This document shows, piece by piece, positions 1 through 64,000 of a DNA stretch of 64,000 nt. A program made the translations under genes and the position numbers. How positions within the stretch are numbered: position 1 is the first letter of the stretch; each line of letters starts with the position of its first letter. The DNA comes from an uncultured bacterium (lineage in GTDB: Bacteria > SAR324 > NAC60-12): positions 678 through 64,677 of the forward strand of contig CAXGMD010000007.1 in assembly GCA_964010765.1 (NCBI GenBank), in the 5' to 3' direction. The notes below the pieces were generated by a model that worked only from the letters and a program-made list of their open reading frames with translations, had not been told where the DNA came from and ran no database searches.

Positions 1-7
1 AGGTTGA

Positions 8-1015
8 ATGGCCGTCGGTAAACTAACTGGACCCAAAAAAGCTGCAATCCTCTTACTTGCGCTAGGCGAAGAGGGAGCAGCAGAAGTCATGAAGAACTTG
101 GAAGAAGCAGAAATTCAGCAGGTCGGCTACTACATGACCCGATTCAATGACATTTCTTCGGAGGAACTGGATCAAGTTTTAGAGGAATTTTACAGACAAT
201 CTATTTCTGACGGAGGTGGTGGAGATTTAATGGCTTCACCAGACTTCGTCAAAAACGCTCTGAACGCTGCTTTGGGAGCAGAAAAAGCTAAGGAGTTGAC
301 TGGGTCGATGAATGCGTCTGATCAAGATGTTGGATTGGACGCACTGCAGTACATGGATCCAGTAATGATTTCAAATTATATCCGCACTGAACATCCTCAG
401 ACCATTGCCCTCATTATTTCCTATCTTACAAATATTGACCAAGCAGCAGGGGTGCTCAGAACCTTGCCAGAAAACCTGCAGGCTGATGTTGTATACAGAA
501 TTGCTTCTCTAGACAGTATTCCTCCTGGGGTTGTGAACGAACTCAACGAGGTTCTCTCGGATGAAATGAAACAAGCCGGCAGTATGGTTACAAAGGTGGG
601 TGGTGTGGCACCGGTGGCTGAAATTCTGAACTCTATTGACAAGGCTTCGGAGACAAGAATCCTTTCAACAATCGAAGAATCTAATCCAGATCTGGCAGAA
701 AAAATACGTGAGTTAATGTTCACCTTTGAGGATTTGACTTTGATTGATAGCAAGCAGATGCAAACTGTCCTGAAGGATGTTGACAAAGCTGATTTGGCAA
801 TGGCTCTGAAGACCGCCAGTGATGCTGTTCGTGAATTGATCATGAAGTCAATGTCCACAAGAGCAGCAGAAATGTTGAACGATGACCTTGAAAATATGGG
901 ACCAGTTAAGGTCTCTGACGTTGAAACTGCTCAACAGAAAATTATTAAGATCGTGAAGAAGCTAGAAGAGGAAGGAAAACTCATCATGGCAGGTGCCGGT
1001 GAGGATGTTGTTTAA
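8..1015 (+). CDS. fliG: Flagellar motor switch protein FliG
   Basis: N-terminal KAAILLLALG, middle EHPQTIALI motif, GG linker (KVGGVAPVAEILN), C-terminal MFTFEDL...MSTRAAEML...GPVKVSDVETAQQKI. Confidence 0.95.
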   Translation: MAVGKLTGPKKAAILLLALGEEGAAEVMKNLEEAEIQQVGYYMTRFNDISSEELDQVLEEFYRQSISDGGGGDLMASPDFVKNALNAALGAEKAKELTGSMNASDQDVGLDALQYMDPVMISNYIRTEHPQTIALIISYLTNIDQAAGVLRTLPENLQADVVYRIASLDSIPPGVVNELNEVLSDEMKQAGSMVTKVGGVAPVAEILNSIDKASETRILSTIEESNPDLAEKIRELMFTFEDLTLIDSKQMQTVLKDVDKADLAMALKTASDAVRELIMKSMSTRAAEMLNDDLENMGPVKVSDVETAQQKIIKIVKKLEEEGKLIMAGAGEDVV

Positions 1016-1051
1016 TTCCCTGCAATTTTTACAAATCCTATCTAGAACCGA

Positions 1052-1984
1052 ATGAACAAAGTTCCCACCTTACAGGACATCATCATGACCCTGCACCAAT
1101 TTTGGAACGAGCAGGGCTGCTTGCTGATGAACCCATATGACATTGAGACAGGTGCGGGTACGATGAATCCGATGACCACTCTTCGTACTCTTGGTCCTGA
1201 AGAGTGGAATGTTGCTTACGTAGAACCTTCCAGAAGACCGGCCGATGGTAGATATGGAGAGAATCCAAATCGGCTGTATCAACATCATCAGTACCAAGTC
1301 ATCCTTAAGCCATCTCCAGCAAATGTTCAGGAATTGTACTTGGATTCATTGTATCGTCTGGGGATTGATCCCCTGGAGCACGATATTCGTTTTGTTGAAG
1401 ATAATTGGGAAGCTCCCACCCTAGGAGCCTGGGGGCTGGGTTGGGAAGTCTGGCTGGATGGGATGGAGGTAACTCAATTCACCTACTTTCAACAGGTGGG
1501 GGGACTTGAATGCCATCCGGTTGCTGCTGAATTAACTTACGGGCTGGAACGCTTGGCAACCTATTTACAAAACAAAGAGAACGTTTTTGATATTGAATTC
1601 ACTGAGGGTGTAAGCTACGGAGCGATTTTCAAACATCCTGAATATGAGCACTCGAAATATACTTTTGAGATTGCGGATGCGGATCAATTAGTCCGATGGT
1701 TTGATGAGTTCGAACAGGAATCAGGCAGGGCTCTCGCAAGTAACCTCGTGTTCCCAGCTTTTGATTATGTTTTGAAGTGTTCGCATACGTTCAATCTTTT
1801 GGATGCTGGTGGAGCGATCAGTGTTTCAGCAAGGGCTGGCTATATCGGTCGGGTGAGGTCTTTGGCACAACGGGTTTGTAAATTATTTCTGGAGGAAAGA
1901 CGAAAACTTGGTTTTCCTCTGATGAAAGATCGAGATGCAGCTGAGGTTTGGGTTGAACAGCTAGCGCCCAAAGAGGCGGCGTGA
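1052..1984 (+). CDS. glyQ: Glycine--tRNA ligase alpha subunit
   Basis: [68 protein letters not shown] motifs. Confidence 0.97.
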
Positions 1985-4053
1985 ACTCATTTTTACTAGA
2001 AATTGGGCTCGAGGAAGTTCCAGCTTCGATGATCCAACCCTCAATTGAACAACTCAAAGAACTTGTTGCAAAAACCCTCAAACAAGAAAATCTGAGTGGC
2101 CAAATTGAGATTTTTGGGACGCCAAGGCGATTTGGGCTGCTTGTCCGTAATTTGCCAGCTTCACAAGCTAATCGAATTGAGGAGATCAAGGGCCCACCCG
2201 TTGAAATGGCCAAGGATGAGAAAGGCCATTGGAAACAAGCTGCTATTGGATTTGCGAAGAAAAATGGAATTGATCCCGAAAAACTAGAAGTTCGAGATTT
2301 TTCAGGCAAGGAATATCTCTACGCTATCAAGCATTTGGAGGGAAAAACCACAAATGAGATCCTAGAAACATCGATTGTGGAATGGATTCATGCTTTGCGT
2401 TTTCCAAAAAATATGCGCTGGGGATCTTACCGCCAACGCTTTGTTCGTCCAATTCGTTGGTTAACTTGCCTTTGGAATAGTGAAGTTGTTCCTGTTGAAC
2501 TCGAAATGTTGAGAAGCGGCAATCAAAGCTTTGGGCATCGATTTCTTAGTAAAGACTCTTTTACCATTGATCAGGCAGACGAATATGAGAATAAACTCAG
2601 AGATCAATGGGTGATCGCTTCTCCTTCTAAGCGTCGTGCAAGAATAGAAGAACAAATCCAGGAACTCGAGAGAAAATACATTTGGCGTGTTGAAATTGAT
2701 CCAGCACTGCTGATGGAAGTGACAAACTTAGTTGAATGGCCAACAGCCTTGGTTGGTAGTTTTGAGGAAGCCTTTTTAGAACTGCCCAATGAGGTTCTGG
2801 TGACTTCAATGGCGGTTCACCAGCGTTATTTTCCTGTATATGAAAAAGATAGCACCAACCTTCTGCCGCACTTTATTACGATACGAAATGGAAACGAACA
2901 TGGTTTGGATACAGTCCGGCAGGGAAATGAGAGGGTAATCAGGGCCAGACTGAGTGATGCCCGCTTCTTCTATCAGGAGGATCAAAAAGGGGCTTTAGAG
3001 GATTTTGAAAAAAAAGCAGCTAACGCGATCTTCTTCCCAGAAAGAGGAAGCCAACAAGATCGTACAGAGAGAATTCAGTTGATAACGGAAAGATTCTCCA
3101 ACGGTCTTCTGCTGGACCAAAAAGGACAGGAGGAAGCAAAAAAAATCGCCAAACTCTGTAAGTTCGATTTGCAAACGCAAATGGTTTATGAATTCCCTGA
3201 ATTGCAGGGAATCATGGGAGAGAGGTACGCGAAAATTTTGGGGGAGTCTGAGAGAGTTTGCAGAGGGATAAGAGAGCACTACTTGCCAGGAAATGCGGAG
3301 GATCATCTTCCTCAAGACCCAATTACCTGGCCAGTTGCATTGGCTGATCGGATTGATTCGTTATCGGTTGCTTTTTCACTAGGAAAAATTCCCACGGGTG
3401 CAGCTGATCCCTTTGCATTGCGTAGAGCCGCACAAGGAATTCTCCAACTGATCTTGGGACTTAAACTTCCCTTGAGTCTGAATTATCTGATCGATCAATC
3501 ATTAGGAGTACTTAAAGATCAACAGTCTCTGGAATTGGACTGGTCAACCATTCATGAACAATTGCTAGAATTTCTTCAACAAAGACAAAGATATCTGCTT
3601 CAGGATCAATATGGGTTTCAACCGGATCTTATTCTTGCCTTAGAGAAGGGTAGTTTAGTTCCAGCTTCACAGTTGGAACTTGGGAAGCAACTGAGGAGAG
3701 AATTTAAAAATGAAGCCCTCAAGAAAGCCCTTGACGCACTCCAAAGACCCCTCAATATTTGGGCAAAAAATTCAGATACTAATTTGAATGCAGTAAATTC
3801 AGAAAATTTCAGAGATGATGCTGAAAAAGAACTTTGGGATGCTGCTCAGCAACTGACAAATGACTCTCAGGGAAGTTCAGACTTTGTCAATCGGGCGATT
3901 TCTTTGGAATCAAAAATTGAGAGGTTTTTCGAAAATGTCATGGTGATGGATGAAGATCTCTCAGTCCGATCAAATAGACTAAATATTTGTAAGCAGATTC
4001 ACGATTGGTCACTACAATATCTTGATCTTCGAGAGTTTCACATTCAGAAATAA
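1981..4053 (+). CDS. glyS: Glycine--tRNA ligase beta subunit
   Basis: [19 protein letters not shown]...[42 protein letters not shown]; GTGA overlap with glyQ. Confidence 0.95.
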
Positions 4054-4090
4054 TTGAAAAAACATCCTAAAGATCAAGGATTCTCGAAGT

Positions 4091-4873
4091 CTAAATAGGC
4101 AGTTCCTCCAATAAATTGAGATTAAATCTTCTCGCCAATTGTTCTGTCTCATCTAATTTACCTGCTACATCTTTCGGATGATGAGCATCTGAGTTACAAA
4201 TCACCTTGATTGGATACTCTTGGGCTATCTCCCAAAAAGGTATCCAGGGATATTGGGGCCTTGGGCCTTCGGATGTCTGCTTAGGTATTTTTCTTAGACC
4301 AAGTCCATTGATCTCAAGTGGTATACCAGTTTCCACAGCAGCCTGCAGGATGTCATGTGAACATTCTGTAAGATCATCATTCCATTTATCATTACTGCAG
4401 CCAAAGATATCTGGGTGGGCGATGAATGCAAAGAGCCCCGTGGACATGATTTTTCCTAAAAAAGATGCATAGGCTCTCAGATGTGCTGCTTTGTTCAATT
4501 CTTCAAATGAATTGAGCCACCCTCCTTCAAATGGGGTGTAGTGCCCTGCTCCAATCAGATAATCAAACCCCCGTACACCTAAAAGTTCATCTTCTAGGTA
4601 GCTATGAAATTCCTCGACATACTCGCATTCCATCCCTTTTAAAATTGTCAAATCGGGACACTCCTTTCGAGCAAGTTCAATGGCTTCTTCGTAATCATCT
4701 AATTCTGGCATCGACATTCTTACGTTGTTCCAGCGATTATCGGGCAGTGCGGCGTGATCAGACATTCCCAACGTAGTCAGACCGCCATCAATCGCAGCTT
4801 TAGCGTAGTCAATCACATCACCCGTGGCGTGCTGACACCGATACGTATGGGTATGGTAGTTTCTTTGGAGCAT
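4091..4873 (-). CDS. PHP-domain phosphoesterase, histidinol-phosphatase (HisK/HisJ)-like
   Basis: NYHTHT, GMSDH, GMECE, IAHPD, NSDAH metal-binding motifs. Confidence 0.8.
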   Translation of the reverse strand: MLQRNYHTHTYRCQHATGDVIDYAKAAIDGGLTTLGMSDHAALPDNRWNNVRMSMPELDDYEEAIELARKECPDLTILKGMECEYVEEFHSYLEDELLGVRGFDYLIGAGHYTPFEGGWLNSFEELNKAAHLRAYASFLGKIMSTGLFAFIAHPDIFGCSNDKWNDDLTECSHDILQAAVETGIPLEINGLGLRKIPKQTSEGPRPQYPWIPFWEIAQEYPIKVICNSDAHHPKDVAGKLDETEQLARRFNLNLLEELPI

Positions 4874-4973
4874 TTACTTTCTCTGTTTTTGCCGAAGGGT
4901 TAGTTGCTTCAAAAATGAATCGCGTCAAATTCTTGGTAGGCAGTCTATCTGTAAGTATTTAGATTACGCAGAA

Positions 4974-5819
4974 TTATTTGCAAAGAGCTTTCGCGTGATG
5001 TCGAATATGGTCTTCCATGAAGGTGGCGATAAAGTAGTAGCTATGATCATAGCCTTTCTGCAGCCTTAAATTTTCACGGAGACCCTTTTCTGATGCTATT
5101 TGACAAAAAAGATCAAAATTAAGTTCTTTCTCCAAAAATTGATCAGCATCCCCTTGATCCACTAACAGTGGAATTTGCCCAGATGTTTGACTGAACAACT
5201 CATGACTATCATAACTTTTCCAGTCTTCGCTGTTTTCACCCAGATAATTGCTGAATGCTTTTCGACCCCAATCACACTGCGAAGGGGCATAAATTGGGGC
5301 AAATGCCGAAACAGATTTAAATCGATCAGGATTTCTGAGCGCAATCATCAAAGCACCATGTCCTCCCATACTGTGCCCAAAAATTCCTTGCCGATCTGAT
5401 ATAATATCAAATTGCTCAGCAACTAAATTGGGAAGCTCCTCGACGATGTAATCGTACATGTTGTAGTGCTTGGACCATTTTTCCTGTGTTGCGTTTACGT
5501 AAAAACCAGCTCCAGTGCCAAGGTCGTAACTTTCTTCTTCTCCCTCAATTCCTGCCCCTCTAGGGCTGGTGTCGGGTGCAACCAGCATGATTCCGTGTTC
5601 AGCAGCAAACTTTTGAGCCCCAGCCTTGGTAATGAAGTTTTCATGGGTGCAGGTCAGTCCAGAAAGCCAGGTCAGGGCTGGTACAGGCCCCTTTTCCATT
5701 TGTGGTGGGAGAAAGACTGAAAACTTCATGATGCAAGAGCAAGACTTTGAATCATGCTGGAACATTTTTGTCAAGCCACCAAAGCTCTTGCTTTCTACAA
5801 TTTTTTCAAGTTGTGCCAT
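4974..5819 (-). CDS. fghA: S-formylglutathione hydrolase
   Basis: LSGLTCT, PDTSPRG, GAGFYVNAT, GHSMGGHGA nucleophile motif, GYDHSYYF; directly downstream of class III ADH. Confidence 0.95.
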   Translation of the reverse strand: MAQLEKIVESKSFGGLTKMFQHDSKSCSCIMKFSVFLPPQMEKGPVPALTWLSGLTCTHENFITKAGAQKFAAEHGIMLVAPDTSPRGAGIEGEEESYDLGTGAGFYVNATQEKWSKHYNMYDYIVEELPNLVAEQFDIISDRQGIFGHSMGGHGALMIALRNPDRFKSVSAFAPIYAPSQCDWGRKAFSNYLGENSEDWKSYDSHELFSQTSGQIPLLVDQGDADQFLEKELNFDLFCQIASEKGLRENLRLQKGYDHSYYFIATFMEDHIRHHAKALCK

Positions 5820-5830
5820 CAGGATTCCAA

Positions 5831-6940
<1,110 letters not shown>

Positions 6941-7269
6941 TTAAAACCTTTCATGTTGATAATTTAGTGAAATATTTCAATTGGAGCATGACGGATTTTC
7001 TCCAAATCTTGATGCTGTATATGGGTTGATTTCAAACAATCTTTTATTTTGGCTTTTAAACTGAGCCTGATGATAGGTGCCCGAGTGACTACAAGCAAGA
7101 ATTTTGGCTAAATTGGGATATTATGATTACATATTGCTCAGAAAAGATTTTTTTTAAATCTTATTTGTTCTGTAAAATCAAACACTCTAAGATTCAGAAA
7201 ACTTGTGATCGATCAATGAATCACTTAGGAATTGTTCCATTAAATATTTCTTTAGCTTGGGGAAATTAG

Positions 7270-9540
7270 ATGTCCAGAGAGTTCGATCTACAGAAAAACG
7301 TTCAGAAATATGATGGCCCTGCAGCTGGATGGGGTGCTCTCTTAGCGAGTGCCCAGACACTAAACCAAGAGAAGGCAATCAACGCAATCCCAGCTTTGAT
7401 AAAAATGAATCAACCTTCAGGCTTTGATTGCCCGGGATGCGCCTGGCCAGAGCCTGAAAAAACATCTATCGCAGAGTTTTGTGAGAATGGGGTTAAAGCG
7501 ATAGCTGCAGAGTGTACTCGCAAGCGCGTTAGCAGAATGTTTTTTGGGAGCCGTACAGTAGAATCGCTGAGATCTTGGTCTGACTATGATTTGGAACAGC
7601 AAGGACGATTGACCGAACCCATGGCTTATGATGAACAAACTGATCGATACACCCCAATCAGTTGGAATGACGCATTCAATTTGATAGCAGAAAATCTATG
7701 TGCCTTGGAAAATCCAAACCAGGCAGTCTTCTACACTTCTGGGCGAACTAGTAACGAAGCTGCCTTTCTATGGCAACTCTTTGGCAGAACACTTGGTACA
7801 AACAATTTTCCAGACTGTTCAAATATGTGCCATGAGTCAAGTGGAGTAGCTCTAACCGAGTCAATAGGGATTGGTAAGGGTACTGTTCAACTGGAGGACT
7901 TTGAGGAGGTAGACTTGATCTTTGTGATCGGCCAAAATCCGGGTACGAACCACCCAAGAATGCTCTCAGTCCTTCAGCAAGCTGCTCGCAGAGGATGCCA
8001 AATCGTGACATTTAATCCAATCCTGGAACGTGGGCTTGAAAAGTTTATTCATCCTCAAGAAGCCCTTCAAATGATGACAGGGACATCGTCCTCCATCTCT
8101 ACTCACTACTTCCAACCAATAATTGGGGGTGATTTGGCTTTGCTTCAGGGTTTGATCAAGGCTGTCCTTGGAGTTGAAGAAACTCAAAAAAACGTTCTGG
8201 ACAAAGAATTTCTTGAAAATCACACATCTGGTCTTTCAGAACTGAAAGATGAAATTGGAAAAACAGATTGGACCGTTATTGAATCTGAATCAGGTCTTTC
8301 CAGAACCCAGATTGAAGAAGTTGCATCTCTCTATTGTAATTCGCAACGAGTCATTGCCTGCTGGGCCATGGGACTCACTCAGCAGAAACATGCTGTCTCT
8401 ACGATTCAGAGTATCGTAAATCTATTGCTTCTTCGAGGAAATATTGGGAGGCCAGGAACAGGGGTTTGTCCAGTCAGAGGTCACAGCAATGTCCAAGGGG
8501 ATCGGACAGTTGGAATCACTGAGCACCCAAGCGAGTCTTTCCTAAAAAAGCTGGATCATCAGTTTGGGATATCCTCCCCAAGAGATTCTGGTTTTAACAC
8601 GGTCCAAACCATTCAAGCGATGGAGTCAGAAAGTGTTAGGGTATTCATGGCAATGGGGGGTAATTTTGCCAGAGCTACACCGGATAGCTCAAGAACTGAG
8701 GAGGCGCTAAAGAAATGCGATTTGACTGTGCAGGTCACAACAAAGTTGAACAAATCTCATTTAGCTCATGGGAAAAAGGCACTGATTTTACCTTGTTTGG
8801 GGCGCTCAGAGTTGGATGTTCAAGCTTCTGGGGAACAGTCTGTGACAGTTGAGGACTCAATGGGGGCGGTTCATGCTTCTCAAGGAACAAACCAGCCAGC
8901 CTCTGCCAATCTGAAGTCAGAAGTTGCAATTGTTGCAGGAATGGCGAAAGCGACTTTCCCGGAGAACAAAAAAATGTGGACAGTGCTTCAGGATGACTAT
9001 CGATTGATTCGGGATAAGATCGAGGCTGTGCTGCCAGAATTATTTTCAGATTATAATAGAAAAATAAACCAACCAGGTGGTTTCCGACTTTTTAATTCAG
9101 CAGTTGCAAGAAAATGGAACACAAAAACTGGTAAAGCTCGCTTTATTTCTAAGCCTTTACAACGTCTCCAGCTTCCCACTGGCCAATTAAGACTGATGAC
9201 GATTCGTTCACATGATCAATACAACACAACAATATACGGAATGAATGACCGCTATCGAGGAATTTTTGGAACTCGCAGGATCATATTCATGAATTTGAAA
9301 GACATGGAATCCCTAGGAATTGAGCACGGCCAAGAAGTTGTCATCCAAAGTCACATGGAAGACGGTAGGAAACGTCAAGTCTGTGGATTTCATGCAGTGC
9401 GATATAATATTCCACAAGGATGTGCAGCATCTTATTTCCCCGAGACAAATGAATTGATTGCCGTTGAATACTGCGCTGACAGGAGTTTTACCCCAATCTC
9501 GAAGTTGATTCCTGTGACGGTTCACAAATCGATGGATTAA
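7270..9540 (+). CDS. FdhF/YdeP-family molybdopterin oxidoreductase (formate dehydrogenase-like)
   Basis: GFDCPGCAWP, EFCENGVKA, FYTSGRTSNEAAF, PDCSNMCHESSG (Cys ligand), GHSNVQGDR, TIRSHDQYNTTIYG. Confidence 0.9.
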   Translation: MSREFDLQKNVQKYDGPAAGWGALLASAQTLNQEKAINAIPALIKMNQPSGFDCPGCAWPEPEKTSIAEFCENGVKAIAAECTRKRVSRMFFGSRTVESLRSWSDYDLEQQGRLTEPMAYDEQTDRYTPISWNDAFNLIAENLCALENPNQAVFYTSGRTSNEAAFLWQLFGRTLGTNNFPDCSNMCHESSGVALTESIGIGKGTVQLEDFEEVDLIFVIGQNPGTNHPRMLSVLQQAARRGCQIVTFNPILERGLEKFIHPQEALQMMTGTSSSISTHYFQPIIGGDLALLQGLIKAVLGVEETQKNVLDKEFLENHTSGLSELKDEIGKTDWTVIESESGLSRTQIEEVASLYCNSQRVIACWAMGLTQQKHAVSTIQSIVNLLLLRGNIGRPGTGVCPVRGHSNVQGDRTVGITEHPSESFLKKLDHQFGISSPRDSGFNTVQTIQAMESESVRVFMAMGGNFARATPDSSRTEEALKKCDLTVQVTTKLNKSHLAHGKKALILPCLGRSELDVQASGEQSVTVEDSMGAVHASQGTNQPASANLKSEVAIVAGMAKATFPENKKMWTVLQDDYRLIRDKIEAVLPELFSDYNRKINQPGGFRLFNSAVARKWNTKTGKARFISKPLQRLQLPTGQLRLMTIRSHDQYNTTIYGMNDRYRGIFGTRRIIFMNLKDMESLGIEHGQEVVIQSHMEDGRKRQVCGFHAVRYNIPQGCAASYFPETNELIAVEYCADRSFTPISKLIPVTVHKSMD

Positions 9541-9558
9541 ACTGTATTTTCACGAGGT

Positions 9559-10314
9559 GTGATGATGAAACATATACTAATTACTGGAGGTGGTACTGGA
9601 ATTGGGCGGGCCCTTGCGGGGAGATTTGCTGACAAAGGGTGGCGGGTGACGATTGTCGGTCGTCGTTTAAATTTGTTGCAGGAAGTGGCTCGAGATTACC
9701 CAGATAAGATTTCAATCATCTCAGCAGATGTAGGGAGCATTCAAGATCGTCAAAAGATAGTTTCCGAAGCAAAGGGGACCTTGGATTTGTTGGTACATAA
9801 TGCTGCTGTCTTAGGTCCTGTAGGGCCAATACTCGACCAGAGTCCAGAGGACTGGAAATCGCACATGGCAACTAACGTTGAGGGGCCTTTGTTTTTGACG
9901 CAAGCCTTACTGCTAAAACTTGTTGAAAATAGTCGAGTGGTTAATATCTCTAGTGGGGCTGCTCATCAAGGTATTCCTGGATGGGGAATGTATTGCACCT
10001 CCAAAGCTGCGTTATTTATGTTGGGACAATTGCTCAAAGATGAACTGGCACAAAGAAATATTTGGTTTGGAAGTGTACGACCCGGAATTGTGGATACACC
10101 GATGCAGGCGGAGATACGAGCTCTAGAACCAAAAGACTTTCCGATGGTTGAACAATTCCGACAATACAAAGCTACTGGAGCTTTAGTAACATCAGAGCTT
10201 GTTGCACAGTACCTCGAGTGGCTTTTGCTAGAAGTCTCTGGGCCACAACTAGGTGAACGAGAGTGGGATATTAGAGATGCTGAGTGGCAATCGGCTTGGC
10301 AGAAGTTGGCGTAA
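9559..10314 (+). CDS. Short-chain dehydrogenase/reductase (sepiapterin/benzil reductase-like)
   Basis: TGGGTGIG, NISSGAA, YCTSK catalytic motif, PGIVDTPMQAEIR. Confidence 0.8.
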   Translation: MMMKHILITGGGTGIGRALAGRFADKGWRVTIVGRRLNLLQEVARDYPDKISIISADVGSIQDRQKIVSEAKGTLDLLVHNAAVLGPVGPILDQSPEDWKSHMATNVEGPLFLTQALLLKLVENSRVVNISSGAAHQGIPGWGMYCTSKAALFMLGQLLKDELAQRNIWFGSVRPGIVDTPMQAEIRALEPKDFPMVEQFRQYKATGALVTSELVAQYLEWLLLEVSGPQLGEREWDIRDAEWQSAWQKLA

Positions 10315-10430
10315 TCTTCCCTTAAGGCGATATTTTTGAAAAGCAGAGACCCTTAGATTTATGTCAAACCTATTATCATTCCCATATGGTTGAGGAGTAA
10401 CTTAATCAAATACTTATCAGGTAAATTATT

Positions 10431-11213
10431 TCAAGCAGCTAGTTCTGCCTTCAAATTGCCCAATTCAGCGCCACCGGCCATCAATTTCTTGATTTCATCT
10501 CCCTCCAGTTCTTGTGCTGTCCCCCTACCAATCACCTCCCCAAGGCTGAGAAATGTGAAGCGGTCAGCAATCAGTTGGGCGTGAATTTCATTGTGGGTGA
10601 TTAGGATGATCGCAATATTCCCGAGCTTTTGGACGGTCCGAATGGTCTTTAACACCTCCATCTGTTGTTTCTGACCCAGAGCCGAAGTGGGCTCATCTAG
10701 GATTAAAATCTTCGCCCCAAAATAGATTGCTCTTGCAATAGCCAGAGTCTGTCGTTGTCCTCCTGACATAGTCCCGACAGGTTGATCTGGATTTGAGATG
10801 TGAATCCCAATCTTTTTCATCTCTGCAATCGTAATTGCGTTCATTTCCTTCATTTGCAACAATCCAAACGGTCCCAATCCCTTTTTAATCTCTCTGCCTA
10901 AAAAGAAATTCCTGGTCACTGAAGCCAAAGGGTTTAAAGCCAGATCCTGATATACGGTGCCTATACCTGCGTCAGAAGCTTCTCGAGGAGACTGGAATTG
11001 GACTATTTCTCCGTCAACCTTGATTTCACCACTTGTCGGTGGGTGTACTCCGGAGAGCGCTTTGATTAGCGTTGACTTTCCAGCACCGTTGTCGCCAAGG
11101 AGGGCATGTACTTCTCCAGGGTAGACATCAAGGTCAATTCCGTTCAGGGCAGTAAAACTCCCAAATCTCTTGACGAGATTTCGGACCTCTATAGAAGGCC
11201 TTTGAACACTCAT
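10431..11213 (-). CDS. Sugar ABC transporter ATP-binding protein (single NBD)
   Basis: Walker A GDNGAGKS, VYQDLAL, MSGGQRQ signature, ILDEPT. Confidence 0.9.
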   Translation of the reverse strand: MSVQRPSIEVRNLVKRFGSFTALNGIDLDVYPGEVHALLGDNGAGKSTLIKALSGVHPPTSGEIKVDGEIVQFQSPREASDAGIGTVYQDLALNPLASVTRNFFLGREIKKGLGPFGLLQMKEMNAITIAEMKKIGIHISNPDQPVGTMSGGQRQTLAIARAIYFGAKILILDEPTSALGQKQQMEVLKTIRTVQKLGNIAIILITHNEIHAQLIADRFTFLSLGEVIGRGTAQELEGDEIKKLMAGGAELGNLKAELAA

Positions 11214-11215
11214 AG

Positions 11216-12814
11216 TTAGGCACTCCCGATGATTCTTTTGCGGATATTTTCATTTGTCAGTGCAGCGCTTACTAGAACTGCTCCCAAGAAGACTCTATAG
11301 AATGAGCCATCAACTCCAGGAATATAGAAAAAGGCCTCTTTCGCAATTCCGAAGATAACAGTACCAAGCAAAATCCCAAGGATGGTTCCGAATCCACCTG
11401 TAAGCACGACACCTCCGATTACAGCAGCAGCAATTGCTTCTAGCTCCTTCAGATTACCTTTTGCTGTGTCCGCAGTGTTAACTTCAAAAACCTGGCACGC
11501 AGCAAACATCGTAGCGCAAAAAGCTGTGAAGACAAACAGCGATATTTTCACACGATTTGTTGGAACCCCATTCGCTCTGGCAGCGCTGAGATTACCCCCG
11601 GTTGAATAGATCCAATTTCCTGCCTGAGTTTTACTGAGGACGATGTAGCAAAAAAAAGCCATAATCAGCCAAATCATCACGCAAGCATATAAACCTGGAG
11701 CAAACTGGTTCCCAAAGTTGTTGACATTCCAATCAGCTGTGTAGTAGAGCCAATCGAATAAGGGCTTGAGGATATCACCTCCAAAAAATTCTGCTACAGG
11801 TCTAGCTGTCGGAAGGGTGTCAATATAGGCCTTGGCTAAATCAAAATCCGTTACAGCTTTTGCTTTTACTTCAGGAACCTGTACTCCAGCATCTATCTTA
11901 GCCTGTAGCATTTTCTGCATCGCTTCATTACCAGACTGGATAGCATTGTCCAAGGAACGCTGGAGCGTCTGAGTCATTCTTGATTCTTGAAGAACTGTTT
12001 TGGTAGCTGCTACTTTTTCATTCGCATAGCTGAGTTGTTCAGTCAGTTTAGCAACAGTAGACTCTGGTGCAGTTTTGAGAACTTCTAGGAGTTGATTATT
12101 AGGTAATGACTTAGCAGCCTCACGTTCCATTTCACCAAGCCCAGGAACTTCAATAATATTTTTTATGTCAGGTAAATCGGTAACTGTAGTTGAACCTGCT
12201 GTTTGGTCTTCTTTTTTGTTGAAAGCTCGGTAACTAACCTCAGTCAATCCTCTGAGGAAGAAGAGGCCTCCAAGCGTAACGATAAAAGAAGAAATCCCTG
12301 ATTTGACAATAAACCACCCTTGGAACCAGCCAAAGGACAAAGTTAAACATAAAGTGATGAGGATTGCCGTCAAAGGCGAAACGTTTTGAATTTCAAAAAG
12401 TCGAAAACCTTCGATTGTGAAGCCATCAGCAAATGATGGATACGGAATGATAACAGCAAATCCCCACTTGAGGATCATTGCCATGCAGCCACCTGCAAAT
12501 CCGATCATTGAACCAACAGAGAGGTCAAATTCGCCAGAAATAATTAACATTCCAGCACCCAATGCGACGATTCCAAGTTGGGCAATGACTCGAAAGTTGT
12601 TCCGGATTCCGAGAGCGTTGAATCCTTCTCCACTGAAGGGATTGAGAGAGAATTGACCTTCTGGAATAGAGAAATAGCCAAGCATTCCGAATAGCAGCAG
12701 CATTACCCCAAGTGGTCCTATCTCAGGGCGATCAAGCATGGTCTGAAACCAGTTTTTTTGCCTGTGCCGATCGGCTTCATTTCTTTTTGCCGGGTTCAAT
12801 GTGTCAGAACTCAT
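11216..12814 (-). CDS. Sugar ABC transporter permease (RbsC/BPD_transp_2 type) with large soluble insertion
   Basis: ISGEFDLSVGS, ISSFIVTLG, GGNLSAARANGV, ELEAIAAAVIGG motifs; 532 aa versus the usual ~330-380. Confidence 0.88.
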   Translation of the reverse strand: MSSDTLNPAKRNEADRHRQKNWFQTMLDRPEIGPLGVMLLLFGMLGYFSIPEGQFSLNPFSGEGFNALGIRNNFRVIAQLGIVALGAGMLIISGEFDLSVGSMIGFAGGCMAMILKWGFAVIIPYPSFADGFTIEGFRLFEIQNVSPLTAILITLCLTLSFGWFQGWFIVKSGISSFIVTLGGLFFLRGLTEVSYRAFNKKEDQTAGSTTVTDLPDIKNIIEVPGLGEMEREAAKSLPNNQLLEVLKTAPESTVAKLTEQLSYANEKVAATKTVLQESRMTQTLQRSLDNAIQSGNEAMQKMLQAKIDAGVQVPEVKAKAVTDFDLAKAYIDTLPTARPVAEFFGGDILKPLFDWLYYTADWNVNNFGNQFAPGLYACVMIWLIMAFFCYIVLSKTQAGNWIYSTGGNLSAARANGVPTNRVKISLFVFTAFCATMFAACQVFEVNTADTAKGNLKELEAIAAAVIGGVVLTGGFGTILGILLGTVIFGIAKEAFFYIPGVDGSFYRVFLGAVLVSAALTNENIRKRIIGSA

Positions 12815-12826
12815 TTTGATCTTTAG

Positions 12827-12857
12827 AAAAAAAAAGGACTACATTTCTGCAGTCCTT
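12827..12857 (-). terminator. Intrinsic terminator-like hairpin between the sugar SBP and permease genes
   Basis: Minus strand AAGGACTGCA-GAAA-TGTAGTCCTT (10-bp stem, one G-U pair, GNRA loop) followed by a T run. Confidence 0.75.
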
Positions 12858-12884
12858 CTTTAATTTTAAATTTCTGTTATTCGC

Positions 12885-13811
12885 TTATCGGTCGATCCCG
12901 GCCAGAGCTGAAACAGAGGAAGCATTGGACTTGTCAACAAATCCGGGGCCAGATGGGATGTTAGCACCTGGTAACAAGCCTGCTGCATTGTTGTAAAGAT
13001 GCAAAACAATCACAGGCATGTAGCCTTGAAGGCGTTGCTGCTGATCAATAGTGAAAGACACTTTATCAGCATTAATCAGGTCCATAACTTCTGGACTTAA
13101 GTCAAAACAGGAATGATGGACACTCACACCCAAATCATCCATGGCTTTTGCAACACCAGAACAAACATGCGGACCAACGGATAGTACTGCATCGATTCCT
13201 GGATTAGCTTGTAGTGCAGCAGTAGCACGGGTGGTGATTGTCGCTGGATCAGAAGTGGTATCAACAAATTTAATGGGCACTGCTTCACCATACCCCTCAC
13301 ATCGGTCAACAAGAGCTGTGTTATAGGCTTCTTGGATCATACAGAGAGCGTTGGAGGCTCCTTCACTTTTTGCTCGTTCACCTGCTTTTTGACCAGCTAA
13401 TTTCTCAGGCTGTCCAACGTGCATCAGAGCCCCCAAGCTAGCTGAAGATTCAAGACCTGAGTTCATAGTTACAACAGGGATGCCTGCAGCAACAGCAGCC
13501 TTGATGGCTGGACCAAGAGCATCAGGATCTGGTAGGGATATTACCATACCACTTGGCTGTGTGGCAGCAGCAGCTTGGATTGAACTGGCCATATCAGCCA
13601 TATCAGCTGAAGGATTGTAGATGTATTCAAACTCAGCCCCAATTGCACGGGCAGCATCTTCACCACCTTTTTGAACTACTGGCCAGAAAGGGTCTTTCCC
13701 CTCACCATGGGTAATCATGACATAGCGTTCTGAGTGGCCTCCTGCGAGTGCTGTCCCTGCCAGCATCGCCACCACAGCGACAGCGGTCGCAAACGATTTC
13801 ATTAGTTTCAT
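12885..13811 (-). CDS. Sugar ABC transporter substrate-binding protein (periplasmic binding protein type 1)
   Basis: Signal peptide; ITHG..DPFWPVV..G, GIPVVTMNSG, HVGQPE, FTIDQQQRLQGY; heads the sugar ABC operon. Confidence 0.88.
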   Translation of the reverse strand: MKLMKSFATAVAVVAMLAGTALAGGHSERYVMITHGEGKDPFWPVVQKGGEDAARAIGAEFEYIYNPSADMADMASSIQAAAATQPSGMVISLPDPDALGPAIKAAVAAGIPVVTMNSGLESSASLGALMHVGQPEKLAGQKAGERAKSEGASNALCMIQEAYNTALVDRCEGYGEAVPIKFVDTTSDPATITTRATAALQANPGIDAVLSVGPHVCSGVAKAMDDLGVSVHHSCFDLSPEVMDLINADKVSFTIDQQQRLQGYMPVIVLHLYNNAAGLLPGANIPSGPGFVDKSNASSVSALAGIDR

Positions 13812-14000
13812 CTTGAGTCTCCAATCGATAGTTGAATTCGGGTTTTGAATCTATTTTCTAAGGATTAGCACATTTCGGGTGGGTTCCATTCCACTTTTGC
13901 TGGACCGCAAAATCTACATTCTGTAATTACGGGGTGCAAAGAGCTAGAAAAAGATTCTAAGCAGCTTTCAGAAAGATCACTTCCTATTAGCCAGCCAAAG

Positions 14001-14030
14001 AATATAGCTTGATGAGGTTAATTATGTCAA
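14001..14030 (-). promoter_or_regulatory. Sigma70-like promoter (proximal) of the sugar ABC operon
   Basis: Minus strand TTGACA (14030-14025), 18-nt spacer, TATATT (14006-14001). Confidence 0.5.
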
Positions 14031-14112
14031 ACATCTTTACAAAAATTGATATTTAAAAATAAAATTTAATATTTTAATTCAGTAATTTGTGAATAATTCT
14101 GATAAGTTAGAA

Positions 14113-14153
14113 TTGTCTGACCAAATCTTGATTCATCTTTGTGAATCTGTCAA
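14113..14153 (-). promoter_or_regulatory. Distal sigma70-like promoter with adjacent GntR/FadR-like operator
   Basis: Minus strand TTGACA (14153-14148), 17-nt spacer, CAAGAT (14130-14125), then near-palindrome TGGTCAGACAA (14123-14113). Confidence 0.45.
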
Positions 14154-14214
14154 AAGTGATAAAGCAATAAAAGTTGATACAACCAGGGACTTAAGAAATC
14201 AAATGAGTCTTTAG

Positions 14215-15024
14215 CTAAGATTTGGGGTCAAAGTAATCTCTTAGAGCGTCCCCCAGGAGATTAAAGATCAGAACAACAAACAGAATGGCAAGGCCTGGAA
14301 AAACAGAGACATGTGGAGCTTCCCACAACACATATCGTCCTTCAGAAAGCATAGCTCCCCAGCTTGGGGTTCCGGGTGGAGCTCCTAGGCCCAGAAAGCT
14401 AAGGCTGGATTCAGAAATGATAGTGCCTGCTAGACTGAAAGTGGTTTGGACAATCACTGGTGGCAGAATGTTTGGTAAAAGATGGAGGAACATCACTCTC
14501 CAAGCTGGCATCCCTGATGTTCTGGCTGCTAGCACGTATTCCTCTTCTCTAACCGATAATACCTGTCCTCTAACAAGCCTGGCGTAAGCAACCCAACCGA
14601 GAGCTGACAAGGCTAAGATGACATTGTTGATATCAGGCCCAAGGACCGCCACAAGAGCAATTGCCAACAATAATCCTGGAAATGCCAGGAGAACGTCAAC
14701 GATTCTCATTAACACAATATCTAGCCAGCCCCCAAAATAGCCCGAGAGCAAACCCAGGCTCACTCCAATCACTGTTGAAATACCAATGACCCAAAAGCCA
14801 ACATAGAGAGAAATACGCGCTCCTGCGAGCAGACGACTAAAAATATCACTGCCGTTTTCATCAAGTCCCATCCAGTGATCGAGAGAAGGTGTCTCCAGTT
14901 GACGGATCAAATCCATCTGGTCAATGTCATGCGGTGAAATCCATGGAGCCAGCAACGCTGGTATCACAAAAAAGCTGAGGAGGATTAGAGAATAAAGGCG
15001 AATACGGCCTAGGGGACGGCTCAT
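14215..15024 (-). CDS. Dipeptide/oligopeptide/nickel ABC permease (DppC-like)
   Basis: HWMGLDENGSDIFSRL, ARLVRGQVLSVREEEYV EAA loop, ESSLSFLGLG, NLLGDALRDYFDP. Confidence 0.9.
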   Translation of the reverse strand: MSRPLGRIRLYSLILLSFFVIPALLAPWISPHDIDQMDLIRQLETPSLDHWMGLDENGSDIFSRLLAGARISLYVGFWVIGISTVIGVSLGLLSGYFGGWLDIVLMRIVDVLLAFPGLLLAIALVAVLGPDINNVILALSALGWVAYARLVRGQVLSVREEEYVLAARTSGMPAWRVMFLHLLPNILPPVIVQTTFSLAGTIISESSLSFLGLGAPPGTPSWGAMLSEGRYVLWEAPHVSVFPGLAILFVVLIFNLLGDALRDYFDPKS

Positions 15025-15941
15025 GAGAGGCGAATACGAGGATCTAAATAAGCATATAGTAAATCAATCACTAGATTTACCATGACGTAACTTCCAGCAA
15101 TGAACAGCACACAACCCTGAACCAGTGGATAATTTCTACTGTTAATTGCAGAGATCAACAAGTTGCCTAGACCAGGCCAGTCAAAGATGGCTTCGGTGAT
15201 AATTGCCCCGCTCAATAAAACCCCGACTTGTAGGCCAATCACGGTGACGATTGGAATGAGAGCATTTCGGAGTGCATGACGAAATAGAATTCGTAATTCC
15301 GAAATCCCTTTTGATCTGGCGGTGCGGATGTATTCAGCCTGAAGAGTTTCTACAACCGAAGAACGTGTGATCCGAGCCAGAATGGAAGCCAATGAAGTTC
15401 CGAGGGTCAATGCTGGAAGAATGAGATGTTCTAAACCACCTCTTTCATTCACCGGTAACAGATCAAAATGGATTGAGAGCAGCAGGATCAACATTGGCCC
15501 AAGCCAAAAGTTTGGGAGGGAGACACCCAGCAAAGAGAAAATCATTGCTCCCTGATCGATCCAAGTACCTTTGTTGACCGCAGCAATCAGTCCAAGTGGC
15601 ATTGCCACCAGAATGGTCACGACCATGGCACCAAACATCAGTTCCATGGTTGCTGGGACGCGCTCCATGATTTCCTCAAATACTGGCTTCTTGCTGAAAA
15701 GAGAAGTCCCCCAGTCTCCCTGCAAGAGGTCCCCAAAGTATCTCAGGTACTGAACAATCAAGGGGTCGTTGAGGCCCAGTTGGTTTCGAAGAGTTTCTCG
15801 ATCAGTTCCGAGGGCAGAATCCCCCAGCATCAAGTCGACAGGATCACCAGGTATGAAATGTAGAAGCAGAAAGACGAGGGTTGCGACTCCCCATAGAACT
15901 GGAATCAAGAGCAGGAGTCGCCGCAGCAGGAAATTTCCCAA
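15021..15941 (-). CDS. Dipeptide/oligopeptide/nickel ABC permease (DppB-like)
   Basis: PGDPV, SLPNFWLG, EYIRTARSKG, ITEAIFDWPGLG, DLLYAYLDPRI; TTG start uncertain. Confidence 0.9.
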   Translation of the reverse strand: MGNFLLRRLLLLIPVLWGVATLVFLLLHFIPGDPVDLMLGDSALGTDRETLRNQLGLNDPLIVQYLRYFGDLLQGDWGTSLFSKKPVFEEIMERVPATMELMFGAMVVTILVAMPLGLIAAVNKGTWIDQGAMIFSLLGVSLPNFWLGPMLILLLSIHFDLLPVNERGGLEHLILPALTLGTSLASILARITRSSVVETLQAEYIRTARSKGISELRILFRHALRNALIPIVTVIGLQVGVLLSGAIITEAIFDWPGLGNLLISAINSRNYPLVQGCVLFIAGSYVMVNLVIDLLYAYLDPRIRLS

Positions 15942-15944
15942 GGC

Positions 15945-16265
15945 TCAGTATTCCTTGGAAGACACCGGTTGCTGCTTGGATTTTGTGGAAGAAGAGTCCT
16001 TCATGGTCTCATGTTGATTTGAAGTTGCGTGATTGGTCTGGTTCAACATGGACCCCATATTTTCCATCATGGAGTCCATGAAATTCTTGCTAAACTGCAG
16101 AGTTGGTCCCATCAGTTCGCTCACCACATCTTTGTCAACCTGCCCATCCTTTAGGTTTTGCTGAAATTGCTTGAGGAAGATCCCTTGAACGTCTTGAATA
16201 TCTGGGAGACCAAAGACCTCGCGAATCTCTTGTGGAGTGGCCTCAACGGAGATGTTGATTTTCAT
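15945..16265 (-). CDS. Small protein, DUF6489-like
   Basis: N-terminal MKINISVEATPQEIREVFGLPD resembles the DUF6489 pattern (from memory); AAGGA RBS; fits between leuD and dppB. Confidence 0.55.
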   Translation of the reverse strand: MKINISVEATPQEIREVFGLPDIQDVQGIFLKQFQQNLKDGQVDKDVVSELMGPTLQFSKNFMDSMMENMGSMLNQTNHATSNQHETMKDSSSTKSKQQPVSSKEY

Positions 16266-16277
16266 ATTTCCTTGCCA

Positions 16278-16898
16278 TTAATGGACAAACATCCAGGGAG
16301 CTTGTTTCTGGTAACTTGCCTCAAACTTCTCAATCGCTGACTGGAACTGTAGGGTCCATCCAATGTCATCCAGTCCGTTGAGTAGCCGATGTTTGACAAA
16401 TGGATCGATTTCAAAACTAAATGCCAATCCTTTGGGGCTCTGGACTTTTTGGTTGGGTAGATCAACTGTCAGTTCACAGCCAACATTGTCTTCAATTTCT
16501 GTGAAAAGCTGCTGTACTGAAGCCTCTGGTATAGCAACTAGCAAAATACCATTTTTAGCGCAGTTGTTGTAGAAGATATCAGCAAAACTCGGAGCAATAA
16601 TGCTGCGGAAACCATAATCGAGAAGAGCCCAAGGAGCATGCTCTCGACTGGAGCCACAGCCAAAGTTGTCCCCCGCAACTAAGATTTGAGCTCCCTGATA
16701 ACGGGACTGATTTAAAATGAAGTCTGGATTTAGCTTTTGCCCAGCATCGTCAATAAAACGCCAGTCATGAAAAAGATGAATCCCAAAGCCAGTCCGTTCA
16801 ATTTTCTTCAAAAATTGCTTCGGGATGATTTGATCAGTATCAACATTGACCTGATCCAACTTAGCTGCTGTCGCAGTGAGCGTTTGAAATGGTTGCAT
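16278..16898 (-). CDS. leuD: 3-isopropylmalate dehydratase small subunit
   Basis: [46 protein letters not shown]. Confidence 0.97.
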
Positions 16899-16918
16899 TC
16901 TTATTCCAGTGGGATCAG

Positions 16919-18313
16919 TTAAAGAGTTCGTGGATCTGTAAAGTGTCCTGTGATTGCGGCAGCAGCAGCCATGACGGGACTTACCAAATGTGTGCGGCCG
17001 CCTTTCCCTTGTCTGCCTTCAAAATTTCGATTACTGGTCGACGCACATCGCTCACCGGGTTGTAGGATGTCGTCATTCATTGCGAGACACATTGAGCAGC
17101 CGGGTTCTCTCCATTCAAAACCTGCTTCGACAAAAACATGATGAAGCCCTTCCTCTTCAGCCTGATTCTTCACAAGTCCACTCCCCGGAACAATCATCGC
17201 GTGAACCTTGGAACTGACTTTGCGCCCCTTCACAAAGTCTGCGACACTGCGGAGGTCCTCAATTCGAGAATTCGTGCATGAACCAATGAAAACTCGATCG
17301 ATATTGATATCAACAATTGGGGTATTTGGTTTGAGATCCATATAAGCCAAGGCACGTTCGATGGCTCTTCTTTCGTTGGTATCTTCAATCTTTTGAGGAT
17401 CTGGAACTTGACCATGAATGTCTGTGACCATGCCAGGATTTGTGCCCCAGGTCACTTGTGGAAGGATATCTTCGGCTGTCAGAATCACTACTTTGTCGTA
17501 TGTAGCTCCATCATCTGAAACCAGCTGTTTCCAGAAACCGACCGCTTGCTCAAATTCATCACCTTTGGGGGCGTAGGGCCGATTTGCCAGGTATTCGAAG
17601 GTTTTCTCATCAGGAGCAACCATTCCAGCTCTAGCGCCTGCTTCAATGCTCATATTGCAGAGAGTCATCCTACCTTCCATCGAAAGTGCACGAATCGCCT
17701 CACCACAGTATTCAAGTACATAGCCAGTTCCTCCGGCAGTGCCAATTTTCCCGATAATCGCCAGTATGATGTCCTTGGCCCCCACTTTGTTTGGTAGAGA
17801 TCCATGGACTTCAATTTTCATGGTCTTCGGTTTCTGTTGCTGCAGAGTTTGTGTTGCGAGCACATGCTCTACTTCACTCGTCCCAATCCCGAATGCGAGT
17901 GCTCCAAAAGCTCCGTGAGTAGCTGTATGCGAGTCTCCACAGACGATAGTGGAACCAGGTAAGGTCAACCCTTGTTCAGGGCCTACTACATGTACAATTC
18001 CTTGTCGTTCATCATCTAGGTCAAAAAGTGTGATGCCAAATTCCTTGCAGTTCTGTCTAAGTGTTTCCACTTGTTTGGCAGAGATCGGGTCGGCAATTGG
18101 TTTATCCCTGTCCTTGGTTGGAACATTGTGATCTGGCACGGCGTAGGTCGCTCCAGTACAACGGATGGGGCGTCCCGCCATCCTAAGTCCCTCAAAAGCT
18201 TGAGGTGAGGTGACTTCGTGGACCAAATGACGGTCAATGTAGAGGATGGTATTGCCATCTTGTTCGGTGATGACATGGGAGTTCCAAATCTTTTCAAACA
18301 TGGTCTGCGCCAT
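16919..18313 (-). CDS. leuC: 3-isopropylmalate dehydratase large subunit
   Basis: [57 protein letters not shown]; start moved to ATG at 18313. Confidence 0.97.
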
Positions 18314-18469
18314 GGTCCCTCTTGCTGGATTGATACGAATGGTTGAGCTCGGCTGAACCAAGGATTCTATCTAAAGAGCCGTTGATTGAGGAAAGTCAAA
18401 AAAACCTAATATTATTGGTGAAAATACTGTGAGTCAAGTGATCAGCCGACTGTGTGTTTTATCTCAACG

Positions 18470-20140
18470 TTATTGAGATGCTGCTGGACTGGTTAGTGGA
18501 TCAATCTCAGTTGAAACCAGATTTGCTGGTGAGTAGAGTCTCAACGCACGAATGAGCCTTCCATCCTGCCTCATCAAGACCTCTCCAAGGTCAGCCAGTT
18601 GAACGCCCATTGTCCTTTCAAAGACTCGACTGGAGTGATCACAATCATAGAGAGCGCAAACAAAGAGGAAAGATGACTTCTTCACTTCCTCTCTTGGGGA
18701 CCAGAGATTTCTCTCCGTCTTCTCCAAGCTGTGTGGCCATGGATGGTTTGGGAAATAGAAACTAAGCGCACTGCTCAATTGATATTCTCTGCTGACAATG
18801 TATTGAGGATCACCCAATCCCCTCGTCTTTAGTAATTTCCTCATTTCATCAACAGTTTCTGGCCACTGAAGAAACTGATTGAATCGATTGCTGAAAGTGT
18901 CATGACTTACTTTTCGAAGTTGGTCACCATAAGCATTAATTTCAGAATCTGTGAGATGTTTGTTAAGAAATTCCTCAAAAGCGTCAAAGCTGTAGAGCCT
19001 TTTGTGATGTGCTTCAAGTTTGTTGATTACTTCTGCAGGGACACCATCACTAATCAGAAGTTTTGGACTGTCTAGTTCGTGAGCCTCCCATTCGTAAAGT
19101 GGATCATAGGTGTTAACGACTGCTGCGGTGATCAAGCCAGCATTGATAAATAATGCTGCTCCAACCAAGGCCAACCTATATTTTTTCCAATGAATTGAGA
19201 GGGCCTGCCCCAGAAGAATAGCTAAGCCAAGGTAAAAGAGGTTTGTCCAGTGCGGGTCTGCGATGGATCCTCTCAAACTCATGATGGTGAAGAAAAAAAG
19301 CGGATACAGTGAGAGTACCAAAATGACAGATTCAGGGTGTCGACCTGAACGAAAACGATCTTTCAAACTGGTTAAACCCAACCATCCCACCGTTGCCCAG
19401 AGAGGTGAAAATAAAAGTATATGGCCAATCAAAAAATGAAATGTGTTTTCACCAAATTCGTCACCACCCATTCCTCTGCCAAATTGAAAACGGAAAGAGA
19501 TCCAATCATGAGCGGCATTCCAAAAAATAACCGGCGAGAAGATCGTGAGTGAAATCACTCCAGCCATGTAGAGCCAGGGAGATTTCAAAATGTCTCGGGC
19601 GTCTCGGTAAATCAACGCATGAAAGAAAAGCCCAATGTAAAAGAGGAGCATGATGAATTTGGATAAGGCTCCAAGACCACAGACAATTCCTATGAAAATG
19701 AGCCACCGAGGATGAGGTTCACGGTGATAGTGGACGAGCAGCATTAGTGCTAGCACCCAACAAAAAACAAAGGGCTGGGTGATGTGAAGAAAGACTGTTC
19801 CCAATGTAAAGTAGGGCATTGAACTCAACACAAGTATTGTAAAGAGAGCTGCCCTAGTGTGGAAAATGGAGAGTGCTAAACGATAGATCAAATAAAGAAT
19901 GGATAAATTTACAAGCTGAGCACCGATTTCTAGGGTGGTCTCGTGGTGGCCGCCGATGGTAGTGATGATGCGTATCAAAAAAGCCACCATCGGAGGGTGC
20001 TCGTAGTACGAGGCACTCAAAAAACGTGACCACACCCAATGGTCCAGCATATCCGGATGCGGATTCAAAAATTGGTTCAGAACCAGAAAAATCAGAAAAT
20101 TCAGCGCAAGGATGACGAGTGCGGATAGATGAGTTCGCAT
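18470..20140 (-). CDS. GT-C / family 39 (ArnT/PMT-like) glycosyltransferase
   Basis: W.WSRFLSASYYEHPPMVA, GLGALSKF, SPVIFWNAAHDWISFRFQ; about 11 TM segments and a C-terminal soluble domain. Confidence 0.8.
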   Translation of the reverse strand: MRTHLSALVILALNFLIFLVLNQFLNPHPDMLDHWVWSRFLSASYYEHPPMVAFLIRIITTIGGHHETTLEIGAQLVNLSILYLIYRLALSIFHTRAALFTILVLSSMPYFTLGTVFLHITQPFVFCWVLALMLLVHYHREPHPRWLIFIGIVCGLGALSKFIMLLFYIGLFFHALIYRDARDILKSPWLYMAGVISLTIFSPVIFWNAAHDWISFRFQFGRGMGGDEFGENTFHFLIGHILLFSPLWATVGWLGLTSLKDRFRSGRHPESVILVLSLYPLFFFTIMSLRGSIADPHWTNLFYLGLAILLGQALSIHWKKYRLALVGAALFINAGLITAAVVNTYDPLYEWEAHELDSPKLLISDGVPAEVINKLEAHHKRLYSFDAFEEFLNKHLTDSEINAYGDQLRKVSHDTFSNRFNQFLQWPETVDEMRKLLKTRGLGDPQYIVSREYQLSSALSFYFPNHPWPHSLEKTERNLWSPREEVKKSSFLFVCALYDCDHSSRVFERTMGVQLADLGEVLMRQDGRLIRALRLYSPANLVSTEIDPLTSPAASQ

Positions 20141-20206
20141 ACTTCGGGGCTACACCATTAGGTGGTTGTTGTCGGGCGGCGACTGTTAGTCAAAGTCTCC
20201 AACCCA

Positions 20207-22498
20207 TTACGAGGCCTTGGTTTTGCGCTTTGGACGAGGAGGTGGGGCTTCTGAGATAATTTGCTCGCAGGTGACTTTGTCTAGTGATTCAGCATCCGTG
20301 TTTTTGGGGATTTTGAAGTTCTTCTTGTTGTATTTGATGTAAGGTCCATAAGGGCCCTTCAGCACTTGAATTTCACCAAAATCGTGTAAGACCTGCTTGG
20401 CTTTGCTTTCTTTGCCTTGACGGATTAACTCGATTGCTTCTTCACGATCGATCTGCAGAGGGTCAATTTCCTTGGGGATGGAGAAGAATTGATTACCAAG
20501 TTTGACATAAGGGCCAAAACGGCCTCGATTAACAATTATTTCCTCATCAGAGGAATCAAAGTTGCCCAAATGTCGAGGAAGACTGAAGAGCTTTAGTGCT
20601 TCTTCCAGTTGAATCTCATGCATGCTTCGATCTTTGGGAAGGGAGGCAAACTTGGGTTTGTCTTCATCATCCTTAGTTCCAATTTGAACCATTGGACCGT
20701 AACGACCAACCCTAACACTGACCTGACGGCCTGTTTGTGGGTCAGTTCCCAAAACCTTTTCCCCTTTGTCAGGAGGTAACTCCTGTTTTACAGCAATGTT
20801 CTCGTGAAAGGGTTGATAGAATTCAGTCATCATGGAAACCCAATCTCGTTTTCCATTGGCGATTTCGTCTAGGTCCTCCTCAATTCTTGCGGTGAAATTC
20901 AAATTCACGATGTCAGTGAAGTGATTCACTAAGTAATCTGTAACGACCTCACCCAGATCTGTTGGCCTGAGCCGTTTATCTTCTCCTCTTTCGGCATATT
21001 GCCGATCTTGAATGGTGGAAATAGTCGGAGCATATGTGGAAGGCCTGCCAACTCCCTCTGCTTCCAGTTTTTTGATTAGACCTGCTTCCGTGTAGCGCGG
21101 TGGGGGCTTGGTAAAGTGCTGCTCTGGAATCACCTTATTGATCCCCAATTCCTCTCCTTTCTCGACTTTCGGTAGGATCACATCCTTTTTTTCAAGATCT
21201 GCATCAGGATTTTCAGAGCCTTCTGTGTAGGCTTTTAAGAATCCTGGAAACACAAGCCGCTGGCCCTTGACCTCAAGGAGGCACTCTTTCTGATTCCCTC
21301 CCTCCAACTTCAGAGTTGTCCGTGCTATAATTGCATCCGTCATCTGACAGGCGATCATCCTCTTCCAAACCAGATCATAAAGCTTTGCCATCTCCGGGCT
21401 CAAATGGGCCCGAACATCTTGAGGCTTCATGCTCAAATCGACGGGTCGAATCGCTTCGTGAGCTTCCTGTGCACCCTTGGCTGTGGTAGCAAATCGACGG
21501 GGCTTCTTAAGAGCGTACTCAATCCCATATTCTGAAAGAATGACTTGTCGAGCTTGTTGCAAACTTTCTTCAGAAAGCGTTGTCGAGTCTGTTCGCATGT
21601 AGGTTATTAAGCCGCCACTATAATCAGGGATTTCAAAATTTCCCTCGTACAATTGCTGAGCGACAGACATTGTTCTCCGAGGTGAGAATCCTAGTTTTAA
21701 TGATGCTTCCTGCTGTATAGTAGAGGTGGTGAAGGGGGCTACGGGTTTTCTGGCGGTCTCTCTTTCTTCGATATCAGCAATTTTACAGATTCCACCTTTT
21801 TCCAACGATGAGACTATTTCCTGAGCTGTGGCTTCATTTGGGATAGATTTTTCAGTTTTTTTAGATTTGTAGGAAAACACCTCTGCTTGGAAATCGTACT
21901 TTTGAAAAGCGGTTCGAATTCTCCAAAATTCAAGTGGCTTGAATTCCCGGATTTCTCTCTCTCGATCAACAAGTATTCTGACTGCTACACTTTGAACTCT
22001 ACCCGCAGAGAGTCCGGGTTTCACTTTTTTCCATAAAAGCGGTGAGAGTTCGTAGCCTACAGCTCTATCTAAAATTCTCCGTGCTTGTTGGGCATCCACG
22101 AGGCTGGTGTCAACATCCCTTGGATTCTGCAAGGCTTTTAAAATGGCAGGCTTGGTGATCTCATGAAAAACGATCCGCTTGATGTCAGGATGTTTTTGAA
22201 GTTTAAGTGCCTCGATTAGATGCCAAGATATAGATTCACCCTCACGGTCCTCGTCAGTTGCTAGATAAACCACAGTTTCTTTGGAGATTCGTTTCTTGAT
22301 ATCTGCGATTGTTTTCTTCTTATCCTTGGTGATCTCATAACGCGGTTCAAAATGATTCGAGGGATCAAAACCAAGCTCTTTCTCTGGAAGATCACGGACG
22401 TGGCCCATGGAGGCGACAACAATATAATCATTGCCAAGAAACTTGTTGATAGTCCTAGCCTTGGCCGGTGATTCTACGATGATCAGGTTATTTGGCAT
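20207..22498 (-). CDS. topA: DNA topoisomerase I (type IA)
   Basis: IVESPAKA, ATDEDREGE Toprim, SAGRVQS, LITYMRTDS catalytic Tyr, QEAHEAIRP, GVGRPSTY; three GR(Y/F)GP-type C-terminal repeats. Confidence 0.97.
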   Translation of the reverse strand: MPNNLIIVESPAKARTINKFLGNDYIVVASMGHVRDLPEKELGFDPSNHFEPRYEITKDKKKTIADIKKRISKETVVYLATDEDREGESISWHLIEALKLQKHPDIKRIVFHEITKPAILKALQNPRDVDTSLVDAQQARRILDRAVGYELSPLLWKKVKPGLSAGRVQSVAVRILVDREREIREFKPLEFWRIRTAFQKYDFQAEVFSYKSKKTEKSIPNEATAQEIVSSLEKGGICKIADIEERETARKPVAPFTTSTIQQEASLKLGFSPRRTMSVAQQLYEGNFEIPDYSGGLITYMRTDSTTLSEESLQQARQVILSEYGIEYALKKPRRFATTAKGAQEAHEAIRPVDLSMKPQDVRAHLSPEMAKLYDLVWKRMIACQMTDAIIARTTLKLEGGNQKECLLEVKGQRLVFPGFLKAYTEGSENPDADLEKKDVILPKVEKGEELGINKVIPEQHFTKPPPRYTEAGLIKKLEAEGVGRPSTYAPTISTIQDRQYAERGEDKRLRPTDLGEVVTDYLVNHFTDIVNLNFTARIEEDLDEIANGKRDWVSMMTEFYQPFHENIAVKQELPPDKGEKVLGTDPQTGRQVSVRVGRYGPMVQIGTKDDEDKPKFASLPKDRSMHEIQLEEALKLFSLPRHLGNFDSSDEEIIVNRGRFGPYVKLGNQFFSIPKEIDPLQIDREEAIELIRQGKESKAKQVLHDFGEIQVLKGPYGPYIKYNKKNFKIPKNTDAESLDKVTCEQIISEAPPPRPKRKTKAS

Positions 22499-22684
22499 GA
22501 AAAGAAATCTGCTTTAGTAATCGGGGATTTGAAATGACTAATTTTAGTAGCACCTTAAGGAGCAAGATGGCAAGCGGCATCTGGCTGGAAAAAACTTTTG
22601 CTTTTGACCATGCCGTAAAGATTGCAAAAATACAAGCAGGCTACTTCTATCCAAATTTTCACCAAGAACACCAATAATACTTAG

Positions 22685-25234
22685 ATGCCACCTATTCTTT
22701 ATCAATCAAGTTTTCGATATCTAAAGCGTCATCCCTGGCAATTTGGATTGGCTGTGATTGGAGTTGCCTTGGGGGTCACCATTGTTCTCTCAATCGATTT
22801 GACAAATGCCAGTGCACAAAGATCGATGGAATTGGCAGTTCAATCGGTGAGTGGTCGTTCGACTCATCAAATCATCTCTGACCGAGAATATCTCACTGAA
22901 GAGACTTATCGAGAGTTGAAACAAAAAATTGGTTTCAGGCAAGCAGCCCCTGTTTTAGAAGGTTTTGCAGTTTTGAAAGAAAAACCGGATCAGGTGTTCC
23001 AGTTATTGGGAATTGATCCTTTTGCAGAAGCCCCTTTTCGACCATATCTGCAGGATTTAGGTGGTGGAAACAGCAAAAATCTGACGGCATTTTTAACAGA
23101 ACGGAATACTGTTGTCGTTTCAATCGATCTAGCTAAACAGTTAGGTATTCAAATTGGAGATTTTTTCGAAGTTGAAGTCGGGGGCTTGCCTCAAAAACTT
23201 AGGCTGGTTGCCTTTCTGAAAATTGACGATAGCTTCGCGCGTCAAGCCCTTTCAAAACTGTTGATTGTAGATATCAGCACAGCTCAGGAGTTACTCCAGC
23301 AAAAAGGGGATTTATCGAGGATAGATCTGATTTTGGACGGTGATGAAGAAGAAAAAAATAAACAAATTGAGAGGCTCAATGAAACTCTTCCCATTGGTGC
23401 TCGCGTCGAATCATCACAAACAAGACTTGAATCTGCTGACAAAATGACTCGTGCCTTCCACTTGAATCTTTCCGCTCTGAGCTTGCTTTCGCTCATTGTA
23501 GGAATGTTCTTGATCTACAACACGATGACTTTCTCTGTGGTCCAACGCTACAGCCTGTTGGGCCAACTTCGAGCCGTGGGAGTCACGCGAGGTGAGATAT
23601 TTCGCATTATTCTCATGGAAGCAATTGTGATTGGGATTGTAGGGACTTCTATAGGTTTGGTCGGTGGGAGTCAGTTGGCAAATCTGCTTGTCATCTATGT
23701 AACTCAAACCATCAACGATTTGTACTATGTTCTCTCCGTTCGGGAGCTTCAGTGGTCTAATTTATCTCTTCTCAAAGGTATTGGTCTTGGATTGGGAGCA
23801 ACTCTTCTTGCTGTGATCCCGCCTGCCAAAGAGGCTTCAAATATTCCACCGAGAATGGTTTTGAATCGATCGTCGCGTGAAGAATCGTTTCGCAGGACGT
23901 TACGTTGGAGCTTATACGGGGGCTTAGGCCTTTGCTTCGCAGGAGTCTTTTTATTGTGGCTTCCCTCCAAAGATTTAATCCTGAGTTACGCAGGTCTGTT
24001 TTCTTTAATTGTAGGCTTGGCATTTCTCACTCCTCATCTGACAAACCTCGCTATGACACTGATAAGGCCCATCATGACCAAGCTCTTTGGAGTCCTGGGA
24101 AGTATGGCCACTCGAGGGGTTCAAGCTGAACTCAGTAGAACCAGTGTTGCGATTGCAGCCCTGATGGTAGCTATTTCAGCAGCAATTGGTCTCGGAATCA
24201 TGGTGGGTAGTTTTCGACACACAGTCTTTTACTGGCTGGAACAACAGCTTTGGGCCGATATTTACGTTGTTCCACCTGGAAATTCACGGCACCTCGACAA
24301 GATTTTGTTACCGGAGAGCATTGAAATCCTTGAAAATGCTGAGGGGGTTGCTCATCTCACAAGAAATAGAAGAATTCAGGTAAACACTGCTTTTGGTGAG
24401 GTTGATCTATTGACTCTGGACTTACCCGATGAGGGGTATGCTTCTTACAGTTTCAAAGAGGCTGGCAAGGATCCATGGAATAGCTTTGATACACAACAAT
24501 CAATTGTAGTTTCTGAACCTCTTTCAAACAGATTAGCTCTGTCGATTGGGGACAAGCTTGTGTTGCCCTCTCCGAAAGGTGATAAAATTTTTGAAATCAA
24601 AGGGGTCTTCTACGATTACAGTTCTGAAAGAGGCCACGCCATAATTCATCGCAACCACCTGGAGAAATTTTGGAAGGATCCCAGAGTTAATTCAGTTGCA
24701 CTTTATCTTGAAGATGAATGGACTCCCAAACGCTTTCAGGATGTTTTTGACCGACTAAGCCTTCCACAGCCTTTGATCATCCGTTCAAATGTCTCCCTGA
24801 GAGAAGTGAGCTTAGAAATTTTTGATCGAACTTTTGCAATTACTGGTGTCCTTCAACTACTGGTAACGGGGGTTGCCTTCGTAGGTGTACTCAGTTCTTT
24901 GATGGCACTGCAGCTAGAACGTCAGAGAGAGTTAGGGATATTGCGTGCCACAGGAATGACCCCTGGGCAAATCTGGAGATTATTGACAAGCCAGTGTGGT
25001 TTGATGGGGATAGTTGCGGGAGTCCTTGCAATTCCAGTTGGGATAATGATGGCCATGGTTTTGATTTTTGTAATAAATCAGCGTTCATTCGGTTGGACCT
25101 TTCCTACTCTGGTAGAACCAAGTGTTTTATTTTACAACATGCTGTTGGCTGTCTTCGCCGCTCTGCTTGCAGGCCTCTACCCTGCACTGAAGATGTCCAA
25201 AGTTCCACCCGCTGTTGTTCTACGTGAAGAATAA
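22685..25234 (+). CDS. ABC permease, duplicated MacB_PCD/FtsX domains (AttG-like)
   Basis: Two MacB-like periplasmic domains, each followed by FtsX TM blocks (LRAVGVTRGEI; ELGILRATGMT), ending ..LREE. Confidence 0.85.
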   Translation: MPPILYQSSFRYLKRHPWQFGLAVIGVALGVTIVLSIDLTNASAQRSMELAVQSVSGRSTHQIISDREYLTEETYRELKQKIGFRQAAPVLEGFAVLKEKPDQVFQLLGIDPFAEAPFRPYLQDLGGGNSKNLTAFLTERNTVVVSIDLAKQLGIQIGDFFEVEVGGLPQKLRLVAFLKIDDSFARQALSKLLIVDISTAQELLQQKGDLSRIDLILDGDEEEKNKQIERLNETLPIGARVESSQTRLESADKMTRAFHLNLSALSLLSLIVGMFLIYNTMTFSVVQRYSLLGQLRAVGVTRGEIFRIILMEAIVIGIVGTSIGLVGGSQLANLLVIYVTQTINDLYYVLSVRELQWSNLSLLKGIGLGLGATLLAVIPPAKEASNIPPRMVLNRSSREESFRRTLRWSLYGGLGLCFAGVFLLWLPSKDLILSYAGLFSLIVGLAFLTPHLTNLAMTLIRPIMTKLFGVLGSMATRGVQAELSRTSVAIAALMVAISAAIGLGIMVGSFRHTVFYWLEQQLWADIYVVPPGNSRHLDKILLPESIEILENAEGVAHLTRNRRIQVNTAFGEVDLLTLDLPDEGYASYSFKEAGKDPWNSFDTQQSIVVSEPLSNRLALSIGDKLVLPSPKGDKIFEIKGVFYDYSSERGHAIIHRNHLEKFWKDPRVNSVALYLEDEWTPKRFQDVFDRLSLPQPLIIRSNVSLREVSLEIFDRTFAITGVLQLLVTGVAFVGVLSSLMALQLERQRELGILRATGMTPGQIWRLLTSQCGLMGIVAGVLAIPVGIMMAMVLIFVINQRSFGWTFPTLVEPSVLFYNMLLAVFAALLAGLYPALKMSKVPPAVVLREE

Positions 25235-25299
25235 GCTTTGTGATTTTGAAAAATGGGCATTCCAAAATTTATAAAACTAATCGAACAGATTGAGCGTAA

Positions 25300-27999
25300 A
25301 TGAAAGTGGAAAGTATCCAAAAAAAAATACTCTGGGTTCTCCTCAGCACAATCACCTCAATTCTTTTATCTGGTTGCCTGCCCGGACTTTCTGGACCCGA
25401 ATTGCCAGAGGAACCAGAGCCATCTCCAACGCCATTGTTTGCAGAAGTTTTGATGAGAATTCAACTGGATTACCTGGAGTTGGGGCGATTAGATTTTTCA
25501 GAACTTCAAGAGGCTGCACTGTTGGCATTAGAAAAAGAAATTGCAGAAGTACGATTTGTTACTCCCCAAAGCAAATCTGAGAGCCAGAGTATTCTGTTTC
25601 GTGAAAGCACCTTGGTTAGGCTGGATCCCCCTTTGTCTCTCAGAGAAATGTATGAGGGGCTCCAATCCTTCATTCTGAAACTTCACGAAAAGCTGCCTGA
25701 ATACCAGTCAACAGAGCTGGAGCTAATCGTTCTTGGCGCCATCATGTCTGGCTTAGACCCTCATTCAGTTGTGCTTCCACCATCAAGCTATGCTGAGTTT
25801 AACGAGAATACCCGAGGCCGATTTGCTGGTGTCGGAATCGTCATTGGAAGTCGTGATAAGCAGTTGACTATTATTTCTCTGATGGAAGGTGGGCCTGCTG
25901 AACGTGCAGGACTGCGGATTGGAGATCAGGTCAAGGAAATTGATGGGGAATCAACTAAAAAAATGAGCTTGAGCGCAATCATGCAGGGCTTGCGTGGGGA
26001 GATGGGCTCTAGAATGGATTTGACAGTTGAGCGATCAGGGAAAGAGATCACTTATGAGCTTCTAAGAGAGGATATTCAAATCACTAGTAGTGATTCTGTA
26101 GATCTGCGATTCGATGATGGAATTCCGGTTCGTTATATTCGGCTGAAACTTTTTCAGGAAGACACATCTACTGATCTTGAAAAGCAATTGGACAATCTCG
26201 ACTCAGTTGCAGGTTTGATCTTAGATTTACGCGGAAATCCAGGAGGATTACTTCAGGAAGCTGTGAGGGTAAGTGACTTGTTTCTGCCCTCGGAGAAAAG
26301 AATTGTTTCGACACAAACCAACACCGACCTAACAAGCTACGACTCTCATCAACTTTTGAGCTCCCCTAAAATTCAGAACATTCCCATCGTGGTTTTGGTG
26401 AATGGCCAAAGTGCCTCAGCTTCAGAGATAGTCAGTGCAGCCCTTAAGGTAAATAATCGTGCGATCATTGTTGGTGAGCAGACCTTTGGTAAGGGTTCGG
26501 TTCAGTCCATCTGGGGTATGCCTGGTAATTTTGGTCTCAAAATGACCATTGCCCGTTACTTGACCCCAGATAATCTCTCAATTCAGGATGTTGGTGTGCA
26601 ACCAGATTTGCAACTGAATCCACTTTACTTATCGGAAAACAACATCCATCTACGTTCGCTTCAACAGGAGAGTAAGGCTGAAAATTATATCCTGCACTAC
26701 ATGCGAGATTCAGAAGATGAAGAAACTGATATGGATAAGCCACTCAGTGCAGCAGAGATTGAAAATGATGATTATGTTCGGATTGCAGTTAGATTATTGC
26801 GAGAGCATCTACCGTATCAGGAAACGATGAAAGCAACTCTTGCCAGGTCTCATGCTATGTTGCAGGCTCAGGCTGAGAAAGAAGTTGTCAGTGAAATCTC
26901 AAAGCAAGCGGAATTAGATTGGACACTTTCCTCCCCGAGTCCAACGGAATTGCCAGATCTACAAATCTCTTTTGAGCAAGAGATTGACTTGGGTGTCTGG
27001 CAAGGAATCACTCCTCCATTTGCCTCTGACCGCAAGTTACGAATTAAGGTTCAGCTTGAAAATAAGGGCAGTATGCCCATGGAGAGGGTGTTGGTAGTAT
27101 CTGAAAGCTCTATAGATTGGCTAGATGACATTGAGTTCCCCTTTGGAAAACTCGAAGGGGGTGAAAAAGGCCTTTGGGTTCGTGAAATAGATGTTGATCA
27201 ACAAGAAAGTCCAAGTTGGCTTCCTCTGGATTTTCTTGTTCTTCAACATGAAGACCAAGAACTTTTGCGTAGAGAGTTTCTATGGTCAGTAGTCCCAGAT
27301 GTATTACCAACCTTCAGCATGGGATTTCAGATCATTGATAATGGGACTGCCGGAAGTGTTGGTAATGGGGACGGAATCCCTCAATCCGGAGAAACACTTG
27401 CTCTAAAGGTGAATCTTGAAATGCAGGACCCTCAAGAACTTGAAGAAGTAGTTTTGAGAATCGGAAGTTCTGAGGATGGTTTGATCTGGTTACAAGACCG
27501 GGTGGAATGGAAAAGTCTGAAAGATGGTCAATTCTATGAAGAAAACTTACTGGTACGAATTCCTCAAGGAATAGAGGAACTTGGCCGTTGGCAAGTTGCG
27601 CTCTTTGTACCCAGAGTAGACCATGCTCTGTGGAATTATCATTGGATGGGTAAAATTGGTCCTGAGGCCATAGTTGAACCTCCAGTTTTTCAAACTAATT
27701 TCATCAGGGATGATCTACCCATCTTGACCAGAGATGACGAGCTAATTTGGAATATTGATCTTAGCGACGATGATGGACTGGAGGACCTACAGTGCTTTGT
27801 CAATGGAAAAAAGTTGAATTACTTCAGCTTGAACAATAAGCGTTCAGAAGCCATTGTATGGAATTCGCCACTACTTGAAGGAAAAAATCTTATTGAGTTG
27901 GTAGCAAGAGATTCGCTAGGAGCTTCAATTCGTCATCAGTGGCATGTTTGGCGGGAGGACAGAGAGCAGAGTTCCACTGGAACTATTTCACAAAACTAG
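25300..27999 (+). CDS. S41 carboxyl-terminal protease lipoprotein with long C-terminal extension
   Basis: Lipobox LLSGC, LDPHS, PDZ (GVGIVI...GGPAERAGL), LDLRGNPGG, SASASE (Ser), TFGKGSVQ (Lys). Confidence 0.88.
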   Translation: MKVESIQKKILWVLLSTITSILLSGCLPGLSGPELPEEPEPSPTPLFAEVLMRIQLDYLELGRLDFSELQEAALLALEKEIAEVRFVTPQSKSESQSILFRESTLVRLDPPLSLREMYEGLQSFILKLHEKLPEYQSTELELIVLGAIMSGLDPHSVVLPPSSYAEFNENTRGRFAGVGIVIGSRDKQLTIISLMEGGPAERAGLRIGDQVKEIDGESTKKMSLSAIMQGLRGEMGSRMDLTVERSGKEITYELLREDIQITSSDSVDLRFDDGIPVRYIRLKLFQEDTSTDLEKQLDNLDSVAGLILDLRGNPGGLLQEAVRVSDLFLPSEKRIVSTQTNTDLTSYDSHQLLSSPKIQNIPIVVLVNGQSASASEIVSAALKVNNRAIIVGEQTFGKGSVQSIWGMPGNFGLKMTIARYLTPDNLSIQDVGVQPDLQLNPLYLSENNIHLRSLQQESKAENYILHYMRDSEDEETDMDKPLSAAEIENDDYVRIAVRLLREHLPYQETMKATLARSHAMLQAQAEKEVVSEISKQAELDWTLSSPSPTELPDLQISFEQEIDLGVWQGITPPFASDRKLRIKVQLENKGSMPMERVLVVSESSIDWLDDIEFPFGKLEGGEKGLWVREIDVDQQESPSWLPLDFLVLQHEDQELLRREFLWSVVPDVLPTFSMGFQIIDNGTAGSVGNGDGIPQSGETLALKVNLEMQDPQELEEVVLRIGSSEDGLIWLQDRVEWKSLKDGQFYEENLLVRIPQGIEELGRWQVALFVPRVDHALWNYHWMGKIGPEAIVEPPVFQTNFIRDDLPILTRDDELIWNIDLSDDDGLEDLQCFVNGKKLNYFSLNNKRSEAIVWNSPLLEGKNLIELVARDSLGASIRHQWHVWREDREQSSTGTISQN

Positions 28000-28059
28000 G
28001 ATCTTGCCCTACAAAAGCAGTCAGCAGTTCTTCTTGAGAAAAATCTTCGGGACAACTAT

Positions 28060-29364
28060 TCAAATTTGGCAAGTTAGGTCTCTGGGTTTACAGAGTGGTT
28101 TGGTCGCCATCAAATGAACCGTAGCAATCGCACGCTCTTTAAAGCCTCCTTCACAATAGCACAGGTAGTATTCCCACATCCTCACAAACTCGTCAGAAAA
28201 TCCTTGTGCATGGACTTGGTCTAAGTTTGCAAAGAAACCTTCTCTCCATCTTTTTAGGGTTGTCACATAGTGCTGTGTGATGTCTTCCAGGTGATAAATG
28301 CAAAGGTCTGTGCTTTCGCGGAGATGTTCAGCCATCACGCTGATAGAAGGTAAGCACCCACCTGGGAAAATATATCGCTGAATGAAATCGACTGTTTTAC
28401 TAGCTTGTTGGTACCTCCGGTCATCAATCGTGATAGCCTGAAGCAGCAACATCCCGTCCTTTTTGAGCAGGGAACTGCATTTTTGAAAGTAACCCTGAAG
28501 GAATTGATGTCCTACCGCCTCGATCATCTCAATTGATACAAGCTTGTCGTACTGACCATTCAAGTTGCGATAATCTTCCTTCAAAACCTCGACTCTGTCT
28601 TGTAAACCAGACTCCTTCACTCTCTCTTTCGCTAGTTGAAATTGTTCTTGTGAGATAGTGGTGGTTGTCACTTGACAGCCATAATTTTGAGCAGCATGGA
28701 TGGCAAATCCTCCCCATCCAGTACCAATTTCAAGAAGGTGATCCTGAGGTTTAAGCTCTAATTTTTTGCAGATCCGATCCATCTTGTTTTTGGATGCTTT
28801 TTCTAATGACTCTTCAGTATCTTCAAAAATAGCTGATGAATACATGAGGGTTTGGTCTAAAAAGAGTCTAAAGAACTCATTTCCCAAATCATAATGTGCT
28901 GAGATGTTTTTCTTGCTGCCCTGTTTTGTGTTTTTGTTCAGGAATTTATGCAAGATCTCGTGAATTGTTACTCCAAAACGTGCAAATCCTTGCTCCATTT
29001 TGTCTAAAACTTCACGATTCACCACAAAAATTCTTACAAGGTAAGTCAAGTTGGAGCAGGTCCACTCTCCCCGCATGTAAGCTTCTGCAACGCCAATGCT
29101 TCCGCTATTAATAATGCTGGCGTAGGTCTGCAAATCATGAATATGGACCGTGACCTCAAGTGGACAAAGATCCGTCTTTTGACCAAGGATGTACGTGCCC
29201 ATTTCATCGTGAACTGTGATCTTTCCGTGAGTTAAACTATCAGTTCGCCGGATGAACAGATTACGATTCCATCTGTTCCAACGTTTCAGAAGATCACTTT
29301 CTGGCTGCTTCTCAGAGAGAAGAGTTTCTGATCTTGGAAAAGACAGTTCTTGGTTGGAGCGCAT
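28060..29364 (-). CDS. Cyclopropane-fatty-acyl-phospholipid synthase family methyltransferase
   Basis: NISAHYDLGNEFF, YSSA, LEIGTGWGG SAM motif, SIEMIEAVG, FIQRYIFPGG, WEYYLCYCEGGF. Confidence 0.9.
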   Translation of the reverse strand: MRSNQELSFPRSETLLSEKQPESDLLKRWNRWNRNLFIRRTDSLTHGKITVHDEMGTYILGQKTDLCPLEVTVHIHDLQTYASIINSGSIGVAEAYMRGEWTCSNLTYLVRIFVVNREVLDKMEQGFARFGVTIHEILHKFLNKNTKQGSKKNISAHYDLGNEFFRLFLDQTLMYSSAIFEDTEESLEKASKNKMDRICKKLELKPQDHLLEIGTGWGGFAIHAAQNYGCQVTTTTISQEQFQLAKERVKESGLQDRVEVLKEDYRNLNGQYDKLVSIEMIEAVGHQFLQGYFQKCSSLLKKDGMLLLQAITIDDRRYQQASKTVDFIQRYIFPGGCLPSISVMAEHLRESTDLCIYHLEDITQHYVTTLKRWREGFFANLDQVHAQGFSDEFVRMWEYYLCYCEGGFKERAIATVHLMATKPLCKPRDLTCQI

Positions 29365-29387
29365 TAGAAACCTAGATTGTGCCTGAA

Positions 29388-30161
29388 TTAATCAGACGGT
29401 GGTGGAGTTGTCATCTCAACTGTGCTTGGTGGTGGCTGATAAGGTATTCTCTTAAGCCACAGCCTAAAAGCTTGCCAGTAAATTCCTCCAAGGACTTGGG
29501 CAGTCATGAAAGGGTGACGCCAAACCATTTCTCTCATTGTTGCGGGACTAAATTCCTGACGCTTGAGAATTAGCGTGGCATCAAAGTGTTTTTCCCCTTT
29601 TCGATGATTTTCCATATGAACAATCAAACTCTTTGTGGGTCGGGTAAATCGGCAGTCATACTTGTAGTCCATCTTCAGAAATGGGGATACATGGAATTTT
29701 TTTTGGAATTGAAAGGCCTGAGCGTGTTTAGGCTGATCTCTTCCATCTAAAAAATAACTATGCCTTTGATTCCAAGGGGTATTAGTCACCTCAGCTAAAA
29801 TTGCTGCAGGATGCTGTTGGTTTTCATCAAAACAATAATAGAAACTAACGGGGTTAAAACCTAATCCCCATGAACGCATGTGGGTCAGGATTCTGACAGA
29901 TCCATTGGGTCGAAAGCCTAGTTCTAACTCTACAGCATCCTTGACACTTTCAGACAAGGGTTGGGTTGGATCACCAAAGTAATCTTCACGTTTGAACCAA
30001 ACTGGCCTCCATTTTTCTTTGGACCATATTTTCGAGAGGGAAAATACCTGATCTAGTTCCCCAAGATCAAGGTAGCTAAGATAAATTGGATAGCTAAAGC
30101 TGTGTAAAGTAGGGCTGAAACGCCTGTGGCGTAGGCGTCCAGTATAGAGACAACTTTCCAT
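29388..30161 (-). CDS. DUF1365 family protein
   Basis: HRRFSP..HSFSY, FNPVSFYYC, AEVTNTPW, KKFHVSPF, IYWQAFRLWLK; start moved to ATG 30161, next to the upstream stop. Confidence 0.88.
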   Translation of the reverse strand: MESCLYTGRLRHRRFSPTLHSFSYPIYLSYLDLGELDQVFSLSKIWSKEKWRPVWFKREDYFGDPTQPLSESVKDAVELELGFRPNGSVRILTHMRSWGLGFNPVSFYYCFDENQQHPAAILAEVTNTPWNQRHSYFLDGRDQPKHAQAFQFQKKFHVSPFLKMDYKYDCRFTRPTKSLIVHMENHRKGEKHFDATLILKRQEFSPATMREMVWRHPFMTAQVLGGIYWQAFRLWLKRIPYQPPPSTVEMTTPPPSD

Positions 30162-30162
30162 T

Positions 30163-31410
30163 TCAGGCAGCTTTGGGGATCTCAAGAAGTTGAAGCATGT
30201 TCATCGCACTCACGACTCCATCTTCATGAAAACCATTTCTCCAGTAGGCCCCGCAAAAATGTGTTCTGTTTAGACCACTGATTTCGCTATGACGCTGCTG
30301 GGCTTTTACGCTACCTTCATTGTAGACAGGGTGTTCATAATCAATTTTGCTAAGAATCTTTTCCGGTTTAATCCGTTCTGTCCTGTTTAGGGTAACCAAC
30401 AGGTGGGTAGGTGTCGGAATGTGTTGGAGGATATTCATGTTGTATGTCACCGCTACCGTATCCTGCTGGGTATGATCTAGATGATAGTTCCAACTAGCCC
30501 AAGCTCTTTTGCGATTGGGTAAAAGCGAAATATCCTGATGCAACACAGCTTCATTTCTTTGATATGGAATTGATCCAAGAATTTCTGTTTCCTCTTTGGT
30601 GGCGTCCTTAAGCAGACTAAGAGCCTGATCAGAATGACAGGCAAGGACTACTTCATCAAAGCGCTCTTTGCCAACTGCAGAAAAAATCTCAACAAAATTT
30701 GGTTTTCTACGAATCTCCATCACTGGGGAGTTGAACCGAACGTTGTCAATAAATGAAGAACTCAACTTCTTGACATATTCCTGAGAACCCCCTGGTATCG
30801 TATACCATTGAGGTCGATTTACTACGTTTAGAAGCCCATGATTTTCAAAAAATCTTGCAAAGTATTTGATGGGAAAATCCAACATTTGTTCGGTACTCGA
30901 CGACCAAATCGCTGCACCCATTGGGATGATGTAATGATCACAGAATAAATCGCCATATCTCCTCTCCTTGAGAAAGTCTCCGAGGGTAAGATCATCTTGA
31001 TCGCTCTCCAACAGTTCCTTTGCCTCTTTGTTGAAGCGGATAATATCCCTGAGCATCACCCAAAACGCAGGCCTCACAAGATTTCTCCTCTGTGCAAAAA
31101 GAGTATTTAGTGTGTGCCCGTTATACTCCAAATCCCTCTGCTCGTCTTTGACACTGAAACTCATTTCAGTAGCTTTACCCTCTATTCCAATCTCTTTCAT
31201 CAATGAAATAAAATTGGGGTAAGTCCAGTCATTAAATACAATGAATCCCGTATCAACAGGAATTTTGCCTTCAGGTAGATCTACTGTAACAGTATTGGAA
31301 TGTCCACCTAGTCTGGGAGAAGCTTCAAAAAGAGTGATTTGATGATGAGGATGCAGACGGTAGGCAGCTGTTAGTCCGGCTATTCCCGAACCAATGATAG
31401 CAATTTTCAT
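30163..31410 (-). CDS. FAD-dependent oxidoreductase (amine oxidase-like, cfa-associated)
   Basis: MKIAIIGSGIAGL, RLGGHSNT, VDTGFIVFN..TYPNF, AWASWNY, GAYW.NGFHEDG; start 31410 after an AAAGGA RBS. Confidence 0.9.
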   Translation of the reverse strand: MKIAIIGSGIAGLTAAYRLHPHHQITLFEASPRLGGHSNTVTVDLPEGKIPVDTGFIVFNDWTYPNFISLMKEIGIEGKATEMSFSVKDEQRDLEYNGHTLNTLFAQRRNLVRPAFWVMLRDIIRFNKEAKELLESDQDDLTLGDFLKERRYGDLFCDHYIIPMGAAIWSSSTEQMLDFPIKYFARFFENHGLLNVVNRPQWYTIPGGSQEYVKKLSSSFIDNVRFNSPVMEIRRKPNFVEIFSAVGKERFDEVVLACHSDQALSLLKDATKEETEILGSIPYQRNEAVLHQDISLLPNRKRAWASWNYHLDHTQQDTVAVTYNMNILQHIPTPTHLLVTLNRTERIKPEKILSKIDYEHPVYNEGSVKAQQRHSEISGLNRTHFCGAYWRNGFHEDGVVSAMNMLQLLEIPKAA

Positions 31411-31638
31411 GGCTTCCTTTGATGCTATACGGCAAAGATGAGACGATGGTGACCGTAAATTTTTCGAACTGACAGTCCAGACTACAGCAATACCCAAAAC
31501 ATCCAGCCCCAAGGGTCAAAAAGCCTACTCGGGCAGGTGACTTTCTTATTTTTATACCTTTCAATTTTAGAAATGTGAGAAAAGTACAACTTAATTGGGA
31601 ATCAAGGCAAAATTTGTAATAATACTTTTATAAAAGAT

Positions 31639-32577
31639 TCAAGAAAATGATGATGCCAAGGGTATTCGGGCTGTAGCAACCAACTGTTTCAGCATTTGTT
31701 CCACACTTCGCTTTCCGACAAACCCATCAGCACCCAATTCCCTGACAGCTTTCCGACTTTGGTCATTCGTCATAGAACTGAAGACTAAAATCGGAATGTG
31801 CTTGGTTCTAGAATCAGACTTCAATTGTCTGATGACCTCATGTCCAGAGATGATGGGCATCTCAATGTCCGTAATTATCAATGGTATCAGTGAGAGGTCT
31901 GAAATTCCTTGGACATACTCCAGGAGAGGACCCCCATGCTCAAAAAACTTGAAAGAGAGATTCAACTTCTCGAAGAAATTTTTGAGATACAACTGGGCGG
32001 AGCTACTGTCCTCAGCAACAAGAATTGTCCCGTTTTTTAGAGATTCTGGAATTTCGACATTTTTGAAAGGTAAATTTTGAACATCTTCTTGGATCTCTGA
32101 AAATTCATGAGGCAAAACTTCTGTGAGTAAATATTCCACATCCAGAATGAGACAGACTGAAGACCCATCATCAAGGAGGGTGTAATTGAGATTTCGGTCA
32201 ACAGGCATGTACTCATGAAATGTTAAAGGAAGGACATCCTGCCAATCTCTCGTGATAATTTGGTGGATACCTCCAACTCTTAACGCAATTTGAATGTTAT
32301 TGAAATTGCAGAAGATGATCGAAGAATTCCTCTCCTCTTGCTCACTCAAATCAGTTCTAAGCCAACGTGGAAGATTGACTAGCGGTACTGGTTGATTCCT
32401 GATGTAGACAATTCCCTCAATATAATCGTTAGCCCTTGGAACCTCACTAATTGTGAAATGCTTTGCTCGCTGAATTTCAAAAGTCTTAAAAACATTAATC
32501 CCATAAAAAGGCTGCTCTTCGTTAATTCGGAAGACGATCAGCTTTAAAGCGTTTGCTGCGGGAGAATTTTCATTCAT
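31639..32577 (-). CDS. cheV: Chemotaxis coupling protein CheV (CheW + receiver domain)
   Basis: YGINVFK CheW domain; receiver AEDS, IITDIEMP (phospho-Asp), FSS, FVGK; start moved to 32577 to avoid overlap. Confidence 0.85.
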   Translation of the reverse strand: MNENSPAANALKLIVFRINEEQPFYGINVFKTFEIQRAKHFTISEVPRANDYIEGIVYIRNQPVPLVNLPRWLRTDLSEQEERNSSIIFCNFNNIQIALRVGGIHQIITRDWQDVLPLTFHEYMPVDRNLNYTLLDDGSSVCLILDVEYLLTEVLPHEFSEIQEDVQNLPFKNVEIPESLKNGTILVAEDSSSAQLYLKNFFEKLNLSFKFFEHGGPLLEYVQGISDLSLIPLIITDIEMPIISGHEVIRQLKSDSRTKHIPILVFSSMTNDQSRKAVRELGADGFVGKRSVEQMLKQLVATARIPLASSFS

Positions 32578-32608
32578 TAGATTGTATAACGTGGATCTTT
32601 CGAAGGCA

Positions 32609-33427
32609 TTAAGACCAAAGTCGCCAAAGAGTTCGCATCGCAACGACCAACAGAAATATCCCGAAGACCTGTTTCAACTTCTTGGTATTTAACCGATGGG
32701 AAATTGCTGCACCGAGTGGAGCTAAGATTACCGTCATCAAACATATGCAAAGGGCAGCGAGCCAGTGAATGAAGCCGAAAGAGAATTCAGGCAAGTCCGG
32801 ATTTTCCCAACCTGAGACAATGAATCCAATGGTTCCGGGAAGGGCAATCACAAAACCCATACTAGCTGAAGTTCCAACCGCTTGATGCATCTTGATGCCC
32901 ATCATGTTCATCAGTGGAACGTTCATGGCTCCTCCTCCAATCCCAACCATTGCCGAGATAATCCCTGTAAGTCCTGTAAGATTTCCAATCAAAAATCTAT
33001 TCGGTTCGTGGTCAATCTCATTGGATTTGCTGGGAATCATCATCCTGACGGAAACAACGATGGCCATAAATCCAAAGATCATCACTAGCACCCCTGCGCT
33101 GAGACTACCTGCTACTAACCCTCCAAATCCAGCTCCCAGAGACGTTGGGATGATCGAATACTTGAGGAGTTGATGATCAACAGAACCCCTTTTAAAATGG
33201 GCTTTTGCTGAGGAAAGCGAGGTGGCAATGATTGTTGCGAGCGAGGTTCCAATAGCTAGATGGGGAATAACGACCTCAGATACTTGCATCAGGTCGAATA
33301 CAAAGACCAGGGGAGGCACCAGAATGATTCCCCCTCCAATCCCCAACATGCCAGCCATGATCCCAGCCAACGAGCCTGCCAGCAGCAGAATCAGGATTGA
33401 TTCTGCTAATTCCCAAGACAATTCCAT
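32609..33427 (-). CDS. TauE/SafE (TSUP) family membrane transporter
   Basis: Duplicated GIGGG motifs (AGMLGIGGG; SAMVGIGGG), AIGTS/AVGTS, about 8 TM segments. Confidence 0.88.
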   Translation of the reverse strand: MELSWELAESILILLLAGSLAGIMAGMLGIGGGIILVPPLVFVFDLMQVSEVVIPHLAIGTSLATIIATSLSSAKAHFKRGSVDHQLLKYSIIPTSLGAGFGGLVAGSLSAGVLVMIFGFMAIVVSVRMMIPSKSNEIDHEPNRFLIGNLTGLTGIISAMVGIGGGAMNVPLMNMMGIKMHQAVGTSASMGFVIALPGTIGFIVSGWENPDLPEFSFGFIHWLAALCICLMTVILAPLGAAISHRLNTKKLKQVFGIFLLVVAMRTLWRLWS

Positions 33428-33433
33428 TTGTTC

Positions 33434-34423
33434 TCAAAAACGATAGGTAAATCCAAACAAAGGCTGGTAGTTATTAACCCGAAGTGTTTTTGCAGTTTCC
33501 CCATCGGCTCGTTCAACAAAGGTGGCATCTCGATAATTTTTATAACTGATCAGAGAATTCCACCACGAGTGAATGGCTATGGCCTCTGTCAAATTAAAAT
33601 CCCCCTGAGCAGGATGATATACCGTACCTAGGTAAAGTCCGGCCAAGAAAGCTGCTCCGGGATTGGCACTGAATCCTGACCCATCGTGGGCAACAGCGAA
33701 TAGACTGCTAGCCACAAAGATACTTGTCCATCGTGCGGCACCTTTACTAAAACTACGATTTAGACCTCTGTAGATTGATCGCTGGATGAATCCCCGAAAA
33801 AACATTTCCTCCCCAGCCCCTGTCAATTGACTATTGATGAAGTCAATCCTTTGCATCTGTTCTCGTGTCAGTTCTGCATCAACATGATAGGTCAGATTAG
33901 ATGCGCCAGGGGTCGCTAATTGGATTCCAGTTGGAATCCAGAAGGTATATGAATCTCCAAATTTCCAGAACTGAAATGGTGAGAAAATTTCCCAGTAGGT
34001 GTCTGTGTTGTCTTTACATCCGCCATCGTAGAAATCATAGAAAGTGATCAGGCTAATGTTGGTGTACAGTCTCAAATAGGCCATTGTGTAATAGGTTTCT
34101 TTACTCAAATAAATGTCAGTGACATCCTCTCCGTCCTCATTCTTTGTCTCTTTGTAAACTTCATCAGGATATGCTTGGAGATTTTCACTATCTGAATATT
34201 GCATGTAGCCATTGATGGCCCACCACCGTAATCCACCAAAAATAAGCGCTTTGTCGTAGTCATCATTTATTGCGTAACCTAATCCGGGGACCAGCCATTC
34301 AGCCAGAGCAGTCCCTGCGCATTTCAGATCAGCACGGGCTTGAAAGGGAACCATCATCAAGGCAAGCCCAAGAAAACAGATCACAACTGCTGAATTTAGC
34401 TTGATGCGAAGAACTTGACCCAT
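33434..34423 (-). CDS. Secreted/membrane protein with CPBP (CAAX/Abi) metalloprotease motifs
   Basis: Signal peptide; [12 protein letters not shown] and HSWWN motifs. Confidence 0.7.
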
Positions 34424-34478
34424 TCAACTTACTCACTATCGTAATTCAAATTTTTCTTTCCAATCTTGGAGAACAAGC

Positions 34479-34964
34479 ATGTCAGAACAAATGTACCCTG
34501 TAACGAAGCAGGGACATGAACAACTCAAAACGGAGTTGAAGCATCTGATGTCTGTTGTACGACCTGAAGTCGTTCAGGCAATCGCAGACGCCAGAGAGCA
34601 CGGGGACTTAAAAGAAAACGCGGAATATCATGCGGCCAAGGAGCGCCAGGGATTCGTGGAGGGTCGTATTCAGGAACTCAATGGCAAGCTAGCCCAATGC
34701 AATGTCATTGACATAAGTCGTCTCAGCGGAGAAAAAGTCATCTTCGGTGCTACAGTCACTTATGTCGATATTGAAACAGACGAGGAAAAAACTTACCAGA
34801 TTGTCGGTGAAGATGAGGCCGATCTCGAGAAAGGTAAAATTTCTTACAACTCCCCAATTGCGCGAGCCTTGATTGGGAAGACGGTCGGGGATTCTCTGAT
34901 CATTCCGATTCCAAAAGGCAAAGTTGAAGTGGAGATTACAGATTTAGAATTCGTGGTCAAATAA
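34479..34964 (+). CDS. greA: Transcription elongation factor GreA
   Basis: [40 protein letters not shown]. Confidence 0.97.
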
Positions 34965-34971
34965 CTTCCAT

Positions 34972-35718
34972 ATGGCAGTTCGGCAAAGGCTGGATTTGTT
35001 GCTTGTTGAACGTCAACTGGCTCCAAGCCGTGAGCGAGCTCAGTCTTTGATTCTGGCAGGCAAGGTTCTGGTCAATACAGAACGAGTGGATAAACCCGGC
35101 AAGAGCGTTAACCAGGACTCAGAATTGGTGGTTCAAGCTAAGGATCATCCATATGTTAGTCGAGGTGGCGTCAAGCTCGCTGGGGCGATTCGGGAGTTCC
35201 AAATTGAAGTCCTTGATCGGATAGCTTTGGATGTGGGGGCATCGACAGGAGGATTCACAGATTGCTTACTGCAGTTCGGAGCTCAGAAAGTCTACGCGGT
35301 GGACGTCGGATATGGCCAACTAGCTTGGAAACTTCGACAGGATCCTAGAGTAATTAACTTGGAACGTACAAATATCCGATATCTGGAACCAGTTAACTTA
35401 GCAGATCCAATTCAATTAGTTGTGGTAGATGCCTCCTTCATTTCTCTCCGATTGATACTGCCAAAACTTTATGAACTGATGACTGCAGGCTCACAGCTTT
35501 TAGCTCTTGTCAAACCTCAGTTTGAAGCAGGTAGAAAAGAGGTTGGCAAGGGGGGGAGAGTCAAAGAAGAAGCCGTTCATGCCAGAGTGCTTCATGAAAT
35601 CATTGAGGCTGCAACTTCGCTGGGTTTCAAAATGCTTGGCAGTTGTGAGTCCAGTATTCAGGGAAAGAAGAGTCAAAATACTGAATATTTTGTTCATGTT
35701 GAGAAATCTTCAAAATGA
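34972..35718 (+). CDS. tlyA: TlyA family rRNA (cytidine-2'-O)-methyltransferase
   Basis: S4 domain RLDLLL, YVSRGGVKL, LDVGASTGGFTD, DASFISL, LVKPQFE. Confidence 0.93.
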   Translation: MAVRQRLDLLLVERQLAPSRERAQSLILAGKVLVNTERVDKPGKSVNQDSELVVQAKDHPYVSRGGVKLAGAIREFQIEVLDRIALDVGASTGGFTDCLLQFGAQKVYAVDVGYGQLAWKLRQDPRVINLERTNIRYLEPVNLADPIQLVVVDASFISLRLILPKLYELMTAGSQLLALVKPQFEAGRKEVGKGGRVKEEAVHARVLHEIIEAATSLGFKMLGSCESSIQGKKSQNTEYFVHVEKSSK

Positions 35719-36542
35719 GTGAGCAAAAATCTCAGCGTTTTCTTCCGATTGATCGCATCAAGCCGAATCCTCACCAACCTCGCCAATACTTCGACCCCAA
35801 AGCTCTGCAAGAACTCAGTCAGTCCATAAAACAACAGGGAGTCCTACAACCCCTGATCGTAAGAAATCATCCAATCTTAGAAGGCTACTTTGAACTGGTA
35901 GCTGGTGAAAGACGCTGGAGAGCGCTGCAACTGGCAGGAGAGACTCAAGCACCGGTCATTATCAAAAAGTTAGGTGATACCGAAGCCCTAGAGGTTGCTC
36001 TCCTTGAAAATATCCAGAGAGAAGACCTAACCCCCATTGAAGAAGGTCAATGTTACCATGAATTGATGCAGCTTCATGGATTAACTCAGGAGGAATTGGC
36101 TACGAAGCTTGGCAAAGACAGGTCTACTATCGCGAATATGGTTCGCTTGCTGGCCTTGCCGAAAGCAATTCAACAAGATTTGGAAATGGGTCGCTTGAGT
36201 GCAGGACACGCTCGAGCACTTCTAAGCCTTTCAGAGCATTCAGAGCAACTGAAGTTACGGGAAAGAATACTCCTTAATAACTGGTCTGTTCGTGAAACGG
36301 AGAAACAGGTTAAGCTTATTTTGGGGGTGCGAGAGAGCAGAGCTAGCCCGACCTCAGCGAAAATTGGAATCGATGATGATTTGAATACAGAATTGCGTTC
36401 GATTGAAGCCGAATTGCAGCGTTACCTCGGTACTAAAATGCGGATAGAACTCAAGCCCCCCTTTCAAGGAGAAATTAGGCTGAGCTATTTCTCTGCGGAA
36501 GAACTGGATCGCCTTCTGGCTTTATTAAGAAGTGCCCGCTGA
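35715..36542 (+). CDS. parB: ParB/Spo0J chromosome partitioning protein
   Basis: PNPHQPR, GVLQPLIVR, AGERRWRA (CTP-binding arginine patch), ENIQREDL, HTH, LSAGHARALL. Confidence 0.92.
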   Translation: MSEQKSQRFLPIDRIKPNPHQPRQYFDPKALQELSQSIKQQGVLQPLIVRNHPILEGYFELVAGERRWRALQLAGETQAPVIIKKLGDTEALEVALLENIQREDLTPIEEGQCYHELMQLHGLTQEELATKLGKDRSTIANMVRLLALPKAIQQDLEMGRLSAGHARALLSLSEHSEQLKLRERILLNNWSVRETEKQVKLILGVRESRASPTSAKIGIDDDLNTELRSIEAELQRYLGTKMRIELKPPFQGEIRLSYFSAEELDRLLALLRSAR

Positions 36543-36543
36543 A

Positions 36544-38376
36544 TCATGAAAATGTTTCTGACTCTTTTCGTTCCTCGTGGAGTTCGGTTTTATTAGGAAT
36601 AGTAGTCGGAAGTCTTAGTACGAATCTACTGCCCATATTCAGATTGCTTTCGACGCTTACCGTCCCTCCATGGGACTGAACAATGTGTTTGACGATTGCC
36701 AATCCCAGCCCAGTGCCTCCTAATTTTCTGCTTCGAGCTGCATCTATTCGATAGAATCTTTCAAAAATTCGATCCAAATGCCGGGCATCAATGCCAGAGC
36801 CCTGATCCTTGATTTCAATGATCACCTCGCTTTTCTCAAGTGTTGCTAGGATTTCGACGTGTCGCTTTTCAGGGCTGTACTTGATTGCGTTATCAATCAA
36901 GTTAACAAGCGCCTGTTCTAAAAGTGGGGCATTCATCCTCATCTGGATGCTTTCTGAACATTGCCACACCAAGCTGATTTCCTTTTCTTGCGCTTTCAAT
37001 TCGCAGATCCCTACTGCATGACGAATCACAAGCTGTAGAGTTCCCTCTTCAGCTTGTATTCCTCCTTCGTCACGGTACTCCAGTTGGGAAAGAAGCAGGA
37101 GATCGCTGATTAGACTGTCAAGCCGATCTGAATGGCGAGAAATAATCCCCAGGAAGCGATCAGCCACCTCTCTTTGTTCGATAGCACCATCAATCAGGGT
37201 TTCAACAGCACCTTTGATGGATGTGATTGGTGTCTTCAACTCATGAGACACGTTGGCTACAAAGTCCCTGCGGATGGTTTCAACCAACTTTATGCGGGTG
37301 ATGTCATGCAGCACAATCAAGGCGCCAATTTGATCCCCACTCGATTTCCGAAGAGGCGTGATTCTAACCTGAAAGTGTTTAATGTTTTCTTCGCTATCAT
37401 TTAATTGAAAATCTTTTTCAAGAGGTTGTTGAGTTGTCAGCGCCTCATGTACGGAGTGGCTGAGTTGAAAGTTTCTGATCAGAAGCTGCAGATCTTGGCC
37501 AATGACTTTTTCTGGATTCAACCGAAATAATTGCGCTGCAGCTCTGTTGATGCTTAAAACCTGGTGATACTTATCAACGGCCAGAAAGCCTTCTTCCATG
37601 CTCGAAAGAATGGTCTCCCGTTCAGATCGCTGATTTTCCAAGTTTTCAAAACGTTGGTTAAGCACTGCTGCCATCTCATTGAGTTGCTGGATTAGCTCTC
37701 CAATTTCTGAATCATCAGGAACATTCAGTTTTTTTCTGAGTTCTCCTCTAGCAAAGCGTGCTGCGCCCCTTCTCAATTCATTTAAAGATTTTCGGTAACC
37801 GTCAGCGATCAATAAACTGATAGTCATCGTTGCAGCGACCAGCAGCAACATTGCCAGCAACATCTTGAAGAAAAGTCCTTCAGCTTGAGGCGTTTTGGTC
37901 GGAATTTCCAAAGACACCCTCAGAATCAAATCATTCCCAAATTTGTTTGGTACTCTGCGCGCAAACCACAAAGCCGTCGTATTGAAAGCCGGATTAAACC
38001 TCTTTGTTACTTTGGGTTGATTATTTATGGCTGCCTCGATTTCTGGGAGGCTGGACCGGTTTCCTTTCGGAGGGTTGAGGCTGGAGGAGTCGCTCAGTAA
38101 CAAGCCAGTTTTGGGATCTATAATAGAAATATGAATCCGAGTTTTTTTAGCAAACACCTGAAAAACCTCAGAGGAAGATCCACTTTCAACTAATTCTACA
38201 AGCAGTTGAGGTTGAATGGCCAATAGTTCAAATCGGCCAATTAAATCTTCTTCAACAGTCTGTTCTACATATTTTTCTAGTGAATATTCAATCCACCAAC
38301 TGAAGGCCAGAAGACCCCCAGAAAGAACAATGACAAAGGGGGCAAGAAATTTTTGCAGAAGCGAATTAGCAGGCAT
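36544..38376 (-). CDS. phoR: PhoR-like sensor histidine kinase (2TM-HAMP-PAS-HisKA-HATPase)
   Basis: RRDFVANVSHELKTP, NLIDNAIKYS, IFERFYRID.ARSR..GGTGLGLAIVKH; follows a phoB-like gene. Confidence 0.82.
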   Translation of the reverse strand: MPANSLLQKFLAPFVIVLSGGLLAFSWWIEYSLEKYVEQTVEEDLIGRFELLAIQPQLLVELVESGSSSEVFQVFAKKTRIHISIIDPKTGLLLSDSSSLNPPKGNRSSLPEIEAAINNQPKVTKRFNPAFNTTALWFARRVPNKFGNDLILRVSLEIPTKTPQAEGLFFKMLLAMLLLVAATMTISLLIADGYRKSLNELRRGAARFARGELRKKLNVPDDSEIGELIQQLNEMAAVLNQRFENLENQRSERETILSSMEEGFLAVDKYHQVLSINRAAAQLFRLNPEKVIGQDLQLLIRNFQLSHSVHEALTTQQPLEKDFQLNDSEENIKHFQVRITPLRKSSGDQIGALIVLHDITRIKLVETIRRDFVANVSHELKTPITSIKGAVETLIDGAIEQREVADRFLGIISRHSDRLDSLISDLLLLSQLEYRDEGGIQAEEGTLQLVIRHAVGICELKAQEKEISLVWQCSESIQMRMNAPLLEQALVNLIDNAIKYSPEKRHVEILATLEKSEVIIEIKDQGSGIDARHLDRIFERFYRIDAARSRKLGGTGLGLAIVKHIVQSHGGTVSVESNLNMGSRFVLRLPTTIPNKTELHEERKESETFS

Positions 38377-38377
38377 C

Positions 38378-39070
38378 TCAATCTTGGCCTTGGAAGCGAT
38401 AACCAATCCCGCGGACAGTCTCGATCAGGTTTCCAGATTCATTTAACTTTTTACGTAGCCCTACAATCTGCACATCGATTGCTCGATCGGTGACGATATA
38501 ATTCTCACCATGCGTTGCATCGATGATCTGGTCACGAGTGTAAACCCAGCCAGGATGACGGGCGAGGAAATGAAGGATTCTGAACTCAGTTGGGGTCAGC
38601 GAGATAGGTTGGCCCTCAACCAAAGCCAGATGTCTTCCCGGATGAATTTCAAGGGAACCACATTTCAAGGATGAACCCTCCTCTGGAATAGACTTTTTAT
38701 TCCTGCGAAGGACATTTTGGATTCGTGCCAGCAGAACACGTGGACTGAATGGCTTCACCACATAGTCTTCAGCACCCATCTCCAAGCCTGCAACAATATC
38801 TGCTTCACTACTCTTAGCGGTGAGCATCACAATTGGAATACTTTTGGTGGCCTCATCCTTTTTGAGTATCTTGCAAAGGTCCAAGCCATTAATTCCAGGT
38901 AGCATCAGATCCAAAAGGATCAAATCGGGCGTTTCCTCCCGAATTAGGTTACGCGCAGTCTCACCATTAGGAGCCTCCAACGTCTGAAAGCCTGCCTTAT
39001 GGAGATTATATTTTAGAACATCAAGAATATCTTCCTCATCTTCAACAATTAGAATTTGTGTATCTTCCAT
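38378..39070 (-). CDS. phoB: PhoB/OmpR-family response regulator
   Basis: IVEDE, LLDLMLPG, MLTAK, KPFSPR, winged helix DRAIDVQIVGLRKKL...IETVRGIGY. Confidence 0.82.
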   Translation of the reverse strand: MEDTQILIVEDEEDILDVLKYNLHKAGFQTLEAPNGETARNLIREETPDLILLDLMLPGINGLDLCKILKKDEATKSIPIVMLTAKSSEADIVAGLEMGAEDYVVKPFSPRVLLARIQNVLRRNKKSIPEEGSSLKCGSLEIHPGRHLALVEGQPISLTPTEFRILHFLARHPGWVYTRDQIIDATHGENYIVTDRAIDVQIVGLRKKLNESGNLIETVRGIGYRFQGQD

Positions 39071-39396
39071 TGATTACTCGGTAATAATGATGACTCAGAA
39101 ATGTGCAGTTTGAATTGGTTGCCGTTCACTCTACCGGACAAGCACGCTGCTTCTTCCAAAAGCAGACAAATTAAGGACTGAGTTTCGAAAAATTCCCGGC
39201 AACTGTCTTTTGGCTTAGTTTGTTGGCCAATAAGACTAACTAAACTCAACAATCGAAAAAAATTCTCAGAAAAAAAACATAGTAAATGTGATTTATTGGG
39301 TTTTGATTAAGAAATTACTAATTTTCTTTTTGGAATTTTCATTTTGGAGAATTAAATTTTTTCTCAAAGTTGAATTTTTTTACGAAATAGAAATAC

Positions 39397-39417
39397 TAGA
39401 ATATCCTTGTCAGACAA
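39397..39417 (+). promoter_or_regulatory. -10-like hexamer followed by a perfect palindromic operator upstream of the Liv-type ABC operon
   Basis: TAGAAT (39397-39402), then TTGTCAGACAA (39407-39417); no well-spaced -35 seen. Confidence 0.45.
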
Positions 39418-39606
39418 ATTTGTGAGAAAGGATGATTTAGTGTTCTCATTTTTTCGAATATTTGAATAGTCTGAATCTTTAAATACCCTGGCAAGTCCAT
39501 GGAAAAATGGAGATTTTCAGGAACAATATGTCAGGAACTGGTCTTCACGGACCGTATTTATCACCTCGTTAAGAAGTCATGATTCTCAGTAATCGTCAAT
39601 AGAACT

Positions 39607-40977
39607 ATGGAGACAGATATGTCCAAGAACAAATCATTGCTGACCCAAAACCTTTCACGTCGATCCGTTATCAAGGGTGGGACAGTTGCGGCTCTTGCTG
39701 CCAGTTTCCCACAAATCTGGATTAAAGAAGGCTGGGCACAAGGAAATTTCAGGAATAACCCGGGTAGCAGCGGTGAAATCAAATTGGGTTTCAATTACCC
39801 TCAAACTGGTCCCTACGCAGATGAGGGCGCCGATGAGTTTCGCGCTTACCAACTCGCAGTAAAGCATCTGAACGGTGAGGGTGATGGTGGGATGCTGAAC
39901 ACAATGAAGCCTTCAATGCTGAAGGGGAATGGGATATTGGGGAAGAAAGTTGTCTATGCAACTGGAGATACCCAAACGAATACGGATAAAGCTCGTTCGT
40001 CAGCAAAAAGATTGATTGAAAAAGACAATGTCATCATGGTGACGGGTGGATCATCGTCAGGTCCAGCCGTCGCTGTTCAAGCCCTCTGCCAAGAAATGGG
40101 CATTATCTTCATGGCTGGTTTGACCCACTCAAACGACACTACAGGCAAAGACAAGAAAAGATATGGATTCCGTCATTTCTTTAATGCTTACATGTCAGGG
40201 CAAGCGATCGCTCCACCTTTGAAAGCTGAGATGGGAACTGAAAGGAGAGCTTATCATTTGACAGCTGATTATACTTGGGGTTGGACTCAGGAGGAATCAA
40301 TTAAGAACGCTACCGAAGCTTTGGGATGGCAAACTGTCCAGACAGTCAAAACTCCAGTGGGTGCTGGGGACTTCTCTCAGTACATCACTCCGGTGCTGAA
40401 TTCTGGAGCGGACGTGTTGATTCTGAATCACTATGGAAAGGATATGGTGAATTCCTTGACGCAAGCAGTTCAATTTGGGCTGAGAGATCGTCAAGCGAAT
40501 GGTAAGAATTTTGAGATTGTCGTGCCACTGTTCAGTCGTTTGATGGCCCAGGGTGCCGGTGCAAACATGAAAGGCATTCTTGGAACTACTAACTGGCATT
40601 GGTCTCTTAAAAATCCGGGTAGTCAGGCATTTCTGAAATCATTTGGTCAAGAATATGGTTTCCCCCCCTCGCAGGCTGCCCACACTTGCTACGTACAGAC
40701 CCTGCTTTACGCTAATGCTTGTGAGATGGCGGGAACTTTCTATCCACCTGCAGTGATCAAGCAACTGGAAGGCTTCAAATTTGACGGAATGGGCAATGGG
40801 CCAACTGAATATCGTGCCGAAGACCATCAGTGCTTCAAAGATGTTCTTGTAGTACGAGGTAATATGAACCCACAGAGCCAATTTGACTTACTTGAAGTGG
40901 TTGAGGTTGTTCCTCGTTCACAAGTTGAGTACGATGCCAGTATTTTTGGTGGGGAATTAGGACCATACGAAGTCTGA
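39607..40977 (+). CDS. Liv/amide-type ABC substrate-binding protein with Tat signal
   Basis: SRRSVIK twin-arginine signal; GFNYPQTGPYADEG, TGGSSSG, LTADYTWG, type 1 periplasmic binding fold; start may be 39619. Confidence 0.88.
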   Translation: METDMSKNKSLLTQNLSRRSVIKGGTVAALAASFPQIWIKEGWAQGNFRNNPGSSGEIKLGFNYPQTGPYADEGADEFRAYQLAVKHLNGEGDGGMLNTMKPSMLKGNGILGKKVVYATGDTQTNTDKARSSAKRLIEKDNVIMVTGGSSSGPAVAVQALCQEMGIIFMAGLTHSNDTTGKDKKRYGFRHFFNAYMSGQAIAPPLKAEMGTERRAYHLTADYTWGWTQEESIKNATEALGWQTVQTVKTPVGAGDFSQYITPVLNSGADVLILNHYGKDMVNSLTQAVQFGLRDRQANGKNFEIVVPLFSRLMAQGAGANMKGILGTTNWHWSLKNPGSQAFLKSFGQEYGFPPSQAAHTCYVQTLLYANACEMAGTFYPPAVIKQLEGFKFDGMGNGPTEYRAEDHQCFKDVLVVRGNMNPQSQFDLLEVVEVVPRSQVEYDASIFGGELGPYEV

Positions 40978-40990
40978 TTCTCACATTGAA

Positions 40991-41021
40991 TGGAAGTCGC
41001 ATGAATTTTTTGCGACTTCCA
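40991..41021 (+). other. Stem-loop after the SBP gene (mRNA-stabilising or processing hairpin)
   Basis: Perfect 11-bp inverted repeat TGGAAGTCGCA-N9-TGCGACTTCCA with no U tract. Confidence 0.6.
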
Positions 41022-41072
41022 GACACTCATTGCAACCTCCATCTACATATATTCTTCATCGATTAGGCATCA

Positions 41073-42089
41073 ATGGATGTTATCTTTCTGCAAATCCTAA
41101 ATGGATTAGACAAGGGTGGTGCGTATGCTTTAATCGCACTGGGTTTGACACTTACGTTTGGAACACTTGGAGTTGTGAATTTTGCTCATGGAGCACTATT
41201 CATGATGGGTGCTTTCTGTGCAGTAACAATTCAAAAAATCCTCACTCTTTCAAAAAAAATAAAAGATGAAAGTGTAACTTTCTTTGAGGCATTTAAAGAG
41301 GAACCCTATTTGACGATATGGTTTGGTGATACAGGTCAGGTCATTATTGATTATGTTGTTCCCATTTCTTTGCTAATAGCTATACCAATAATGTTACTAG
41401 TTGGCATTTTGATGGAGCGAGGACTCATAAGATTTTTTTACAAAAGACCTCATGCTGAGCAAATTTTAGTAACTTTTGGATTAGCGATCGTTTTACAGGA
41501 AATTATCAAAGCATTTTATGGTGCAAATCCAATCCCCATAAGTGCACCAGAGATTGTTTCTGGATCGGCTTCAGTTGGTTCCTGGTTAGGATTTGGGGAT
41601 AATATAATTTACCCTTGGTGGCGTCTAATTTATTTGGTGTTCACAGGAGTCACCGTAATCGGCGTCTTTTCGTTCCTGAATTTTACAACATATGGAATGG
41701 TTGTTCGTGCTGGTATGTATGATAGTGAGACAGTGGGTCTACTTGGGATAAACATAGAAAGAAGGTTCACAATCATTTTTGGTTTGGCTGCGATCGTGGC
41801 TGGTATGGCTGGAGTAATGTACACTCCAATATTACCTCCCGATTATCACATTGGGATGGATTTCCTTGTACTTTCCTTTGTGGTAGTTGTTGTTGGTGGG
41901 ATGGGGTCGCTTGAGGGGGCAGTACTTGCTGGGTTTATACTCGGAATACTCCAGTCTTTTGCTTCAATGAATCAGATAAAAAGTATAATTCCTGGAATTG
42001 ATCAAATCATCATTTATGCCGTTGCAGTAATAATTTTGTTGACCCGCCCAAGAGGTTTATTAGGGCGTAAGGGATTGATGGAGAATTAA
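41073..42089 (+). CDS. Liv-type ABC permease (LivH-like)
   Basis: [39 protein letters not shown]. Confidence 0.9.
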
Positions 42090-42090
42090 G

Positions 42091-43233
42091 ATGAATATGC
42101 AATCCAACGAAATTAGAGTGATGGTGATTTTTTCAGCAATTGTACTGCTGATGCCCATTTGGATGATCCCATTCGGTGCTGCCTATCCTGATCTTCTCCA
42201 AAAATTTGCGATTTTTGGGATTTTTGCGATCGGCTTTAATATTCTATTTGGTTTAACTGGATATCTTTCTTTCGGTCATGCAGCCTTCCTAGGTATTGGA
42301 TCTTATTCAGCAGTTTGGAGTTTTAAACTTCTATCAATGAATGTAATACCAGCGATGATATTTGCTGTTGTAGTCTCTGGATTTGCTGCGGCTTTGATTG
42401 GATTTGTTAGTTTGAGACGTACAGGGATCTACTTTTCTATACTAACTCTAGCTTTCGCACAGATGTCATACAATCTAGCTTACTCTGTGTTGACTCCAAT
42501 AACCAATGGTGAAACAGGACTTCAACTTGCTCAAGCAGACCCAAGAATACTGGACAATATGGTTGGAAGCGTTTCAGCCGAAAGCGGACTACCATCAACT
42601 ACTCTCTTTGGGCTAAGTATGAGTGGTTTTAGTGGGTTCTACTTCTGTGCAGTGATAATGATCTTTGCTTTCTACCTTGCGATGAGAATCACCCACTCTC
42701 CCTTTGGGCTGGCCTTAAGAGCGATCAAGTCTAATCAAGTTCGGATGATGTATACAGGTTTCAACACAAGACCTTACATGTTGACTGCTTTTGTGATCTC
42801 TGGGATGTACGCCGGACTAGCAGGGGCACTTTTAGCTGTTACAGATCCCCTTGCTGGTGCTGAAAGAATGCAGTGGACTGCGTCTGGTGAAGTAGTATTA
42901 ATGACAATTATTGGTGGTGTTGGAACTCTCTTCGGGCCGCTTTTAGGTGTTGTTTTAATCAAATATTTTGAAAACATTTTTTCATCATTCAACGATCAAT
43001 TATTGACAGATACATTTAATTTTCTTCCTAATGTTTTAATTGAACCGGTTGTAAAGATTGTAGGTATATTTGTTGGGGACGGATGGCATTTAACATTAGG
43101 TGCCTTGTTCATGATAATCGTAATATTTCTTCCGGGAGGGATTATCGAAGGTATAACCAGACTGAAAAGTAAGATTCAGAATCGTGATGAGAGTATCATG
43201 CCTCCTAAATCAACGAAAAATAAGGAGTCTTGA
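42091..43233 (+). CDS. Liv-type ABC permease (LivM-like)
   Basis: [55 protein letters not shown]. Confidence 0.9.
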
Positions 43234-43997
43234 TGAGTAAAAAGATTTTGGACGTCCAAGGTGTCAACAAGAGCTTTGGAGGACTAAAAGCCCTGAATGA
43301 AGTTGTTTTTGATGCAGTGGAGGGCGAGACCCACGCAATCATTGGTCCGAACGGGGCAGGTAAGTCCACTTTTCTGAATGTTTGTATTGGCAAGTTGATT
43401 CCTGATACCGGTACAGTAATGTTTGATGGTCAGTTGATGACTGGAAAGCAACCCCATGAGATCAACCAGGCAGGAATTGTACGAGTATTTCAAACGCCTG
43501 AAATTTTCCAAGATCTGACGATTCTTCACAACGTGATGATTTCTGCCTTTTCCAAGCGAGATGGAGAATTTCGGTTCAATGCTTTCAAAAGTATTTTGTC
43601 TGAGAATAAATTACGCCAGGAGGCAGAAAGCATTTTGGAAGACCTTAGCATGGAAAGTATGCTTCATGATCATGCTGGTAGTCTATCTCGGGGGGACAAA
43701 AGACGTCTTGAGCTGGCGATGAGCCTAATTCAGAAACCAAAATTGCTGCTACTTGATGAGCCTACTGCTGGAATGTCTAGAATTGATACGAATCGGACAA
43801 TTGAATTACTTTCAAAAATAAAACAGCGGGGGATTACTAGGATTATTATTGAGCATGATATGCATGTAGTATTTAGCCTTGCAGATCGAATTTCTGTTCT
43901 TGCGCAGGGACAAGTGATTGCTACAGGTCTTCCAGATGATATTCGAAAGAGTCCTAAGGTCAAAGAAGCATATCTGGGAGGAGAGAGTCATGCCTGA
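43233..43997 (+). CDS. Liv-type ABC ATP-binding protein (LivG-like)
   Basis: FGGLKAL, GPNGAGKST, LSRGDKRRLELA, LLDEPTAG, EHDM, VKEAYLG. Confidence 0.92.
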   Translation: MSKKILDVQGVNKSFGGLKALNEVVFDAVEGETHAIIGPNGAGKSTFLNVCIGKLIPDTGTVMFDGQLMTGKQPHEINQAGIVRVFQTPEIFQDLTILHNVMISAFSKRDGEFRFNAFKSILSENKLRQEAESILEDLSMESMLHDHAGSLSRGDKRRLELAMSLIQKPKLLLLDEPTAGMSRIDTNRTIELLSKIKQRGITRIIIEHDMHVVFSLADRISVLAQGQVIATGLPDDIRKSPKVKEAYLGGESHA

Positions 43998-44763
43998 AGC
44001 AGAAAATATTAAATTTGATAGTGCACACCCCTACCATCGAAAGCCAGAAACTGAGAGGAGACCCTATTTTTCCTGTTGGGAATTACAATCTTATTACGGC
44101 GAAAGTTACGTCGTACAAAATATCAGTTTTGACATTAGAGAGGGAGAGGTTTTAGCACTCCTTGGACGCAATGGTGCCGGCAAGACATCCACCCTCCGAA
44201 CGATTGCTAGGACGGATCTACCGAGCTTGAGATATGGAGAAATTTGGTTGGATCACCAACCTGTTCATGAAATGACTTCATACCAAGCTGCTCAAAGCGG
44301 AATACAATTAGTTCCTGAAGATCGTAGAATCATTGGTGGATTGTCCGTGGAGGAAAATCTCAAATTAGCTCAAATCGAAGAGCCGCATGGTTGGTCTTTT
44401 GAGCGAATTTATGAATCGTTCCCAAGACTGGCTGAGAGAAGAAAACAGGAAGCGGTGACACTTTCCGGAGGTGAGCAGCAAATGCTTGCAGTTGCTAGAG
44501 CGTTGGCAAGAGATCTAAAGCTATTGATGCTGGATGAACCTTATGAGGGACTTGCACCTGTTATTCGGGAGGAGATTGCAAGAATTGTTGTGGACATTCG
44601 TGACTTGGGTATAACAACGATCATTGTTGAGCAAGATGCGATGGCTGTCCTTCGATATTCTGATCGTGCGGTGATTTTGGATAGCGGAGAGATAGCATTT
44701 TCAGGTTCGGCTGCTGAAGTTCGTGAAAACAAGCAACTTCTTGAGCATTATCTTTCAGTTTGA
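43990..44763 (+). CDS. Liv-type ABC ATP-binding protein (LivF-like)
   Basis: GRNGAGKT, VPEDRRI, LSGGEQQMLA, LDEP.EGLAP; start moved to ATG 43990. Confidence 0.92.
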   Translation: MPEAENIKFDSAHPYHRKPETERRPYFSCWELQSYYGESYVVQNISFDIREGEVLALLGRNGAGKTSTLRTIARTDLPSLRYGEIWLDHQPVHEMTSYQAAQSGIQLVPEDRRIIGGLSVEENLKLAQIEEPHGWSFERIYESFPRLAERRKQEAVTLSGGEQQMLAVARALARDLKLLMLDEPYEGLAPVIREEIARIVVDIRDLGITTIIVEQDAMAVLRYSDRAVILDSGEIAFSGSAAEVRENKQLLEHYLSV

Positions 44764-44850
44764 GGCACTCTTTTTTATCTACTTAAGGAGAAACGGGGGT
44801 GCGGTTCTGCGCCCACCCAAAGAACTGAGTGGGCTTCGAGGAAAGTGCGC

Positions 44851-45069
44851 CTAGAAGTCCGCTTTTTGAGCTGCTCGCAATTCTCTTTTCAAATCCTTGT
44901 TTCTCTGCTTTTCTGCAGCCTCACGCTTCAAACGCTTTGCAACAGAGGGTTTGATGTAGAATTTTCTCTTTTTCAATTCTTTGAACAAGCCTTCTCGAAT
45001 CAAAGTTCTCTTCAATTGCATCATTGACTTGCCGACGTTCCCGTCACGGACTTCAATATTTACAGGCAT
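44851..45069 (-). CDS. rpsU: 30S ribosomal protein bS21
   Basis: 72 aa, basic; VRDGNV...LKR...EGLFKELKKRKFYIKPS; GAGGAG RBS. Confidence 0.88.
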   Translation of the reverse strand: MPVNIEVRDGNVGKSMMQLKRTLIREGLFKELKKRKFYIKPSVAKRLKREAAEKQRNKDLKRELRAAQKADF

Positions 45070-45116
45070 TCTCCTCGTTTACTGATAGATAAGTATTAGC
45101 ATTGATTCAACACGTT

Positions 45117-45144
45117 ATTATAACACAAAATCTTTTCTTGACAA
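45117..45144 (-). promoter_or_regulatory. Sigma70 promoter of rpsU (extended -10)
   Basis: Minus strand TTGTCA (45144-45139), 16-nt spacer ending TGT, TATAAT (45122-45117). Confidence 0.65.
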
Positions 45145-45163
45145 CCCAAGAATTCCGACTCCA

Positions 45164-46087
45164 TTGATTCCTGCCTCCATTGTAATCACAGGTCCTACCG
45201 CAAGTGGAAAAAGTGATCTCGCGCTAGAACTTGCTCAAAAGATCGATGGCGAGATCGTCTGTACAGACTCAATGCAGGTGTATCGAGGTTTGGATATTGG
45301 AACTGCTAAACCGACTAAAGCGGAGCAATTAGCGCTACCTCATCATCAGATCGACCTGTGCAATCTTGATGAACATTATTCAGCAGGCCAGTATGCACGT
45401 GATGCTGAATTTACGCTGAACAAACTTGGAGAACTAGAGAAGATACCAATTCTTGTGGGTGGTTCGGGGCTTTATTACAAGGCGCTAATTTATGGATTGG
45501 ACGACATGCCTCCGATACCCAAAGCGATCAGACAGTCAGTATTGAATGACTGGAAAATAAGGGGTTTTGAAGAATGTTATCAAGAATTAGCCAAGTGTGA
45601 TCCAGAACTTGCGTCCAGACTTTCTCCTCATGACGCAACCAGAGTACAAAGAGGTCTCGAGATCTTTCGGGCGACACAAAAAAAAATGAGTTCTTTTCAA
45701 AAAAATAAGTTTGGTAATCAGACAACTCGGTTTCCAGTCATGATCTTGGGTGTTCACTGGGAGCGAGAAGCACTCTACCAAAGAATTAACCTGCGCACTG
45801 AAGCCATGTTGAAAATTGGCTGGATCGAGGAAGTGAAAGCTTTGTTGGAGCTTTATTCATCCTCACTCTCACCTCTCAATGGGCTTGGATACAAACAAAT
45901 CATTGCTTACTTGAACGGTGAACTAAACTACAATCAGATGGTCGAGGTAATTCAACAGAAAACGAGAAATTTTGCTAAACGTCAACTTACCTGGTTTCGC
46001 CAAGAAAAAAGTCTGAAATGGTTTGAAATCCACAAAAGAGAACAAGTTTTTCAAGCAACCGAAGCCTTCCTTTCTGAGTATCATTGA
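45164..46087 (+). CDS. miaA: tRNA dimethylallyltransferase
   Basis: GPTASGKS, DSMQVYRGLDIGTAKP, VGGSGLY, TRNFAKRQLTWFR. Confidence 0.95.
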   Translation: MIPASIVITGPTASGKSDLALELAQKIDGEIVCTDSMQVYRGLDIGTAKPTKAEQLALPHHQIDLCNLDEHYSAGQYARDAEFTLNKLGELEKIPILVGGSGLYYKALIYGLDDMPPIPKAIRQSVLNDWKIRGFEECYQELAKCDPELASRLSPHDATRVQRGLEIFRATQKKMSSFQKNKFGNQTTRFPVMILGVHWEREALYQRINLRTEAMLKIGWIEEVKALLELYSSSLSPLNGLGYKQIIAYLNGELNYNQMVEVIQQKTRNFAKRQLTWFRQEKSLKWFEIHKREQVFQATEAFLSEYH

Positions 46088-46247
46088 TTTTGCTTTGTCA
46101 AAAAAGGACAAAAAGAAGAATCCTGAATTTCAGTGGTTGGGATTCTAGCTTGATTTCTTAAGGGGGGATCATCAATTGCAGTTTGCTGATGAGTATCTTC
46201 CATGACGAAATTCGATTAACCCCGTCTCCCTAAGTCCGGGAAAATTT

Positions 46248-47861
46248 ATGCCGGGCCCGCCAAATTCTATTCCTGAAAAAAGTCGAACACCAAAAGATCA
46301 AAAAAGCGTTTCCATCAGCATTTTGAAAAGTGCTGGAGTCGTTACTATTTTTACATTGCTCTCCAGAATTATGGGTGCAGTGAGGGATCTTTTCATCGCC
46401 AACATTTTTGGTGCGGGCTTGGTCACAGACGCTTTTATCCAGGCCTTCACAATTCCGAATGTCTTTCGTAGGTTGACAGCCGAAGGCTCCATGACTTTGG
46501 CATTTCTTCCAATTTATACCGAAATTCGTGAGCAAAGATCGGCGGAGGAAGCGAAACGTTTTGCTTCCAGAGTGTTGGGTCTAGTCCTTTTTGGCACTGG
46601 TCTGATCTGCGCACTTGGGATGATTTTCAGTCCTCAGCTTGTTTGGTTGTTTGCAGCTGGTTTTGCAGAAGATGCTGAAAAATTTCAGCTAACAACCGAT
46701 TTAAATCGGTTGATGTTCCCCTACTTGATATTGGTTTCTGTCGTAGCTTGGTCGATGGGGATTTTGAATGCTGAAAAAAGATTTGCAGCCCCAGCAGCAG
46801 CTCCAATTTTTTTGAATTTAGCGATTATTGGTGGTGCCATTAGTTTGGCACCTTGGTTAGAGCGGCCCATAGAAGGGTTGGGTTGGGGTGTACTGCTTGG
46901 AGGGCTTCTTCAGGTCTTTTTACAAATTCCTTCATTATTTAGGGTAGAACAACCTCTGCTCCCAAAAATTTTCTGGTTAGATCCAGAGGTCAAAAGGCTA
47001 CTAAAATTGTTGGGACCTTCTCTTTTTGGAGTAGCAGTTTACCAAATCAACATTATCATCCTGCGCAATCTCGCTAGTTTTTTGCCAGATGGACAAGTGA
47101 CCTATTATTACAACGCGAGTCGGTTGACAGAATTTGTTCTAGGTGTGTTCGCCTTTGCGATTGCCACTGCCAGTTTTCCTGAACTTAGCCTTCAAAAAGC
47201 ACGAACAGATTGGCTTGAGGTTGAGAAAACTTTAAGACTTAGTTTTCACACAACTTTCTTGATTGTCTTTCCAGCCACTGCTGGTCTGATTGGGATGGCA
47301 GAACCAATCGTTAGCGTTCTTTTCAGACACGGGGCGTTTACTTGGCTAGATGTTCAGGCGACTGCGGTCACTTTAATGATTTTTGCCTCAAGTATTCCCG
47401 CCGTTGCGGCTGTCAGATTGTTGGTGGCGCTCTTCTATGCCATGCAGGACACCAAGGGGCCGGTAAAAGCATCATTATTTAGCATGATACTTACTGGAGG
47501 ATTGGGGTGGTGGTTGAGTGGAATTTGGGAAGTGGCTGGGTTGGCCTTGGCCTTATCTTTGGGGACTTTTGGACAACTCATTGTGTTGTGCTGGCTTTTG
47601 CAAAGAAAACAGCTGCCTTTGACGAAATTCTGGTCTTCGAAAGTCTTGGCTAGATATATTATCTCAGCTTTTTTGATCGGGATCGGAGTTTGGAGTATGA
47701 GCCAACAAAATGATTGGGAACTAGGCCCAGCTTCATCAATCAACTGGTTGCTATTTTCAGCGATGTTGCTTGGTTCAGGGTTAGTCTATTTTTCAATCCT
47801 CAAAATTACTGGAGATCCCTACCTGACTGTTGTGTTGAAAAGATTGAGAAAACGCACTTAA
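46248..47861 (+). CDS. murJ: Lipid II flippase MurJ (MviN)
   Basis: SRIMGAVRD, AFTIPNVFRRLTAEG, ASRLTEF..GVF, FYAMQDTKGP; about 14 TM segments. Confidence 0.93.
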   Translation: MPGPPNSIPEKSRTPKDQKSVSISILKSAGVVTIFTLLSRIMGAVRDLFIANIFGAGLVTDAFIQAFTIPNVFRRLTAEGSMTLAFLPIYTEIREQRSAEEAKRFASRVLGLVLFGTGLICALGMIFSPQLVWLFAAGFAEDAEKFQLTTDLNRLMFPYLILVSVVAWSMGILNAEKRFAAPAAAPIFLNLAIIGGAISLAPWLERPIEGLGWGVLLGGLLQVFLQIPSLFRVEQPLLPKIFWLDPEVKRLLKLLGPSLFGVAVYQINIIILRNLASFLPDGQVTYYYNASRLTEFVLGVFAFAIATASFPELSLQKARTDWLEVEKTLRLSFHTTFLIVFPATAGLIGMAEPIVSVLFRHGAFTWLDVQATAVTLMIFASSIPAVAAVRLLVALFYAMQDTKGPVKASLFSMILTGGLGWWLSGIWEVAGLALALSLGTFGQLIVLCWLLQRKQLPLTKFWSSKVLARYIISAFLIGIGVWSMSQQNDWELGPASSINWLLFSAMLLGSGLVYFSILKITGDPYLTVVLKRLRKRT

Positions 47862-47903
47862 AAATTGAAATAACAGGGGTGTTTGGAAATTCACCTCAAA
47901 AAA

Positions 47904-48599
47904 TCAGGTTACTTCTTCGGCTCTTTTGATCAAAGGATCGATAATTCCTGCCTCAGCAAACCCCTTCTGTCGTAAGTGGCAAGCTGGACAAGCACCACAA
48001 GGAGGAAAAGTCCCATTATAACAGGTATGGCTGAAAGATAAGGCTTCGAGAGCCCCTAGCTCTTGAGCCATCCTAACGGTTTGAGCCTTGGTTAGCCACA
48101 TTAGGGGAGTATGCAGCACAAACTGTCTTTCCATGCCAAGATTCAGTGCTAATTGAAGAGCCTCAATTGAGTTTTTTCTACAATCGGGGTATCCGCTGTA
48201 GTCAGTTTGACAGACGCCCGTCACGATGTTTTCGATTCCCAATTGCCAGGCTCTTGCTGCTGCAAAACTCAATAAAATTAGATTTCGTCCAGGTACAAAG
48301 GTGTTTGGTAAGTCTTCTTCGATAATGTTTTCTTGATGAACTTCAACCTCTTCACTCCCAGTCAAAGCATTTCCACCTAATTCTGCAAAAGTGCCAATGG
48401 ATAGTACCTCATCGGGAACATCAGCCAATTGAGCAATCTTTTTTGCGCAACCCAACTCGATTCGATGTCGTTGACCATAATCGAAAGTCAGTGTCCTCAC
48501 CTCTTCGAAGTGTTTGAGCGCCCAGTAGAGGCATGTTGTGGAGTCTTGACCACCTGAAAAAACTACAAGTGCACTTTTAGACTGAGAAGAATTATTCAT
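47904..48599 (-). CDS. queC: 7-cyano-7-deazaguanine synthase QueC
   Basis: FSGGQDSTTCL, FDYGQRH..E, PNTFVPGRN, DYSGYPDCR, TCY...CGACPAC zinc site. Confidence 0.95.
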   Translation of the reverse strand: MNNSSQSKSALVVFSGGQDSTTCLYWALKHFEEVRTLTFDYGQRHRIELGCAKKIAQLADVPDEVLSIGTFAELGGNALTGSEEVEVHQENIIEEDLPNTFVPGRNLILLSFAAARAWQLGIENIVTGVCQTDYSGYPDCRKNSIEALQLALNLGMERQFVLHTPLMWLTKAQTVRMAQELGALEALSFSHTCYNGTFPPCGACPACHLRQKGFAEAGIIDPLIKRAEEVT

Positions 48600-48662
48600 C
48601 GTCAAGTTCGGATTAGCATTATTTGATAATACAAAGTGTTTTCAAAAGCTTATGGGTAAGCT

Positions 48663-49718
48663 TTAAATTAATAGCATACAGTCACCGTAGCTAAAAAAGC
48701 GGTACTTTTTCCTAACGGCTTCTTCGTAGCAGGACAACAACCGTTGCCTGCCACAAAGAGATGCTACCAGCATCAGCAAAGTTGATTTCGGGAGATGAAA
48801 ATTAGTCAGCAATCCCTGGATCATCTTGAATTGAAAAGGTGGGTAAATAAAAATCTCTGTCGTTCCACTTAACTTGGGCTCATCTTGCCTAGCCAATGTT
48901 TCCAACACTCGGACCACCGTCGTGCCTACAGCAACAATACGTCGTCCCTCTTTCCGGTAGTGATTCAACCTACTCCAAACACCAGCATCAATCTCGTATT
49001 GTTCTTCGTGCATCCGGTGTTGCCTGGGGTCATCGACTTTCACTGGTTCAAATGTTCCCCTGCCAACGTGTAAAGTCACTTCCTCAATTGGAATTTTTCG
49101 TTCAGCCAGTTTTGCCAAAATCCCTTTTGTGAAATGTAAGCCTGCTGTGGGTGCCGCTACAGCTCCTTGCTTTTTAGCATAGACAGTTTGGTAACGCTCC
49201 TTGTCGCTCAGACTGGTTAATTCATCTGCATTTTTTCTGGAAATGTATGGTGGAAGTGGGGCGAAACCCTCTTTCTCCAATTTTTCACTAAGCTGTGTTG
49301 GTTCTTCAAAAGAAAGCACCCAACTACCGTCTTCGAGGCGTTCAATGGCTTCAGCCTTTAGAGTCTTACCGAAGAAAAGAGTTTCCCCAGATTTGATTTT
49401 TTTGGCTTTTTTGATCAAAGCTTCCCATTTTCCGTTTTGGATTTCCCTTGTTAGAAGGGCTTCTAACATAGCACCACTCACCCGTTTCCCTAATAATTTA
49501 CTTGGAAGAACCTTAGTGTTATTCAGTACCAAGACAGTATCGTCTGGTAACAGATTGATGATGCCATCAAATCGATAATGAGAGAGATCATGACTTTCCA
49601 AAGGGAGATACATTAATTTCGAGAGTTCTCTTTGGGAAGCAGGGTGTTGAGCGATCAGTTCAGGATGAAGAAAAAAATCGTAAGAGCCTAGCGTCCAATC
49701 TGGGTTCAAGTTTTTCAA
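48663..49718 (-). CDS. queA: S-adenosylmethionine:tRNA ribosyltransferase-isomerase QueA
   Basis: ELIAQHP, PLPPYI, RYQTVYA..GAVAAPTAGLHF, LHVG.GTF, TNFHLPKSTL, YRFFSYGD. Confidence 0.96.
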   Translation of the reverse strand: MKNLNPDWTLGSYDFFLHPELIAQHPASQRELSKLMYLPLESHDLSHYRFDGIINLLPDDTVLVLNNTKVLPSKLLGKRVSGAMLEALLTREIQNGKWEALIKKAKKIKSGETLFFGKTLKAEAIERLEDGSWVLSFEEPTQLSEKLEKEGFAPLPPYISRKNADELTSLSDKERYQTVYAKKQGAVAAPTAGLHFTKGILAKLAERKIPIEEVTLHVGRGTFEPVKVDDPRQHRMHEEQYEIDAGVWSRLNHYRKEGRRIVAVGTTVVRVLETLARQDEPKLSGTTEIFIYPPFQFKMIQGLLTNFHLPKSTLLMLVASLCGRQRLLSCYEEAVRKKYRFFSYGDCMLLI

Positions 49719-49740
49719 AATCTAATTACTATTGTGGATG

Positions 49741-50814
49741 TTAACGCATGATATGGGTGGGTAATTTTGACCATTCAATTGTTGGTTCTGGGTCATCTGG
49801 AATAATGGAGAGCTTGGTGTCTTCTGAATCAAGAACTTTAGATTTGACCATAGCCATCCCCAGATAAGTTCCATCATGGCTGGAGGCTGAGATCGTGGTA
49901 ATCTCTCCAACTAACTCACTTCCAGAAAACAAGGTAGATACATCTAAAGAGGCTACTGAGGCTGGAATGGATAGACTGACTAATTGCTTCTGGGGGTGCC
50001 CGCGAAAAAAGAGCCGTGCATTGGGCTCTTGGCCGATATAGCAACCTTTATTGAATGAGATATAGTCTTTGAGGGCGGCTTCCTGAGCAAAGTTGTCATT
50101 GGTATAATCTCTACCAAATACTGGAATTCGCTCGATGAGATCCATTTCGCTCCATGCGTCCCAACCGACCCAACCGCAATCCTCTTGATCCAAAAGATTA
50201 TTTGCTACATTTTCAACATCTTTTCCTGGAATCAATAGGCTGTAGTGTTCAACCCCAAGATGTTGATGCTTTGTGCAAAGAATTTTTTTATCCATCAAAG
50301 AAGTATCAGAAGTGGTGCTAGACCCGTTCAAATTAAGTATTTCTAGAACGTTGAGAGATCTCGGTCCTCGCAAATCCAGGCGCAAAAAAGAAGGTGTTAG
50401 GAGCTGGAATTCAAAATTTTCGCGAATGTGAAACTTGTCCAATAGATTGGCTACTTGAAAACCTTCTCCAGGATAGCTACTTAGGACCCATCGATGTTGT
50501 GAAGTCCTCCATATCTCTAAAACATGTTGAATCTTCCCCTTGCTTTGGCAAATTAGGGCAGGTTGAATTTGATTGATATCAATTCTATCTAAATCTGCTG
50601 AGACCATTCCCTGCAGAAAATTTTTAGCATCCACCCCATTCAATTCCAGTAGAAGCCAGGCTTTTCGATCAAAAATCCCTGAACTTTTCTGCAAATATCT
50701 TAGTTCTTGTCCGATTCCAATTGAATACTTCTCAACAACGGCAAGACGGTCGAAAAAGCTAAGATTGGCGCCTGCTTTTTGATGAAGTTCATCAAGAACC
50801 TCGACTGGATTCAT
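49741..50814 (-). CDS. ygfZ: Folate-binding Fe-S repair / tRNA-modification protein YgfZ (GcvT family)
   Basis: G.DAKNFLQGMVS, ISFNKGCYIGQE signature; start moved to ATG 50814. Confidence 0.85.
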   Translation of the reverse strand: MNPVEVLDELHQKAGANLSFFDRLAVVEKYSIGIGQELRYLQKSSGIFDRKAWLLLELNGVDAKNFLQGMVSADLDRIDINQIQPALICQSKGKIQHVLEIWRTSQHRWVLSSYPGEGFQVANLLDKFHIRENFEFQLLTPSFLRLDLRGPRSLNVLEILNLNGSSTTSDTSLMDKKILCTKHQHLGVEHYSLLIPGKDVENVANNLLDQEDCGWVGWDAWSEMDLIERIPVFGRDYTNDNFAQEAALKDYISFNKGCYIGQEPNARLFFRGHPQKQLVSLSIPASVASLDVSTLFSGSELVGEITTISASSHDGTYLGMAMVKSKVLDSEDTKLSIIPDDPEPTIEWSKLPTHIMR

Positions 50815-50903
50815 AGAAAGGATCCTTTTAAAGTTTTTTTTGATGAGTGTTTTCAATTTAAATGATGATCACCCAATTGGGTAGTATTTTTGGAGATTTT
50901 CAG

Positions 50904-51803
50904 GTGGCTTCCATTATTTCAGGAAAAGAGTTAAGTCAACAAATCCTCTCAGAATTGAAATCAGAAATCTTTACAATTAAGAAAGAGCTTAACATCAGTC
51001 CATGTTTGGCGGTGATTCTTGTTGGAGATGATCCAGCCTCTGGGGTATATGTTGCTAATAAGCGTCGAAGGTGTGAGGAGATTGGGATTATTTCGAAGGC
51101 ACATGATCTGCCTGCTTCAACAACTATGAAGGAATTACTGAAGGTCATCCATGAATTGAACAACTCAACAGACGTGCATGGCATTCTTTGCCAGTTTCCG
51201 TTGCCAAGTGGAATGAATGAACAGCAAGCAGTTTTGGCCATTGACCCTGCAAAGGATGTTGACGGGTTACACCCTCTGAATGTTGGATTGCTCACTACTG
51301 GCCAACCAAAATTTATTTCATGTACACCCTTAGGAGTATTGGAAATTTTGAAAAGGTATGAAATCCAAACAGCTGGAAAACAGGTTGTCGTGCTAGGACG
51401 GAGTAATCTCGTTGGGCGACCTTTGGCAACATTGCTTTCTCAAAAAGGGTGGGATGCCACAGTTACAATTTGTCATTCCAGAACTAGAAATCTGGAAAGT
51501 CATGTTCAACAAGCTGACATTGTCATAGCAGCTATTGGTAAAACAAATTTTGTTACCGGGGAAATGCTAAAGAAGAATGCTGTAGTGATTGACGTCGGAA
51601 TCAACAGACTCCCATCATCGGATCCCAACAAAAAAGGTAAGCTATGTGGAGATGTTGATTTTGAAGCTGCTTTCGACAAAGCTAGATTAGTAACCCCCGT
51701 TCCAGGTGGTGTAGGGCCTATGACGATTGCAATGTTGATGAGAAACACAGTATTGGCTGCTAGATTGCAAAACTCCAATCAACCAACTGAACAAAGATTT
51801 TAA
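50904..51803 (+). CDS. folD: Methylenetetrahydrofolate dehydrogenase/cyclohydrolase
   Basis: LAVILVGDDPAS..YV..K, KDVDGLHP, CTPLGV, GRSNLVGRP, VIDVGIN, TPVPGGVGPMTIAML; GTG start after GGAG. Confidence 0.96.
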   Translation: MASIISGKELSQQILSELKSEIFTIKKELNISPCLAVILVGDDPASGVYVANKRRRCEEIGIISKAHDLPASTTMKELLKVIHELNNSTDVHGILCQFPLPSGMNEQQAVLAIDPAKDVDGLHPLNVGLLTTGQPKFISCTPLGVLEILKRYEIQTAGKQVVVLGRSNLVGRPLATLLSQKGWDATVTICHSRTRNLESHVQQADIVIAAIGKTNFVTGEMLKKNAVVIDVGINRLPSSDPNKKGKLCGDVDFEAAFDKARLVTPVPGGVGPMTIAMLMRNTVLAARLQNSNQPTEQRF

Positions 51804-51863
51804 GAAAAAATTTTCTATAGAGTCTCTTAAATTCGCAGATTTCTTGATGATTTTAAAAAATCC

Positions 51864-51913
51864 TTGACATAGTTTTTTTGGCAGGTAGCTTAATTCTAAA
51901 TTTTACCTGCCAA
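51864..51913 (+). promoter_or_regulatory. rho promoter overlapped by a 10-bp inverted repeat
   Basis: TTGACA (51864-51869), 16-nt spacer, TAGCTT (51886-51891); TTGGCAGGTA (51878-51887) ... TACCTGCCAA (51904-51913). Confidence 0.55.
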
Positions 51914-52130
51914 CTCTATACCGAATCTGTAGTCAAACTCCCTTTGCTTTCAGTAAGATAAATTCTAAAGTTTCTTCCAAAGTACTACCCTCGTACAAAA
52001 GACCCGTTTAATTTCTTTAAGATAATTCAACACATTTCCTCGTTAAATTTACGGAAATTGGTCCGTATGATGTCTGAGGTGTCCAATAACCTGAATCAAC
52101 CAACCCTTGTCTTCCCCCTCCAGGAAAACT

Positions 52131-53423
52131 ATGCGTGAACACGAAAACAGATCCCGCCAAGACGCTCCAGAAACTTTGAATTTGATTGAACTTAAAAAAA
52201 AGGACATTAATTCCCTAATTAAAATTGCTAGGGAATACAATATTGAAAACGCAAACAGTATGCGTGTTCAGGATTTGATATTTGCCCTGTTGCAAGCTCA
52301 AACAAAGCAGAATGGAGTGATTTACGGTTCGGGTGTGCTGGAAACACTACCCGACGGATTTGGTTTCTTAAGAGCCCCTGACTATAACTACTTACCTGGT
52401 CCAGATGATATTTATGTTTCTCCTTCGCAAATCCGCAGATTTAACATGCGTACGGGGGATACGATCTCTGGGCACATTAGGCCCCCAAAAGAGAGCGAAC
52501 GCTATTATGCCTTGCTTAAGGTCGAAGAAGTTAATTTCCGTCCACCAGATCAAGCCTTTGAAAAAATCCTTTTCGATAACTTAACGCCCCTTTATCCAGA
52601 GGAACCGCTCTCTTTAGAGAGAGGAGATAAAGATCTCACAACCCGTGTGATTGATTTGGCAGCTCCTATTGGTAAAGGCCAACGTGGGCTGATTGTAGCT
52701 CCACCAAGGACTGGAAAAACCATGATCCTCCAGTCGATAGCGAATAGCATTACGACGAATCATCCAGAAGTTGATTTGATTGTATTGCTTATAGATGAGC
52801 GGCCGGAAGAAGTCACAGATATGCAACGCAGTGTTCGAGGAGAAGTGATTAGTTCAACCTTTGACGAGCCAGCCACCAGACACGTTCAAGTCTCTGAAAT
52901 GGTTTTGGAAAAAGCTAAAAGACTGGTTGAACACCAACGTGATGTTGTGATTCTTTTGGATTCCATCACCAGACTTGCAAGAGCCTACAACTCAGTGGTT
53001 CCACCAAGTGGGAAGATACTCTCAGGGGGTGTTGATTCAAACGCTTTGCACAAACCAAAGCGCTTTTTCGGTGCGGCTCGTAATGTTGAGGAAGGGGGAT
53101 CGCTGACGATCATTGCGACAGCACTGATTGAAACAGGCTCAAGAATGGATGAGGTGATTTTTGAAGAGTTCAAGGGAACAGGAAACATGGAATTAATGCT
53201 TGACCGCAAATTGGTTGAGAAGAGAATTTTCCCTGCCATTGACATCAATAAATCCGGTACTCGCAAAGAAGAGCTATTGATGGAAAAGAACGACTTAGAC
53301 CGTATCTGGGTACTGAGGAAAGTACTTGCGCAACTGAGTTCCATTGAATCAATGGAATTCATGGTAGAAAAACTATCGAAGTTCAAAAGTAATAAAGAAT
53401 TCTTGAATATGATGGACAAGTAA
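52131..53423 (+). CDS. rho: Transcription termination factor Rho
   Basis: [59 protein letters not shown]; ATG 52131 after AGGA. Confidence 0.98.
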
Positions 53424-53468
53424 ATTATTTTAAAAAGTTTGGTTTAACTTATTAAATTATGGTCTGTC

Positions 53469-53675
53469 ATGAAAGCTGAAATACACCCTAACTTCGAGCC
53501 AACCAAGTTTATTTGCACCTGTGGTAATGTTCTCGAAACTTTTTCTAACCTTGGTGGTGAGAAAAACGTAGATATCTGTTCAAGTTGCCATCCTTTCTTC
53601 AGCGGTAAGGAGCAACGGATGATTGATACCACAGGCCGTGTGGAGAAATTCCGTAGACGTTATCAACGCTCCTGA
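53469..53675 (+). CDS. rpmE: 50S ribosomal protein bL31 (zinc-binding type)
   Basis: MK.EIHP, CTCGN, CSSCHPFFSG, GRVEKF. Confidence 0.96.
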   Translation: MKAEIHPNFEPTKFICTCGNVLETFSNLGGEKNVDICSSCHPFFSGKEQRMIDTTGRVEKFRRRYQRS

Positions 53676-53681
53676 GCAAAT

Positions 53682-54764
53682 ATGCTCGATGAGAAGCTGT
53701 CATCACTGAAGCAACGGCATGAAGAGCTGACTCATTTGCTGAGTCAGCCTGAAATCCTCCAAGATTCCTCCAGATATCTCAAACTTACGCTTGAGCACTC
53801 CGATTTAGAAGAAATCGTATCTACCTATTCCAAATTAACCAACCTGCGGCTGCAAATTAGAGATAACGAGGCACTCGTTTCTGATCCAAGTGAAGAAAAG
53901 GAGTTGCAGGAACTGGCGCTTGAGGAGTTATCCCAGCAACAAGAAGAAGAAAAATTTCTTGAAGAAAGCTTACAAAGACTTCTCCTACCGAAAGACCCGA
54001 ATGATCAAAGAAATGTGATTCTTGAAATTCGGGCTGGGACTGGAGGAGATGAAGCTGCTTTGTTCGCACGTGATTTATTTCGCATGTATGGAAAATACGC
54101 AGAAAGCCTAGGGTGGCGGATCCAAGTGCTGAGCGGACATGAAAATGATCTTGGTGGCTTCAAGGAAATCACTGCTTCAGTTGAGGGATCTGAAGTTTTC
54201 GCAAATCTGAAATTTGAGGCAGGTGTTCATCGTGTACAAAGAGTACCGAGAACAGAAACTCAGGGACGAATTCATACTTCAGCGGCCACAGTGGCAATCA
54301 TGCCTGATGTTGAAGAACTAGAAGTAGAAATAAATCCGAGTGATTTGAGAATCGATGTTTTTCGTTCTTCAGGGCCGGGTGGGCAAAGTGTAAATACAAC
54401 TGATTCTGCCGTCAGAATCACTCACTTGCCGAGTGGAATGGTTGTCAGTTGCCAAAATGAAAAGTCCCAGCTGAAAAACAAAAACCAAGCTCTAAAAGTA
54501 TTACGAGCTCGACTATATGAGGCTGAACAAGAGGCTCGGCAACAAGAAAGTTCTGCTCAACGAAAAAGTATGGTTGGTTCGGGAGATCGTAGTGAGAGAA
54601 TACGAACTTATAATTTCCCTCAGAATCGCATCACCGACCACCGAATCAATCTTACCCTTTATAAATTAGAAGAGGTGATGCTAGGAAGACTAGAATTTTT
54701 GACTGAACCCCTGAGACAACAAAACCAGATAGAACAACTGAAAAATCAAGGTGTTGAAACCTGA
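53682..54764 (+). CDS. prfA: Peptide chain release factor 1
   Basis: [21 protein letters not shown] (PxT motif), [20 protein letters not shown]. Confidence 0.97.
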
Positions 54765-55498
54765 GATTTCTCAGTTCGGTCCCCGTTTCGGAAAAAGAAA
54801 GCCCATCCCCCCAACAAGAAAGACGGTAAGATCACAAGCGCAAAGAAATTGCCAATGTTGCGCCGGATTTCTTCACTCGTTTGAAGGCTGCTCACAGGTT
54901 GATAAAAACCAAGAAAGTAAGTAGCTAAGCAGAAAAGCCAACAAAAGATAAAAGTGATATAACCCGTCTTTTGGCGAATACCTGCCCAAATCAGTAAAAT
55001 GAAAGTCAGCCCTGGTAACCAGAAGAAAAGTAAGCCGCCAAAGATTCCAAAAAATATCCCATCAATCAGCCCAAGTATTATTGATATAATTAATTCAAGT
55101 TCTCTTACTAACTCCAAAGAATTTTGAATTTTTTCAAGGATGAGCGAGCAGACTAGCAGCGCGGGAAAAACGCTTAGGATCTGAAAAAGTTTTCCTAATG
55201 AGAGATTAGAAAAACTCTTGAACAGATAGCAGAATTTAGTTGTTGAGAAAGTTTGCTCAACAGGATTGACCGAAAATTCTTCTGGATTAGTCGATAAACT
55301 ATCAGATTGAGCTCTCTTTAAAGCCTCATTTTCTGCGGATTTAACATCAATAAAATCATATTTTTCTTTTGAAAGTGGGTAATTAGCAGAGGAATCAGGG
55401 TGATAAAGCTTAGCTTTTTTTCTGAAAGCGTCACGGATCCGATCGGGATTGCGGGTTGGATTGATTCCCAGAATTTCCCAGCAATCCCGACGGTTCAT
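54746..55498 (-). CDS. J-domain protein with C-terminal multi-pass membrane region
   Basis: WEILGI...[15 protein letters not shown] (intact HPD), followed by about 5 hydrophobic segments; ATG 55498 lies 1 nt after the upstream stop. Confidence 0.75.
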
Positions 55499-55499
55499 T

Positions 55500-55859
55500 T
55501 TATGGAAGGAGTTCTGTTTTCGTTCTATACCCGTAGCGAGCAAGAAAAGTTGAGAATGACATCAGATTCTTGAACCGGTTTTGATAAAGCAGGTGTAAAG
55601 CTGAACTGATAATTTCTGCTGGATATTGGCGAATAGAGTAACCCGAGGCTTCCGAACCGTTGATAGATCCAAGTTGTTCTTTAAAAGTTAAATTGGCATC
55701 AGCATCACTTGAAGCGAGGCTATGTCTTAATCCCCGTGCTAGTTCATCGTATTGTTGATCAGAGATTAAAGATTCATCTAGACGATAGTAAAGGTAAGAG
55801 TGAACCAAAAATTGTCGAATTAATCTGTTGATTGTCTCAGTTGCCATTAAAGAACTCAC
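55500..55859 (-). CDS. Stand-alone NAD+-dependent DNA ligase domain Ia-like protein
   Basis: HSYLYYRLDESLISDQQYDEL aligns with LigA [21 protein letters not shown]; no KxDG adenylation motif; GTGA overlap with the upstream gene (alternative ATG 55847). Confidence 0.75.
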   Translation of the reverse strand: MSSLMATETINRLIRQFLVHSYLYYRLDESLISDQQYDELARGLRHSLASSDADANLTFKEQLGSINGSEASGYSIRQYPAEIISSALHLLYQNRFKNLMSFSTFLARYGYRTKTELLP

Positions 55860-56698
55860 CCTGTTTGACTTATTGAGTTCATATGGTTGTAGCAGTGCTT
55901 GAGCCAGTGCGTGAAAAAGTCATTACGATGAGTCTTCCAGTTGTTCAAGGGCCAGTCGGGGTCAAATTTTTCAGGACCAACAAATTGATCTTGATGACAA
56001 GTGAATCGGAGCATCTGTGAAGAAGTGTACTCTGGATTTCCAAGATGCATGAGCCATTGACCGTTGTCAGTATCCCAGATCAGGGGCTCTCCTTGACTCC
56101 TACAAAGTATCCTAAATTTTCCCTCTGCAGCTTTTTCTTCAAGTAAATCATTCAGAGGTGCTAGTTTCCTGACTTGGGGACAACAGAATAGATCATCAGA
56201 TTCTCCTGAAACAGGATGATCACTCGCTTGGTTTGTTACCTCCCAAACTCCGATTTTAGAAACTTCCAAAGCTTGATAACCAACTCCGCAAAGTTCGGTC
56301 ATCCATAGTGCTCCGTAGCCCAAGCCCATGATGGGCAATGTTCCACGCAGTTCAATGATCTTTCGATCTAATTTTTGACGAAAGTCTTTACTTGGTTCCA
56401 ACAGTCCAGAACCTACAATCACAAGCCCATCTAAATTGTCTGCTCTTAGCAGATCATAAATTTCCTCATCCCTTGAATGAATAGCATCAATCATTACTGG
56501 TAAAGATTGGATGATAGACATACCCAAAGGGCGGTAAAGGTTGATCTGCTCGACCATAGACTGCTCTTCAGTAGTCAAAATACCAATTCGAATAGGTCGA
56601 ATATCCTGACTTAGAGCCTGTTCCTGCTTGATACAGGTTATGTGGTTTTCCTCTAAAGTCCTTCGGGCATGGTAGTTATCAGGAACAACAATGGTCAT
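55856..56698 (-). CDS. Homoserine O-acyltransferase (MetA/HTS)-like protein lacking the catalytic Cys and His
   Basis: QDIRPIRIGIL, LDGLVIVG, DDLFCCPQVR, MHLGNPEY, P.NNWKTH..FF..WL match the MetA scaffold; ICWG->LGYG and GHPEY->GNPEY; reading frame intact. Confidence 0.75.
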   Translation of the reverse strand: MTIVVPDNYHARRTLEENHITCIKQEQALSQDIRPIRIGILTTEEQSMVEQINLYRPLGMSIIQSLPVMIDAIHSRDEEIYDLLRADNLDGLVIVGSGLLEPSKDFRQKLDRKIIELRGTLPIMGLGYGALWMTELCGVGYQALEVSKIGVWEVTNQASDHPVSGESDDLFCCPQVRKLAPLNDLLEEKAAEGKFRILCRSQGEPLIWDTDNGQWLMHLGNPEYTSSQMLRFTCHQDQFVGPEKFDPDWPLNNWKTHRNDFFTHWLKHCYNHMNSISQTG

Positions 56699-58203
56699 TT
56701 CGACTTATTGAATGGGGTTTCGGTAAATATTTTCTCTACCCTCGACAAAACCTTGCCATCATTTAGTTTGAGTTGCAGTGTTTGTCCTTTCTTAACTTGT
56801 TGAACACTTTTGATAACTTTTTGTTGTTGATCCATCGTAACACTGAATCCTCGATTCAACAATGAAAGCGGACTTAACGCGTCTAACTCGCTTATCAGTT
56901 CATGCAGTTTCTGTTGTTTGGTAGTTTGAAATACTGAGATAGCTCTAGAAATTCTTTGATGTTTTTCATTGAGAAGATTTTGAGACTTCAAAACTTCATG
57001 CTTTGGATTCTTATTCAACAATCTCTGATTAAGTGAAGTGAGATTTTCTTGAAGTTGTCTTTGGCTCAAGTTCCCCCATTTCTCTAGACGATATACAAGA
57101 TCTTCAATTCTTTCTCGTTGGATTTGAAGCGCTCGCTCAGGGGAGTTCAGTCTTTTAGTTTTGTCTGAGAAATCCTTTTTTGACTGATTTAGTCGATGGG
57201 TTATTTGTTGAAATAGTCTCTCTGATAAATTTCTTGTGGTGTTCACAAGATCCTCTTTCGAAGGTACTGCTAGTTCCATAGCAACGGAGGGAGTTGCTGC
57301 TCGAACATCCGCAACGAAGTCCGTGATTGTAAAGTCAGTTTCGTGCCCAACTGCTGAAATGACAGGAAGTTTTGATTTAGCTACGGCTCGAGCTAATGTT
57401 TCATCGTTGAAAGCCCAAAGATCTTCCAAGGATCCACCTCCTCTGCCGATGATAAGTACTTCCAAGCCCATTTCAATCGCCCGTTCATTGAGCCATTCAA
57501 TCCCTGTGACAAGTGATGCAGGAGCACTGGGGCCCTGCACGATTGATGGGAATAATATTAATCTCATGCCAGGAAATCGCCTCTTGAGAACCTTCAGCAT
57601 GTCCTGGATAACAGCTCCAGTAGGAGACGTTACAATACCAATCGCTTTGGGTAAAAAGGGTAATTCTCTCTTCCGATCTGCTTCAAAGAGGCCTTCAGTC
57701 AACAGTTTTTTACGAAGTTGCTCGTAGGCCATTTGAAGCGCACCAGCTCCTTTTGGCTCCAAGCCAGTCACATTTATTTGATACTCGCCTCGCTGCTCAT
57801 AAACTTGTAAAGAGCCCCTTGCCCAAACAGCCATTCCTTCTTCAGGGGCAAAGCTCAGTCGCATTGCTGCTTGTTTGAACAAAATCCCCCGTAGCTGAGC
57901 ATGCTCATCTTTAATGATGAAATACCAGTGCCCTGAACCAGCTCGGTGCAGATTTGATAGCTCACCCTCTACTATCAACGAGCGAAAACTACCTTCCAGG
58001 ACAAGCCTTACACTTCTGGTTAATTCCGAAACTGTCCAGACTGGATTGGGTTCCTCAAATGTGAGTTGATTAGGCTCTTTTTGTAGCTTGTTCTGATCTG
58101 AAGCGGCTAAAGTTTTTGAGTTGGATTTCGGAACGAAATCACTTATGGAATCAACCTCAAAAGGAATTACGGGCATTGCTGGCAGGCGAAAATTGAGAGA
58201 CAT
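56695..58203 (-). CDS. xseA: Exodeoxyribonuclease VII large subunit
   Basis: TVSELT...VEGELSN...SGHWYF OB fold, IGIVTSPTGAVIQD, GRGGGSLEDLWAFNDE, SAVGHETDFT..DFVAD.RA.TPS, LSPL..L.RGF. Confidence 0.95.
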   Translation of the reverse strand: MSLNFRLPAMPVIPFEVDSISDFVPKSNSKTLAASDQNKLQKEPNQLTFEEPNPVWTVSELTRSVRLVLEGSFRSLIVEGELSNLHRAGSGHWYFIIKDEHAQLRGILFKQAAMRLSFAPEEGMAVWARGSLQVYEQRGEYQINVTGLEPKGAGALQMAYEQLRKKLLTEGLFEADRKRELPFLPKAIGIVTSPTGAVIQDMLKVLKRRFPGMRLILFPSIVQGPSAPASLVTGIEWLNERAIEMGLEVLIIGRGGGSLEDLWAFNDETLARAVAKSKLPVISAVGHETDFTITDFVADVRAATPSVAMELAVPSKEDLVNTTRNLSERLFQQITHRLNQSKKDFSDKTKRLNSPERALQIQRERIEDLVYRLEKWGNLSQRQLQENLTSLNQRLLNKNPKHEVLKSQNLLNEKHQRISRAISVFQTTKQQKLHELISELDALSPLSLLNRGFSVTMDQQQKVIKSVQQVKKGQTLQLKLNDGKVLSRVEKIFTETPFNKSK

Positions 58204-58231
58204 TCGTCAAAGCGACATCTCTCAAAATGGT

Positions 58232-60676
58232 TCAGGAGGGGAGACTAGGATTAACTGTGGAAAGATCCTCTTGATTGATGACCTCAGTGTTCTCAGATTC
58301 AGCCTTCTCTTCTTCCAATGGATCTTGAACCGAGTCAGGAAAGCGACACAGAGCATTTCTCAGAATTTCATCAACATGTTTCATTGGAAGGATTTCCAAT
58401 CCATTTGTTATCTCATCAGGGACCTCTTCCAGATCCTTCAAATTTTCATGAGGGATTAGAACGGTTTTCATTTCAGCTCGTTTTGCAGCCAGTAGTTTTT
58501 CCTTCAAACCTCCAATGGGCAAAACTTTTCCTCGTAAGCTAATTTCACCAGTCATGGCTATGTCTTTCCGAACAGGAATACCAGTCAAAGCGCTGACCAG
58601 AGAAGTGGTGATGGTTACCCCTGCTGATGGTCCATCTTTGGGGACAGCTCCCTCAGGAACATGAATGTGTATATCCGTGTCTTTAAACACTTGAGAGAAT
58701 ATTCCAAGTGAATTGGCTCTGGTTCTGACAAAACTTTGAGCTGCCTGAGCTGATTCCTTCATCACTTCACCAAGTTTCCCGGTAAGTTGGAGTTGACCTG
58801 AGCCCTTCATCACACTCACTTCGGTCATCAACAACTCTCCTCCAACTTGAGTCCAAGCCAGACCGCAAGTAACACCTACTTCATTTTTATCTTCACCCTT
58901 TGCATGCTTGTACTTGGGAGCGCCAAGTAATTCATGAACCTTTTTCTGGTTCACGATCACCTTCTGTTTAGTTTGCTTGGTTACTATTTGAGTAGCCACT
59001 TTTCGGCAAATTTTGGAAATCTCTCTCTCAAGATTCCGAACCCCTGCTTCTCTCGTGTATCGTTGTATAACCTCAGAAACAGCTTGTTGGCGTAGGCTGA
59101 TTTGCTCATTTTTGAGCCCGTTTTCTGCGGTCTGTTTGGGAATAAGATGTTGACTAGCAATGTGTTCTTTTTCTAACTCTGTGTAGCCAGATAATGTGAT
59201 TGTCTCCATTCGATCTTTCAATGCCGCAGGGATGTTCTGAGCTACATTTGCCGTGCAGAAGAAGAGAATATTTGAAAGGTCATATTCTATCTCAAGATAG
59301 TGATCCATAAAGCTCTGATTTTGCTCTGGATCCAAAACTTCAAGCAAGGCAGCTGCAGGATCACCCATCACCCCTCTATTCATCTTGTCAATTTCATCAA
59401 GAAGCATCAAAGGGTTGGAGCTTTTGGATTTCCTGAGTGATTGAATAATTTTACCAGGCATTGCTCCGATGTAGGTTCGTCGATGGCCACGTATCTCAGC
59501 TTCATCTCTGACACCACCTAGACTCAAGCGAATAAATTTTCTTCCAAGCGCCTCAGCAACTGACTTTGCGAGGGAAGTTTTGCCGACGCCGGGAGGGCCT
59601 ACTAGACAAATAATTGGTCCACGGATTTCTCCGACTTGTTTGGCTACAGCCAGATATTCAATAATTCTCTCTTTGACTTTTTCCAATCCATAGTGGTGCT
59701 GGTTGAGAATTTTTTCGGCTGCGTCCAGATCAAAGTGATCCTCAGTCTTTTGCTCCCAAGGCATGGAAAGAAGCCAATCAATGTAGTTTCTGACTACGTT
59801 CGCTTCTGCAGACATTGGCGGCATCATCTTCAGTTTTTTCAATTCACGATTGCCAATCTCCTTGGCTTCCTGGGATAGAGGAAGTTCATTGATTTTTTTC
59901 TGGTATTCTTCAATCTCAGCCTTGCCGTCTTCTTGCCCTAGCTCTCGCTGAATAGCCTTTACCTGTTCATTGAGATAATACTCTTTTTGGGTTCGTCCAA
60001 TTTGTCCTTGAACTCGTTCTTTGAGTTTTTTCTCAACTTTTTTGAATTCAGCTTCCTCGATCATTCGTTCATAGACCATTTCCAGCCGCTGCTGAGGAGA
60101 AATGGTTTCAAGTAATTTTTGCTTCCGCTGCAGATCCATGTTGAGTAGTGGTGCGATACGATCCGCCAGTCGATGGGTAGGGTCACTTTCAATTGATAAT
60201 TTCTCAATTCCTTCGGTGTGTTTCTTGACGTCTTTGAGATAGCGCTTAAGTTCACTGCGAACATTTTTGGAAAGAGCGACCATTTCGGGATTTTCTTCTT
60301 CAATTTCTTCGACAGGTTCGACTACTCCAGTGTAGTAGGGTTCTCCCATTCGAGCCTCAATGAGTCGTCCACGTTGATGAGCTTCAAAGAGTGCTTTGAT
60401 CGTCCCATTGTGCAGTCTCATGATCTGCAGTACTTGACCAATGGTTCCCATTTCAAACAAATCTTTATCCCCCGGAATTTCAACAAGGGGATCTTCTTGA
60501 GCAATTACAAAAATCTTTCGATCAGAAGCCAAAGCTTTTTCCAAGGCTGCTATGGATAGAGCTCGGCCGATGAAAAATGGGGCAGTCATGTGAGGAAATA
60601 CAACGATGTCGCGCATTGGCAACATCGGCATTTCAATAGTGTTTTGAGAGGAAGAAGCACGGGAAGAATTTGACAT
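58232..60676 (-). CDS. lon: ATP-dependent Lon protease
   Basis: [11 protein letters not shown]-domain, [35 protein letters not shown] (Ser), IGGLKEK (Lys). Confidence 0.98.
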
Positions 60677-61006
60677 GCAGATTCCTGTGTAGAAGGCTAT
60701 GCAGCCTGAAGAAGAAAGAAAGTTAAGGAATGGTACATAGGAATTTTTTGCTTACTGTACTACAGATACTAAAAGCCGCGATGCTATTAGTTGTGATACA
60801 TTTAACTAAGTTAATTAATTTACTCCTTCATCAGAGATTTCGCAAGTTCTGCACCAGCTTAGATCTTGGTTTACACCAGAATCACCAATTGGAAAATGAG
60901 TACATATTTTAGGCTATGGTTGCCTTTTCGAATTGATATGTGTAGCAATATTTACTTTTTATAGCTTAATGATTTTACTACATTTAATAAGTTGGTTCAC
61001 AAAAAA

Positions 61007-61258
61007 ATGCCCTCAACATTGATTCAACTGCTCGATGCTCTCCTTGGTGCGTACAGCCTAGTTCTTCTCGGGAAGGCCATTGTCTCTTGGTTTCCTGTAA
61101 ATCCGCACAACCCTATTGTTCGCTTCCTTGATAGCCTGACAGAGCCTGTACTGACCCCAGTCAGAAAAAACGTCCCACCTGTTGCAGGGATGGATCTTTC
61201 AGTTGTTCTGGTATTGGTGGTTATTTCGATTCTAAGAAATATGATTTGGTCATTTTAG
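61007..61258 (+). CDS. yggT: YggT family membrane protein
   Basis: AIVSWF...NPIVRFL..LTEPVL.PVRK..P...GMDLS. Confidence 0.9.
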   Translation: MPSTLIQLLDALLGAYSLVLLGKAIVSWFPVNPHNPIVRFLDSLTEPVLTPVRKNVPPVAGMDLSVVLVLVVISILRNMIWSF

Positions 61259-61292
61259 GCTGTGACTCATTATCAATGAAAGAAAATTCCCT

Positions 61293-64000
61293 ATGAATTC
61301 TGATTTTATTGACGCCACAAGTAATGAGGAGGTATCTAATCCAGCACCACGGTTTGTTGTTGGACTTGGTGCCTCGGCAGGTGGATTGGATTCACTGGAA
61401 AAATTCTTCAAAAAAATGCCACCTGACAATGGCCTTGCTTTCGTGGTGGTGCAGCACCTTTCTCCAGATTACAAGTCCATGATGGTTGAACTGCTGTCAA
61501 AGCACACTCGCATGAAAGTGCAGCACGCTGTCGATGGATCAATGATTAGGCCAGATACCGTTTATTTAATTCCACCCAAAAGACAACTCACGATTGAGGA
61601 GGGAAAGCTCTATTTAGTAGAACAGGTAACAGTTTCTGGGATCAATTTGCCAATTGATATTTTTTTTCGTTCACTTGCTCGTGACCAAGAAAGTCAGGCA
61701 ATTGCCGTTATTTTATCAGGCACAGGCACAGATGGAACTTTAGGTGGCCGAGTTGTAAAAGAGGTGGGAGGTTATGTGTTGGTTCAGGCCCCAGAATCAG
61801 CCCAGTTTGACGGGATGCCGAAATCTGCGATTCAGACTGGTATTGCAGATAGTATTTTACCACCTGAGAACATGCCTCAGGAAATACTCAGGTATGTCGA
61901 ACATCCATATGCTTCCAGGTTACGTAATGAGCCCCCGTCATCTGATGAAGAAGATGTACTGCATAGGCTCCTTGCTGTCCTGCGTGAAGAAACTGGGGTA
62001 GATTTTACGGAGTATAAGTACGGCTCTCTGCTTCGGAGAATTCAACGAAGAATGGGGGTGATTCAAATCAGCACCTTGGATGAGTACCTTGAATATCTAT
62101 CTACAAACAAGGCAGAAGCCCATCTCCTTCATAGCGAATTATTGATAGGAGTTACGAGGTTTTTCAGGGATACAGAGGCCTTTGATAAACTTCGTGAAAA
62201 GGTTTTGTCGGAGTTTTTAGCAGCTCGAAAGCAAAACTCCCAGTCTCCTTTGCGCATTTGGGTAAGCGCCTGCTCAACAGGTGAAGAGGTTTATTCTCTA
62301 GCGATTTTGTTGGCAGAAGCAATGGAGCGCCACCAAACCTTCCTGAACATCAAGATCTTTGCCTCTGATGTTGATAAAAACGCACTGAATATCGCGAGTG
62401 CCGGGAGATACCCTGCAAGCATTATTGCTGATGTGCCAGTTCAATTGCTTGGCAAGTATTTCTTTAAAATTGGTGATTATTATCAGGTAGTTGAAAAATT
62501 ACGGAAGATGGTCATTTTTGCTCAACATAACCTCCTTAGAGATCCTCCATTTCACAAGCTGGACCTGATTTCTTGTAGAAATATGTTGATCTATGTCCAA
62601 TCAAGAGTGCAGAAACGTATTCTTTCGATGTTCAGCTTTGCCTTGAACCAAAATGGATTCATGTTCCTTGGGGGGAGTGAGACGCTTGGAGAAGCACAGG
62701 ATCTCTTCTGGACCGTGGATAGCCATGCTCGAATTTTTAGAAATAAAGGAGATGTCTATTTCCCAGAGTTCCAAGCTGTAGAGTCCAGTCGAATGGAAGT
62801 TAGAATGGACTCTAGGATTGGTCTGAAGGCAGGAGTTGGGGGGGATCAGCCGAAAACAGAAAAGCTGATAGAGGGAATCTATGAACATTTGATGGATCAG
62901 TATGTTCCATCTTCTGTAGTTATTGATCCGGAACTGAATATTCTACACGTATGGGGAGATATCAACGGGTTTGTTCGAATCCCCAAGGGGAATTTAACTT
63001 ATAATCTGTTGAGATTGCTGGATCAAAAGGTTGGTATAATTGTTAGTAATGCGATTCGAACTGTGCAAAAAAGCGGTGGCGAGATCATGTTCAGAGATGT
63101 TCAGATCGATACTGATGAAGGGCCAAAACGGATGAGGCTCTCAGTCACTCTTTATCGTCGGAGGCCGTTCAAACAGGATTTCTTCATCGTTACCTTCAAA
63201 AGTTTGAAGGAATTGAACGACGAGGACAAAAGGGTCAAAGAAACGACGGTTAATTTCAGCGAAGAAGCCGAAGAGCAGCTAAGAGATATGGACCGGGAAC
63301 TTCAACATACTCGGGAAAGTCTACAGACAACAATAGAAGAGTTAGAGACTACTAACGAAGAACTTCAGAGTACGAATGAAGAATTGATGTCTGCCAATGA
63401 AGAATTGCAGAGCACTAACGAGGAATTGCACTCTGTCAACGAAGAACTCTACACATTGAATGAAGAATACCAGAAAAAAATAGAGGAATTGACCAATGCA
63501 AATAATGATCTTAACAACCTGTATCTGACCACAAATATAGGGATCATCTTTCTGGATCGTCAGCTCTGCATCCGCAATTTTACTCCAGTTACCCAAGAGT
63601 ATTTCCCCCTCTTAAACCAGGATGTTGGTCGGCCGATCGCCCATCTGGCTGGAAGCTTTCCTTATCCAAATTTGATGGAGGATCTTGAAAAAGTTCTCAA
63701 GGTTCTTGTTCCAGTTAAAAGGGAAGTACAACTCAAAGATGACCGCTGGTGCCAGTTAGAGGTAAAGCCCTATCAGACAATTGAGAATCACATTGACGGG
63801 GCTGTGTTGGTTCTGCTCGATATTACAGAAATTCGCAGGTATCGGAGAAAACAAGAAGAATTGATGGAGGAAGTTGAACTTAGTAACAAGCGAATAACTC
63901 TCGCCAATGAAGTAGGAAAAGTGGCTTGGTGGGAGTGGAATTATGACAAAAAGGAGTTGATTTATCACCCCGACAAAGCCCGATGGCTCGGCTTCACGAC
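61293..64000 (+). CDS. CheB methylesterase / CheR methyltransferase / coiled-coil / PAS fusion (3' end outside the window)
   Basis: Read manually because it is absent from the ORF track: VVGLGASAGG, VQHLSPDY, ILSGTGTDG (CheB triad), LLIGVTRFFRD, CSTGEE, DLISCRNMLIY (CheR), EELQSTNEEL repeats, PAS segments; no stop codon before the window end. Confidence 0.93.
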   Translation, partial: MNSDFIDATSNEEVSNPAPRFVVGLGASAGGLDSLEKFFKKMPPDNGLAFVVVQHLSPDYKSMMVELLSKHTRMKVQHAVDGSMIRPDTVYLIPPKRQLTIEEGKLYLVEQVTVSGINLPIDIFFRSLARDQESQAIAVILSGTGTDGTLGGRVVKEVGGYVLVQAPESAQFDGMPKSAIQTGIADSILPPENMPQEILRYVEHPYASRLRNEPPSSDEEDVLHRLLAVLREETGVDFTEYKYGSLLRRIQRRMGVIQISTLDEYLEYLSTNKAEAHLLHSELLIGVTRFFRDTEAFDKLREKVLSEFLAARKQNSQSPLRIWVSACSTGEEVYSLAILLAEAMERHQTFLNIKIFASDVDKNALNIASAGRYPASIIADVPVQLLGKYFFKIGDYYQVVEKLRKMVIFAQHNLLRDPPFHKLDLISCRNMLIYVQSRVQKRILSMFSFALNQNGFMFLGGSETLGEAQDLFWTVDSHARIFRNKGDVYFPEFQAVESSRMEVRMDSRIGLKAGVGGDQPKTEKLIEGIYEHLMDQYVPSSVVIDPELNILHVWGDINGFVRIPKGNLTYNLLRLLDQKVGIIVSNAIRTVQKSGGEIMFRDVQIDTDEGPKRMRLSVTLYRRRPFKQDFFIVTFKSLKELNDEDKRVKETTVNFSEEAEEQLRDMDRELQHTRESLQTTIEELETTNEELQSTNEELMSANEELQSTNEELHSVNEELYTLNEEYQKKIEELTNANNDLNNLYLTTNIGIIFLDRQLCIRNFTPVTQEYFPLLNQDVGRPIAHLAGSFPYPNLMEDLEKVLKVLVPVKREVQLKDDRWCQLEVKPYQTIENHIDGAVLVLLDITEIRRYRRKQEELMEEVELSNKRITLANEVGKVAWWEWNYDKKELIYHPDKARWLGFT

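Follow-up and report, generated by a model that had tools for sequence, protein, structure and literature searches.

Stand-alone forms of domain Ia of NAD+-dependent DNA ligase (solo Nlig-Ia) have been described computationally from phages as NAD+ sensors and as a virus-only family whose members are for the most part not accompanied by a ligase (Iyer, Burroughs, Anantharaman and Aravind, 2022, Viruses 14:1977; PMC9503650). Homoserine O-acyltransferases of the MetA type act by a ping-pong mechanism according to PMC13683966, and the E. coli enzyme is reported in PMC3735405 to be an unstable protein linked to proteases and DnaK. Genes for proteins of both types follow lon and xseA in a 64,000-nucleotide stretch of DNA from an uncultured SAR324 bacterium (the window), where the ORF listing gave five genes in one cluster, all on the minus strand: lon, xseA, a MetA-like gene (MetA*), a solo Nlig-Ia gene and a gene for a membrane J-protein (Table 1). 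The cluster is best read, with a probability of roughly 0.6, as a real operon of one genus and not as a dedicated five-part system, its parts most likely acting separately.

Table 1. Genes of the lon-xseA cluster, with positions in the window.
Gene or protein	Position	Strand	Description
lon	58232..60676	-	ATP-dependent protease La, housekeeping, 814 aa; 28 nt upstream of xseA
xseA	56695..58203	-	Exodeoxyribonuclease VII large subunit, 502 aa; heads the translationally coupled four-gene string
MetA*	55856..56698	-	MetA/HTS-fold paralogue, 280 aa, catalytic Cys replaced by Gly and His by Asn
Solo Nlig-Ia	55500..55859	-	119 aa; domain Ia (NMN/NAD+ binding) of NAD+-dependent ligase, followed by a conserved helical extension at the C-terminus
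Membrane J-protein	54746..55498	-	250 aa from ATG 55498; alternative TTG start 55543

An earlier, sequence-only reading had described five minus-strand genes with very tight junctions, and both the coordinates and the junctions were confirmed from the ORFs and the sequence: a 28-nt gap between lon and xseA, an ATGA overlap between xseA and MetA*, a GTGA overlap between MetA* and Nlig-Ia, and a 1-nt gap (TAA-a-ATG) between Nlig-Ia and the J gene, given a start of the latter at ATG 55498. The longest-ORF rule would place that start at TTG 55543, with a 44-nt overlap with Nlig-Ia, while the orthologues use ATG. At its 3' end the J gene overlapped the convergent prfA by 19 nt. The flanks of the cluster consisted of rho, rpmE, prfA, lon and yggT, and the G+C content was even over the whole window. 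Scans for promoters and terminators did not exceed the number of sites in shuffled sequence, and no site was located between the genes. All three junctions of the accessory genes (MetA*, Nlig-Ia and the J gene) were bridged by RNA-library contigs from four studies, these being assembled contigs from which a single transcript is not provable. One RNA-library contig spanned positions 58242–60669, nearly exactly the lon ORF, at a depth above that of the downstream contigs, which is a weak hint from one RNA library that lon is expressed separately.

The domain calls made previously (Lon, exonuclease VII large subunit, MetA, LigA domain Ia and J-domain) were upheld by Pfam and NCBIfam scores. The two housekeeping proteins were clear equivalogs: Lon scored 953.6 bits with TIGR00763 (cut-off 608) and contained the Pfam domains Lon_C, LON_substr_bdg, AAA and Lon_lid, while XseA scored 460.5 bits with TIGR00237 (cut-off 180) and combined the Pfam domain Exonuc_VII_L with an OB fold. 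As proteins they are ordinary representatives of the Lon protease and exonuclease VII, while the unlinked xseB and the adjacency of lon to xseA set the locus apart. The xseB gene, previously noted as missing, was indeed absent from the cluster but was encoded elsewhere in the same genome (contig C39:16744-16896). The adjacency of lon and xseA was limited to this genus; in two genomes of other genera, G015 and G017, aroE was located upstream of xseA. A literature search on SAR324 and ExoVII gave nothing useful.

Within the genus, the order xseA-MetA*-Nlig-Ia-J together with the 4-nt overlaps was kept in all five genomes in which the locus was assembled, including G001, whose synonymous sites were saturated. 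Since the arrangement recurred in four further genomes of the genus, the chance assembly of an operon, which the sequence-only reading had offered as its main alternative, does not hold. Preservation of the 4-nt overlaps despite saturated synonymous divergence shows selection for coupled expression, and a genuine partnership in function of XseA, MetA*, Nlig-Ia and the J-protein could lie behind this coupling. An apparent absence of the trio from G003, G004, G006 and G007 was rejected as a product of assembly gaps: the G003 contig ended within xseA, and neither xseA nor prfA was assembled in the other three (67–80% complete). The dN/dS values amounted to 0.11–0.19 for MetA*, 0.16–0.32 for Nlig-Ia, 0.29–0.32 for the J gene, 0.11–0.16 for xseA and about 0.03 for lon; purifying selection thus acts on each of the accessory genes (0.11–0.32), a positive outcome of the check proposed previously. 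The co-occurrence and order of the accessory genes, suggested as a further check, thus held in 5/5 assembled loci of the genus but not outside it, where the genes were found apart.

MetA* was recognized by the Pfam HTS profile (PF04204) with 69.6 bits (cut-off 27) over positions 1–294 of 298, while its scores with the NCBIfam MetA equivalogs (50.2 and 34.4 bits) stayed far below the respective cut-offs of 460.5 and 495. It matched five solved chains of MetA/HTS homoserine O-acyltransferases (2GHR, 2VDJ, 6MTG, 7CBE and 2H2W) and shared with these enzymes the triad Glu and many scaffold motifs. In contrast, the enzymes have an N-terminal NxMP loop where MetA* has (P/T)TE(E/P), and a catalytic nucleophile Cys and His where MetA* has Gly and Asn. 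With the register checked against the solved Bacillus cereus MetA 2GHR (residues 2–292 aligned), the Cys-to-Gly and His-to-Asn replacements were present in 5/5 orthologues and in 63/63 database orthologues, so that the reported loss of both catalytic residues was fully borne out. The same genome encoded a true MetA on contig C26 (282.6 bits), beside a metY-like gene. Literature searches on the MetA Cys142 triad returned only unrelated proteases, and a search on homoserine O-succinyltransferase pseudoenzymes found no MetA-family pseudoenzyme in print.

In the phylogenetic tree MetA* clustered with other Cys-less paralogues (support 100/98), which adjoin a monooxygenase or dioxygenase gene in their genomes; by its sequence it is assigned to this wider Cys-less MetA lineage, in which it has lost the His as well. 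Its exact placement is uncertain because of a long branch (1.15). A recent duplication of the metY-linked metA of the genus was disfavored (AU p = 0.02, in a test whose clade C was named after the tree had been seen), while an in-situ origin from the xseA-linked metA was not rejected (AU p = 0.2). The low HTS score and the lost catalytic residues might be taken to mean that MetA* is a dying duplicate in a chance neighborhood of decaying remnants with meaningless small ORFs. This is scarcely credible: the dN/dS of MetA* equaled that of xseA, the 63 orthologues were intact and carried identical substitutions, the frames were intact in five genomes, RNA-library cover was present and Nlig-Ia was conserved across the order. 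Decay is largely refuted by these selection and conservation data. MetA* is instead a candidate for a maintained pseudoenzyme, predicted to be incapable of forming an acyl-Cys intermediate and probably acting through a bound ligand or partner. A complex prediction for MetA* with Nlig-Ia, based on alignments of both and run without controls, scored 0.00, under the threshold used.

The Nlig-Ia protein scored 52.6 bits with PF22745 (cut-off 27), a cut-off also exceeded by 16 relatives from other genera. Its short ORF lacked the ligase catalytic module and reached only 18.7 bits with the LigA models (cut-offs 444 and 369). In the alignment, residues Y24, Y25, D34, Y37 and D38 corresponded to E. 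coli LigA positions 22, 23, 32, 35 and 36, which we take to be the NMN/NAD+-contact sites and whose role was reportedly addressed by Sriskanda and Shuman in 2002. Among 15 sequences Y25, D34, Y37 and D38 were invariant, and the set including Y24 was invariant or at least 90% conserved. A tyrosine stacks on the nicotinamide, as stated in PMC7470946. A literature search on LigA Tyr22/Asp36 gave nothing useful. The predicted model (pLDDT 85.4, pTM 0.80) could be superimposed with its residues 1–45 on LigA Ia at 0.8–1.0 Å; over 44–49 columns it fitted the Ia domains of 1TA8, 1TAE, 3BAA and 1V9P at 0.8–1.7 Å, with a probability of 0.92–0.94 and weak Foldseek E-values of 0.8–0.95. The whole model matched those of solo phage proteins (104–131 aa) with TM scores of 0.57–0.70, and its C-terminal extension was common to the solo phage proteins and absent from LigA. 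Judging from the conserved residues, the probable ligand of Nlig-Ia is the nicotinamide-nucleotide part of NAD+ (or NMN or NR), and its probable role is that of a sensor or regulatory subunit for some target.

In different genera Nlig-Ia was located beside genes of DNA transactions, namely priA (G013), dnaB (G027) and xseA (two genera), and this neighborhood gives hints of a role in DNA metabolism. Together with the conserved domain-Ia residues, it might also suggest that Nlig-Ia assists a ligase in trans, either supplying domain Ia to a truncated LigA or modulating LigA adenylylation, which would tie the cluster to nick processing with ExoVII. The split-ligase version was rejected because the LigA of the genome is full length (753 bits over model positions 1–651 of 652) and has its own Ia region. 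With the C-terminal extension resembling the solo phage proteins and not LigA, and with phage solo forms mostly lacking any accompanying ligase according to PMC9503650, any action in trans with a ligase appears highly improbable.

Solo Nlig-Ia was found in 34 of the 45 genomes of the family, in 11 of 12 genera and in 47 of 88 genomes of the phylum; by family, it was present in 33/44 (f1), 13/19 (f2) and 0/24 (the other five families) genomes. RodZ was located at most two genes away in 13 of 16 loci, PNP was adjacent in 6 of 16, and hemA and/or hemD lay upstream in 7 of 9 loci of the sister family f2. A shared upstream partner was rejected, the unannotated ORFs of 320–350 aa upstream of Nlig-Ia being related only within a single genus (g12). 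Solo Nlig-Ia is chromosomal and single-copy, vertically inherited across two families of an order and syntenic over that order.

The closest full-length relatives outside SAR324 were proteins of Bacillus jumbo phages, with 38–40% identity over 84–94% of the query; phrog_6466 matched with an E-value of 9.5e-14, and the nearest Atlas clusters were viral where taxa were recorded. In a profile search of a large protein collection, every solo protein within the best 120 of 602 matches was of the SAR324 type. The phage and SAR324 proteins belong to the same family and share the fold, the lack of the catalytic module and the preserved ligand-contact residues, but the former are viral, while the latter is encoded on the chromosome among housekeeping genes of a genome with an intact LigA. 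The phage affinity, including the match of the solo phage models to the Nlig-Ia fold, would suit a cassette of anti-phage defense or prophage origin. The likelihood of that is close to negligible: none of the PADLOC defense models recognized XseA, MetA*, Nlig-Ia or the J-protein, while Lon was matched only via its shared Lon and AAA+ domains; the flanks were housekeeping genes, the G+C content was even, and the single-copy Nlig-Ia gene was syntenic with rho, prfA, lon and xseA, against what a viral origin would predict. Its chromosomal, vertically inherited presence over the SAR324 order changes the picture of a phage-only domain without cellular precedent, and the recurrent PNP, Nudix, RodZ, hemD and xseA neighbors offer a cellular setting in which its ligand and target can be sought.

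A J-domain with the HPD motif recruits DnaK. That of the window protein scored 37.6 bits with DnaJ PF00226 (cut-off 27.8), and its HPD motif (YHPD) was present in 4/4 orthologues. Hydropathy indicated an N-terminal J-domain joined through some 35 linker residues to about five hydrophobic spans, the membrane part having no Pfam family. An HPD-bearing J-domain with a membrane anchor is shared with the DjlA-type membrane co-chaperones, while DjlA has the opposite architecture, and the score with the DjlA model (NCBIfam PRK09430) was only 15.8 bits (cut-off 162). Full-length homologues occurred only in this genus; weak matches (27–29%) were found in the genus g2, where the gene was unlinked and had genes for a dioxygenase and an ABC ATPase as its neighbors. 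By analogy with known J-proteins, this suggests a protein that recruits DnaK to the membrane.

The three accessory genes differ in age and occur apart outside the genus. The core gene order is probably inherited because two other genera carry aroE-xseA-metA(-Nlig-Ia)-PNP-RodZ with a true MetA: G017 has the full string aroE-xseA-metA-Nlig-Ia-PNP-RodZ (MetA, 287 bits), and G015 has aroE-xseA-metA-PNP-RodZ without Nlig-Ia (MetA, 286 bits). The one-genus operon would then represent a remodeled SAR324 housekeeping string, in which lon was placed upstream, a J-membrane gene next to prfA took the place of PNP-RodZ, and a member of the Cys-less lineage that had also lost the His came to occupy the position of MetA. 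Lon and ExoVII would do their ordinary jobs, the latter with XseB encoded elsewhere; Nlig-Ia would be an old, vertically inherited small protein with its NMN-contact residues kept, acting as a sensor or regulatory subunit; MetA* would be a maintained pseudoenzyme binding a ligand or partner, and the J-protein would bring DnaK to the membrane.

The sequence-only reading had instead proposed a five-gene system, an attractive but over-extended claim: the conserved order, selection and RNA bridging within the genus agreed with it, but outside the genus the genes occurred independently, which that reading itself had named as contrary evidence. In such a functional module MetA* and Nlig-Ia would act as metabolite/NAD+ sensors or adaptors and, with the J-protein and DnaK, tune ExoVII or Lon-dependent proteostasis. 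The conserved translational coupling of four genes, the purifying selection on the accessory trio, the RNA contigs bridging the junctions, the adjacency of metA and Nlig-Ia also in a second genus (G017) and the reported link of the unstable E. coli MetA to proteases and DnaK (PMC3735405) are consistent with it. The different phyletic ranges of the three genes and their lack of linkage outside the genus, the genus-specific position of lon and the deeper lon-only RNA contig argue against it and make such a module rather unlikely. A link of the trio to Lon, DnaK or phage defense was looked for and none was found, and the idea that it is coupled with Lon/DnaK proteostasis or with the activity of ExoVII is pure speculation. 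An improbable extension would make MetA* and solo Nlig-Ia a catalytically silent sensor pair, which, with the membrane J-protein, reads the state of the methionine branch and of NAD+ and relays it via DnaK to DNA repair by ExoVII or to proteolysis by Lon; solo Nlig-Ia would then be a cellular NAD+-sensing subunit later borrowed by phages, the reverse of the published view.

SAR324 bacteria are an abundant but uncultured group of the dark ocean, and the findings therefore represent testable leads to their regulation, among them a Cys-less MetA lineage, here also His-less, that is constrained like xseA and a candidate pseudoenzyme. In the window's own genome, RodZ was located between a glnE-like gene and a P-II gene.

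The cluster on the minus strand of the window (54746..60676) is a real, selected operon of one genus only; most plausibly, an inherited string of genes was remodelled, and its parts have separate histories. It comprises lon, xseA and a trio of accessory genes: a MetA/HTS-fold gene lacking the catalytic Cys and His (MetA*), a lone NMN/NAD+-binding domain Ia of the NAD+-dependent ligase LigA (Nlig-Ia, 119 aa) and a gene for an N-terminal HPD J-domain with membrane spans (J-membrane gene); the functions of all parts are putative. The five ORFs, junctions and domains described in the sequence-only reading were borne out by ORF calling, direct reading of the window sequence and Pfam/NCBIfam searches: lon and xseA are separated by 28 nt, and the downstream junctions are, in order, overlaps of ATGA and GTGA followed by TAA-a-ATG. 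The MetA* score was far below the NCBIfam MetA cut-offs. The same genome also encodes xseB, a full-length LigA and a true MetA (282.6 bits) adjoining a metY-like gene. The J-membrane gene and prfA overlap at their convergent 3' ends, and a long ORF lies just past yggT.

Features of the cluster and of related loci (dN/dS, pairwise Nei-Gojobori values among the closer genus genomes)
Feature	Location	Assignment	dN/dS
lon		housekeeping Lon; TIGR00763, 953.6 bits (NCBIfam)	0.03
xseA		XseA; TIGR00237, 460.5 bits (NCBIfam)	0.11-0.16
MetA*		MetA/HTS, weak yet full-length; 69.6 bits, profile 1-294 of 298 (Pfam)	0.11-0.19
Nlig-Ia		solo Nlig-Ia domain; PF22745, 52.6 bits (Pfam)	0.16-0.32
J-membrane gene		J-domain, 37.6 bits (Pfam), then ~5 hydrophobic spans (hydropathy)	0.29-0.32
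prfA			0.06-0.10
prfA (+)/J-membrane (-) overlap	window 54746-54764	19 nt	
ORF past yggT	window 61293-63998	>902 aa, continues off window end	
X5 RNA-library contig	window 58242-60669	2431 nt, lon ORF almost exactly	
Cys-less MetA paralogue, genome G013	L020:6334-7245		
Cys-less MetA paralogue, genome G022	L131:2555-3442		
Cys-less MetA paralogue, genome G010	L134:2495-3400		
Divergent neighbour of Nlig-Ia, genus g2	L043:7050-7922	Nudix/DUF4743	
Divergent neighbour of Nlig-Ia, genus g2	L045:8435-9313	Nudix/DUF4743	
HemD-Nlig-Ia frame, genome G039 (f2)	L107:43-1155	HEM4, residues 2-222; Nlig-Ia, 254-336	

Close MetA* orthologues (54-90% identity) were present in four other genomes of the genus, all of which retained the order rho-rpmE-prfA, J-Nlig-Ia-MetA*-xseA-lon, yggT as far as their contigs extend. 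The xseA/MetA* overlap was 4 nt in all four loci with both genes, and the MetA*/Nlig-Ia overlap was 4 nt in four of five under the longest-ORF rule and also in the fifth (L019) if a conserved GTG is taken as start; the Nlig-Ia/J overlap was 4 nt in three relatives, the window having a 1-nt gap instead. Four genus genomes without the trio were uninformative, one contig stopping inside xseA and three genomes, 67-80% complete, having no assembled xseA or prfA. The expected purifying selection was evident throughout the trio (dN/dS 0.11-0.32 among the closer genus genomes), and against the more distant genome G001 synonymous sites were saturated, yet frames, motifs and overlaps were retained. With regard to defence or foreign origin, PADLOC gave no match for XseA, MetA*, Nlig-Ia or the J-protein, and G+C was even throughout the window.

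The proposed loss of the MetA catalytic residues was confirmed by comparison with the genome's true MetA and the solved Bacillus cereus structure 2GHR: in MetA* the nucleophile Cys is replaced by Gly and the His by Asn, with the Glu retained, the roles of these residues being those given in the MetA literature. Both substitutions were found in 63/63 MetA* orthologues from a large protein collection. A ping-pong mechanism is described for MetA (PMC13683966). In a tree built from 28 MetA proteins of the family, where the Cys-less group was named only after the tree had been seen, the MetA* clade lay outside the true-MetA clade on a branch of 1.15, and a 100/98 split placed it on the same side as paralogues G013a, G022 and G010a, which have Gly at the Cys position and retain the His; this placement is subject to long-branch effects, as are the AU tests, by which recent duplication of the metY-linked metA of the genus was disfavoured (p = 0.02) and descent from the xseA-linked metA was not rejected (p = 0.2). 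The nearest database relatives beyond the orthologues were also Cys-less, 10 of 15 being "GIGWG...GHPEY" proteins. The Cys-less paralogues neighbour either a luciferase-like monooxygenase and an OpuAC gene or a catechol dioxygenase. A wider His-retaining lineage with Gly for Cys (motif GIGGG or GIGWG ... GHPEY) includes database proteins P0115-P0124 and P0129, and in G022 the Cys-less copy was the only MetA seen.

Alignment of 15 Nlig-Ia sequences revealed two invariant blocks. By profile-match offsets, window residues Y24, Y25, D34, Y37 and D38 correspond to E. coli LigA positions 22, 23, 32, 35 and 36, which are reportedly the essential residues of domain Ia. A review describes a tyrosine pair of this domain as stacking the nicotinamide (PMC7470946). 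The AlphaFold model was confident (pLDDT 85.4, pTM 0.80), and its helices 1-2 superposed on LigA Ia at 0.8-1.0 A, the Foldseek E-values being weak because of the short match. The full chain matched solo phage proteins of 104-131 aa with TM 0.57-0.70, while tblastn matched 152 records, just three of which covered at least 80% of the query: Bacillus jumbo-phage proteins, 38-40% identical over 84-94% of its length; PHROGs and ESM Atlas agreed on the phage kinship. Solo forms have been reported from 81 phages, with a proposed role as NAD+ sensors, and the same paper calls them virus-only, without cellular precedent (PMC9503650). In contrast to these, the SAR324 gene is a single-copy gene of the chromosome, with synteny extending over two families, and is therefore a cellular member of the Nlig-Ia family.

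Solo Nlig-Ia was present in 34/45 family genomes (11/12 genera) and in 47/88 genomes of a phylum sample; by family, it occurred in 33/44 genomes of f1, 13/19 of the sister family f2 and 0/24 of five further families. Among 18 family loci retrieved, the nearest ORFs of 16 (74/145 ORFs) were run against Pfam, two genus g11 loci of like layout being left out. A RodZ-like gene (HTH_25 plus RodZ_C) lay at most two genes downstream in 13/16 loci, frequently followed by a radical-SAM gene, and a PNP_UDP_1 phosphorylase adjoined Nlig-Ia in 6/16. Together with the divergent Nudix gene in genus g2, the recurrent phosphorylase hints at nicotinamide-nucleotide or nucleoside metabolism. In f2, hemA and/or hemD stood immediately upstream in 7/9 loci (hemD itself in six), and one f2 locus, L107, carries HemD and Nlig-Ia within a single open frame, which may reflect a natural fusion or else the loss of a stop codon. 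Genome G017 has the string aroE-xseA-true MetA-Nlig-Ia-PNP-RodZ; that of G015 (L133) reads aroE-xseA-true MetA-PNP-RodZ, and since no Nlig-Ia turned up elsewhere in this genome, listed as 100% complete, the lineage has probably lost it. The window's own genome has RodZ flanked by glnE-like and P-II genes. Full-length J-membrane homologues were confined to the genus, apart from matches of 27-29% identity in g2, where the gene is flanked by a LigB-type dioxygenase and an ABC ATPase. Thus, firm as the linkage is within the genus, at family level the accessory genes occur independently, which the sequence-only reading had named as refuting its system. The evidence gave no support to a five-part Lon/DnaK-linked system. 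Two leads merit pursuit: solo Nlig-Ia as a cellular protein, and the Cys/His-less MetA, which has been maintained.

Parts of the window were contained in 17 RNA-library runs, four of which, from four studies, were mapped onto it. Contigs spanned the junctions J/Nlig-Ia (X1 record 3, X2 record 10, X4 record 19), Nlig-Ia/MetA* (X2 record 11, X4 record 19, X5 record 28) and MetA*/xseA (X2 record 11, X4 record 20). This is consistent with co-expression and is taken no further, because RNA libraries may contain DNA and bridging contigs do not prove a single transcript. The X5 contig matching lon reached a depth of 65 and those of the genes downstream 13-27; this weakly suggests that lon may also be transcribed on its own.
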